Source of the DNA: Candidatus Hodarchaeota archaeon
GTDB taxonomy: Archaea; Asgardarchaeota; Lokiarchaeia; Sigyniarchaeales; SOKP01
NCBI GenBank assembly: GCA_048887225.1
Contig: JBHLJY010000020.1
Location: 1-44,034 of the forward strand
DNA length: 44,034 bases
Reading direction: 5' to 3'
Shown: positions 1 to 44,034 of the stretch, in pieces
Layout of the letters: each line of letters opens with the position of its first letter
How positions within the stretch are numbered: the stretch's first letter is position 1
Notes under the pieces: generated by a model
Database searches by the model: none
What the model was told of the DNA's origin: nothing
The model's input: the letters and a program-made list of their open reading frames with translations, nothing else
Translations under genes and position numbers: made by a program

Positions 1-3000
1 GCAGTGTTTCCCGAGACTGTATTGTTATTACAAAACATTAATAATATCCCATAACCATTGTTATTTGCAGTGTTTCCCGAAATAGTATTGTAATTACTTG
101 CATCTAAATATATCCCACCTTTGTCATTTTCATTTGCAGTGTTTCCCGAAATAGTATTGTAATTACTTGCATCTAAATATATCCCACCTTTGTCATTTTC
201 ATTTGCAGTATTTTCTGAGATTATGTTATCATTACTATACTCTAAACATATGCCATACTCGTTATTGTTGTTTGCAATGTTTCTAGAAAATATATTATTG
301 TTGGAATAATATAAGTAAATACCGTATTCAGCATTATTTGACATGGTGCATCTTAAGATGGTGTTATTATTGCTATATAATAGTGAAATTCCAATTGTTC
401 CATGAGAAATATGTAAGTTTGAAATTATAGAATCACTGCAATTAGCAAGGATTAATTGTCCCCCATTCGAAAAGTCATCCAGTTCCAATCCTATCTTATT
501 GGCATAGTAATAAATGGGTTTTCCATTTACCAGATTTGTAGTATCAATATTATGTGATGAGCATTGTTCCCGATTATTCCCGATAATGAATAAACCCGAC
601 TCAATCATAATATTTCCTGAAAAAGAGTTATTATTACTAATTTCTAAAAATATCCCATAATCTCCATTATTATTTGCGGTGTTTCCTGAAATAATGTTAT
701 CATCACTAGACCATAAATATATCCCATAATCTCCATTATTATTTGCGGTGTTTCCCGAAACAATGTTATCATAACTATACTCTAAATGTATCCCAAATAA
801 ATTTTTATTTGCGGTGTTTCCCGAAATAGTATTATAATTACTTGAATCTAAATATATCCCATTTTTATTTAGCAAACAATAGTTATTAATTATTTCTCCA
901 TTATTAGTGTTGACTAATTTAATTCCTGCATCTGATTCCCCCGATCCTGAATTGTAAATCACACAATTTTCGATCCTAAAATATACATTAGAATTTTCAA
1001 TTAATATACAACTTCCCGAACCACCACCGTTAATTATAAGATCCTGAATTACATAAGGGTCCTCTTCTGTACCAGAACCAGAGCACCACACTTTCAATTT
1101 GGCCGTTTTACTCCAATCCCAAGCACTCATACCAGAATCGTCGATATAAATTTTTTCACCTTCATGAACGGGACTTTCTGCGAGCGGATAACTGTCATTG
1201 CTACCCGCACTACCTAAAATCCAAGTATAAGGGGTGTCCACAATTCCATTGTCGTCAGAGTCCGGGGCTGTGTGGGTGTCCCAATAATTACCAATTCCCA
1301 AGTTATTCCACTGGGTATTCGTGCCAGAGTCGCTCGCACGGGTTCCAAAAGTTCCTATTAGCGAATTATAATAAATTAGATTATTCTGGCCGCTTGTTAT
1401 ATATATTCCATAATATCGTATCTTTTTAATGAGATTTCCCCAGATGGTATTGTCATTGCTATATATTAAATTTATCCCAATTCCCTGATTGCTGTTTACA
1501 GTGTTTCCCGAGACGGTATTATCATGACTATTCTTTAAATATAATCCATAAAATTGGTTATTTAAGATATTTCCCGAAATTATGTTAGAACTACATTCCT
1601 CTAAATATATCCCATAATTGTTGCTATATGCGGTGTTTCCTGAAATGGTGTTATCATCACTATACTCTAAATATATCCCATGAAATTCATTATAAGAAGC
1701 GGTGTTTCCCGATACTATATTATTATTACAATCATGTAAACCTATTCCTCCTGAATAGACGTTATTTTTTGCGATGTTTCCTGAAATAGTATTGTAATCA
1801 CTTTCGTATAAAGATATCCCATAACAGTTCTTATATGCGGTGTTTCCCAAGACGGTGTTATCATCACTATACTCTAAATATATCCCATAAAGGTTTTTAT
1901 TTGCAGTGTTTCCCGAGACTATATTGCTATTACAAAGCATTAATAATATCCCATAACGATTGTTATTTGCGGTATTTCCAGAAATTATATTATTGTTGGA
2001 ATAATATAAGTAAATACCGAATCCAGCATTATATAACATGTTACACTTGGAGATGGTATTATTACTGCTATATAATAGTAAGATTCCAATATCTACATGA
2101 GATATATTTAAATTTGAAATTATAGAATCACTACAGTTGGCAAGGATTACTTGTCCAGCATTCGTGAAGTTTGCCGGGTCTAATCCTATCTTATTGGCAT
2201 AGTAATAAATGGGTTTTCCATTTACCAGATTTGTAGTATCAATATTATGTGATGAGCATTGTTCCCGATTATTCCCGATAATGAATAAACCCGACTCAAT
2301 CATAATATTTCCTGAAAAAGAGTTATTATTACTAATTTCTAAAAATATCCCATAATCTCCATTATTATTTGCGGTGTTTCCTGAAATAATGTTATCATCA
2401 CTAGACCATGAATATATCCCGTAATATAAGTTATTGTTTACCTTGTTTCCCGAAACGGTATTATCATGACTACTATGTAAATATATCCCATGCCCATCGT
2501 TGTCATTTACGATGTTTCCTGAAATAATGCCATTATCAGTGTTGCCTAATTCGATTCCTGATTCTGCATTGTAAACCTTACAATTTTCGATCCTAAAATA
2601 CGCATTGGAATTTTCAATTAATATACAACTTCCCGAACCACCACCGTCAATTCTAAGATCCTGAATTAAATAAGGGTCCTCCTCTGTACCAGAACCAGAG
2701 CACCACACTTTCAATTTGGCCGTTTTACTCCAATCCCAAGCACTCATACCAGAATCATCGATATAAACTTTTTCACCTTCATGAACGGGACTTTCTGCAA
2801 GCGGAAAATTATCCACGCTGCCTGCGCTACCCTTAATCCAAGTATAAGTGGTGTCCACAATTCCATCGTCGTTAGAGTCCGGGGCTGTGTGGGTATCCCA
2901 ATAATTACCAATTCCCAAGTTATTCCATTGGGTATTCGTACCAGAGTCGCTCGCATGCCATCCAAAAGTTCCTATTAGCGAATTAAAATAAATTAGATTA

Positions 3001-5141
3001 TTATGACAGTTTGGATTAACAATGTATATTCCATTAATTTGGTTATTTTTAATGAGATTTCCCCAGATGGTATTATCATTACTATTATATCCTATAAGTA
3101 TCCCTATCCAATTGTAATTTGCGGTGTTTCTCGAGACGGTGTTATCATTACTATACGCTAAAAATATCCCTATCCAATTGTAATTTGCGGTGTTTCTCGA
3201 GACAATGTTATTTTTGCTTTCCTGTAAAAGTATCCCATGAAATTTATTATAAGAAGCGGTGTTTCCTGAAATAGTATTGTAATCACTATTGTCTAAAAGT
3301 ATCCCAATCTGGTTTTTGTTTATGGTGTTTCCCGAAATAATGCCATTATTAGTATTGGATAATTTGATTCCTGATATTGCATTGGAAATCTCACAATTTT
3401 CGATCCTAAAATACGCATTGGAATTTTCAATTAATATAGAACTTCCCGTACCATTAGCGTTAATTATAAGATACTGAATTACATAAGGGTCAGTAGAAGT
3501 TCCAGAACCAGAGCACCAAGGTTGAGTGCTCGCCTCCTCCCATGTATAATCTCCATCTCCAAGTTGATCAATATGAATTGGACTTTCGGTAACCCTGAAT
3601 AGAGTGTTCACGTGTCCAGGAGTGATTTTTGGAACATCAAACGATTGGGGTGTAATTTCTTCTAAAACACCAGACACATATCTTTCAATAAGAAACGAGG
3701 AAATAATTCCAGGCGTATTCGACGTTTCGAGTTCTAAATAAAAATTTATAAAATGATCAGAGTCATAGTAAGATTGGAACTCCGAAATATCCATAGCCAT
3801 AAATGTAGGAAATAAACAGTCTATGTCATTTTCGTAATGAGGGTTTATCATATCTAAAGGTGCATCATGAGGGCCTACTCCTAATGTGATAATATCATCC
3901 ATCAGAGTAGGAGTGGAACTAAATTCCCATGTAGCAATCAAACTTGGCTCATAATCTTCTCTATCTGTGTAAAATATAAGTTGTTGCCAGTCAGGACCTC
4001 CAAATTCTTTGAACGCCTTATATGTCAGCCAATAAAAACCGTCATCCATCCAATCGTCTCCCCAGGAATTTACTACTCTAAACGCACCAACATCACTACC
4101 TTCCGTTATTGAATCGTCGTATCCGACAAAACATTGCGCATGGCTATAACGAGTGGAATCATATTCTCCTGAAGATAAAATATAATCTCCCGTAGCTTTG
4201 TTTAATCCAGCGTAATATTGATTATGATCGATAATAAATGTTACTGGAATTCCACTAGCGAGCAAGCTTTTGATTGTGTTAATTGTAGGATCTCCTTTAT
4301 AAGTAATTAAAGTGTAATCAAGAGGTCTATGATAAGGAGCTTCTCTCCATGCGGATTCTTCTCCCCAAGAATCAACATCACCGGCGTTATATGGCATTGT
4401 ATTTAACGTTGCCACACCCCACTCCGTCATCAGTTTAGCGTTATCAACTGGCCATGAGCCGTAATTTTTATCAAGAGCTAGTTTATTATAGGCCCAGGCT
4501 GGGCTTAACAAATACTCTGGATTTCCAGATTTCGCGTTCCAACCGTAATCTTTTGCTTCCATATATCCGTAAGCGTAATAAACATTTGCCCATGTACTGC
4601 AAGAGCCTTGACTCCCTTGAGTATCAACGGGAGGAAAATAGATTTCCGAAGAAAGATCTATTGATGTAGCACTATCAGAAGATTTAACACTTTCAGAAAT
4701 TAATTCTTTAATAGATAATTTCCCTACTAAATTATCGTATGCTTTTTCTGTAGCTGGAGCTAATCCTGTACCGTGTCCATTAATAATTTGATTGTAATTT
4801 TTACTAGAATCTCTGAAATCACATTGCGTTTTCATTTCCTCTACATCTTCTTTCGTAATATACTCAGCTAAATATTTTTTACCGTTTATAGTACAAATAA
4901 ATGATTCTTCTTCGATATCATCTATATCCACTGGTATTTTTTCAATATCATCTATATCCACTGGTATATTTTCGATATCAACATCATCTGAATTATCTGG
5001 AGAAAGATCTTTTGTTTCTAGAGGAATAAATGAAAATGTACCTACATAAAGAGTATTTATTAATATCATCGCAATAGAAAGTATCGTAACGGTAAGAATT
5101 ATTCTCTTCCTTTTTTCTAATATTATTTTTATTCTCTCCAT
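1..5141 (-). CDS. Large secreted/surface protein: C1A (papain-like) cysteine peptidase followed by at least three NosD/CASH-type right-handed beta-helix modules; 3' end lies outside the window
   Basis: Hand translation from ATG at 5141. Signal-anchor-like N-terminus MERIKIILEKRKRIILTVTILSIAMILINTL. Catalytic motifs QGSQGSCSTW (C181), HAQCFVGYDD (H334) and VVNSWG (N358). Then repeated WCSGSGTxxDPY and GIxLxxSxxNxISGNTA units, in the same frame down to base 1. Absent from the ORF track, consistent with there being no stop codon inside the window. Confidence 0.93.
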   Translation of the reverse strand, partial: MERIKIILEKRKRIILTVTILSIAMILINTLYVGTFSFIPLETKDLSPDNSDDVDIENIPVDIDDIEKIPVDIDDIEEESFICTINGKKYLAEYITKEDVEEMKTQCDFRDSSKNYNQIINGHGTGLAPATEKAYDNLVGKLSIKELISESVKSSDSATSIDLSSEIYFPPVDTQGSQGSCSTWANVYYAYGYMEAKDYGWNAKSGNPEYLLSPAWAYNKLALDKNYGSWPVDNAKLMTEWGVATLNTMPYNAGDVDSWGEESAWREAPYHRPLDYTLITYKGDPTINTIKSLLASGIPVTFIIDHNQYYAGLNKATGDYILSSGEYDSTRYSHAQCFVGYDDSITEGSDVGAFRVVNSWGDDWMDDGFYWLTYKAFKEFGGPDWQQLIFYTDREDYEPSLIATWEFSSTPTLMDDIITLGVGPHDAPLDMINPHYENDIDCLFPTFMAMDISEFQSYYDSDHFINFYLELETSNTPGIISSFLIERYVSGVLEEITPQSFDVPKITPGHVNTLFRVTESPIHIDQLGDGDYTWEEASTQPWCSGSGTSTDPYVIQYLIINANGTGSSILIENSNAYFRIENCEISNAISGIKLSNTNNGIISGNTINKNQIGILLDNSDYNTISGNTASYNKFHGILLQESKNNIVSRNTANYNWIGIFLAYSNDNTVSRNTANYNWIGILIGYNSNDNTIWGNLIKNNQINGIYIVNPNCHNNLIYFNSLIGTFGWHASDSGTNTQWNNLGIGNYWDTHTAPDSNDDGIVDTTYTWIKGSAGSVDNFPLAESPVHEGEKVYIDDSGMSAWDWSKTAKLKVWCSGSGTEEDPYLIQDLRIDGGGSGSCILIENSNAYFRIENCKVYNAESGIELGNTDNGIISGNIVNDNDGHGIYLHSSHDNTVSGNKVNNNLYYGIYSWSSDDNIISGNTANNNGDYGIFLEISNNNSFSGNIMIESGLFIIGNNREQCSSHNIDTTNLVNGKPIYYYANKIGLDPANFTNAGQVILANCSDSIISNLNISHVDIGILLLYSSNNTISKCNMLYNAGFGIYLYYSNNNIISGNTANNNRYGILLMLCNSNIVSGNTANKNLYGIYLEYSDDNTVLGNTAYKNCYGISLYESDYNTISGNIAKNNVYSGGIGLHDCNNNIVSGNTASYNEFHGIYLEYSDDNTISGNTAYSNNYGIYLEECSSNIISGNILNNQFYGLYLKNSHDNTVSGNTVNSNQGIGINLIYSNDNTIWGNLIKKIRYYGIYITSGQNNLIYYNSLIGTFGTRASDSGTNTQWNNLGIGNYWDTHTAPDSDDNGIVDTPYTWILGSAGSNDSYPLAESPVHEGEKIYIDDSGMSAWDWSKTAKLKVWCSGSGTEEDPYVIQDLIINGGGSGSCILIENSNVYFRIENCVIYNSGSGESDAGIKLVNTNNGEIINNYCLLNKNGIYLDSSNYNTISGNTANKNLFGIHLEYSYDNIVSGNTANNNGDYGIYLWSSDDNIISGNTANNNGDYGIFLEISNNNSFSGNIMIESGLFIIGNNREQCSSHNIDTTNLVNGKPIYYYANKIGLELDDFSNGGQLILANCSDSIISNLHISHGTIGISLLYSNNNTILRCTMSNNAEYGIYLYYSNNNIFSRNIANNNNEYGICLEYSNDNIISENTANENDKGGIYLDASNYNTISGNTANENDKGGIYLDASNYNTISGNTANNNGYGILLMFCNNNTVSGNT
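63..209. repeat. Exact 69-bp tandem duplication (one 23-aa beta-helix rung)
   Basis: 63-131 is identical to 132-200, with a partial third copy. Encodes NENDKGGIYLDASNYNTISGNTA twice on the minus strand. Confidence 0.95.
487..714. repeat. 228-bp exact repeat, copy 1 (copy 2 at 2182-2409)
   Basis: Base-by-base comparison. Offset is 1695 bp (565 codons). The flanks are homologous but clearly diverged. Confidence 0.9.
964..1385. repeat. Diverged intragenic module repeat (second copy about 2581-3002; partial third copy about 3394-3518)
   Basis: Same inter-module linker and cap sequence (GNYWD...DGIVD...WCSGSGTEEDPY) at an offset of 1617 bp, with scattered substitutions. Confidence 0.88.
2182..2409. 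repeat. 228-bp exact repeat, copy 2
   Basis: Identical to 487-714. Confidence 0.9.
4911..4980. repeat. 30-bp tandem repeat in the peptidase pro-region
   Basis: ttc(g/a)atatcatctatatccactggtat occurs about 2.3 times, encoding DIE(N/K)IPVDID. Confidence 0.85.
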
Positions 5142-5478
5142 CTTTTTTTTTTAGATTCTTTATTGATTATCTTTAAATTTTGTAATATTCAATTATTGTA
5201 AATATGCAACTATCTTGTCATTTAACCATATTCTTATTTACCGATAATCTATTACTTATTATAAAAAATAAGATCCTTATTTAAAGAGCTATAGTCAATT
5301 ATTGCAATATTAGATTTACCAAATCTAATTTTAATTAAATTTTTTAACCCATTTTAAAGAATGAAGTAAAATTTATGTAAAAAATGTTATAATTTATACA
5401 ATTATAATAGAATATATTGCATAAATTTATATTTTATATCACATGTCATAAATTTACAAAGTTAAACAGCAAGAATTT

Positions 5479-6219
5479 ATGAAAAGCTATTATTATAACG
5501 AAATAGCAACAGATTATCATTTAAAAAGAAAAAAACCTTGGAAACCACTCAAGAATTTTATATTTTATTTGAAAGAAAGAACTTTCACATTTAAAGGATT
5601 TTGTATTGATTTAGGATGTGCAAATGGTAGAAATTTTAAAATTTTTAAAGATACAAATAATAAAATAATAGGTATCGATAATTCGCTCGGATTTTTGAAA
5701 ATTGCGTTAGAAAATTTAAAAGATTCTAATCAATATTCAAAGAGAGATTCAGATAATATTCAATTGATTCTTGGAGACTTAGAATACATCCCTATTAGAG
5801 ATAATTCAATTCAAACAATATTTTCAATCGCTGCAATCCATCACATAAAAGGTAAAGAAAAAAGGGAAAAAGCAATTTTACAAATTTTTAATACTTTGAC
5901 CGAAAGTGGATCTTTCTTACCAACTGTGTGGCGTAGATGGCAAAAAAGATTTAAAACATACTTTATTACTAATTGGTTTAAGAGAAATTTTAATCCAATA
6001 TATAAAAAACACCAAAAATTAATAGGTTTAAATGAATTTGGCGATAGATATATTCCATGGACCATTTCTAAAGAAAATAAAACATACGATCGTTTTTATC
6101 ATTTTTTTTCTAAACGCGAAATAAAAAATTTGCTTAAAAAATTTAAAATTAAAGAGTTTTGGATAAAAGGAGGTCCCACTAATAAAGACAATTTTTTTCT
6201 ATTATGTGAAAAGGGATAG
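5479..6219 (+). CDS. Class I SAM-dependent methyltransferase, Trm9/ALKBH8-like
   Basis: Motif I DLGCANG. SIAAIHHI, YIPW and RFYHFF resemble Trm9-family motifs. Confidence 0.8.
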   Translation: MKSYYYNEIATDYHLKRKKPWKPLKNFIFYLKERTFTFKGFCIDLGCANGRNFKIFKDTNNKIIGIDNSLGFLKIALENLKDSNQYSKRDSDNIQLILGDLEYIPIRDNSIQTIFSIAAIHHIKGKEKREKAILQIFNTLTESGSFLPTVWRRWQKRFKTYFITNWFKRNFNPIYKKHQKLIGLNEFGDRYIPWTISKENKTYDRFYHFFSKREIKNLLKKFKIKEFWIKGGPTNKDNFFLLCEKG

Positions 6220-6236
6220 TATTGGATAAATTATTT

Positions 6237-6728
6237 TTAATGGCAAACGATAGAATTATAGCATTCTAAAATGTAAGGTTTAAACCCCTCGTAATGGTCT
6301 CTTATAATAGCTGAATGCATATTAAATTGTCGCTCGGAGATTTCGCAATAAAAAATTCCATGGATGGAAATTTCAGAATAATGTCGCTTTCTAATAATTT
6401 TCGTACGATTTCCAAACCAATAGGTGAATTCGTGAGTATTAAGCCACACACGATCTTTTTTAGTAACATCAATGTTAATTGCGTTATACATATTTATGGA
6501 TTCTTGCACCTCCCGAGCGTGAAAAAATTTAATTCTGTCTTTTTTAAACCAATCAAATTCCATCTTAGCATTTGAACCCCAAATTTCATCATAATCGTTA
6601 TGGCTATGGAATTTGATGGTTCCTTTATTTTCGTCTCCTTTAAATTCGACTTCTTTAAACCATATTGGCACCTTATTTATTATAACATTACATTCTGGTT
6701 TTTCATATATAAAATAAGTCTTTTGCAT
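6237..6728 (-). CDS. Hypothetical protein (possible PsbP/Mog1-like fold)
   Basis: 163-aa ORF with a GAGGT Shine-Dalgarno-like site upstream, convergent with the methyltransferase. The fold is a guess from residue pattern only. Confidence 0.7.
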   Translation of the reverse strand: MQKTYFIYEKPECNVIINKVPIWFKEVEFKGDENKGTIKFHSHNDYDEIWGSNAKMEFDWFKKDRIKFFHAREVQESINMYNAINIDVTKKDRVWLNTHEFTYWFGNRTKIIRKRHYSEISIHGIFYCEISERQFNMHSAIIRDHYEGFKPYILECYNSIVCH

Positions 6729-6872
6729 CCTTTTACCTCTTATATTGTATTATACATTGTAAGATTATATAAATATATGCTTACATTTTTTAAGCCAAAC
6801 TTTCATTAGATTTGTAAGTAAGAATTATAAAATATTTTACAAAAATACTCCAAAACTTAAGGTATATTATAA

Positions 6873-7478
6873 ATGTCTTCAAGATCGTCAATTAGGTCAC
6901 TATTAGTTGGTTTAGCTAATCGGCTTTCTTTTCCTGAAAGAAAAGAAAGACTTCTAAATAATTTATACTATATTAGACAGTCAAACGAACAAAATCATTT
7001 AAGATTAAGCGAATTACATCCTCCTCCTGATTCTAACTTCTATGTATCTAATATATCTAGGCCTATAGATCGATCTCAGAATAGGTATTTTCATGAAGTT
7101 AGTCAAGATGATTTAATTTGTCCTAATATTGGTTCACTTAGAGAAGCAATGTTAGTTGAATTAGAGAGATTAAGGAGGTTAATGAATGGTGATGTCATTG
7201 AAAATGATGAGAATTATATTGCTCTGCCTCCTGAAGAAAAAAAGATTTTTCATAAATTTTTAGAATATTTCTCAACTTGCCCGATATGTAAAGGAAAAAA
7301 TCATGAAGCTTATCTAAAAACTTTTTATTTTAATAACGGTTCTGATAAAAAAACTCTTAAAGAAAGATTATTAAAACTAATGGATGAATCTAAAGATTTT
7401 GATGATATATATTATAACAAAATTTTATTAGGAATCCCTTGTTGTGATTGTTTCAAGAAGTTTTTTTGTGAATTTTAA
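6873..7478 (+). CDS. Hypothetical protein with C-terminal putative Zn-binding motif
   Basis: 201 aa; CPICKGKNH ... CCDC. Confidence 0.7.
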   Translation: MSSRSSIRSLLVGLANRLSFPERKERLLNNLYYIRQSNEQNHLRLSELHPPPDSNFYVSNISRPIDRSQNRYFHEVSQDDLICPNIGSLREAMLVELERLRRLMNGDVIENDENYIALPPEEKKIFHKFLEYFSTCPICKGKNHEAYLKTFYFNNGSDKKTLKERLLKLMDESKDFDDIYYNKILLGIPCCDCFKKFFCEF

Positions 7479-7536
7479 AAATCATAAAATTTAAAGTTAG
7501 AATTTATAATTAGAACGAAAATTTAACCTAGAAATT

Positions 7537-8217
7537 TCATTTTTTTAATAGTTCTTTTCCTTCCTGTATCCATTTCTTTATTCTTTCAGGTGAAACACCT
7601 GAAATTAACATACTCAATTCTTCAGCATCTTCTTTTAATAATTCTTGTATACTATTAACACCAAGTTCTTTAAATTTTTTTGAGGTAGTAGCACCCAATC
7701 CAGAGAGTTTTGTTAAGGGTGTTTCTTTTCCTTCAGCTATTATTGTTTTTGTAAGAGTTGCTTTTGCTACTGGGATCGCTTTTGCCTTAGCCACTGGTGC
7801 TGGTTTTGTTTTAGTTATCTTTTTTTCAATGATAGCTTCTGGTTCTACAGCTTCAGGTATAATTTCTAATTCTTCAATATCAGGCAAGATTTCCAATTCT
7901 TCCTTTGGTTTCACTTTCCTCTTAGCTTTACGTCTTGCTTTTATTCTATCCTCTCTGGGCAAATATGGTCTTTTTTTCTTTGATTTTTTCTTTGGTGGGT
8001 TTAGTGCTTTTATTTGCTCAATATTCCATTCATGTGTGGATTTTCTAAAATAATCTATATTAACATTTAATTCCTTTAATAACGCAATAGTTTTTCCAGC
8101 TGCCTTAATTTCTGACAAAGAAAAACCGTTTCCATCTCTTAAATGTCCCTCTCTAGAGGGAGATTTTACCTCAGCAATAGATTTTTTTATTATTGCATTA
8201 TTTTCTGTTTTTTCCAT
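7537..8217 (-). CDS. rpl13e: Ribosomal protein L13e fused to a C-terminal helix-hairpin-helix domain
   Basis: LRDGNGFSLSEIKAAG...IDYFRKSTHEWNIEQIK matches the archaeal L13e core. C-terminal LTKLSGLGATTSKKFKELGVNSIQEL...ISGVSPERIKKW is an HhH_5-type pattern. Confidence 0.85.
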   Translation of the reverse strand: MEKTENNAIIKKSIAEVKSPSREGHLRDGNGFSLSEIKAAGKTIALLKELNVNIDYFRKSTHEWNIEQIKALNPPKKKSKKKRPYLPREDRIKARRKAKRKVKPKEELEILPDIEELEIIPEAVEPEAIIEKKITKTKPAPVAKAKAIPVAKATLTKTIIAEGKETPLTKLSGLGATTSKKFKELGVNSIQELLKEDAEELSMLISGVSPERIKKWIQEGKELLKK

Positions 8218-8319
8218 ATTTCTGCATGAATATGAACTCTTATTAAAGTGATTATAATAAAATTTGAAAATTTTTATTATTTGTGATTTGCCCTAATTAG
8301 ATATAACTTTTGATAAACA

Positions 8320-8961
8320 TTATAATTTGACAATGTCTAATTGCTCCAATTTTTTTAAAATCTCTTTTATTTCATATCGATTTTTCTCAGGGTACATCCT
8401 AGAGATTTTAAGTGGAGAATTGTTACCATCACATTGTAAAGCAACTTTAAGATCAAATTCAGATATAATTCCTGCAGTCAGAACTTTTTCTAATACATTT
8501 TTAGCAACTAATACCTTAGGAAATACTTCAGCAATTCTTCCTCCTAACATCAAATTTTCTACATCAACGATAAAAGTTTGAAATCTCTTTTTTTCGGTCG
8601 TTTCTCTAAATAATTTCAGATCCGAATGGTGCTTTTTCCAAAATCTATGGCTTATTTTATGTAATGCTATTTTAATTTGCTTAATATCATCATCTGCATC
8701 TGAAATTGAACAAAATAATACTCTTGATTGAGGATGATAAAAGATTACATATATAGAGTCTTCAGATTCCAAAACTTTAGTGATATCATTTATATTTTTT
8801 CCTTTAGCTTTTAGTTTTTGAACACTTTTAATAGTTCGATTAACAACCTTAAAGAAACCGGGAAAAGGATTATTCTTAATTTTATTCTGGAATTCCTTAA
8901 AAGAAACTTCCAATAATGATATCCCACTAGTCCCATCGATAAAAAAAATTCTATATATCAA
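8320..8961 (-). CDS. Longin-like domain plus C-terminal winged-helix protein
   Basis: Longin-type beta-beta-alpha-beta-beta-beta-alpha-alpha pattern (IFFIDGTSGISLL...VLFCSISDADDD...LHKISHRF). C-terminal VALQCDGNNSPLKIS...EILKKLEQLDIVKL is winged-helix-like. TTG start. Confidence 0.7.
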   Translation of the reverse strand: MIYRIFFIDGTSGISLLEVSFKEFQNKIKNNPFPGFFKVVNRTIKSVQKLKAKGKNINDITKVLESEDSIYVIFYHPQSRVLFCSISDADDDIKQIKIALHKISHRFWKKHHSDLKLFRETTEKKRFQTFIVDVENLMLGGRIAEVFPKVLVAKNVLEKVLTAGIISEFDLKVALQCDGNNSPLKISRMYPEKNRYEIKEILKKLEQLDIVKL

Positions 8962-9057
8962 AATTAGAACGTTATTTATTGTTTTTTCTATTATAATACA
9001 ATAATAAAAATTCTAATTTTTATTTGTAGTCTAAAAAACGAATTTTCAATTTTCTAT

Positions 9058-10482
9058 TTAAATATATGTACTAATCAGATCTACAAGAGTTTTTGAAAAA
9101 TCTGGTAGGTGTTGATCAATTATCTCTATACCTAGATATTCTTCTATAAAAAGAAGTAAATATAGATTATATTTATCAACTTTAATTCTTTTAAATATTA
9201 CATTTTTAGTTTCTGTAGTGATACCTGAAGATACTATAAAATCTTCTTTTAATAATTTAAATTCTTTAAATGTTTTATACAAAGTTTGAAAGTGTGGAGC
9301 AGATATCTCGAATACTTTTCTAGAAATCTCATTTTTGGAATAATTAGATAATATAATACCATTTTCATTTAAAAGCAGTAGCGCATCAGAATTCGTTTTA
9401 TTGGCAAAGAATTTTAATTGCTTTCTAAAGAATTCACGATTCGGGGAAAGCTGTGAAAGCCCGAATGAATATGCAGAAATTAAACTCCAATAATCGAAAA
9501 TACTAGTACGGAAAATTTTCACGAAGAATTTATCTGAATTTCTATTAATCTCTTTAGTTGCGTGTTGCGCATTTTTATTAATATCTTCTGAATCTTTTAA
9601 GTCTGGGTCAAATTTATTTAAACAAACCACGATTGGTGGGAATTCATCCAATTCTTTTAGCGATTTAATTATCCTAATGAAAAGGTTCAAAGATTCATCT
9701 AATCTCTCTTTTGAATCTTGAATATCAATAACATAAAATAATAAATCAATATTGTAAAGATAATATTTACTCTGTTCAAGATACTTTTCTCTATATTTTT
9801 TTTGTCCACCTAAGTCCCAAATTGTCATTTGAGAGTTTTGTTCGTCAAAAACTTTCTCTTCAGATCTTTCTACTCCTTTCGTGGGTAGTGTCTTTATAAT
9901 TTCAGAATATTTCTTTTTGACTGCGAGGAGAAAACTTGTCTTTCCAGCTCTATCTAAGCCAGTATATACTATTTTTATTTTTCTTTTTGAAGATAAAGGA
10001 TCTTTTAAATCTCTACAAAAATCAATCAATTGTTTTCTTATTTCATCAATGACACTTTTATATTCATCTTCAACATTCAGCTGTGTTGCGTGCTGTACTT
10101 TTGTAGCTGCTTTATCAATTAAAACTCTTAAATATTTCATATTCTCGTGGAAAAAACTTTTATTATCATCTTCAATTAACACTGTTATAGTAGCTGCTTT
10201 AGCTTGCCCTCGAGCTTTTTCATCCGCTATAAGAAAAAAATAAGTTAATCCACTTAATTTTAAATCTGGAAAAGGTAATATACCAAAATAATTAATATTT
10301 AAGTCCTCCCCATCTTGATATGTTTCATCTCCCATAAGTAAACTAATCGTTTTCATTGCTATTAAAAGACGGGCGTTTTCTTCCATATCGTCGGGCCAAT
10401 ATATTTTAGGTGTAGGCCCCTCCTCATCAAAAATACTTAAGACGATAGATTTGATTATTTGGCCTTTTTCCTGTTCTGTCAT
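9058..10482 (-). CDS. Longin/uDENN - Rag/Arf-like small GTPase - roadblock-like C-terminal domain fusion
   Basis: G1 GLDRAGKTS, G2 PTKG, G3 WDLGGQ, G4 NKFD, G5 TSI. Rag-like junction RTSIFD...QLSPN...LKFFA. N-terminal FDEEGPTP and IADEKARG motifs. Confidence 0.88.
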   Translation of the reverse strand: MTEQEKGQIIKSIVLSIFDEEGPTPKIYWPDDMEENARLLIAMKTISLLMGDETYQDGEDLNINYFGILPFPDLKLSGLTYFFLIADEKARGQAKAATITVLIEDDNKSFFHENMKYLRVLIDKAATKVQHATQLNVEDEYKSVIDEIRKQLIDFCRDLKDPLSSKRKIKIVYTGLDRAGKTSFLLAVKKKYSEIIKTLPTKGVERSEEKVFDEQNSQMTIWDLGGQKKYREKYLEQSKYYLYNIDLLFYVIDIQDSKERLDESLNLFIRIIKSLKELDEFPPIVVCLNKFDPDLKDSEDINKNAQHATKEINRNSDKFFVKIFRTSIFDYWSLISAYSFGLSQLSPNREFFRKQLKFFANKTNSDALLLLNENGIILSNYSKNEISRKVFEISAPHFQTLYKTFKEFKLLKEDFIVSSGITTETKNVIFKRIKVDKYNLYLLLFIEEYLGIEIIDQHLPDFSKTLVDLISTYI

Positions 10483-10681
10483 GACGTTGCCGTTAGCTTT
10501 CTTTTTATTACTTACTTGTTATTACTTATTAGATAATCTATTTTTTTCTAATCTAGAATGTAGAATTTTATTAAATTAGTATCTTGCTTTAAAATATATA
10601 AAATGATTACATTATTTATTTTTAATTTATACAAGAATTTTTTTCGATAAAACTCAAAGATATATCTAATACCAATTTAAA

Positions 10682-11170
10682 TCAGTCTAATTTAAATGAA
10701 AAATTCCTACTGATCTTTACTACATCAGTAAATTCTCTTAAGTCCCAGCTAGAAATACAATATAAGAATTCTTTTCGAATCTTCCTCCTCCTCCGAAGAA
10801 ATCTGTGTTTGGTTAAATTCATTTTGGTTAATTCAATTATTTTTTTTAAATATTCTTCACAAAGTTTTTTTAAATCTGCCATTGGTCTTCCTATTCTGGT
10901 ATATTGTTTTCTTTCTTCTTCATATCCCGTCTCTGATAACACAGAGCATACAATTTCTCGAATATGCGGTCCTGAAAGAAAGCTGATTTCCGAAGTTATA
11001 ATCCTCCTTAAAACAATTTTAGTAATTTGTTCAGCAGCTTCCTTATTTAATGTAGTTTCTTTTAAAAGACTTCTATATATTTTATTTTCATCAAAAGTGT
11101 TGATACCCCTTTTAGTAGCTACATCTGAAGGAAGATACTTTCTGATAAACTTATCATTATTTTTGCTCAA
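10682..11170 (-). CDS. Stand-alone ATP-cone domain protein
   Basis: FDENKIYRSLLKET...LSGPHIREIVCSVL...ERKQYTRIGRP resembles the N-terminal ATP cone of archaeal class III ribonucleotide reductase. No catalytic domain follows. Confidence 0.8.
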   Translation of the reverse strand: MSKNNDKFIRKYLPSDVATKRGINTFDENKIYRSLLKETTLNKEAAEQITKIVLRRIITSEISFLSGPHIREIVCSVLSETGYEEERKQYTRIGRPMADLKKLCEEYLKKIIELTKMNLTKHRFLRRRRKIRKEFLYCISSWDLREFTDVVKISRNFSFKLD

Positions 11171-11220
11171 CCATACCCCCCTTTAACAAAATTCAAAAAT
11201 TCTCCCTCTGTTCGGTTTCC

Positions 11221-11346
11221 TCAAATATGTAATAAATCCATCGAGTACTTTTTAAAAGTTTCGATCATTAAACTGACCTGAATTTTTGAAGGATCAAAAT
11301 CAACCATGTTATCCTCAGTTCTGAGTATTTTTGGTAGCAAATCCAT
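11221..11346 (-). pseudogene. Truncated ATP-cone fragment (41 aa)
   Basis: Hand translation MDLLPKILRTEDNMVDFDPSKIQVSLMIETFKKYSMDLLHI*. The first ~30 aa match the beta-hairpin and first helix of an ATP cone, then similarity stops. Confidence 0.55.
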
Positions 11347-11564
11347 TTCATAACCACGATAATTTCTATTTATTTAATAATTAATAATCCAAATATAAAA
11401 TTAGAGAGAATTTAAAAAAATATTATTATTAACACATTAAAGTTACTTTCTATTCTAAAAAGAGATTAATTAAATATGGGAATAAAATAAAAAAAGATCC
11501 CAAATAATAAATTATAAAAATAAAAATTATAATAAATGGTATTTTACTAAATAATGGTGAACTT

Positions 11565-12278
11565 ATGGTACAAATCAGTGAAAAAGGGACTGGGATAGAA
11601 TATGAATTTGAGATACTGGAATGCATAAGAAATCATCCAGGAGGATTAACTATTACAGATATCGCGGATCTCAAGTCATATTCAAGAAATACTGTTTCTA
11701 AATATGTTTCTATCCTTGAACTTAAAACCCTAGTATTTAGTAGAAAAATTGGGGCTTATAAGCTATATTTCAGCTCAGATATAAGTTTTATCCCAAGTAA
11801 GACGGTTTTATCATATTATAAAGCACTTTTGACATCATTAAAAGAGCACTTTCCTAATAAAGAGCAAATATTTAAAAAAATTGGTAAACTCGAATCGAGT
11901 AAGATTGATTTTGCATTTGGTCCTAAAGTGTATAAACAATTGAAGAGTTTTAAAGATCATGCAATTACGACAATACATCTTGAGGTATTTAAAGATTTTT
12001 ATCCGACTTATGATATTTTTCAACCTGATATTGAAATATCAATTTTAAAGGCAGATCCTGAAAGGAAAAAAGCAATTTATCGATTTAAAAATTCTGTTTT
12101 TCTAGAAGATTCTGATGATTTCATATATCATATATACATCGCGTGTGGTATTACTGAAGGTGTCTTAGAGAAAGAATTAAAGACAATGGTGGAATGTAAT
12201 GTTGAAGAAATTCATGTTGCCAAAAATAAGGAGGAATCATATTTTGACCTCTCAATTCAGATAAAAGATAAATCATAA
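11565..12278 (+). CDS. Winged-HTH transcriptional regulator with C-terminal V4R/Bet3-like ligand-binding domain
   Basis: HPGGLTITDIADLKSYSRNTVSKYVSILE is an HTH. HIYIACGITEGVLE...VECNVEE is V4R-like. GGTGA Shine-Dalgarno site upstream. Confidence 0.78.
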   Translation: MVQISEKGTGIEYEFEILECIRNHPGGLTITDIADLKSYSRNTVSKYVSILELKTLVFSRKIGAYKLYFSSDISFIPSKTVLSYYKALLTSLKEHFPNKEQIFKKIGKLESSKIDFAFGPKVYKQLKSFKDHAITTIHLEVFKDFYPTYDIFQPDIEISILKADPERKKAIYRFKNSVFLEDSDDFIYHIYIACGITEGVLEKELKTMVECNVEEIHVAKNKEESYFDLSIQIKDKS

Positions 12279-12357
12279 AATTTAGTTTTTTATAAGTCTC
12301 TTTTAATTATTATTTTTGTCATTCTCTTTTCTTTCAATAACAAAAATTATATTTTTT

Positions 12358-13155
12358 ATGTTGGATCTATTTTCTCTGTCATTTATAAAACGCTTTTTTC
12401 ACGAGATATATCGAATCTTGAGAGATATAGACAAAGAAGTATCTGAAGTTTGGTACGAAATTTCAGAGATTAATCTCTTAAGAAAATTTAATAAATATGA
12501 ATTAAGTGAATTTTTGGATAATTTCGACTTTATTGAAAAAAAGCGTGGAAATTATACCGTTTTCATATCGATTAACAAGATTAAATTTGTAGCAGAATCT
12601 ATCAAATTTCTTGATATAGGGCTAAAAAGCCTTTCAGAAATATTAGATTTTAATGGCTTTGAGGCTCTAATTCAGGAAATATTAATTCGAAATGAATATA
12701 AATCAATAAAGAACTTTAGATTTTCCGACAAATCAAATTTTAAATCGAAAACTGGTCAAAAAAAATATGAAATTGATGTCGTAGGAATTTATGGTAAATA
12801 TATATTACTAATTGATGCAAAACAATGGAGGCGTAAGGATTCATTTAGTTCAATAAATAAAGCAGCAAATCTCCAGTATCAGCGTGTTATTGCTTTAAAG
12901 AATAATCCTGAAGCATTTTCAGAATTATTACATAAAGTACTGGGAATTAATATCAACATTAAGAATCTCTTACCGTTTAAATTGCTCCCAGTCATGGTTA
13001 CAATTGAGTATAACGGAATTAAAATAAATGAAAATCAAATTCCCCTTGTATCGATTAGCAATTTTAATGCTTTTTTACAGGAATATGACAAATATTTGGA
13101 CTATTATAAAATGATTGAAATTAATAAGGTTTCAATACAAAAACAATTAATTTAA
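12358..13155 (+). CDS. PD-(D/E)xK nuclease, Mrr/NERD-like restriction-endonuclease fold
   Basis: FEALIQEIL...EIDVVG...LIDAKQW. ATG at 12358 preferred over TTG at 12316. Confidence 0.8.
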   Translation: MLDLFSLSFIKRFFHEIYRILRDIDKEVSEVWYEISEINLLRKFNKYELSEFLDNFDFIEKKRGNYTVFISINKIKFVAESIKFLDIGLKSLSEILDFNGFEALIQEILIRNEYKSIKNFRFSDKSNFKSKTGQKKYEIDVVGIYGKYILLIDAKQWRRKDSFSSINKAANLQYQRVIALKNNPEAFSELLHKVLGININIKNLLPFKLLPVMVTIEYNGIKINENQIPLVSISNFNAFLQEYDKYLDYYKMIEINKVSIQKQLI

Positions 13156-13159
13156 TTAT

Positions 13160-14431
13160 TTAGAGCAATTGGTAATTGACTCCTGGCGTTACTCCAGCAA
13201 TTCGGAATAGGTCATTATCAGCAATTAATCTTTCTAGAACGGTTTGGTCGAGTTGATTGTAAAATATAGGCTCCAAAAAATTTTCTTGATCAGAATAAGA
13301 TTGATTTAAATTTTTTTGCAATACAGGGCTATTTTTAACCATATTAGCCAATTGTGTGTTTTTATAAATGCGATAATAAAAACTTATCCCAACTGTTTTA
13401 GGTGGATTATTCTCAAAAAATTTAAGGCATTTTTTAGTTGATTCGAGTGATTCATCAGGATAACCTGTTAATAAATCAATTGCCAAATCTAGTTTATATG
13501 TATTACAATATTCAATAATTTTAGCCAAATCTTCATAGGAATAATTATTTAGCGATTGGATCTTATCGTCGCTATCAACTGAAAGTGTTATGAGGTAAGC
13601 GTTTGACTCATGCAATACTCGAAATAACTCTTCACTATATGGATAAGGTTTTAAATATAATGCCCATTTCATCTCTAGCTTTTGTTCAATTAAAGCCTTA
13701 CAGAACTCTATTGAGAAGTTTAAATTTGTATTAAACTCAGTATCACATGTGTGAAAATGATTATAGCCTTTTTCTATTACCAAATATCGTAATTCCTCTA
13801 TAATATTTGAGATTTTTTTGAAATAAACGCGAGTATTCGCCTCAATACAGTAAGGGCACTTATTTGGGCATCCCACATGGGTTTCAAAACCAACAATTCC
13901 ATTATTTGAAATATATGATGGATAATCTATCTCATTCCTTGATCCACGATAATGTAGTAAATCCGTATCAATTCCATACTGCCAACCGTTAAATATTTTC
14001 TTATCTATTTGTCCAGATTGCCATTGTTTTATAAAACGGGGGAGAATAACTTCTCCTGGACCTATTATACCATAATCTGCTTCAAGATATTTTAGTATTT
14101 CATTCGGCATCCCTGAAAATCCAGATCCACCTAAAATAACAGGGATCTTAAACTTTTTAGTACATTTGACTAATTTTTTAATTTCAGGTAAAAAGAATTC
14201 ATTATTAAAAAAGATAGCAGAATCGATATTCCGGATGGTAAATCCAACAAGGTCATAAGAGTCATTCTTAAGTGTTTTCTTTAATTTTTTTAACGAGGAG
14301 GATGTAAAACATAAATCTAATATTTCTCCCTCGTAACCATGCTTTCCTAATGCTGTAATTAAGTATTCCAAACCAACTGGAATAACAGGTGGACTTTTCA
14401 TAGTATTTGGATTTACTAGTAAAATTTTCAT
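13160..14431 (-). CDS. Cobalamin-binding radical SAM enzyme
   Basis: N-terminal MKILLVNPN...PVGLEYL...GFTIRNID...GGSGFS B12-binding domain; CPNKCPYC cluster motif. Alternative ATG at 14443. Confidence 0.9.
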   Translation of the reverse strand: MKILLVNPNTMKSPPVIPVGLEYLITALGKHGYEGEILDLCFTSSSLKKLKKTLKNDSYDLVGFTIRNIDSAIFFNNEFFLPEIKKLVKCTKKFKIPVILGGSGFSGMPNEILKYLEADYGIIGPGEVILPRFIKQWQSGQIDKKIFNGWQYGIDTDLLHYRGSRNEIDYPSYISNNGIVGFETHVGCPNKCPYCIEANTRVYFKKISNIIEELRYLVIEKGYNHFHTCDTEFNTNLNFSIEFCKALIEQKLEMKWALYLKPYPYSEELFRVLHESNAYLITLSVDSDDKIQSLNNYSYEDLAKIIEYCNTYKLDLAIDLLTGYPDESLESTKKCLKFFENNPPKTVGISFYYRIYKNTQLANMVKNSPVLQKNLNQSYSDQENFLEPIFYNQLDQTVLERLIADNDLFRIAGVTPGVNYQLL

Positions 14432-14523
14432 ACAATACTCCATTCGACAATATTAGTTAAAAATAACTTAATGAAGTAGTTATTAAAAACTCTGCTAAAG
14501 AAAAATCTAAAGGATTAAGTATA

Positions 14524-15585
14524 TTAATTATTCATTCCTAAAAATTCTTTTATTTGTTTTCTCACGATGTTAACAGCAAAGTTAATTATCCCACTTTTAA
14601 CTTTGGGATGTGAAAATAAGATTAATATCATGTCCCTCATAGTAGGATTTTCTAGATCTATCGGTGCGAGATCCAAAATACCTTCCGTACCTTTTAACGA
14701 GATTAATTTTAATTTTCCAGCACTTAATCCTTCAATAATATCAGCCCCAATCATCGTTAGATTTTGCCCTATTGTAGTAAATAAAGTTTCTGAAATCCTG
14801 CTTGATATCGCAGAAGCTAAAATTTTATCTCCTTTTAAAATTGCTGAAGCCTCAATGTGTAAATCTAAATTTAAAAGTTGTTTTAATATTTCGTTAATAT
14901 TAGCCGGAGGTATTTTTTGTTTGGATTCTTTACCTTTTATAGATTTTGATTCTATTTTCATTGCTTTCGGTAGCTTTAATTTTTTCGAAAGAACAAGTAA
15001 CATTTCAGACATATCATCTTCTAATCGTTGTCGCTTGAGATCTGAATTCTCTTGAGGAATTGTAGTTGCTAGCATACTGATATCGTCTGATTTAGGTTTT
15101 GAGGGTCCATATATTTCTTTAGAAGCTATAAGTGAACCCTCATAAGGTTTGGGTGCAATCTCTTGAAGAAATTTAGAATCCTTTTTAGTAGATTTCACAG
15201 AGATTACATCAGGAATTTTTGATAAATCTATCTTTTCTAAATTAATACTCTCATTATTCGTAAGTTTTAAAGATTCTGTAGGTTGAATCGGGGGAGATTC
15301 TAATTTAGGAATTCCTTCTAAATCAAAATTATTTGATGCTTTTTTTTTCTCAGTAGTTAGTGCAAAAAATCCAGTTTCTCGAGGTATCTGATTAATTGGT
15401 GCTACTGATTTCTTTTTCTTTTTTTTCTTTTCCTTTTTTTTGGTCTTTTGAGAGGATATCTTAATTCTAGGTGCTCTCGAAGAAACTGGGAGAAGAGCTC
15501 CACATTTTCTGCAAAAACGCCCATTTGATTCGTTGTTGGTTGCGCCACAGTTGGAACAAATTATAATGGTTTTTCCCTCTGAGAT
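14524..15585 (-). CDS. Zinc-ribbon - low-complexity linker - Roadblock/LC7 domain protein (start uncertain, apparently ATC)
   Basis: The frame of the tracked 14524-15198 ORF stays open to 15615 and encodes CSNCGA...FCRKCG. The C-terminal ~125 aa (INEILKQLL...IEASAIL...ISLKGTEG...KSGIINFAV) is roadblock/MglB-like. Confidence 0.75.
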   Translation of the reverse strand: MSEGKTIIICSNCGATNNESNGRFCRKCGALLPVSSRAPRIKISSQKTKKKEKKKKKKKSVAPINQIPRETGFFALTTEKKKASNNFDLEGIPKLESPPIQPTESLKLTNNESINLEKIDLSKIPDVISVKSTKKDSKFLQEIAPKPYEGSLIASKEIYGPSKPKSDDISMLATTIPQENSDLKRQRLEDDMSEMLLVLSKKLKLPKAMKIESKSIKGKESKQKIPPANINEILKQLLNLDLHIEASAILKGDKILASAISSRISETLFTTIGQNLTMIGADIIEGLSAGKLKLISLKGTEGILDLAPIDLENPTMRDMILILFSHPKVKSGIINFAVNIVRKQIKEFLGMNN

Positions 15586-15701
15586 ATTATTATTTAGATA
15601 TAATTCATTCTTTTGTTATTTTATAAATAAAAATTCGATTTTATTAATGTTCGTTTATTAAATAATTAAGGAATAAGAGATAAAAAAGAAGCGATAGAGA
15701 T

Positions 15702-16655
15702 CTATCCTTTATTTAAGATTTCTCTTAATAATTTTACAAATGTAAGATATTCTTCATTATTAATCTCAGGATCTTCTCTAATTACTAATATATAATAGGA
15801 AGGACCGTCTCTACCTACTTCAAACCGAGTAAATAGAAAATATCGTCCATACCGATGAATTATCATCTTTTCTTCTGGATTTACTGCTGAAACTTCAGAA
15901 TATTGGAAACTCTCGTTTAGACTTAAGAAATGTGCTGTAGATTGGTTTAAAATATCTTTTGTAACATTGTTCTTGTAGTAGCTGCCGACTATTAACGAAT
16001 TATCGTCGATGAGTTCTATACCATCTGCCTTAGATTTAATAGCAAAATCTTCCATAGTTTTTTGAATCAAATTTGCCTTAGGGTATAATTTTAAAAAGAT
16101 CTCAGAAATCACAGTCATAATCGATGATAAATCGTAGATGGATGTTCTATGGAAGAATAATTTTTTATAATCAAGTAATTCTTTTATTTTTACCTGTAAA
16201 CTTAATAAGAAATTATCTAAATCATCATCAGGAATTAAAGTCGGATCAACTTTATGAAAAAAGATATAAATAGGCGGTTCAATTTCGAGGGAATTAAATT
16301 GTATTACAACATCCTTTAAATAAGATAAAGATTCTGGAATCCGATCTTTATGTTGGGCATCTATGACATAGATGGCAATTTCGGTATTGTCGAAGTATTT
16401 ACCTGGATTTTTTAAATAAGAAATCCGATAGGAGATTTGCCCTCCGAGATCCCATTCAGCAATGTTACGACCAAGATATTTAAAGATTCTCCGTTGAGCT
16501 CCTCGAGAAGGTTCAATATTAGCAATTTTTGAAAACTCTCTCTGAAGTGCTAATATAATTGAGGTTTTTCCAGCATTATCTAAGCCTGTAAAAAGAATTT
16601 TCTGAATTTCGGTGCTTTCTTCTTTTAAATATTCAATATAACTTGAATATGCCAT
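15702..16655 (-). CDS. Rag/Gtr-like small GTPase with C-terminal roadblock-like domain
   Basis: GLDNAGKTS, WDLGGQ, Rag-type HKVD, RTSIYD, then LYPKANLIQKTMEDFAIKSKADGIELID. Confidence 0.88.
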   Translation of the reverse strand: MAYSSYIEYLKEESTEIQKILFTGLDNAGKTSIILALQREFSKIANIEPSRGAQRRIFKYLGRNIAEWDLGGQISYRISYLKNPGKYFDNTEIAIYVIDAQHKDRIPESLSYLKDVVIQFNSLEIEPPIYIFFHKVDPTLIPDDDLDNFLLSLQVKIKELLDYKKLFFHRTSIYDLSSIMTVISEIFLKLYPKANLIQKTMEDFAIKSKADGIELIDDNSLIVGSYYKNNVTKDILNQSTAHFLSLNESFQYSEVSAVNPEEKMIIHRYGRYFLFTRFEVGRDGPSYYILVIREDPEINNEEYLTFVKLLREILNKG

Positions 16656-16733
16656 TTTAATTTAAATATTCTATATACCTTGAATAACCATTTTAATTTT
16701 TGAGATTTTTTAAATCTTTGTATGTCGCCCCTA

Positions 16734-18101
16734 CTAGAACTTTTGAATTAAAAAATCTTTGAAATCCTTATACTCGTTAATTTCAACTGGATTCGGGTAT
16801 TCGTTTCTATTTTGAATATTTTTTAGAGATATCGGCATTTTGGGAGAAGTGTTGATTAACGAAATTATCTCATCTGGAAATTTAGCTGGATCAGCAGTTT
16901 CTAATGTAATAGATTTATATTTATTATCTTGTGGATATGTAGTGCGATAGATTTGGAGCGCTGCCCACCCAACTGCCCCATGTGGTTCAATAATTTTTTT
17001 ATAATTTTTATAGAAACTCAGGATTGTCTCTCTGGTAAGATCGTCATTTATAGAATAAGAACAAATATTTTTTTTAATCTCTTTCAGATTTGGATCTTTA
17101 TGCATAATTCCATTTTCATCAATCATGCCTCCATATAAATCAATTAGTCTTGCCAAATTTGATGGATGGCCAACATTCATAGCATTTGAAATACATTTTT
17201 TAGAAGGTTCAACTTTTTTGTAAATTCCTGTCTTTAGATATTTTGGAAATTCGTCATTCTCGTTAACTGCTGATATGAATTTTCTTACGGGAAGCCCCAT
17301 TTTAAATGCTATTAAACCTCCCATTAAATTTCCAAAATTTCCCGAAGGAACTGAAAAAATGACTTCTTCACCTTGTTCCTCCACAATTTGCGAATAGCTC
17401 CAGAAATAATAAAGTGACTGAGGCAATAATCTACCGATATTTATTGAATTTGCTGAAGACAAGTTAAGATATTTTAAATCTGGGTCAGCAAAAGCAGTTT
17501 TTACTAACTTTTGGCAGTCGTCAAATTTTCCATTTATTCCTATGGCATTTACATTTTTTCCTAGCGTTGTCATCTGTTTCTTCTGAAGATCACTAATCTC
17601 ATCTTTAGGAAAAAGTACAACAACTTTAATTCTTGACATTTCGTACATAGCTTGAGCGACAGCTCCACCAGTATCTCCAGAGGTTGCTGTTAAAATTAAG
17701 ACATTTTTTTTTTCTTGAGCTAAGAAGTATTCCATTATTCTTGCCAATGTTCTTGCTCCTATATCTTTAAAACTACATGTAGGTCCTTGATCTAAATAAC
17801 ATATATAATCGTTTTTTTCTATTTTTTCAACTGGAACCTTAAAGTTCAGAGCACTTGATATAATTTTTTTAAGATCATTTTCTGGAATAAACTTCCCAAT
17901 AATTTGTGATAATACAATAAATCCGATTTCGTTTAGTTCCAAATTTTTAAAAGAAAATATTTGATCTTGATCCAATTTAGGTATTTCATTTAACATGTAA
18001 AGACCTTTATCGAAGGCTAACCCATTGATAATTGCCGTCTTAAAGTCTGCATTTGGAGTACTATAATTAGTTGAGTGATATTTTATACTTTGTTCATTCA
18101 T
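16734..18101 (-). CDS. thrC: Threonine synthase
   Basis: GPTCSFKDIG (PLP lysine), ATSGDTG, SANSINIGRLLPQ, VPSGNFGN. Confidence 0.95.
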   Translation of the reverse strand: MNEQSIKYHSTNYSTPNADFKTAIINGLAFDKGLYMLNEIPKLDQDQIFSFKNLELNEIGFIVLSQIIGKFIPENDLKKIISSALNFKVPVEKIEKNDYICYLDQGPTCSFKDIGARTLARIMEYFLAQEKKNVLILTATSGDTGGAVAQAMYEMSRIKVVVLFPKDEISDLQKKQMTTLGKNVNAIGINGKFDDCQKLVKTAFADPDLKYLNLSSANSINIGRLLPQSLYYFWSYSQIVEEQGEEVIFSVPSGNFGNLMGGLIAFKMGLPVRKFISAVNENDEFPKYLKTGIYKKVEPSKKCISNAMNVGHPSNLARLIDLYGGMIDENGIMHKDPNLKEIKKNICSYSINDDLTRETILSFYKNYKKIIEPHGAVGWAALQIYRTTYPQDNKYKSITLETADPAKFPDEIISLINTSPKMPISLKNIQNRNEYPNPVEINEYKDFKDFLIQKF

Positions 18102-18145
18102 AACACTTCTATAATTGTTTAATTCTTTCTACTATAATTAGTCAA

Positions 18146-18403
18146 TTAAAACTCAAAACCTTTTCCAAAAAATTTAGTAATCTCAAAATAAAGCTCAATT
18201 TCCCGACCATCTTCTAATTTTAATTCTAATTTATCGTATAATTTATTGTTATGCTCGAGCAAGCTTTGACGAATTAATTCGCAATTTCCAAATCTTTTTC
18301 TTACTTCGATATATTCTTGCTTAATTCCTTCGGTATTATTACAATCAGATATAATTATCGCTTTTTTAAAAGAGGACCCATCTCCTCCACTGATAACAAC
18401 CAT
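18146..18403 (-). CDS. Small conserved hypothetical protein
   Basis: 85 aa, tightly co-oriented with its neighbours; GGDGSS...YFEITKFFG. Confidence 0.7.
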   Translation of the reverse strand: MVVISGGDGSSFKKAIIISDCNNTEGIKQEYIEVRKRFGNCELIRQSLLEHNNKLYDKLELKLEDGREIELYFEITKFFGKGFEF

Positions 18404-18425
18404 ATTAACTATATTTCTTTAGTCA

Positions 18426-18950
18426 TTAAAATCCTTTTAATAATTCATTAATTTTATCAATTGCCTCTTGAGGCGTTTTAACTCCATGAATTACATCACT
18501 TCTTCTATCATCAATTCTTTGATTTGCAATTTTCGAAGACCACCCTTCAACGCTTGATAAAGCAATAATTGGTTTTTCGTAAATCCAAGCAAAACAAATC
18601 TCTGACAACGTTCCAGCTTTACCCGCAATTGCCACGCACGCATCGCCACTAAGTACAACGACAACATTCCTAGCTTGTGAGAATGGAACTGGAATTACTA
18701 TATCTACATACTTATTTGCTGCTGTTTTATCTTCATGTGGAATGATTCCGATTGTCAAACCATTCTCTTCTTTAGCCCCTTTACACACAGCTTCCATAAC
18801 TCCAGAGAGTCCACCACAGGAAATAACATAGTCATTTTTCGCAAGTAATCTTCCAAGTTCAACAGTTAACTTTTCAGTTTCTTTATCTATTTCACTCGCA
18901 CCAATAACAGAGATAATACCTTTATATTCTTTTTTAAAATCAAATTTCAC
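18426..18950 (-). CDS. LOG/TIGR00725-family Rossmann-fold protein
   Basis: ISVIGA, CGGLSGVMEAVCKGA, ARNVVVV, GKAGTLSEI. Confidence 0.9.
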   Translation of the reverse strand: MKFDFKKEYKGIISVIGASEIDKETEKLTVELGRLLAKNDYVISCGGLSGVMEAVCKGAKEENGLTIGIIPHEDKTAANKYVDIVIPVPFSQARNVVVVLSGDACVAIAGKAGTLSEICFAWIYEKPIIALSSVEGWSSKIANQRIDDRRSDVIHGVKTPQEAIDKINELLKGF

Positions 18951-19017
18951 TCTCTTGGATCCTCTTGATTTTAAATAACGCTATAATTATTTTTAATAAT
19001 TAAAAATCAATTCGAAA

Positions 19018-20034
19018 TTATTCTCTGTGGCTGGTTTTTTTCACAATATCAATTACATCGTTTAATATTGCAGATGCAGCTTCAAATCCACCAGCACCCC
19101 GTCCTATTAAAACTATAGGTCCCGCATATTTTGTCGTTAATTCAATTACATTTAATGTTCCACTTATATTCAATGGCGAATCTCTTTCGATTAACCGCGG
19201 CTCCACGATTAATTCGTCGTCCTCAACTATAGCTAAATGTTTAATTGATAGTCTATCTGCTTTTGCTAACTCTATTGCTTGCGGTGTTACTTTTGTAATT
19301 CCTTTAATTTTAACATCTTTAACTGTTTTTGTCCATCCAAGCAATTCATTCGCTAATATGACCAATTTTCCAGCAGCATCGAATCCCTCAATGTCGAGAG
19401 TTGGATCAGCTTCTGCGATTCCTAATTCTTGAGCTTCTTTTAAAGCTGTGGAAAAAGGTATCCCTTCAGCAGTCATTCGGCTTAGGATATAATTACACGT
19501 TCCATTTAATATCGCTTTAATACGAATAATTTGATTTCCGATAAGGCATTCCGCCACTGACAGCGCGGGAACGACACTCGCAACTGAAGCTTCATATTTG
19601 ATGAAGCAATTATTTTTTTTCGCTAAATCTTTAATTTTTTTATATTGTAAATAAAATGGTCCCTTATTTGAAGAAACTACACTGATTCCATTGTTTAAAG
19701 CCTTAATAATATGTGATAACGCAGGTTCTCCTGTTTTAGGGTTTGTAGGAGTTGCTTCAACACAGATATTTAAATCCAACTTATTAAATAAATCTGCGGA
19801 AGGAGCAACATCTTTGTTCCAAAATCGAAGCTCTCTAAAGTTTTCTCCTTTACCTAGAAGCTCTTCTAGATTGATTCCTTCTTCATTTATTAATGCACCA
19901 TCATATTCGAAAATAGCAACAATATCTAAGTTAATATTAAATTTATCCTTGAGAATGCTTTTTTTCTCTTTTAATAACTGGAGAAAACTAGTCCCAACAT
20001 GACCTTTTCCAATTAAACCAATATTTACATCCAT
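19018..20034 (-). CDS. hom: Homoserine dehydrogenase
   Basis: GKGHVG, SNKGP, ILNGTCNYIL, AEADPTLDIEGFDAAGK, GRGAG. Confidence 0.95.
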   Translation of the reverse strand: MDVNIGLIGKGHVGTSFLQLLKEKKSILKDKFNINLDIVAIFEYDGALINEEGINLEELLGKGENFRELRFWNKDVAPSADLFNKLDLNICVEATPTNPKTGEPALSHIIKALNNGISVVSSNKGPFYLQYKKIKDLAKKNNCFIKYEASVASVVPALSVAECLIGNQIIRIKAILNGTCNYILSRMTAEGIPFSTALKEAQELGIAEADPTLDIEGFDAAGKLVILANELLGWTKTVKDVKIKGITKVTPQAIELAKADRLSIKHLAIVEDDELIVEPRLIERDSPLNISGTLNVIELTTKYAGPIVLIGRGAGGFEAASAILNDVIDIVKKTSHRE

Positions 20035-20151
20035 TTTATATATAAAATAAATTAGAATATTACATAAAAATTTATAATACTATAAAACTTTAATAGAAAA
20101 TTGAGATTAGAATCTAGATTAAAAGGATTACTATCTATAAATATATAGTTT

Positions 20152-20304
20152 TTATAAGTTTCCGACTGTTGAATCTGGATTAAATCGAAAATATTCGGGA
20201 ATTCTTTTACCGCATTCTGGACAAAATGTTAAGCCCTCATCAATTATTTGATTACATTCAGGACATTTAATTTTTCCATCAGGAATTTTACTCTTTTTCG
20301 GCAT
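20152..20304 (-). CDS. Small zinc-ribbon protein (50 aa)
   Basis: Hand translation MPKKSKIPDGKIKCPECNQIIDEGLTFCPECGKRIPEYFRFNPDSTVGNL; below the ORF track length cutoff. Confidence 0.8.
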   Translation of the reverse strand: MPKKSKIPDGKIKCPECNQIIDEGLTFCPECGKRIPEYFRFNPDSTVGNL

Positions 20305-20335
20305 AATTCTTTTAAAAATATTTCTCTTTAATCTC

Positions 20336-20827
20336 TTAACCTCTGATTAAAGACAAATCTTTTTCTTCACATATTTTATTCAGTTCTTTAATCAATTCTT
20401 TTTCAGTTATAGATTCTGGAATTTCTAATTTCAATTTAACATTACTAATTTCCTCAAGTTCAGTAAATTTTGCTTGTAATTCCAAAGTTTTAACACCTTT
20501 AACGGCTAATCTTTTTATAGTATCCAATACATCTGTATCGAAGACGTGCCCGCTTAATAAGATAATCAAGCTGGTTTGTTTAGCGCCAAGAGTAATATTA
20601 TCAATTGGTATATTCTTTTCACTAAGTTCATTTTGTATATTTTCTAGACTTCTCTCTCTGATTTCTTCACTTAACTCAAAAGTAACTTCCACAGGAATCA
20701 TATTATTTATTTTTTTATCGTGGTAGTGGAGGATAGAATAGATATTACCTCCATTATTTGAAATCGGTTCAATCAACTGGATTAATGTTCCTGGATGGTC
20801 AGGTAATCGTACTTCTAAGCTTATCAT
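20336..20827 (-). CDS. Tandem ACT-domain protein, allosteric regulator of homoserine dehydrogenase (COG2061-like)
   Basis: LPDHPGTLIQLIEPISNNGGNIYSILH...LSGHVFDTDVLDTI; lies just upstream of hom. Confidence 0.88.
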   Translation of the reverse strand: MISLEVRLPDHPGTLIQLIEPISNNGGNIYSILHYHDKKINNMIPVEVTFELSEEIRERSLENIQNELSEKNIPIDNITLGAKQTSLIILLSGHVFDTDVLDTIKRLAVKGVKTLELQAKFTELEEISNVKLKLEIPESITEKELIKELNKICEEKDLSLIRG

Positions 20828-20841
20828 CTCTCATAAACCTA

Positions 20842-21798
20842 TTAAAATTTAATAACATCTATGGTTTCTTTACTATCATTTATTTTTAGATTTTTTTGCT
20901 TAATAATTTTTCCTATTACATTCGCTTCTATTCCGTGATTTTTGAAAATATTAATAATTTCGTTACAATTTTCATTAGGAGCTGTTAAAATAAAAGATGT
21001 GGTTAAATACATTTTGATATACATTTCTAAAGTATAATTAAGCTCAGATAACACGGGAGGAATAATAATTTTATTTACATTTACATTTGCTCCAACATTA
21101 GAATATTTTGTTAATTGAAGCATAGTACCAAAAATTCCTCCATTGGATACATCTTTTGAAGAATTAGCAAGGTGCTTTTCAGCTATGATATTCATAGCTT
21201 TTCTTTTTTCAATTACTTCTTCAGAACTCTTAAAAGTAGTTGTATCGAAATATAATTTACTAGCTTTAGCGATTCTTCCGTCAAAATCAACCGCTAAAAT
21301 TATGTTATCATCAACTTGAGCATTCCCAGCAGAAATATAATCCTCTTTTTTAATCTCTCCGATCATTGTGGAGCTAAGCTCATAGCTTGGACTGCGTGAA
21401 TTAGTATGACCTCTAATTATTGGTACTTGAAACTTTTTAGAAGCTTCACAGATACCTTCTAAGATATTATTGCATGTATTAACATCTCTCACAGATATAA
21501 TTATAGTGGCAGCAATTGGGATGCCTCCACATGCATAAATATCATCAACACTAACTAAAATTGAGCTAAAACCCGCTCCAAAAGGAAAATTCTCGATGAA
21601 GTCGGTTTTTATTCGGTCTGTAGTGATTAGTATATATTTATCATCATTCTTTATTGCTGCTGAATCTTCGCCGATATCGAAACAAATTCTAGCGCTTTTA
21701 AATGTGTTTTTATCTATATATTGAATTATAGGACTAATTTCGATTTTCTCAATAATATTTTTATTATTCCTAATACTTTCTGCGATAAACTTTAACAT
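20842..21798 (-). CDS. AIR synthase/selenophosphate synthetase-related (PurM superfamily, COG2144-like) protein
   Basis: GEDSAAI, VSVDDIYACGGIP, RGHT, SKDVSNGGIFGT. Confidence 0.85.
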   Translation of the reverse strand: MLKFIAESIRNNKNIIEKIEISPIIQYIDKNTFKSARICFDIGEDSAAIKNDDKYILITTDRIKTDFIENFPFGAGFSSILVSVDDIYACGGIPIAATIIISVRDVNTCNNILEGICEASKKFQVPIIRGHTNSRSPSYELSSTMIGEIKKEDYISAGNAQVDDNIILAVDFDGRIAKASKLYFDTTTFKSSEEVIEKRKAMNIIAEKHLANSSKDVSNGGIFGTMLQLTKYSNVGANVNVNKIIIPPVLSELNYTLEMYIKMYLTTSFILTAPNENCNEIINIFKNHGIEANVIGKIIKQKNLKINDSKETIDVIKF

Positions 21799-21898
21799 AT
21801 ATATTTTTAATATAAAAGCTATTATTCATTAATTTACCTAAAAAGTAATATAATATAGTAGAAATTATACAATTAAATTACATTGAGTCAAAGGATTA

Positions 21899-23416
21899 AT
21901 GGAAAAATTACTTGAAACTTCAGTTGTAATAAAGGGGCTCGTATTCAGCGCTCAAGACATCTACGGACCAACCGCAATCTATCAATTCCCAGCCCCCGTA
22001 GATGAGGACGAAGCCAAAGCATTAAAAAAAGAAAATATAATTAAATTAACACATCGGGATTATATCCAAATCTCAATTAAGAATCTAAGCATGATAATTA
22101 GTGATTTAACTTATAAAGATTATAAAACTGATTACCTAAATTTTCCTTACTTCGGTATCATACCTTATCCAGATTTTCGGCTCACTTCTCTTACATTTTA
22201 TCATTTTATTGAAGCAAATTTTTTAGAGAAACCAATTATTTCTGCTTTTTCAATTTTGGTTCATGAAAATCAGAGGTCATTCCTATATAATAATTTAGAT
22301 AGGCTTAAATCTCTAATCATCAGTTTTTTCTATAAATTTGATTCAGAAATCGAGTATGGCTACAAGCAAATTCACGAAATGGAACCTATTTTTTGTGATC
22401 TACTGCAAAGGCTTATTGAAATTGAGAAGAAACCTTATTCGTCAATCACTAGTAAAACTAAAACCAAGCTTCTCCTCTTAGGCACGGAAAATAGTGGTAA
22501 AACCTCCTTCCTATATTCTGTGACTAAAAAATTTTCAAAGCTCATCGGGCTTAGTCCTACTGCGGGAGCAGAAATAAAATCAATAGAAGCGTTAGGTTCA
22601 TCGATCTTTATCTGGGATTTAGGAGGGCAATCAGGACTGAGGGAAAAATATCTTAATAAAGCGGAAATTTATCTTTATGACGCGGATTTACTTTTTTACT
22701 TTATAGATGTTAAAAATAAAAGTGGATTTGAAGAAAGCCTAGAATACCTTCAAAATATATTAATACAATTAAAACGATTTAATCAGAATCCACCAATAGT
22801 TTACATATTTTCAAAAGGAGATCCAGATATTTTAAAATCTAAAGAAATTATAGAAAATATAAATTATCTTCAATCTCGATTGTCAAAAATCGTTCCTGAA
22901 ACTGTTCCAGAAATATTTGTTACGAGTATCTTTTCAATTTTTAGTATACTTCGGGCTTTCTCTTCGGGGATCTCCAAACTTAGCCCTAATAAAGAATTAA
23001 TTAATCTTAATCTGAAAAATTTCTCTACTCGTACAGGAATTTATTTATCGCTTTTATTAAATAATGAGGGATTAGTTCTGGCTGATTATTACAGTCCTGA
23101 AGCATTGATAATAACAGATATTCCGAAAAAAGAAGAATTAAGTAATGATGATAATTTACGCAATATTTTTGAGATAACTGCACCTCAATTTGCTATGTTA
23201 TATAAAATATTTTCAAAATTTAAAGCGTTGCAAAAAGAAGAGGCTATTTTTAAGATTGCTAATTCTGTAATTCTCTTAAAAAAAACACAAATCGCAGATT
23301 TTGATATGTTTATTTTGTTTTTAATGGATGAAGAAGGCAAGAAAGAAAGAATAAATGAATTAATACCTGATTTTTTGTATCGCACTAGTGATTTGCTTTT
23401 AAGATATATATCTTAA
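21899..23416 (+). CDS. Longin/uDENN - Rag-like small GTPase - roadblock-like fusion (paralogue of 9058-10482)
   Basis: GTENSGKTS, PTAG, WDLGGQ, atypical G4 SKGD, TSI. Shares FGI(L/I)P(F/Y)PD, LSPN(R/K)E and FEI(S/T)AP(H/Q)FxxLYKxF with the 474-aa protein. Confidence 0.87.
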   Translation: MEKLLETSVVIKGLVFSAQDIYGPTAIYQFPAPVDEDEAKALKKENIIKLTHRDYIQISIKNLSMIISDLTYKDYKTDYLNFPYFGIIPYPDFRLTSLTFYHFIEANFLEKPIISAFSILVHENQRSFLYNNLDRLKSLIISFFYKFDSEIEYGYKQIHEMEPIFCDLLQRLIEIEKKPYSSITSKTKTKLLLLGTENSGKTSFLYSVTKKFSKLIGLSPTAGAEIKSIEALGSSIFIWDLGGQSGLREKYLNKAEIYLYDADLLFYFIDVKNKSGFEESLEYLQNILIQLKRFNQNPPIVYIFSKGDPDILKSKEIIENINYLQSRLSKIVPETVPEIFVTSIFSIFSILRAFSSGISKLSPNKELINLNLKNFSTRTGIYLSLLLNNEGLVLADYYSPEALIITDIPKKEELSNDDNLRNIFEITAPQFAMLYKIFSKFKALQKEEAIFKIANSVILLKKTQIADFDMFILFLMDEEGKKERINELIPDFLYRTSDLLLRYIS

Positions 23417-23421
23417 AAAGT

Positions 23422-24324
23422 TTAGAAGATTTTCTTAAATGGAGTTTGATCTGATATAGGTTTCCTCAAAACTCGCTTCCTGTAATATGCATTTATTCCC
23501 GAAATTAATGCTATTGAAGGAACGACACATTTAGCATTTTTAACACCCCCAAATAATATAAAATCACTTCCAGCATCAGCACAATAAGTCATAATCGATG
23601 CAATTGCTCCACATCTCGAGGATTCTTCATATTTTTTAACATATTCCCATCCATATATTGCGTTGGCAGGAGCAAAACCAGTTGGTAATCCTAACTCCTC
23701 TTTTATTAAGCGAGTTGTTTCTACGTTTATTGCCACAGACGGTAAGTCTAAAACAGCAGTGTCGACAATTATATTTTTAATGTCAGCTTTTTCAGCACTT
23801 ACCAACAATTTTTCTTGCAATAAATGTAATTTTTGATGAGGAAAGATATATCTAGTTCCAAAAGTTAAAAGGACTGCATTCTTAACTTTTATTTCTTTAA
23901 ATTTTTCCAGACTTTCATTTTTTGTATTATTATCAATACTATTTAATATTGCCCTATTAAGTAATCCAATCTCGCTTAAATCTTCCATAGCAGGTATTCT
24001 TATTAAATCATTTAATCCATCTACTAAAAAAGGACAGTCAGTAATATCAGCAATGAATTGACATTCTTTAACCAATGCATCTTCATTGGCACCGACAACA
24101 TCAATAATGCCTTGCATATTTGTCTCATCAATAATCATTAAAAATTCATTAATTTCTTCTTCAACTAATTTTTTATCAATTTCTCCGGTTTTTTCATTTA
24201 AAAGTGCTTTATGATTCTTATAGAAGACAGAACCAATTAAAACGATGGGATTTTCACCTGGTTGCCCACCAATTTTCACATTTTCTATTTCAACAACTCT
24301 TTGTTTTTTCTTAAACTCTAACAA
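23422..24324 (-). CDS. mtrH: Tetrahydromethanopterin S-methyltransferase subunit H (MtrH) family methyltransferase
   Basis: FKKKQRVVEI..VKIGGQPGENPIVLIGSVFY..H, ILNSI, VDTAV, GLPTGFAPAN, GSDFILFG. Confidence 0.9.
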   Translation of the reverse strand: MLEFKKKQRVVEIENVKIGGQPGENPIVLIGSVFYKNHKALLNEKTGEIDKKLVEEEINEFLMIIDETNMQGIIDVVGANEDALVKECQFIADITDCPFLVDGLNDLIRIPAMEDLSEIGLLNRAILNSIDNNTKNESLEKFKEIKVKNAVLLTFGTRYIFPHQKLHLLQEKLLVSAEKADIKNIIVDTAVLDLPSVAINVETTRLIKEELGLPTGFAPANAIYGWEYVKKYEESSRCGAIASIMTYCADAGSDFILFGGVKNAKCVVPSIALISGINAYYRKRVLRKPISDQTPFKKIF

Positions 24325-24385
24325 TTTGAATCAATCTCTTCTTGATATATTTCAAAAAATTATAATTTTCTATTGGATTTAATCT

Positions 24386-25480
24386 TTAATTCTCTTTATC
24401 TAATCTTCTCTCTTTTTTTGCCTTTATTTTCTTACTTATTAATGTCCCAGCATAAATTATTGAAATAATAAACTCAGGAATCCATCTGTGCATTAACAGC
24501 ACAATAATCGCAGCAATAAATGAGCTAGCTGCGCTTATTGAATAATGGATATCTATCCAAGCATAACCAATCCAAAATAAATATAGTTGTATAACCATAC
24601 GAATAATATTCACAACATAAAATATTATTGATGAAATAATAATAGACTTAGTTTTTCTCCAGATTATATCTTCTTTTGTTTTACGATCTTGACTATGAGG
24701 AGTGCAAATGATGATTCCAGCGAAAACGCAGATAGCTTGAATCCCAGTGCAGAATGTTTCAAAATAGATCTTTCCTCTATCAGGAATATCAAAACTCCAA
24801 TAATATTTTCCTACAGGAGAATAGACCGCTTTAGCATTTACTCCCAAAAAATTTAGAAAGAAAACAGTCTGTTTTACGACTATTTCATGTAGCCAATAAT
24901 TTGCATGGGTATCAAAAAATAAATAAATTAGATATGATAACACAGGAGCACCAACTGCTAATATCACAATCGATCGAACAGAAAAAATAAATTTTTTTCC
25001 TTCAAATTCTATTTCTGGAAGATCCTTTTTTCCCTTTTTATCTTCAATTTTGGCAGTTTCCTCATCTCTACTGTTTTCTACACTGATAGCGTGTTTAATA
25101 TAATAGTGAAACCGATCCACGATAATATAATTGAGAATTATCAATAATGGTAACATAACAAAAGCCATATTATATCTAATCCACATTTTTATTTCCATTA
25201 AAGGTATTGTTGCCCCGATTATAAACGAAAATAATAAATTTAATGCTAGCATTAGCCATATTGAAAATTTCTTTTTTTTGATTTGTTGAATAGACTCTAA
25301 CTTTAGAAGTTTTAATATAAAGTAATTGAGAATTATTAAGGCTAGAATTATGCTAAATCCCATCATAATACCAATTGTTATATCTATTGCGAAAAAAATT
25401 AAACCAATAAAGAAAGCGATCAGCAAATTAATTGATAGAAGTATCCATAATGTGATTTTCCTTTTGTTTATTTGCTCCAT
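24386..25480 (-). CDS. Archaeosortase/exosortase family transpeptidase with N-terminal membrane extension
   Basis: Catalytic triad pattern FCTGIQ (Cys), VNIIR (Arg) and DIHY (His); about four extra N-terminal TM helices. Confidence 0.85.
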   Translation of the reverse strand: MEQINKRKITLWILLSINLLIAFFIGLIFFAIDITIGIMMGFSIILALIILNYFILKLLKLESIQQIKKKKFSIWLMLALNLLFSFIIGATIPLMEIKMWIRYNMAFVMLPLLIILNYIIVDRFHYYIKHAISVENSRDEETAKIEDKKGKKDLPEIEFEGKKFIFSVRSIVILAVGAPVLSYLIYLFFDTHANYWLHEIVVKQTVFFLNFLGVNAKAVYSPVGKYYWSFDIPDRGKIYFETFCTGIQAICVFAGIIICTPHSQDRKTKEDIIWRKTKSIIISSIIFYVVNIIRMVIQLYLFWIGYAWIDIHYSISAASSFIAAIIVLLMHRWIPEFIISIIYAGTLISKKIKAKKERRLDKEN

Positions 25481-25550
25481 ATTAATATTTACTCAAATTT
25501 ATGATGTAAAAGAAAATTCTTAATAACTAAAAAAGGTATTTAGGAGAAAA

Positions 25551-26636
25551 TTATAATTTTATTGCAGATTTCAAATTTCTAAGTAAAAACGCTTTAATTA
25601 AATTTTTGGTATGTATTATGTCTTGATATTCAATTGTAGCTACGTTTGTATGCATATACCGCAATGGTATCGCAACTAATGTGCATGGTATACCGGATTT
25701 CGTCATTTGAATTGCTCTAGCATTCGTGGGAGTAGGACGGGGTTCTGCTTCTAATACATAGGGTATATTTTCTTCCTTAGCAGTTTCAATTAGGATTTTT
25801 GTCAATTTTGGATATAAATTAGGACCGGTTGATATTGATGCTCCAGAACCTAATTTGCATTCATAATATTTGTCTTTGCTTATGCCAGGAAAATCAATTG
25901 CATGGGTTACTTCGACCGTTAATCCGATATCTGGAGTAATTTTATATGCTCCAACAGTTGCCCCTCTCACGCCAATTTCTTCTTGAGAAGCAAACAAAAA
26001 TATTAAATCTTTATCTAAAGTTTCTTTTATTTGGGAAAGTTCTATAATAAGTTTTATTAGAACAAAACAACCGGCTCTATCGTCGAAACTTTTAGAAAAA
26101 ATTCTTTTATTTCCTATAAATGGTGTTGCTTCTTGTTTAAAAATAATATAATCCCCCACGGAGATATATTTTTTCGCCTCTTCAGCACTTGAAAATCCTG
26201 CATCAATAAACAAATCTTCTAATTTACTAGGTTTCTTTTTCTCTTCTTCTTTAAGAAGATGAATAGGTTTTTCTCCAATTACTCCAATGATTTCTTCCCC
26301 AGAACTAGAATGAATCGTAATTTCTTGTCCGGGAAGGATTCTTGGATTTTGACCTCCAATTTGAGAAAATCTTATAAATCCATTCTTATCGATGAATCTG
26401 ACCATTAAACCAATCTCGTCCATATGGGCGTCTAGCATGATTTTTAGTTTATCTTCTTCTGCTTTTGCTTTACCGTTAATAAAGCAAAAAAGATTTCCTA
26501 GAACATCAGTTTCAATCTTGTCGCAATAGGATGCAATTGTTTCTTTTATATATTCCCTGATTCTGCTTTCGTTTCCACTACAACTCTGGATCTCAGTAAG
26601 ATTTTTAATAATTTTAAAATCATTTTCAAAAGTCAT
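25551..26636 (-). CDS. M42 family (TET-like) metallo-aminopeptidase
   Basis: DAHMDEIG, FDDRAG, QEEIGVRGA, IPLRYMHT. Confidence 0.93.
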   Translation of the reverse strand: MTFENDFKIIKNLTEIQSCSGNESRIREYIKETIASYCDKIETDVLGNLFCFINGKAKAEEDKLKIMLDAHMDEIGLMVRFIDKNGFIRFSQIGGQNPRILPGQEITIHSSSGEEIIGVIGEKPIHLLKEEEKKKPSKLEDLFIDAGFSSAEEAKKYISVGDYIIFKQEATPFIGNKRIFSKSFDDRAGCFVLIKLIIELSQIKETLDKDLIFLFASQEEIGVRGATVGAYKITPDIGLTVEVTHAIDFPGISKDKYYECKLGSGASISTGPNLYPKLTKILIETAKEENIPYVLEAEPRPTPTNARAIQMTKSGIPCTLVAIPLRYMHTNVATIEYQDIIHTKNLIKAFLLRNLKSAIKL

Positions 26637-26791
26637 GATTATAGATCATCATAAATTTTTCAATTTATCATTTTTTATCATAATAATTTTTAAGTATTTT
26701 TAAATAATGAAATTACATTAAAATATTGGCGAAGTACGTAAAAAATTATAGTGTAATGATTTTAATGAATAATGCTAATCAAGAAGTATTT

Positions 26792-27220
26792 CTATTCTTC
26801 TTTTTTAGGCTGAGGAGGGGCATTTTTTTCTCTAGCTAATGCTAAAATTTCGGCAATAATTGCTATTTGTGAAGCTCCTTTTACTTTCCCTCCAACCATT
26901 TTTCTGATCCATTTTCCGGTTTTCCAGCCACCAGCACTTAAAAAATCTTCGAGTTTCGCTTCAAAGTAGCCCCACCAATAGAGCTTTTTTCTACTCAAGT
27001 TTTCTTTAGGCGTATTTTTTATTCCTTCAACAGTTATATTGCCGTCTTTAATTGTAACTAACGCAGCCCATTTTCCATCTAAACAATTAAAAAGGACACG
27101 AGTTTTTACACCTTTAATCAAAAATTTGCACTCTCCCGTGTCTTTTACCGAATCTATAGATTTACCTATAGTTCTTGCAAATCCTCTTAGTTTTGGTTTA
27201 ATAGGTTTTTCTTCTGACAT
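26792..27220 (-). CDS. SCP2 sterol-carrier-like domain protein
   Basis: VTIKDGNITV...FEAKLEDFL...KMVGGKVKG pattern. ATG at 27220. Confidence 0.55.
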   Translation of the reverse strand: MSEEKPIKPKLRGFARTIGKSIDSVKDTGECKFLIKGVKTRVLFNCLDGKWAALVTIKDGNITVEGIKNTPKENLSRKKLYWWGYFEAKLEDFLSAGGWKTGKWIRKMVGGKVKGASQIAIIAEILALAREKNAPPQPKKEE

Positions 27221-27540
27221 TTTAATCAATATATGAACTTTTTTATAAAAAATGTATACCTATTTTATTATTTTACTATTAGACATTTTTGTTTTTCTTT
27301 ATAATAAATGGAAATAATCTTTTTTCGATTTTATTCCTTAATAGATAATTATTAATGTTAATATAATTTTTTATGTTATTTATACTCTAATGTCGAAGGT
27401 CGCGTAAGTTATACAATTGAGTATTTATTAATAATCTTTAAATAGATCTTGATTATTATAGTTAATTTAACTAAAGTCAATCTAAATAAAACTGAAATCA
27501 ACAAATTATAAAAATCAAAAATAAACTTAAGGAGATTAAT

Positions 27541-28962
27541 ATGGCTACAAAAGAAGAATTAGCGGATGAATGGGCAATAGCATCCACTAAAAAAATGTAT
27601 TCCTATGGTTTTGGCTATCTTATAATCAATTATTTCTTAGTAGCTGGTCTTGCTGTTCTTTACTACTATTATACTGTTGAGCTTGGTTTACCTTTCTTCC
27701 TAGCTGGTCTTGCAATGACAATATTTGCGATATGGAATATGTTCAACGATCCTCTTTTAGGCTACCTGACTGATAGGCCTATGAAATGGTCGCGAAGGTG
27801 GGGATTCCGGGCACCTTGGGTCGTTATGTCTAGTATCCCATTTTTAATATTTTATTTCCTTATCTGGATACCACCTGTCGGAGGTGGAGTTTGGCTTCTC
27901 TTTTTCTGGTTGCTATTTACGACATTTGTTTTCGATTCATGTTTTTCAATTTACAATGACCATATATATGGGGGATTTACTAACCAATTTCCCTCAGAGT
28001 ATGAACGAAGAAAAGGATTTGCAATAATTGTGACTATAGCAGCTTTTGGAGTTATTTTTACAAGATTGGTACCGGATACTATTATTACATACGGAAGACC
28101 AGAGACATTCGTTTTATCTGCGTTAGTCGTGACTGTGATTCTATTGATTTTAAATATATTTGTTTATCTCGGAATAAAAGAGTCAAAAGAGTTAAAGGAG
28201 ATGCTCATTCGGGGTTTTGAAACCACCGAAAAAAGAGGCTTCTTCAACGTGATGAAAACTGCGCTTAAACGAAAAAACTTCCTTATAAGCCTCATCGGCT
28301 ACACCGCTGTCATAACAGCACAAACATTTCAGTATATGTCCGATATCTTTTATATGAGGGATGTCTTGAAAATGCCTTATTCACCATGGATGGCGCTTGT
28401 TAGTTTGGCAGGGTTAGCAGGTTTAATATTATCAATACCCTTTTGGTACAATTATGCTAGGAAACACGGGTTCAAGAGAACTTACTATGTAGGTTTATTC
28501 TTAGCAGGTCTTTTATACCTACCCCTCTTAATTATACCACCAGGTGAAATTGGGTTAGTGCTATGGATAATATTTAGATTTATAGGAGGTATACCGTACG
28601 CTGGCTATACGGTCATGCTTATGCCTGTTGCATCTGACACTTGTGATGAAGTCTCTATTTATTTGGGAAGACGGCAAGATGGAACACTTCAAGGAATTAG
28701 GACATTTTTCTTCCGTATTGCTTATATAGTCCAAGGTATTGTGTTTTCATTGGTATTCATTATTACGGCATATAACCCAAATGCTGAATTTGGTACTTCA
28801 CAGCCCGAAGCAGCTATATGGGGTGTTCGCATTCTTGCTGGTTTGATTCCGGCGCTTGTAATGTTAGTGATGTGTTTTATATTTTATAAATTCTACGAAT
28901 TAGAAGGCGAGAAGAAAAAGGAAATAATGAAACAAGTCAAAGAAATGGGTCTCGTTCGTTAA
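27541..28962 (+). CDS. MFS transporter, glycoside-pentoside-hexuronide (MelB/GPH) family
   Basis: About 12 TM helices; WNMFNDPLLGYLTDR, GRRQDG; AAGGAG Shine-Dalgarno site upstream. Confidence 0.92.
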   Translation: MATKEELADEWAIASTKKMYSYGFGYLIINYFLVAGLAVLYYYYTVELGLPFFLAGLAMTIFAIWNMFNDPLLGYLTDRPMKWSRRWGFRAPWVVMSSIPFLIFYFLIWIPPVGGGVWLLFFWLLFTTFVFDSCFSIYNDHIYGGFTNQFPSEYERRKGFAIIVTIAAFGVIFTRLVPDTIITYGRPETFVLSALVVTVILLILNIFVYLGIKESKELKEMLIRGFETTEKRGFFNVMKTALKRKNFLISLIGYTAVITAQTFQYMSDIFYMRDVLKMPYSPWMALVSLAGLAGLILSIPFWYNYARKHGFKRTYYVGLFLAGLLYLPLLIIPPGEIGLVLWIIFRFIGGIPYAGYTVMLMPVASDTCDEVSIYLGRRQDGTLQGIRTFFFRIAYIVQGIVFSLVFIITAYNPNAEFGTSQPEAAIWGVRILAGLIPALVMLVMCFIFYKFYELEGEKKKEIMKQVKEMGLVR

Positions 28963-29155
28963 TGAGAAATTTAGATTAAAATCTTATAAAATTAACTTTT
29001 TTTTTTTATTTTATAGCAATTTATAAATATTTTATACTAATAGATATCTTTGTTTTGCAAATAAAGGATAAAATTTTTTTTATAGGTTAAATTCTAATTT
29101 TTCAATAGTTAATGCATAAGTCATTAGAATTGGAATCTAAAAAGGTAAGTTTAAT

Positions 29156-29881
29156 ATGTCTGATAACAATGAAGAAGAACAAAAAGCAGAGGGTAGTGAA
29201 GAAGTAAAAGAAAAAGAGGAGGATAAAGAAACAACTGAAGAAAAACAAAAAGCTAAATTCACGTTTAAATGCACTAGATGCGATAAATGTTGTCTAGCTC
29301 GGGGGCCAATACCTATTACTATGTGGGATTTAGAATTATGGGCTAAAAACGGAGTAGTCGCAAATTTTTTATCTTACTTAGATGTTTATACTAAACCTGA
29401 TGGTTTAACTGATTTAATTTTAAAGCCTTTAGCTCCACCGAAAGAAGATTCTGAAAAAACGGCACCTAACACATTTAGCGAAACTCCTATAGAGGAGTTA
29501 TTAGAAGAGAAATGTCCCTTATATAATAAGGATCAAAAAACATGTTTAGTTTATGAAAATCGTCCATTAAGCTGCCGTACATATCCACTCGAGTTTGACG
29601 GTAAAAATTTTAGTGTTGTTGATGTAGACTGTCCAGGAATTGGGGAAGAAGGTATGACGAAGGAAGAACTGAAAGAAATGAGGGAAACAGCAAAATCAAT
29701 GAATTATGAACTCACTCGCATGAGGATTGCTCTACCAGTGCTAAATCAAATAATTTCCAGCAACTTTATGAAGGTTCTGATGAGGCAACAGGTCGAAGCA
29801 ATGAGCAAAATGAGCGACGAAGATAAAGCAAAACTTGACGAAATTTTTAAAAAAAACCAAGAGCAAGCCCAACAAGAATAA
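29156..29881 (+). CDS. YkgJ/CxxCxxCC cysteine-cluster protein
   Basis: FKCTRCDKCC, CPLY..CLVYENRPLSCRTYP, CPGIG. Confidence 0.9.
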   Translation: MSDNNEEEQKAEGSEEVKEKEEDKETTEEKQKAKFTFKCTRCDKCCLARGPIPITMWDLELWAKNGVVANFLSYLDVYTKPDGLTDLILKPLAPPKEDSEKTAPNTFSETPIEELLEEKCPLYNKDQKTCLVYENRPLSCRTYPLEFDGKNFSVVDVDCPGIGEEGMTKEELKEMRETAKSMNYELTRMRIALPVLNQIISSNFMKVLMRQQVEAMSKMSDEDKAKLDEIFKKNQEQAQQE

Positions 29882-29964
29882 TAATATTGTTTTCCTATTT
29901 TTTAGTTATTAGTATTAATGATTTTAAATAACAAATTACCTTTAAGAATAGGTTGATTTTCATT

Positions 29965-30483
29965 ATGAAAGAATTAAAAGTGAAAAATTCAAAAATCAGA
30001 TTAGATCAAGGTGATATTACTGAATTAGATACAGATGTAATAGTTAATGCTGCTAACGCACAATTAATTATGGGTGGTGGTGTTGCTGGAGCAATTCGAC
30101 GAAAAGGAGGTCCATCAATACAAGAAGAATGTAATAAAATTGGTGGAATTTTTGTCGGTGGAGCTGTGATTACCACGGGTGGTAATTTGAAAGCAAAACA
30201 TGTGATTCACGCAGTTGGTCCTAGAATGGGGGAGGGCAGTGAGGACGAAAAATTGAAAAATGCAACACTGAACAGTCTGAAATTAATGGACGAGTATAAA
30301 TTGAAAACAATAGCATTTCCAGCAATTTCAACAGGAATTTTTGGATATCCAATTGATAGATGTGCAAAAATGATGATATCTACAGTTAAAGAATATTTAA
30401 AGAGAGATACTCAAATTGAAGAAGTTATTTTCTGCTTATATACATCATCCGATTTTGATGTTTTTGAAAAAGAATTGAAGTAA
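29965..30483 (+). CDS. Macro domain protein (O-acetyl-ADP-ribose deacetylase / ADP-ribosylhydrolase)
   Basis: GDIT, IVNAAN, GGGVAGAI, HAVGP, FPAISTGIFGYP. Confidence 0.95.
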   Translation: MKELKVKNSKIRLDQGDITELDTDVIVNAANAQLIMGGGVAGAIRRKGGPSIQEECNKIGGIFVGGAVITTGGNLKAKHVIHAVGPRMGEGSEDEKLKNATLNSLKLMDEYKLKTIAFPAISTGIFGYPIDRCAKMMISTVKEYLKRDTQIEEVIFCLYTSSDFDVFEKELK

Positions 30484-30496
30484 GTTAGAAATATTA

Positions 30497-31252
30497 TTAT
30501 ATTTTTTTTATAATTTTCACTTTGAATGGTTCATGAATTTGGAACTGTTTATTAATTAAATTCTCTATTTCATGCTTAACTTTCAATAACTGAAAATCGT
30601 CATATATATAATCGGTTTTAAATTCTGTTTTTATGATTATATTGACATATCTATCTTCCTCTTTTATTTCCAATGCTTCCAATACCTTCTCTAGTTCTTC
30701 CATTCTTTTCTTTCTTTCTTTTTCTCTACGTTTTATATATGATTCATCTGGTTTTTCTAGCTTAGCACCCTGTTTAAAGAAATCTATAACGCCTCTCATT
30801 AGTTCTTCTCTTAATTTTGGTGTATCCCAATAACTCGGAATAGATGTAGTTCCTAACTGTGTGTCTGGTGCCAAATAAGGCTTTTTAGAGCTCATTAGTT
30901 TTAATGCTCTTGCTGTTGCCATATAAGCAGTAAACATGTTGCCTTCAGGCCTTACACTTGCAAGAATTTTTCGATCTTCATCTTTTGCTCCCACAATATG
31001 GCCTTCTTGTATCGAGGTTGCGACTAGTCTTTCTGGAGTAATTTGTAGAATTGAAAATTTCTTACCGGACAATGTAAGGGACTGCCCATACAAAGATTCC
31101 CAAAGCGATACAATTTTACTGATATCTTCACTGATTTTCCAATTTTGAGTTGAATATACAACTTTATCCCTTTCTTCAATAATCGCTACGTCCTCTATAT
31201 CTGGTTCTAACTGTTTTAAATTTTCAATTATAGTCGCGTAATCTGTCGACAT
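30497..31252 (-). CDS. Asgard profilin-like domain with ~130-aa C-terminal extension
   Basis: VAIIEERDKVVYSTQNWKISEDI...LSGKKFSILQITPERLVATSIQEGHIVG closely follows the Lokiarchaeal profilin pattern as I recall it. Confidence 0.75.
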   Translation of the reverse strand: MSTDYATIIENLKQLEPDIEDVAIIEERDKVVYSTQNWKISEDISKIVSLWESLYGQSLTLSGKKFSILQITPERLVATSIQEGHIVGAKDEDRKILASVRPEGNMFTAYMATARALKLMSSKKPYLAPDTQLGTTSIPSYWDTPKLREELMRGVIDFFKQGAKLEKPDESYIKRREKERKKRMEELEKVLEALEIKEEDRYVNIIIKTEFKTDYIYDDFQLLKVKHEIENLINKQFQIHEPFKVKIIKKI

Positions 31253-31406
31253 TTTTTTGATTTCTCATTTTTTTTGTTTTTTTGTAATATAATTAAGATT
31301 GCCCGATTTTAAAAGTTAATATTTCTTATTTAAAATGGAAATTATAAATGGACTATGAAAGTTTAAAAAAAATAAGTAAAAATTATTTAAACGGTGCTTT
31401 ATTTGG

Positions 31407-31607
31407 CTAATCTGCTATTGCCCCAATAATTCCAATTATAACTAAGGCTGCGGCTCCAATAAGCCCTATTATATCTATCCACCATAAAATGGCTACATTA
31501 GAGAAAAAAGCGGGGTAAACAACAAACAAAAATATTAAACCGCCAATTAATAACGCAATACCAAAGATGATGAATTTTCCGTACCATTCTTCATACCAAT
31601 CTCCCAT
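31407..31607 (-). CDS. Small two-TM membrane protein (66 aa)
   Basis: GAGGTGG Shine-Dalgarno site before the ATG at 31607; two hydrophobic helices. Confidence 0.75.
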   Translation of the reverse strand: MGDWYEEWYGKFIIFGIALLIGGLIFLFVVYPAFFSNVAILWWIDIIGLIGAAALVIIGIIGAIAD

Positions 31608-31819
31608 ATATTCCACCTCTTTTATAATAAAGATTAGTTTATTGATAAAATTATAGAATCTCAAAAATATTTAAATGTATCTGAAAAAAATTTAATTAAA
31701 AAATTTAATTAAAAATAAAAAATCGTTTAAAGTAATACTTATTTTTCTTAATAACTTTTAATGAATAAATTATAGAATGAAAAATTTTAAATTAAAATAA
31801 AACTCATTATTGAATTGTA

Positions 31820-34729
31820 ATGAGTGATAGAAGCTACCAATATATCAAATTTTTTGAAGAATTAAGAAACTCAGACGTTGGACTAGTGGGGGGAAAGAAT
31901 TCTTCACTAGGCGAGCTGTTAAGCTTTGGTATTCCTGTGCCTTTAGGATTTGCTGTGACAGCTGAGGCTTTCGATTATGTATTAGATTCTAATAAATTTA
32001 CTATTAAAGGAAAGGAAAGTACATTAAGAGAATTAATTTCTGGGGATATTGGTAGAATCTCTGCAGAATTACAAAAAGAAGATCTTAAATCAATTGAAAC
32101 ACTCGATAAAATTTGTGCGAACATTCGTTATATTATTGAACAGGCAAAAATTCCTGATAGTTTAGCGGAAGAGATTTTAGATGCTTATTCTAAATTAATT
32201 GAGAAAATTGGAGAAGAATCAACTTTTGCCATCAGAAGTTCAGCGACAGCAGAAGATTTACCCGATGCTTCTTTTGCAGGCCAACAGGACACCCATTTAA
32301 ATATAAAAGGAGAAAATGAAATATTGGAATATGTTTTAAAGGATATGGCTTCCGTTTTTACTACAAGAGCTACGATGTATCGAGAAAGAGCAGGATTCGA
32401 TCACTTTGCTGTCAAATTAAGTGTTGGAGTACAGGAGATGGCTGGTGGTTTAGGTGGTGTAAAAGCTTCAGGAGTAATGTTTACTGAAGATCCAGATAGT
32501 GGCAACAATAGTGTAGTAGTAATTCGAGGAACATGGGGACTTGGAGAATTAATTGTTCAGGGTGTTGAAAAAGGAGATGAATTTATTGTTTTTAAACACG
32601 CGCCTGAATTAAGAATTATCCGTGTTGAATTAGTGAAGAAAGAAAAAATGATGATTTTTGATCCTGAAAAAAAGTTGGGTACAATAACAGTTCCAGTACC
32701 GGAAGAAAAACAAAATGAATTTTGTTTGACTGATGAGCAAGCTTTAATCCTTGCTGAAAACGCTATTAAAATACGACAACATTATGGTATACCAATGGAT
32801 ATTGAATGGGCATTGGGCAATAATAATAAAGTTTATATTGTTCAAGCACGACCTGAAACAGTTCACTCTCAAAAAGGAGATACTGAAGAAATTTTTTATT
32901 TACTAGAAAATACTGACAAATTAATAGAGGAAGGATTATTGGTAGAAAATTCAGGAACGGCAATCGGTAGACGTATAGGTTATGGAAAGGCTAAGGTAAT
33001 TGAGACTATTGACGACGCTCATTTATTAAGAGAAGGAGATGTTTTGATTACAGAAGAGACTAATCCTGATTGGACATCATATATGCAGAATTTGGGAGGA
33101 GTTATAACTGAAAGAGGAGGTCCAACTTGTCATGCTGCGATTGTTTCGAGAGAATTAAGTATTGCTGCTATTGTAGGCGCTGATAATCTAATTCAAATTA
33201 TGAAAGAAAAGCAGCGCGATGGTCTTGAAAACGTCACGATCGATTGTAGCGAAGGTGAGCCAAGGATATGGCTCAAAGCTGTGGAATACGATTATGATAC
33301 GATAGAATTTGCTCAACTTCCAAGAACAAAAACTCAAGTTTTAGTTAATTTAGGAATTCCTAAGGGTGCATTATCTTCGGGTAAGTATCCCGATGGTACA
33401 GGCTTAGCAAGATTAGAATTTATTATAAACGATGAGATTCAAATACATCCAAACGCATTAATTGACTTTGAAGCATTGGTCATGAGGTATGACATTCTTT
33501 TAGAACAAAGAAAAAAGATTGAAAATATCAAAAAGAGCGATTTATACTATAAAGATCCATTTAACGAAGAAATTAGAAAATTAAAAAAAACACTAGATAA
33601 TATAAAAGAATTAACTGTTGGTTATGATAATAAAGAAGAATTTTATGTTGAGAAATTAGCTGAAGGAATTGCGACCATTGCTGCTGGTGTTTGGAAAGAG
33701 TTACCAGACGGTAATATTGCACCTTGCGTAGTACGACTTTCAGATTTTAAAACAAATGAATACGCAAATTTAATTGGTGGGTGGATCTACGAAGGTGATG
33801 AGAATAATCCTATGTTGGGTTTCAGAGGAGCTTCTAGATATGTTTCAGATGATTTTCAAAATGCATTTATTTTAGAGCTAAGAGCAATTAAAAAAGCTAG
33901 AGAATGGGGTTTAATTAACATTATCCCTATGATACCTTTTTGCCGTACTCCTGAAGAAGCTAAAGCAATAATTGATATTATGGCGAGTGAAGGATTGATA
34001 CGAGGAAAAGATGGTCTTCAATTATATGTGATGGCGGAAATCCCATCGAATATAATCTGTGCTGATGAATTTTGTAATTATTTTGATGGGTTTTCCATAG
34101 GTTCTAATGATTTGACTCAATTAGTTTATGGATGCGGAAGAGATAATGAAAAATTACTTCCATTAGCGAAACAATATAATTACGAGACAAACAGTGAGTC
34201 AATAAGGAGATCTGTTTCCCATTTAATTAAGACAGCTCATGAACATGGTAAAAAGGTAGGTATTTGTGGTCAAGCACCTTCAGACGACCCTGAATTTCTT
34301 AGATTTTTAGTTCGAGAAGGAATTGATTCAATCTCATTGAATTTTGATACTTACGCTAGAGGGAGAATTAATACTTGGAGGACTGAGATTATTGAGGCAA
34401 TAAAGGATGAAAATAAAGGACATGCGTATAAACTAGTAAATGAATGCGATGATTTGATTGAGAGAATGAGAGTTCCAAGAGGAAAACTACATAATTTAGC
34501 AAGAAAACAGCTAAAAAAAGTAGATCCAAAACTTCTTGAATATAGCGAAAAATTCGATAATATTTTTAAGGAAATTCAGAATATATCTTCTAATTTTGTT
34601 AAAGATATAGATATAGGAGATAATCAAGATTTTAAAAATTTTTACGCTAAATATAACGATAAACTAAAAGAACTCGGGAAAGAAATTCCCTTGATACAAA
34701 AAAGTATTCGTAAATTTGGAATTTACTAA
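31820..34729 (+). CDS. ppsA: Phosphoenolpyruvate synthase (pyruvate, water dikinase)
   Basis: VGGKNSSLGE, RSSATAEDLPDASFAGQQDT, DIEWA, QARPETV, GGPTCHAAIVSRE (phospho-His), RLSDFKTNEY, SIGSNDLTQ, GICGQAPSD. Confidence 0.96.
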   Translation: MSDRSYQYIKFFEELRNSDVGLVGGKNSSLGELLSFGIPVPLGFAVTAEAFDYVLDSNKFTIKGKESTLRELISGDIGRISAELQKEDLKSIETLDKICANIRYIIEQAKIPDSLAEEILDAYSKLIEKIGEESTFAIRSSATAEDLPDASFAGQQDTHLNIKGENEILEYVLKDMASVFTTRATMYRERAGFDHFAVKLSVGVQEMAGGLGGVKASGVMFTEDPDSGNNSVVVIRGTWGLGELIVQGVEKGDEFIVFKHAPELRIIRVELVKKEKMMIFDPEKKLGTITVPVPEEKQNEFCLTDEQALILAENAIKIRQHYGIPMDIEWALGNNNKVYIVQARPETVHSQKGDTEEIFYLLENTDKLIEEGLLVENSGTAIGRRIGYGKAKVIETIDDAHLLREGDVLITEETNPDWTSYMQNLGGVITERGGPTCHAAIVSRELSIAAIVGADNLIQIMKEKQRDGLENVTIDCSEGEPRIWLKAVEYDYDTIEFAQLPRTKTQVLVNLGIPKGALSSGKYPDGTGLARLEFIINDEIQIHPNALIDFEALVMRYDILLEQRKKIENIKKSDLYYKDPFNEEIRKLKKTLDNIKELTVGYDNKEEFYVEKLAEGIATIAAGVWKELPDGNIAPCVVRLSDFKTNEYANLIGGWIYEGDENNPMLGFRGASRYVSDDFQNAFILELRAIKKAREWGLINIIPMIPFCRTPEEAKAIIDIMASEGLIRGKDGLQLYVMAEIPSNIICADEFCNYFDGFSIGSNDLTQLVYGCGRDNEKLLPLAKQYNYETNSESIRRSVSHLIKTAHEHGKKVGICGQAPSDDPEFLRFLVREGIDSISLNFDTYARGRINTWRTEIIEAIKDENKGHAYKLVNECDDLIERMRVPRGKLHNLARKQLKKVDPKLLEYSEKFDNIFKEIQNISSNFVKDIDIGDNQDFKNFYAKYNDKLKELGKEIPLIQKSIRKFGIY

Positions 34730-34874
34730 ATAAAAATAATAATAATTCAATAATTAATAACTATTTTTTTAATATTTTCGTAAAATCAAAAAAAATAAAT
34801 TAGCCTCTTAATTTAATTTTTCAAGAAGTTTTTAAATTTTATTCGCTGAAAACAAAGCATTTGGTGTCTTTTTG

Positions 34875-35153
34875 ATGACTGCAAAAAAAATTAGTGAAGA
34901 AATTGAAAACTCTTTTAAAAATGTCGAAACATTGCTTCATGGCATGATAAACGACCGGTCAGTACCACGTAATATTAAAAGAATAGCTCAACAAGGAATT
35001 AGTATTATAAATGAAAGGAAAGATACTCCTGGTATAATGGCTAGCAATATTTTATATTTAGTTGACGACCTCAGCCAAGATCCAAATATACCGTTCGCCT
35101 CGAGAACAACAATTTACCGAATAATCTCAATCTTAGAAACTATAAAAGACTAA
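34875..35153 (+). CDS. UPF0147 family protein
   Basis: INDRSVPRNIKR...SQDPNIPFASRTTIY; GGTG upstream of the ATG. Confidence 0.9.
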   Translation: MTAKKISEEIENSFKNVETLLHGMINDRSVPRNIKRIAQQGISIINERKDTPGIMASNILYLVDDLSQDPNIPFASRTTIYRIISILETIKD

Positions 35154-35192
35154 TATTGAGATTAATGGGAAGGATATTTTATTTTTCTATGT

Positions 35193-35954
35193 TTATTCTT
35201 TAGAGGACAGAGATGGAAAAAAGTTTCTTATCCATTTAGGCAAGATGAATCCAATGTAAAATTCAATTGCACTTGATATTAAAATGCTTCTCGTTATAAC
35301 TACTGTAACTGGGTCTAAATGAAATAGGGATTCAATAATAGCTGCAATCGTAAATGAAATAAATGCGACAAATAAAAACTTACCTTTAATTTTTACTTCA
35401 AGGTTGTCTGACTTGATTGATTGCGAAGTAAATAATATTCCCGTTATAATTACAATTGCAATAAGGCATAACAAAAATAGGTTCATAAATAAAGCCCATC
35501 TTATTTGGAATGGACCTACAAATGTTCCAATTAGTGTTGAATCTGTAAAGAGCAAATAAAAAAAGAAAATTTCCAGAATACTAAATGGGATAGAAAAAAT
35601 AATTAGAGTTATTTTTTGTTTTTCTTCATAATATAAATTTGTAAAAGCCATTAACCAACATAGAACAACGAAAGGAAGGAATGCATAACCAATAATAAAA
35701 CTTATTTCGGGCCATAAATTTGAATTTAGAAAAATAATCATAAGAAATGATATCGCATCGGGTAGCCAAGGATTTGACATGCCTATCATACCAATTCCAA
35801 GCAAGATATAATCTCTCGTTTTAACTTTAAAATATTTTGAAATAATAATTATCCCCAAAATAATAGATATAACGACAAAAGTTAAACTAAAACTTCCTTG
35901 AATGATATCAAACGGAGATAATTCTGACAGTTCTATAATAAGACACCTTTTCAA
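35193..35954 (-). CDS. Seven-TM membrane protein of unknown function (start may be ATA at 35936)
   Basis: Seven hydrophobic segments; no cytoplasmic output domain. Confidence 0.8.
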   Translation of the reverse strand: MKRCLIIELSELSPFDIIQGSFSLTFVVISIILGIIIISKYFKVKTRDYILLGIGMIGMSNPWLPDAISFLMIIFLNSNLWPEISFIIGYAFLPFVVLCWLMAFTNLYYEEKQKITLIIFSIPFSILEIFFFYLLFTDSTLIGTFVGPFQIRWALFMNLFLLCLIAIVIITGILFTSQSIKSDNLEVKIKGKFLFVAFISFTIAAIIESLFHLDPVTVVITRSILISSAIEFYIGFILPKWIRNFFPSLSSKE

Positions 35955-36148
35955 GGATGTAAAGATTATCTCTTTATGTTTTAAAATTTAGATTTTTTTA
36001 TATTTAATATTATTTATTAAAAATAATTTTTTATACATTAACAAATATCAATAAAATTTTCTGTATTAGATAATTTTTTATGTTAATATTGTTATTAAGA
36101 ATCAGAACTCAAGTTTAAATAATCATTAATAAAAAAACAAACTTAAAA

Positions 36149-37177
36149 ATGGAAGAAAATTTAATTACTGGGATTATTTATAGTGAAATTGATGATACTC
36201 TAGGACCAAATCCTATTTTATGGATTCCTTCAAATATTCCTGAAGATATTAAAATGAATATCTGCATAAAAACTAGTACTCTTCTCGCAGCCGATAAAGG
36301 ACATATTCCAGCATCATTAGTAGTGCTTCCATTTCCATCTTTGAATTTAAAGGGAATTACTAAATATATCCAAATAAGAGATGAAACTCAACGAGGGGGC
36401 GTAAAATTTACTATAATTACCCTATTGTTTAAAGAATTCAATGATGTTATTTTTTATAAAGGGATGGAACATTTTGACTCTACATTTAATCATTTTGCCC
36501 AAAAAATTATTAAATTTGAGGAGTTTGGAACGAATAGAGAAAAAATTTATCAAGAAATCGAACACCTTCATACAAACGTTTTAACAATCTTGAAGGATTT
36601 ACGTACAAAAGAATATACAGAAGCTTTTCCTGAAAAGATAATAAAAAAAGAGGAGGCAATAAATTACCAATTTAAGATAATTGTATGTGGCGATCCCATG
36701 GTAGGTAAAACCAGCCTTATCCTTAGATTCACTGAAAATGCGTTTAAAAGGACATATATATCTACTTTGGGTGTCCATGTAAGTGATAGAGTCATACGCT
36801 TTAAAAATTCTAATATTCAACTAGTAATTTGGGACCTCGCTGGACAATCGAAGTTTGATGTGATGAGAACTGCTTTTTATCAGGGTGCGAAAGGAGTTCT
36901 ATTGGTATTTGATCTAACTAATGCTGCTTCTTTTAATAGTATCAAAAACTGGTTTAATGACGTAAAAAAACACACAAATATTCGGGAAAAGCTAATTGGA
37001 TTTATTTTAGGAAATAAATCTGATCTCCATAATGAAAGAGTAGTTACTACAGAACAAGCTTCTAAGGTTGCTAAAGAACTCAGCCTTATCTATTTTGAAA
37101 CTTCAGCATTAACTGGAAATAATGTAGCAAATTCTTTTAAAGAATTAGCAGAAGCATTATATTTGATAAATAAATAG
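36149..37177 (+). CDS. Longin/uDENN - Rab-like small GTPase fusion
   Basis: FKIIVCGDPMVGKTS, YISTLGV, IWDLAGQ, FYQGAKG, LVFDLT, GNKSD, ETSA. N-terminal IDDTLGPNP and IRDETQRGG. Confidence 0.9.
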   Translation: MEENLITGIIYSEIDDTLGPNPILWIPSNIPEDIKMNICIKTSTLLAADKGHIPASLVVLPFPSLNLKGITKYIQIRDETQRGGVKFTIITLLFKEFNDVIFYKGMEHFDSTFNHFAQKIIKFEEFGTNREKIYQEIEHLHTNVLTILKDLRTKEYTEAFPEKIIKKEEAINYQFKIIVCGDPMVGKTSLILRFTENAFKRTYISTLGVHVSDRVIRFKNSNIQLVIWDLAGQSKFDVMRTAFYQGAKGVLLVFDLTNAASFNSIKNWFNDVKKHTNIREKLIGFILGNKSDLHNERVVTTEQASKVAKELSLIYFETSALTGNNVANSFKELAEALYLINK

Positions 37178-37187
37178 ATAAGAAATA

Positions 37188-38588
37188 TTAAAGATTTAGT
37201 TCTCCTAACTTTTTTTTAATATTTTGAACTTTTTCGGGCTTAAGGTCATATATCTTCCACATACAGAGAAATCCAATAAAATAAAAGAAGGCCGGCACAG
37301 CAAACATACCAATAAGAATTCCCCACTGTGCTAGAATTGATTGAGTAGTGGCTTCTGGATTGAAGCGAGTGAGAGGATGGATTATTCCGAATGTTAAGGC
37401 CTGAATTACAATGGAAAGACGACCGAAAAAAGTTCTCAATCCGTAATAAACTCCCTCATCTCGTTTTTCCGTTTCAACTACAATTTCATCAATAACATCT
37501 GAAAAAGTAGGATATATCAGCGACCATGTCGCCCCCATTGAAAACCCAATTAGAACCATACATACCATTATTCCGTAAAAGTCTGTAATAAACATAGAAA
37601 TTATTAAAAAAATAGCGGTTCCTCCGGTCCCACACATATATCCAATCCGATTACCATATTTTCTACCAACTTTTATCCAGATTGGAGCTGAACACACGCT
37701 TGCTAAGAGAAATACTAATAAAAGAATAATTTCATCGATAGGATCAATCCCAGTTATGTATTGAGCCCAATAAGGGATAGAAGCAAGTAAAAGTACCATA
37801 ACAACTGTTTGTGCGAGATATGCAAAAAGATATGCCATGAAATTCTTTTGTTTAATGGCAAATTTCAATATCTTACCATAAGATTCACGTTCTGCTTTTT
37901 TCTCGGATATAAATGTACGATCTATCATAATTTTATCCTCGTGCATTCCGGGTATCATAATTAATACAGTGATGGTACTGATTATTGTTATAAATAAAGC
38001 TGCGATAATATATGAGTCTATATTAGTTCCAGGGGATCCAGTGGTAATGATAAGCAATGGAATTATCATCCCCAACGTCAATCCAAATAGGGAGAAAAGT
38101 ATTTGAATTCCGCCTACTTTAGTGCGCTCTTTTTGTGAACGGAATTTGTCAGGAAAAATCGCTTGCCAATTTATGGTCATAAACGAAAACAACATGTCAA
38201 AAACGCATAGGATTATTAATAGCCATAAGAAGATGATAATATCGTTACCTACTGGAGGTGTGAAAATAAAGAAGAAAAGTAAGGAACACGGGACAGCAGT
38301 TATAATGAACCAGGTAAATCTTTTGCCCTTGCTCTTCATGAATTGGATATTTTGATCAGAAATATGACCAGCAATAGGATCATTAATCATATTCCAGAAT
38401 CCATATAAAATAACTGCTAAAGTTATTAATGTGATAGGTAAGAAAACTTCTGTCTCATAAAATTTAAAAACCCACATACTTAAGACTGTAATAATAAAAT
38501 CATTGAAGAAACTGCCGAGAGCGTAAGATGTATGAATTTTTGTAGATGAGCCATATTCGAAGTTTTCTTTTTTATCTAATTGACTCAT
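37188..38588 (-). CDS. MFS transporter, GPH family
   Basis: WNMINDPIAGHISD, FSDVIDE, KRDEGVY; about 12 TM helices. Confidence 0.92.
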   Translation of the reverse strand: MSQLDKKENFEYGSSTKIHTSYALGSFFNDFIITVLSMWVFKFYETEVFLPITLITLAVILYGFWNMINDPIAGHISDQNIQFMKSKGKRFTWFIITAVPCSLLFFFIFTPPVGNDIIIFLWLLIILCVFDMLFSFMTINWQAIFPDKFRSQKERTKVGGIQILFSLFGLTLGMIIPLLIITTGSPGTNIDSYIIAALFITIISTITVLIMIPGMHEDKIMIDRTFISEKKAERESYGKILKFAIKQKNFMAYLFAYLAQTVVMVLLLASIPYWAQYITGIDPIDEIILLLVFLLASVCSAPIWIKVGRKYGNRIGYMCGTGGTAIFLIISMFITDFYGIMVCMVLIGFSMGATWSLIYPTFSDVIDEIVVETEKRDEGVYYGLRTFFGRLSIVIQALTFGIIHPLTRFNPEATTQSILAQWGILIGMFAVPAFFYFIGFLCMWKIYDLKPEKVQNIKKKLGELNL

Positions 38589-38620
38589 TTCAGTGCCTAT
38601 ATCTTAGTTTTTCTATAAAA

Positions 38621-39790
38621 TTATTTTAATGTTATAGTCTTAGCTGTAGCATATTTTTCTAACGCTCTCTCGTCAAGTTCTATCCCCCAGCCTGGACCCT
38701 CAGGTATTTTAGCCGTTCCTCCCTCGTAATTCAAAGGTATTGTAATGAGATCGTCTTCCATCATTTCGTCGCCAAAAAGTTCGGCGGCATAAGTAAAGGA
38801 ATGGTATCTAGCAACGGCTATATGGATGTGCATGGCCGAAGAAATACCAAGGGGTTGATCATGTATTACAGCACCAAGCCCTCGCTGTTCAGCATAATTT
38901 AAAGCTCTTAGGGCGTTTGTGACTCCTCCTGGGCGTGTGGAATTTAATCCGAGAACCCCCACAGCTCCCATCTCCACTAATGTAATAAAATCTCGCAATG
39001 TAAAAAAATCCTCGTGGGACATCAAAGGGGTATCCACACGCTTTTGTACATATGCTAGGCCAAGATAATCATTATTACGTACTGGTTGTTCGGCAAAATC
39101 AATACCAAACGGTTCAATTGCTTTGATGGCTCGAATTGCCTCATGAGGATTAGTATATGCTTGGTTATAATCAACGCGCAAATGCACTTTAGGACCTAAT
39201 ACCCGTCTTATTTTTTCACAAATTTCAACATCTTCTTGTATGCTATTTCCAAGCTTTAATCTAAAAGTTCGAAAACCTCTTTTGTAATAGCTTCTAGCAA
39301 TCCCCCTCATTAATATGGGATCAGCAAGTGGTATAAGAGCTGCGAGTGGGATCTCATCTATAGTTTTCCCTCCTATGAGATCATATACTGGTCGTTCCGT
39401 AATTTTTCCCATTAAATCGTAACATGCCATATCCAAAAGGCCTTTGCCAACATCATTTAGTGCCATATTAATATTCATCTTATATCGTATCTTCTCAACA
39501 TTGAAAGGGCTCTCACCTATAATATATCTAAATAGGTCATGCTTTATAGCGCTAATAATTTGATCAGGTGATATACCTGACTCAGGTAACCAAACGAATG
39601 ATTCTCCTACCCCAACATTTCCATCATCAGCAATGAGTTTACAAATAACAAAATCTCCTCCTAACCACGGCTCTTCTGCTGGGATAGCCATTCCTAAACC
39701 ACCTTTACTTTCCCCTAATACGCGTCTTACTTGTTTTTTGAAAGGGACATGTAGAGGTGTTAATTCTATCTGTGTTATTTTAGGCTTCAA
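38621..39790 (-). CDS. Mandelate racemase/muconate lactonizing enzyme (enolase superfamily)
   Basis: LDMACYDLMGK..ERPVYDLIGG; metal ligands in VDYNQ, AEQP and HED; PEGPGWGIE. Confidence 0.9.
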   Translation of the reverse strand: MKPKITQIELTPLHVPFKKQVRRVLGESKGGLGMAIPAEEPWLGGDFVICKLIADDGNVGVGESFVWLPESGISPDQIISAIKHDLFRYIIGESPFNVEKIRYKMNINMALNDVGKGLLDMACYDLMGKITERPVYDLIGGKTIDEIPLAALIPLADPILMRGIARSYYKRGFRTFRLKLGNSIQEDVEICEKIRRVLGPKVHLRVDYNQAYTNPHEAIRAIKAIEPFGIDFAEQPVRNNDYLGLAYVQKRVDTPLMSHEDFFTLRDFITLVEMGAVGVLGLNSTRPGGVTNALRALNYAEQRGLGAVIHDQPLGISSAMHIHIAVARYHSFTYAAELFGDEMMEDDLITIPLNYEGGTAKIPEGPGWGIELDERALEKYATAKTITLK

Positions 39791-39918
39791 ATATAAATCA
39801 TCTTATATTCTTTTTAAAAAATTATAAATTGAATTTAATTGATTATAATAATTCACTTTTAAATTAGGTATGGTATTGATCTAATAATCTTTTAATTGAA
39901 AAGAAATTAAAAAACAGA

Positions 39919-40173
39919 TTACCATTTTACTGTAATAGCTTTTTCAGGGCAGATAATAACACACTTGAAGCATCGGTTACAAACAGAGGGCCACACTGCT
40001 GTGACTTGCCAATGTTGCGGATCATTTACGTTTTCCTCTTTATATCTAAGATCCTCATGTTTTAAAAAGACACATGGATCGCACACATTAAGACATTTGC
40101 TGCAATCTCTAGGATCAACCTTCCCTTCTGGTCCGCATTTCGAATAATCGATTTTAATTTTTGTTTTACTCAT
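39919..40173 (-). CDS. Ferredoxin-like 4Fe-4S protein
   Basis: C...CSKCLNVC and CNRCFKCVIICP; GAGGTGA Shine-Dalgarno site. Confidence 0.85.
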   Translation of the reverse strand: MSKTKIKIDYSKCGPEGKVDPRDCSKCLNVCDPCVFLKHEDLRYKEENVNDPQHWQVTAVWPSVCNRCFKCVIICPEKAITVKW

Positions 40174-40186
40174 ACAATCACCTCAC

Positions 40187-41059
40187 TTAATAATGTCCGT
40201 TAAATCCAGGATATTCAATCCTAGGCATGAGGTTAAGAGCGTCATGCTTACAGGCATGGCGACAAACACCACATCCAAAACATTTATTATAATCTATAAT
40301 AACTCTATTTATTGAAGGAATAAACCGTATAGCGTTAAATTGACACATAGCGACACATGATTTACATCCCTGACATTTATCCTGATCAAGATTAATTATA
40401 TACTCTGCTTTATACATTACCATTAAATTAAAATCATTTCTCAAACGCATTGCACCGCATTCAGGACTTTCACAGTTACAAATGGCATTTATATAGGGGA
40501 CCGGTTGGTACCATGCAGTAGAAATAAATCCATTTTTGTTGTGTTCTTCAAGTCTTTCAATGGCGTCTTCACGTGATATTTTATACGCTCTTTCTTTCGG
40601 TAGAAACCTTGGAAGTTTCTCTATAACACCGGATAGCAAACCGAAGTTTATACAGGTTTGTCGCTTAACTCCACGTTGCATAAGTCTACACATGCAATAG
40701 TTCTCAATTATCGGTTCTGCAGCTAACTCAGACATAATTATTTTCGCATCTTCCAAAGGTATAACCTGTCCAAAATGGCCATCTGCTCTTATAGGTTTTT
40801 TCCTTCTAACCTCACCGTGAATCATCTTCTCAGCCATATTTCGAATAACTCTTCCTATAATAGGCATTTTGAGTTTATATCCCAAACCAATAGACGAGAA
40901 TCCCTTTATTTTTCTAATGAACACTGTTTCAAAATTTTTCCACTGTTCGGTTAGGTATTCTTCAAAATCTATATCCTCGTCAAGCTCATCAGCTAGATAA
41001 TTTTTGGCATTCATATACCATTTTTTACCAATACCATGCTTCATACACCATTTACACAT
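40187..41059 (-). CDS. 4Fe-4S dicluster domain protein
   Basis: N-terminal MCKWC..HG, CMCR and ICNC..C; C-terminal CQGCKSCVAMC and CFGCGVCRHAC. Confidence 0.88.
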   Translation of the reverse strand: MCKWCMKHGIGKKWYMNAKNYLADELDEDIDFEEYLTEQWKNFETVFIRKIKGFSSIGLGYKLKMPIIGRVIRNMAEKMIHGEVRRKKPIRADGHFGQVIPLEDAKIIMSELAAEPIIENYCMCRLMQRGVKRQTCINFGLLSGVIEKLPRFLPKERAYKISREDAIERLEEHNKNGFISTAWYQPVPYINAICNCESPECGAMRLRNDFNLMVMYKAEYIINLDQDKCQGCKSCVAMCQFNAIRFIPSINRVIIDYNKCFGCGVCRHACKHDALNLMPRIEYPGFNGHY

Positions 41060-41246
41060 TTAAGTCAACTTCCTTTTAACTCTCAATTCTAATTATTATT
41101 TACAAATATTGAATTTAACTTGTTTTAAATCTTTATGTTTCGTAATTAAAGTTTTAGATTTTATAGAGATTTATAAAAGCTAAAATTAGATTACACTGAG
41201 CTTCTTTAAACAATTGAAAACGTCGAATATTTTTTTTTCAAAAATT

Positions 41247-41825
41247 TTACTCAAGTTGTTTTGTACCAATTATACCCAGTATCAGTTTTGCGATTCCATT
41301 TATCAATAATGAAATTGAAAGCAAGAAGATAAGAATGATATAATCGAGAAATGGTAAAAGAAACGGTAATATAAAGATTACAATAGACAAGATTATTGTT
41401 GATATTCCTACTATCACGAGAAATACTCGAAACCACATTGGATATCCTTTAGTTGAAAGACCTACGGCAAATCTGACTATTCCAGTAAGTATTAATGCAA
41501 AAGCGAAGATTAAAATCAAAAGTTCAATTGCAACATTTGGTTCTGTTATTGTACTGAAAAATATTATTATTGCCAAGATTATCGCAAGAAGCCCTGTAAC
41601 AAATTTATACGTAGCTACTTCATTTTCAATTATTTCAATTGAAGATGCGTTGATTATTCGTACAATCCCAGATACAAAAAGGGCAATTGAAAGTATTGCT
41701 ATTAAAATTAGTAATATTATGTTTATAATGGATAATATCATGACTACTATCGATAAAATAATAATTGCTAAACCAAACAGCAAATTGGAGGTTTTTAATT
41801 TTTCATTACTTAATTTTTTTCCCAT
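41247..41825 (-). CDS. DUF308/HdeD-like six-TM membrane protein
   Basis: Repeated LFGLAIIIL / ALFVSGIVRI / ALILTGIVRF / LLINGIAKL helices. Confidence 0.8.
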   Translation of the reverse strand: MGKKLSNEKLKTSNLLFGLAIIILSIVVMILSIINIILLILIAILSIALFVSGIVRIINASSIEIIENEVATYKFVTGLLAIILAIIIFFSTITEPNVAIELLILIFAFALILTGIVRFAVGLSTKGYPMWFRVFLVIVGISTIILSIVIFILPFLLPFLDYIILIFLLSISLLINGIAKLILGIIGTKQLE

Positions 41826-42078
41826 TTTTAAGTCCTCTCTCTAATTCTTATACATTTTACAATAAATTATGATCATCTTTTCTTATATATTATTAATTAC
41901 TGATTTGTAAAAAATAATAAAATCTTATTTATAATTTTCTTTAATGGTTAAAGCTTTGGATCCAAATGATGATCTTTGCAAATTAATAGAATTGAGTAAG
42001 AAATGCGAAAATGTGCTATTGAAATCCAAAGAAAATAATTTATAAAACAATAGACAGATAAAAAAAAAATATTTTAGT

Positions 42079-42573
42079 TTATTTATCTGGGGCTTTTCTT
42101 CCCAGCCATTTTTCGTAGAATGTATCAATATCAGGCAGGAAGTTAAATACTGTTGGATAACCAGGCGGTACAGCCTCAACATCTAATAATGTAAAGCATC
42201 CTGGACAGAAATATTCTCTAAGTTCTTGCCAAGTAGGATCGCAACCCATATCTTTAGGATAAAGTTCCTCGATTGTTGCGAATGTATCTCGGATCCTAAC
42301 TCTACATTTTGTTTTCCAATTTTCTTTATAGTCTCCAAATTCATATCCACAGTCGCATTTTACAATTCTCTGACCATCTTTTAATACGATGTATAAATGC
42401 TCATGCAATGGCAAAACAATTTTTTCAGTCCAAGAAACACGGTCTTGTAGAATCTCTAATATCATTTCAAACCTTTCAGAATCTTTTCTTCCGCTTATGA
42501 TTGGTCTTAATTCTTCCCAAGATAAGTCTCCATCAACCATTCTTTCTAATGTTTTTTTATCATATTTTACCAT
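42079..42573 (-). CDS. acxC: Acetone carboxylase gamma subunit-like protein
   Basis: KDSERF...LQDRVSW..KIVLPLHEHLYIV, KCDCGYEFGDYKENWK, REYFCPGC, VEAVPPGYP, FLPDIDTFY. Confidence 0.9.
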   Translation of the reverse strand: MVKYDKKTLERMVDGDLSWEELRPIISGRKDSERFEMILEILQDRVSWTEKIVLPLHEHLYIVLKDGQRIVKCDCGYEFGDYKENWKTKCRVRIRDTFATIEELYPKDMGCDPTWQELREYFCPGCFTLLDVEAVPPGYPTVFNFLPDIDTFYEKWLGRKAPDK

Positions 42574-44034
42574 TTATTTCACCTCCATTCTGAAATTTTC
42601 TGGTAGATTCCAAAATTTAAGAAACTCTTTTGCCCATTTATCTGATAATTCAAGGCTCTCTTTATACATTATTTTTACTGGATTAATTAGTTGGTTTTCG
42701 GTTATTTTTTTCCTTTCTAGATCCCAAAATTCTTCAAATGTCATTGATTTTTCTCTTCGTTCATTTAACATCTCTTTACGTCGTTCTTTAGTAGAATTTT
42801 CATCAATTATCCATTCTTCTTTCTCATCATCATAATTCGCAACTACACCATAGATATTATATACTTTTTCTTCCGTATAAATCCCATCATTAAGGTCTTT
42901 TCTAACAGATTCCACTTTCCTTTCAAGAGGATCTCCATAACCAGGACCCCCGCTCATGCACCAATGAAATATGTCATAGTTCTCAAGAGATATTGGATAC
43001 ATTTGAGCATATGGTTTTCTTATGAATTCACCTTTTAACAAACGTTCGAATTCCCCATTTGCAGGGTCTGGATCCCAGAGTGGATAATCTTCTTGTTTTT
43101 CAAAGATTTCTTTTAAATTAGTGTTTTTTGCAATGAGTCTATATGCAGTAGGTTGAGGATATCCACCATGCATTCCTCCACCTCCGCTAAAAACCAAACC
43201 CTCTGCTATTCCAAAGAATTCTACATCTTTAGAATTAGCTACAAACGCAACACCTCCATAATTTGAACCCCCTCGATATTTTCCATGCCCAACATTATTA
43301 GGTTTTACTTTTCTTGCTAAATAAGGGACACCTCCTTGAAATAATTCCCATGTTTCCACATCACCGAGATCGGATTCTGGATTCCACATGGCATAGCCCC
43401 AATTCAGCCCGTCTTTTACAGCATTAGCTCCTAAACCTTGGCCACTAATCTCAAATGTTGAGAGCATCCATAATTTACCTTCTAATGGTCCTGTTTCATA
43501 GGTACCTCCTCCTTGGATGGCATCTCTTGTTAATCCATATCCAGGAAAAACTTCTTCTCTATAACCACGTGAAAATAATCCATAAGAAAGACATTTCATC
43601 ATACATGAATATGCAGGAATTAAATTTGCCCAAGGATTCTGATAAGATAAATAAGGATCTCCAGGATTAGCCCATGATCCCTTTGGAAAATAATTACTTA
43701 TGGCAAAATGAGCGCCATCATTAACTTTATCTCCATAAATTAAGATTTGTGTTAATAAAACCCAAGTGGCTCCAGCCAATGCTCCGATACCACAGTTAAT
43801 TGCATTTGAACCACAAGCACTAGCTCCATCGAGAGAAAGATTTAATTTTCCATCTTCATCAGCAATAATTTCCATCGGTTGGTTATATGCTTTATTAACT
43901 TTAGCTCTAGGTTGCCATGCTTCCCATTCACCAACTTGATCGATAAAAGATGTTGCTCTATATCTTCCTGGAATTAAACGTTCTTTTACTCTTTCTTTAA
44001 ATATTCTTTTTCCTTCTTCAATAACTTCACGTAT
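42574..44034 (-). CDS. acxB: Acetone carboxylase alpha subunit-like (hydantoinase B/oxoprolinase family); 5' end lies outside the window
   Basis: Frame is open to the window end (IREVIEEGKR...ERLIPGRYR); WNPESDLGDVETWE, GHGKYRGG, GGPGYGDPLER. Stop codon abuts the gamma-subunit ATG. Confidence 0.88.
   Translation of the reverse strand: MREVIEEGKRIFKERVKERLIPGRYRATSFIDQVGEWEAWQPRAKVNKAYNQPMEIIADEDGKLNLSLDGASACGSNAINCGIGALAGATWVLLTQILIYGDKVNDGAHFAISNYFPKGSWANPGDPYLSYQNPWANLIPAYSCMMKCLSYGLFSRGYREEVFPGYGLTRDAIQGGGTYETGPLEGKLWMLSTFEISGQGLGANAVKDGLNWGYAMWNPESDLGDVETWELFQGGVPYLARKVKPNNVGHGKYRGGSNYGGVAFVANSKDVEFFGIAEGLVFSGGGGMHGGYPQPTAYRLIAKNTNLKEIFEKQEDYPLWDPDPANGEFERLLKGEFIRKPYAQMYPISLENYDIFHWCMSGGPGYGDPLERKVESVRKDLNDGIYTEEKVYNIYGVVANYDDEKEEWIIDENSTKERRKEMLNERREKSMTFEEFWDLERKKITENQLINPVKIMYKESLELSDKWAKEFLKFWNLPENFRMEVK

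Follow-up and report, generated by a model that had tools for sequence, protein, structure and literature searches.

Does an archaeal protein that joins a folliculin-like longin domain to a Rag-like GTPase contain its own GTPase-activating protein (GAP), and if so, whose GTP would it help to hydrolyse? In human cells, the arginine of this type of longin switches Rag GTPases off, and in the 44,034-nucleotide stretch of DNA analysed here (the window; contig JBHLJY010000020.1 of a Lokiarchaeia genome), both halves are found in a single Loki-type Asgard protein (Table 1). A previous sequence-only reading of the locus had proposed that GAP and Rag share one chain, acting in cis or across a dimer, and had seen in this protein a Rosetta stone for the relationship between folliculin (FLCN) and the Rag GTPases.

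The gene at 9058-10482 is uninterrupted by stop codons, and the motifs quoted in that reading, including R91, were found in its product. The proposed fusion of the longin to an intact Rag-like GTPase holds, with a roadblock domain in addition, as borne out by Pfam, the structural model and the conserved G motifs. Pfam assigns residues 170-387 to Gtr1_RagA (E 9.3e-25), above Arf (E 1.9e-19), and residues 79-145 to Folliculin (E 3.5e-4), and the top fold matches of the full model are LokiRagO, RagA, RagC and Gtr1/2. In the AlphaFold model, the longin strands comprise residues 10-19, 22-29, 65-71, 76-86 and 94-104, helix 3 ends at residue 158 and the G domain begins at residue 169; switch I/II is poorly modelled, with pLDDT < 50 at residues 193-227. 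The part consisting of the G domain and the roadblock domain matches LokiRagO (PDB 8YL2) with E 1.8e-38. The roadblock domain, starting at around residues 347-349, is modelled as a helix-2 strands-helix-3 strands-helix pattern, and the Foldseek alignment to Rag chains spans ~310 columns. The likeness to RagA at the junction of these two domains, pointed out in that reading, is visible in an alignment to the RagA chain of PDB 6WJ2. The G1 (residues 175-182), G2 (T201), G3 (D223-Q227) and G4 (N289-D292) motifs and the switch-II glutamine are intact, and G180-K181, T201, D223, G226, Q227, K290 and D292 are each retained in 120/120 orthologues. At the first G4 position, eukaryotic Rag A-D have histidine, whereas the protein described here has asparagine (N289; 113/120 orthologues); distant orthologues, including that of MK-D1, have histidine. 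A promoter scan of the locus with a bacterial-type model gave a signal at the level of shuffled sequence.

Table 1. Features of the window that bear on the longin-Rag-like GTPase-roadblock protein.
Feature	Positions	Strand	Basis or remark
Gene for a longin-like, winged-helix protein that lacks the GP motif; candidate as partner longin	8320..8961	(-)	Atlas longin family match, TM 0.79
Longin-Rag-like GTPase-roadblock gene, paralogue A (arginine-bearing)	9058..10482	(-)	474 aa
C-terminal roadblock domain (Rag CRD-like), residues 347-474	9061..9444	(-)	Model pattern; Foldseek
Rag-like G domain, residues 169-346	9445..9978	(-)	Pfam Gtr1_RagA; PDB matches LokiRagO 8YL2, RagA/RagC
Short linker from longin helix 3 to GTPase strand 1, ~residues 159-168, conserved P162	9979..10008	(-)	
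Longin/uDENN domain, FLCN/SMCR8/C9orf72/NPRL2 class, residues 8-160	10003..10461	(-)	AF2 model, structure search, Pfam
R91 in the beta4-beta5 loop; candidate arginine finger	10210..10212	(-)	Codon CGA; loop position; conservation
F18 to G22-P23, beta1-beta2 loop with GP motif	10414..10431	(-)	Conservation; weak SMCR8 alignment
Rag-roadblock GTPase, LokiRagO (PDB 8YL2) orthologue; candidate trans substrate	15702..16655	(-)	E 1.2e-74 to 8YL2
Sister paralogue B: three domains as in A, with GP motif and intact G1-G3 but arginine loop lost	21899..23416	(+)	Candidate partner or substrate
Arginine longin with Rab-like GTPase, no roadblock	36149..37177	(+)	

The longin domain was predicted in isolation by AF2 (pLDDT 92.7), and the model was searched against 48,161 solved chains, with VIA-align Z as the score. 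It reached 18.8 for a Loki longin (8YQG), 13.1 for C9orf72 (rmsd 2.9, 148 residues aligned), 12.8 for Lst4, 12.5 for FLCN (rmsd 2.8, 137 residues), 11.5 for an NPRL-type chain, 11.4 for FNIP2, 10.7 for DENND1A and 10.3 for SMCR8. The longins of TRAPP, sedlin and SNARE proteins scored Z < 10, beneath the GAP-type longins (Z 10-13), and both Foldseek and the Atlas, which returned FLCN/SMCR8 clusters at TM 0.73-0.75, agree with this class. Sequence identity to FLCN/SMCR8 amounts to 8-12%. The Pfam Folliculin profile (PF11704) matches the N-terminal domain with E 1.1e-4 and 22.5 bits, the curated cut-off being 23.3; among 62 members of the longin family, 26 match this profile, with a best E of 8.9e-7, and one relative (P0194) exceeds the cut-off with 24.5 bits.

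R91 is located between strands beta4 (residues 76-86) and beta5 (residues 94-104). An arginine in this loop is a mark of longin and DENN GAPs (bioRxiv 10.64898/2026.01.05.697756; bioRxiv 10.1101/2020.04.16.045708), and it is at this position that FLCN carries R164 and SMCR8 R147 (bioRxiv 10.1101/2020.04.16.045708). The equivalence of R91 to these two residues is positional and, given the fold match of the predicted domain and the placement in the beta4-beta5 loop, well supported. F18, G22, P23, R91 and G92 do not vary among 115 orthologues, with the GP motif at the beginning of strand 2, and R91, on whose conservation the sequence-only reading had depended, is retained in 265/265 sequences of at least 38% identity. 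According to PMC12290439, the GP motif accompanies the arginine finger in GAP longins. F18 would occupy the place of SMCR8 F63 and of FLCN F10, which is required for GAP activity (PMC9473554); this assignment is again positional, with some help from a weak SMCR8 alignment. The match to the SMCR8 GP motif that the sequence-only reading had proposed does appear, but its E value of 0.4 is not significant by itself, and PDB profile searches, for which three longin alignments and the sequence of a single relative served as queries, gave no alignment to FLCN or SMCR8 across the arginine loop. Analysis of MI-APC covariation in 265-404 sequences (Neff 64-118) missed the strand pairings and was uninformative. 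The fold ranking, the position between beta4 and beta5 and the complete retention of R91 nevertheless uphold the earlier claim of a folliculin/SMCR8-class longin with an arginine at the finger position. As a property of the sequences, a conserved loop arginine shows importance, not catalysis, but we consider it probable that R91 is the catalytic finger for some small GTPase. In its action, the 474-residue protein may be folliculin-like, yet it is no folliculin, with a GTPase and a roadblock domain instead of a DENN domain after the longin.

There are at least 120 full-length orthologues with 67-96% identity, and matches at E 1e-60 or better occur in 136/151 genomes of the class. With hundreds of full-length orthologues, the fusion is real, and a chance fusion or assembly artefact is ruled out. 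Among 57 sampled genomes of other orders and classes, no full longin-Rag-roadblock match was found; the matches listed there covered either the G domain and roadblock only or a longin with a Rab-like domain. The Rag fusion appears to be lineage-specific, found solely in the order of Lokiarchaeia to which this genome belongs, and arginine longins without a Rag domain are present in other Asgard classes sampled. Matches of 65-70% identity with Thor, Hod, Odin or bacterial labels were considered as signs of a wider range; they are most likely mislabelled bins, because GTDB-placed genomes outside the order gave no full-length match. Three of the loci, labelled actinobacterium or Thorarchaeota (L084, L073 and L083), contain the gene in Lokiarchaeia-like form at 67-69% identity and are probably mislabelled or mis-binned.

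A search with the longin alone against 1.84 billion representatives returned 108 matches, which sort into Rag fusions with arginine, Rag fusions without it, Rab-like fusions, roadblock-longins and others. At 50% identity, the Rab-like fusions fall into ~20 clusters, almost all of which have the arginine, and the window holds all three GTPase-fused kinds (at 9058, 21899 and 36149). The arginine is also kept in stand-alone and roadblock-fused longins, whose chains lack a GTPase. Because the same arginine longin has other fusion partners as well, Rab-like GTPases and roadblocks among them, and because the Rag fusion was found only in its own order among the genomes sampled, the image of a Rosetta stone for FLCN and Rag is overstated. 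The sequences point to a general link between longin GAPs and small GTPases in Asgard archaea and not specifically to an ancestor of FLCN-RagC; the longin-Rag fusion is not the ancestor of FLCN.

In a tree of 63 longins with midpoint root only, the arginine-bearing (A) and arginine-less (B) Rag-fused longins are sister clades (99/99). Since the remaining groups of the tree mostly bear the arginine, the simplest reading of these sequences is a duplication followed by arginine loss in paralogue B. Paralogue B retains the GP motif in 118/120 sequences and the G3 motif with its glutamine in 120/120, and it has the RG pair of the loop in 0/120. Its first G4 position is serine (115/120). In family f2, a proline precedes the Gly-Gln of its G3 motif, which we take to be a RagC/D feature. 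Conversely, three full-length or nearly full-length, rare A-type paralogues (L179, L180 (P0132, P0133), P0135) have a well-kept arginine loop and decayed G2/G3 motifs. Their longins are 53-57% identical to that of the query, their G domains 27-38%; they are few and close together on the tree, and two of the three were seen in at least two samples. The G motifs have often decayed in the arginine-less paralogues of two distant families, too. Exceptions in both directions led us to discard the notion that a chain loses its arginine in step with the decay of its GTPase.

Our preferred, if tentative, reading is that the protein is a Rag-like GTPase tethered to the catalytic half of a longin-type GAP that serves the G domain of a partner chain. 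Three observations favour such action in trans: the arginine loop outlives the decay of G2/G3 in the rare A-type paralogues, paralogue B has lost the arginine while keeping G3 and its glutamine throughout, and the stand-alone and roadblock-fused longins retain the arginine without a GTPase in the chain. In known longin GAP structures, two longins present their paired helices to the GTPase switches, and the arginine comes from one of the two (PMC8213707). Both longins are required in FLCN (PMC9473554) and in the C9orf72-SMCR8-containing CSW complex (PMC8213707; bioRxiv 10.1101/2020.04.16.045708), and the SMCR8 longin has no activity by itself (bioRxiv 10.1101/2020.04.16.045708). Given this inactivity and the lack of a cDENN domain here, the 474-residue protein probably needs a partner longin; this could be the longin of a second copy of the protein, that of paralogue B (at 21899) or that of the winged-helix neighbour at 8320. 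A member of the longin family has been crystallised as a dimer, to go by the title of 8YQG. The two paired longins would form a two-helix bowl gripping a GTP-loaded G domain on another polypeptide of the assembly, and R91 would enter at the gamma-phosphate and, together with the switch-II glutamine, accelerate hydrolysis. Like its counterpart in Rag dimers, the roadblock domain may keep the partners in contact, such that the fusion would tether GAP and substrate in one oligomer. Arginine-less paralogues fit poorly as the substrate in the two distant families, since their G motifs are often decayed. Complex prediction with two longin copies, a G domain, GTP and Mg scored 0.01, which is no verdict either way.

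The most elaborate form of this partner-chain reading, a heterodimer of paralogues A and B that folds a module of the FLCN-FNIP plus RagA-RagC type into two genes, is unlikely. Longin A with its arginine would pair with longin B, which is C9orf72-like in having the GP motif and no arginine, roadblock A would pair with roadblock B, and R91 would turn off one of the G domains in the assembly. If true, this heterodimer would provide the first case from archaea of a Rag-like GTPase under the control of an arginine-finger longin GAP.

The alternative that survives best, possible though not probable, holds that R91 is not catalytic and belongs to a conserved loop with a structural role or one in binding a partner, a phosphate or the membrane, the longin being a docking platform or an exchange factor, as reported for most longins. 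The sub-threshold Folliculin score and the low identity to FLCN/SMCR8 are consistent with it, as are the ability of 8YQG and of the whole B clade to fold without the arginine and the fact that the papers found demonstrate GAP function for no Asgard longin. However, an arginine that is dispensable for the fold is invariant in Rag-fused, Rab-fused, roadblock-fused and stand-alone members from several Asgard classes, and it is accompanied by the very GP motif that marks GAP longins (PMC12290439).

Action in cis, with R91 reaching the G domain of its own chain while the switches are steadied by the roadblock domain or by another longin, is rather unlikely. The linker is short and conserved, the three domains of paralogue A are equally conserved (0.73, 0.73 and 0.74), and a pTM of 0.72 for the full-length AlphaFold model gives a hint that the domains are arranged in an ordered way. 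However, only ~10 residues separate longin helix 3 from GTPase strand 1. To judge by the Ras and longin folds, this strand starts on the face opposite the nucleotide, and with so short a linker it looks hard for R91 to reach the nucleotide of its own chain in the FLCN geometry. One longin and a second domain do suffice in monomeric DENN GAPs of the Avl9 family, whose arginine is likewise located between longin strands 4 and 5, but these proteins hold the GTPase switches by a cDENN subdomain (bioRxiv 10.64898/2026.01.05.697756), and the protein described here has none that could stand in for the partner longin. Together with the cupping of the GTPase by two longins (PMC8213707), the inactivity of the lone SMCR8 longin and the persistence of the arginine beside a decayed GTPase, the short linker weakens the proposal of cis action, and "across a dimer" is the likelier half of what the sequence-only reading had suggested. 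Least probable is a GTPase cascade, in which the attached Rag-like domain would localise or gate a longin that acts as a GAP for another class, such as Rab-like or Arf-like GTPases: the same longin is joined to Rab-like GTPases, SMCR8 targets Arf and Rab rather than Rag (PMC8213707; bioRxiv 10.1101/2020.04.16.045708) and the genome holds many further small GTPases, but the Rab fusions already bear their own arginine longin, and the Rag-fused longins form a clade of their own with family-specific invariant residues in helix 1 (S47-G51, Y55-Q56), as expected for a dedicated partner.

Both the longin-Rag-roadblock layout and the Asgard GP/arginine longins are already published. Tran et al. (2024, PMC10933270) describe MK-D1 proteins in which a Rag-like GTPase is flanked by a longin and a roadblock domain, and they model AF2 homodimers of such LGR-type proteins. 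The MK-D1 orthologue by synteny, WP_147663355.1, is labelled LGR in the supplement and has a layout identical to that of the protein at 9058-10482. The supplement further notes that the longin-GTPases of MK-D1 lack a switch-I arginine and may require GAPs, and the paper states that a GAP for Asgard longin-GTPases cannot be matched from gene order; in the searched text of this paper, the LGR longin is not classed as FLCN-type, nor is its arginine mentioned. A second study (Traffic 2025, PMC12290439) describes Asgard "Folliculin/SMCR8 longin domain-containing" proteins with the same GP/arginine arrangement as here, proposes a GAP function and poses the question of ArfR or Rag GTPases as their partners; no GTPase fusion is described in its text. 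Liu et al. (bioRxiv 10.1101/2020.10.19.343400) list NPRL2-like longin fusions and longin-Rag fusions. We found no paper that identifies the LGR longin as an arginine-finger type and hence links the two published observations. The protein resembles FLCN-FNIP2 (RagC/D GAP; 8DHB, 6NZD), C9orf72-SMCR8 (Arf GAP; 7MGE) and NPRL2-NPRL3 (RagA/B GAP) in its longin class, GP motif, beta1-beta2 aromatic residue and beta4-beta5 arginine, but differs from these three systems in its lack of a DENN domain, its fusion to a GTPase and its low identity (8-14%). Its closest solved relatives are LokiRagO (8YL2), LokiRagM (8ZLA, 9M28) and a Loki roadblock-longin (8YQG), for none of which we found a publication; none of them combines all three domains, and 8YQG lacks the arginine. 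The longin-Rag family ties two open questions, the GTPase targets of arginine longins and the GAP of longin-GTPases, to named proteins. If the GAP action is true, the control of Rag-like switches by longin GAPs, central to mTORC1 signalling, would be older than eukaryotes.

The genomic neighbourhood offers candidate partners. The longin-winged-helix gene at 8320, whose product starts at TTG, lies within 3 kb downstream in 71/80 loci, the other nine having short flanks; R80 of its product is less strictly conserved (74 R and 10 K of 89). In MK-D1, LokiRagO is encoded two genes away from the orthologue of 9058-10482, and the gene syntenic to 15702-16655 matches 8YL2 with E 4.5e-221. Another locus (L032:11929-12954) likewise encodes a LokiRagO orthologue; crystallised LokiRagO is homo-tetrameric. 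The block formed by the genes at 8320, 9058, 15702 and 21899 is syntenic in at least two families, but gene order was rejected as proof of partnership and constitutes weak evidence, because the housekeeping genes of the block are equally syntenic. Between the Rag-like genes, the region 16734-21798 (-) contains threonine synthase, SLOG, homoserine dehydrogenase, ACT and AIR-synthase-like genes; several relatives lack the threonine genes at this place, so that the link of these genes to the Rag-like genes is not conserved.

Arginine longins also occur in other settings. Genes of the longin-Rab-like type found at 36149-37177 are present in several copies per genome in the class, and the same genome encodes four more distant GP and RG longins without a P-loop (C10:29464-30435, C4:212057-212515, C11:51403-52659, C28:7876-9015). 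Near the same syntenic block, an 852-codon open frame (L050:1190-3745 (+)) combines a GP/RG longin of another subfamily with a GTPase domain, and a genome of another Asgard class (G185) has three tandem arginine-longin genes without a GTPase (L166:1019-4393 (+)). Further relatives join the arginine longin to a Rab-like GTPase and a TIR domain (P0170) or to a TrmB helix-turn-helix (P0153).
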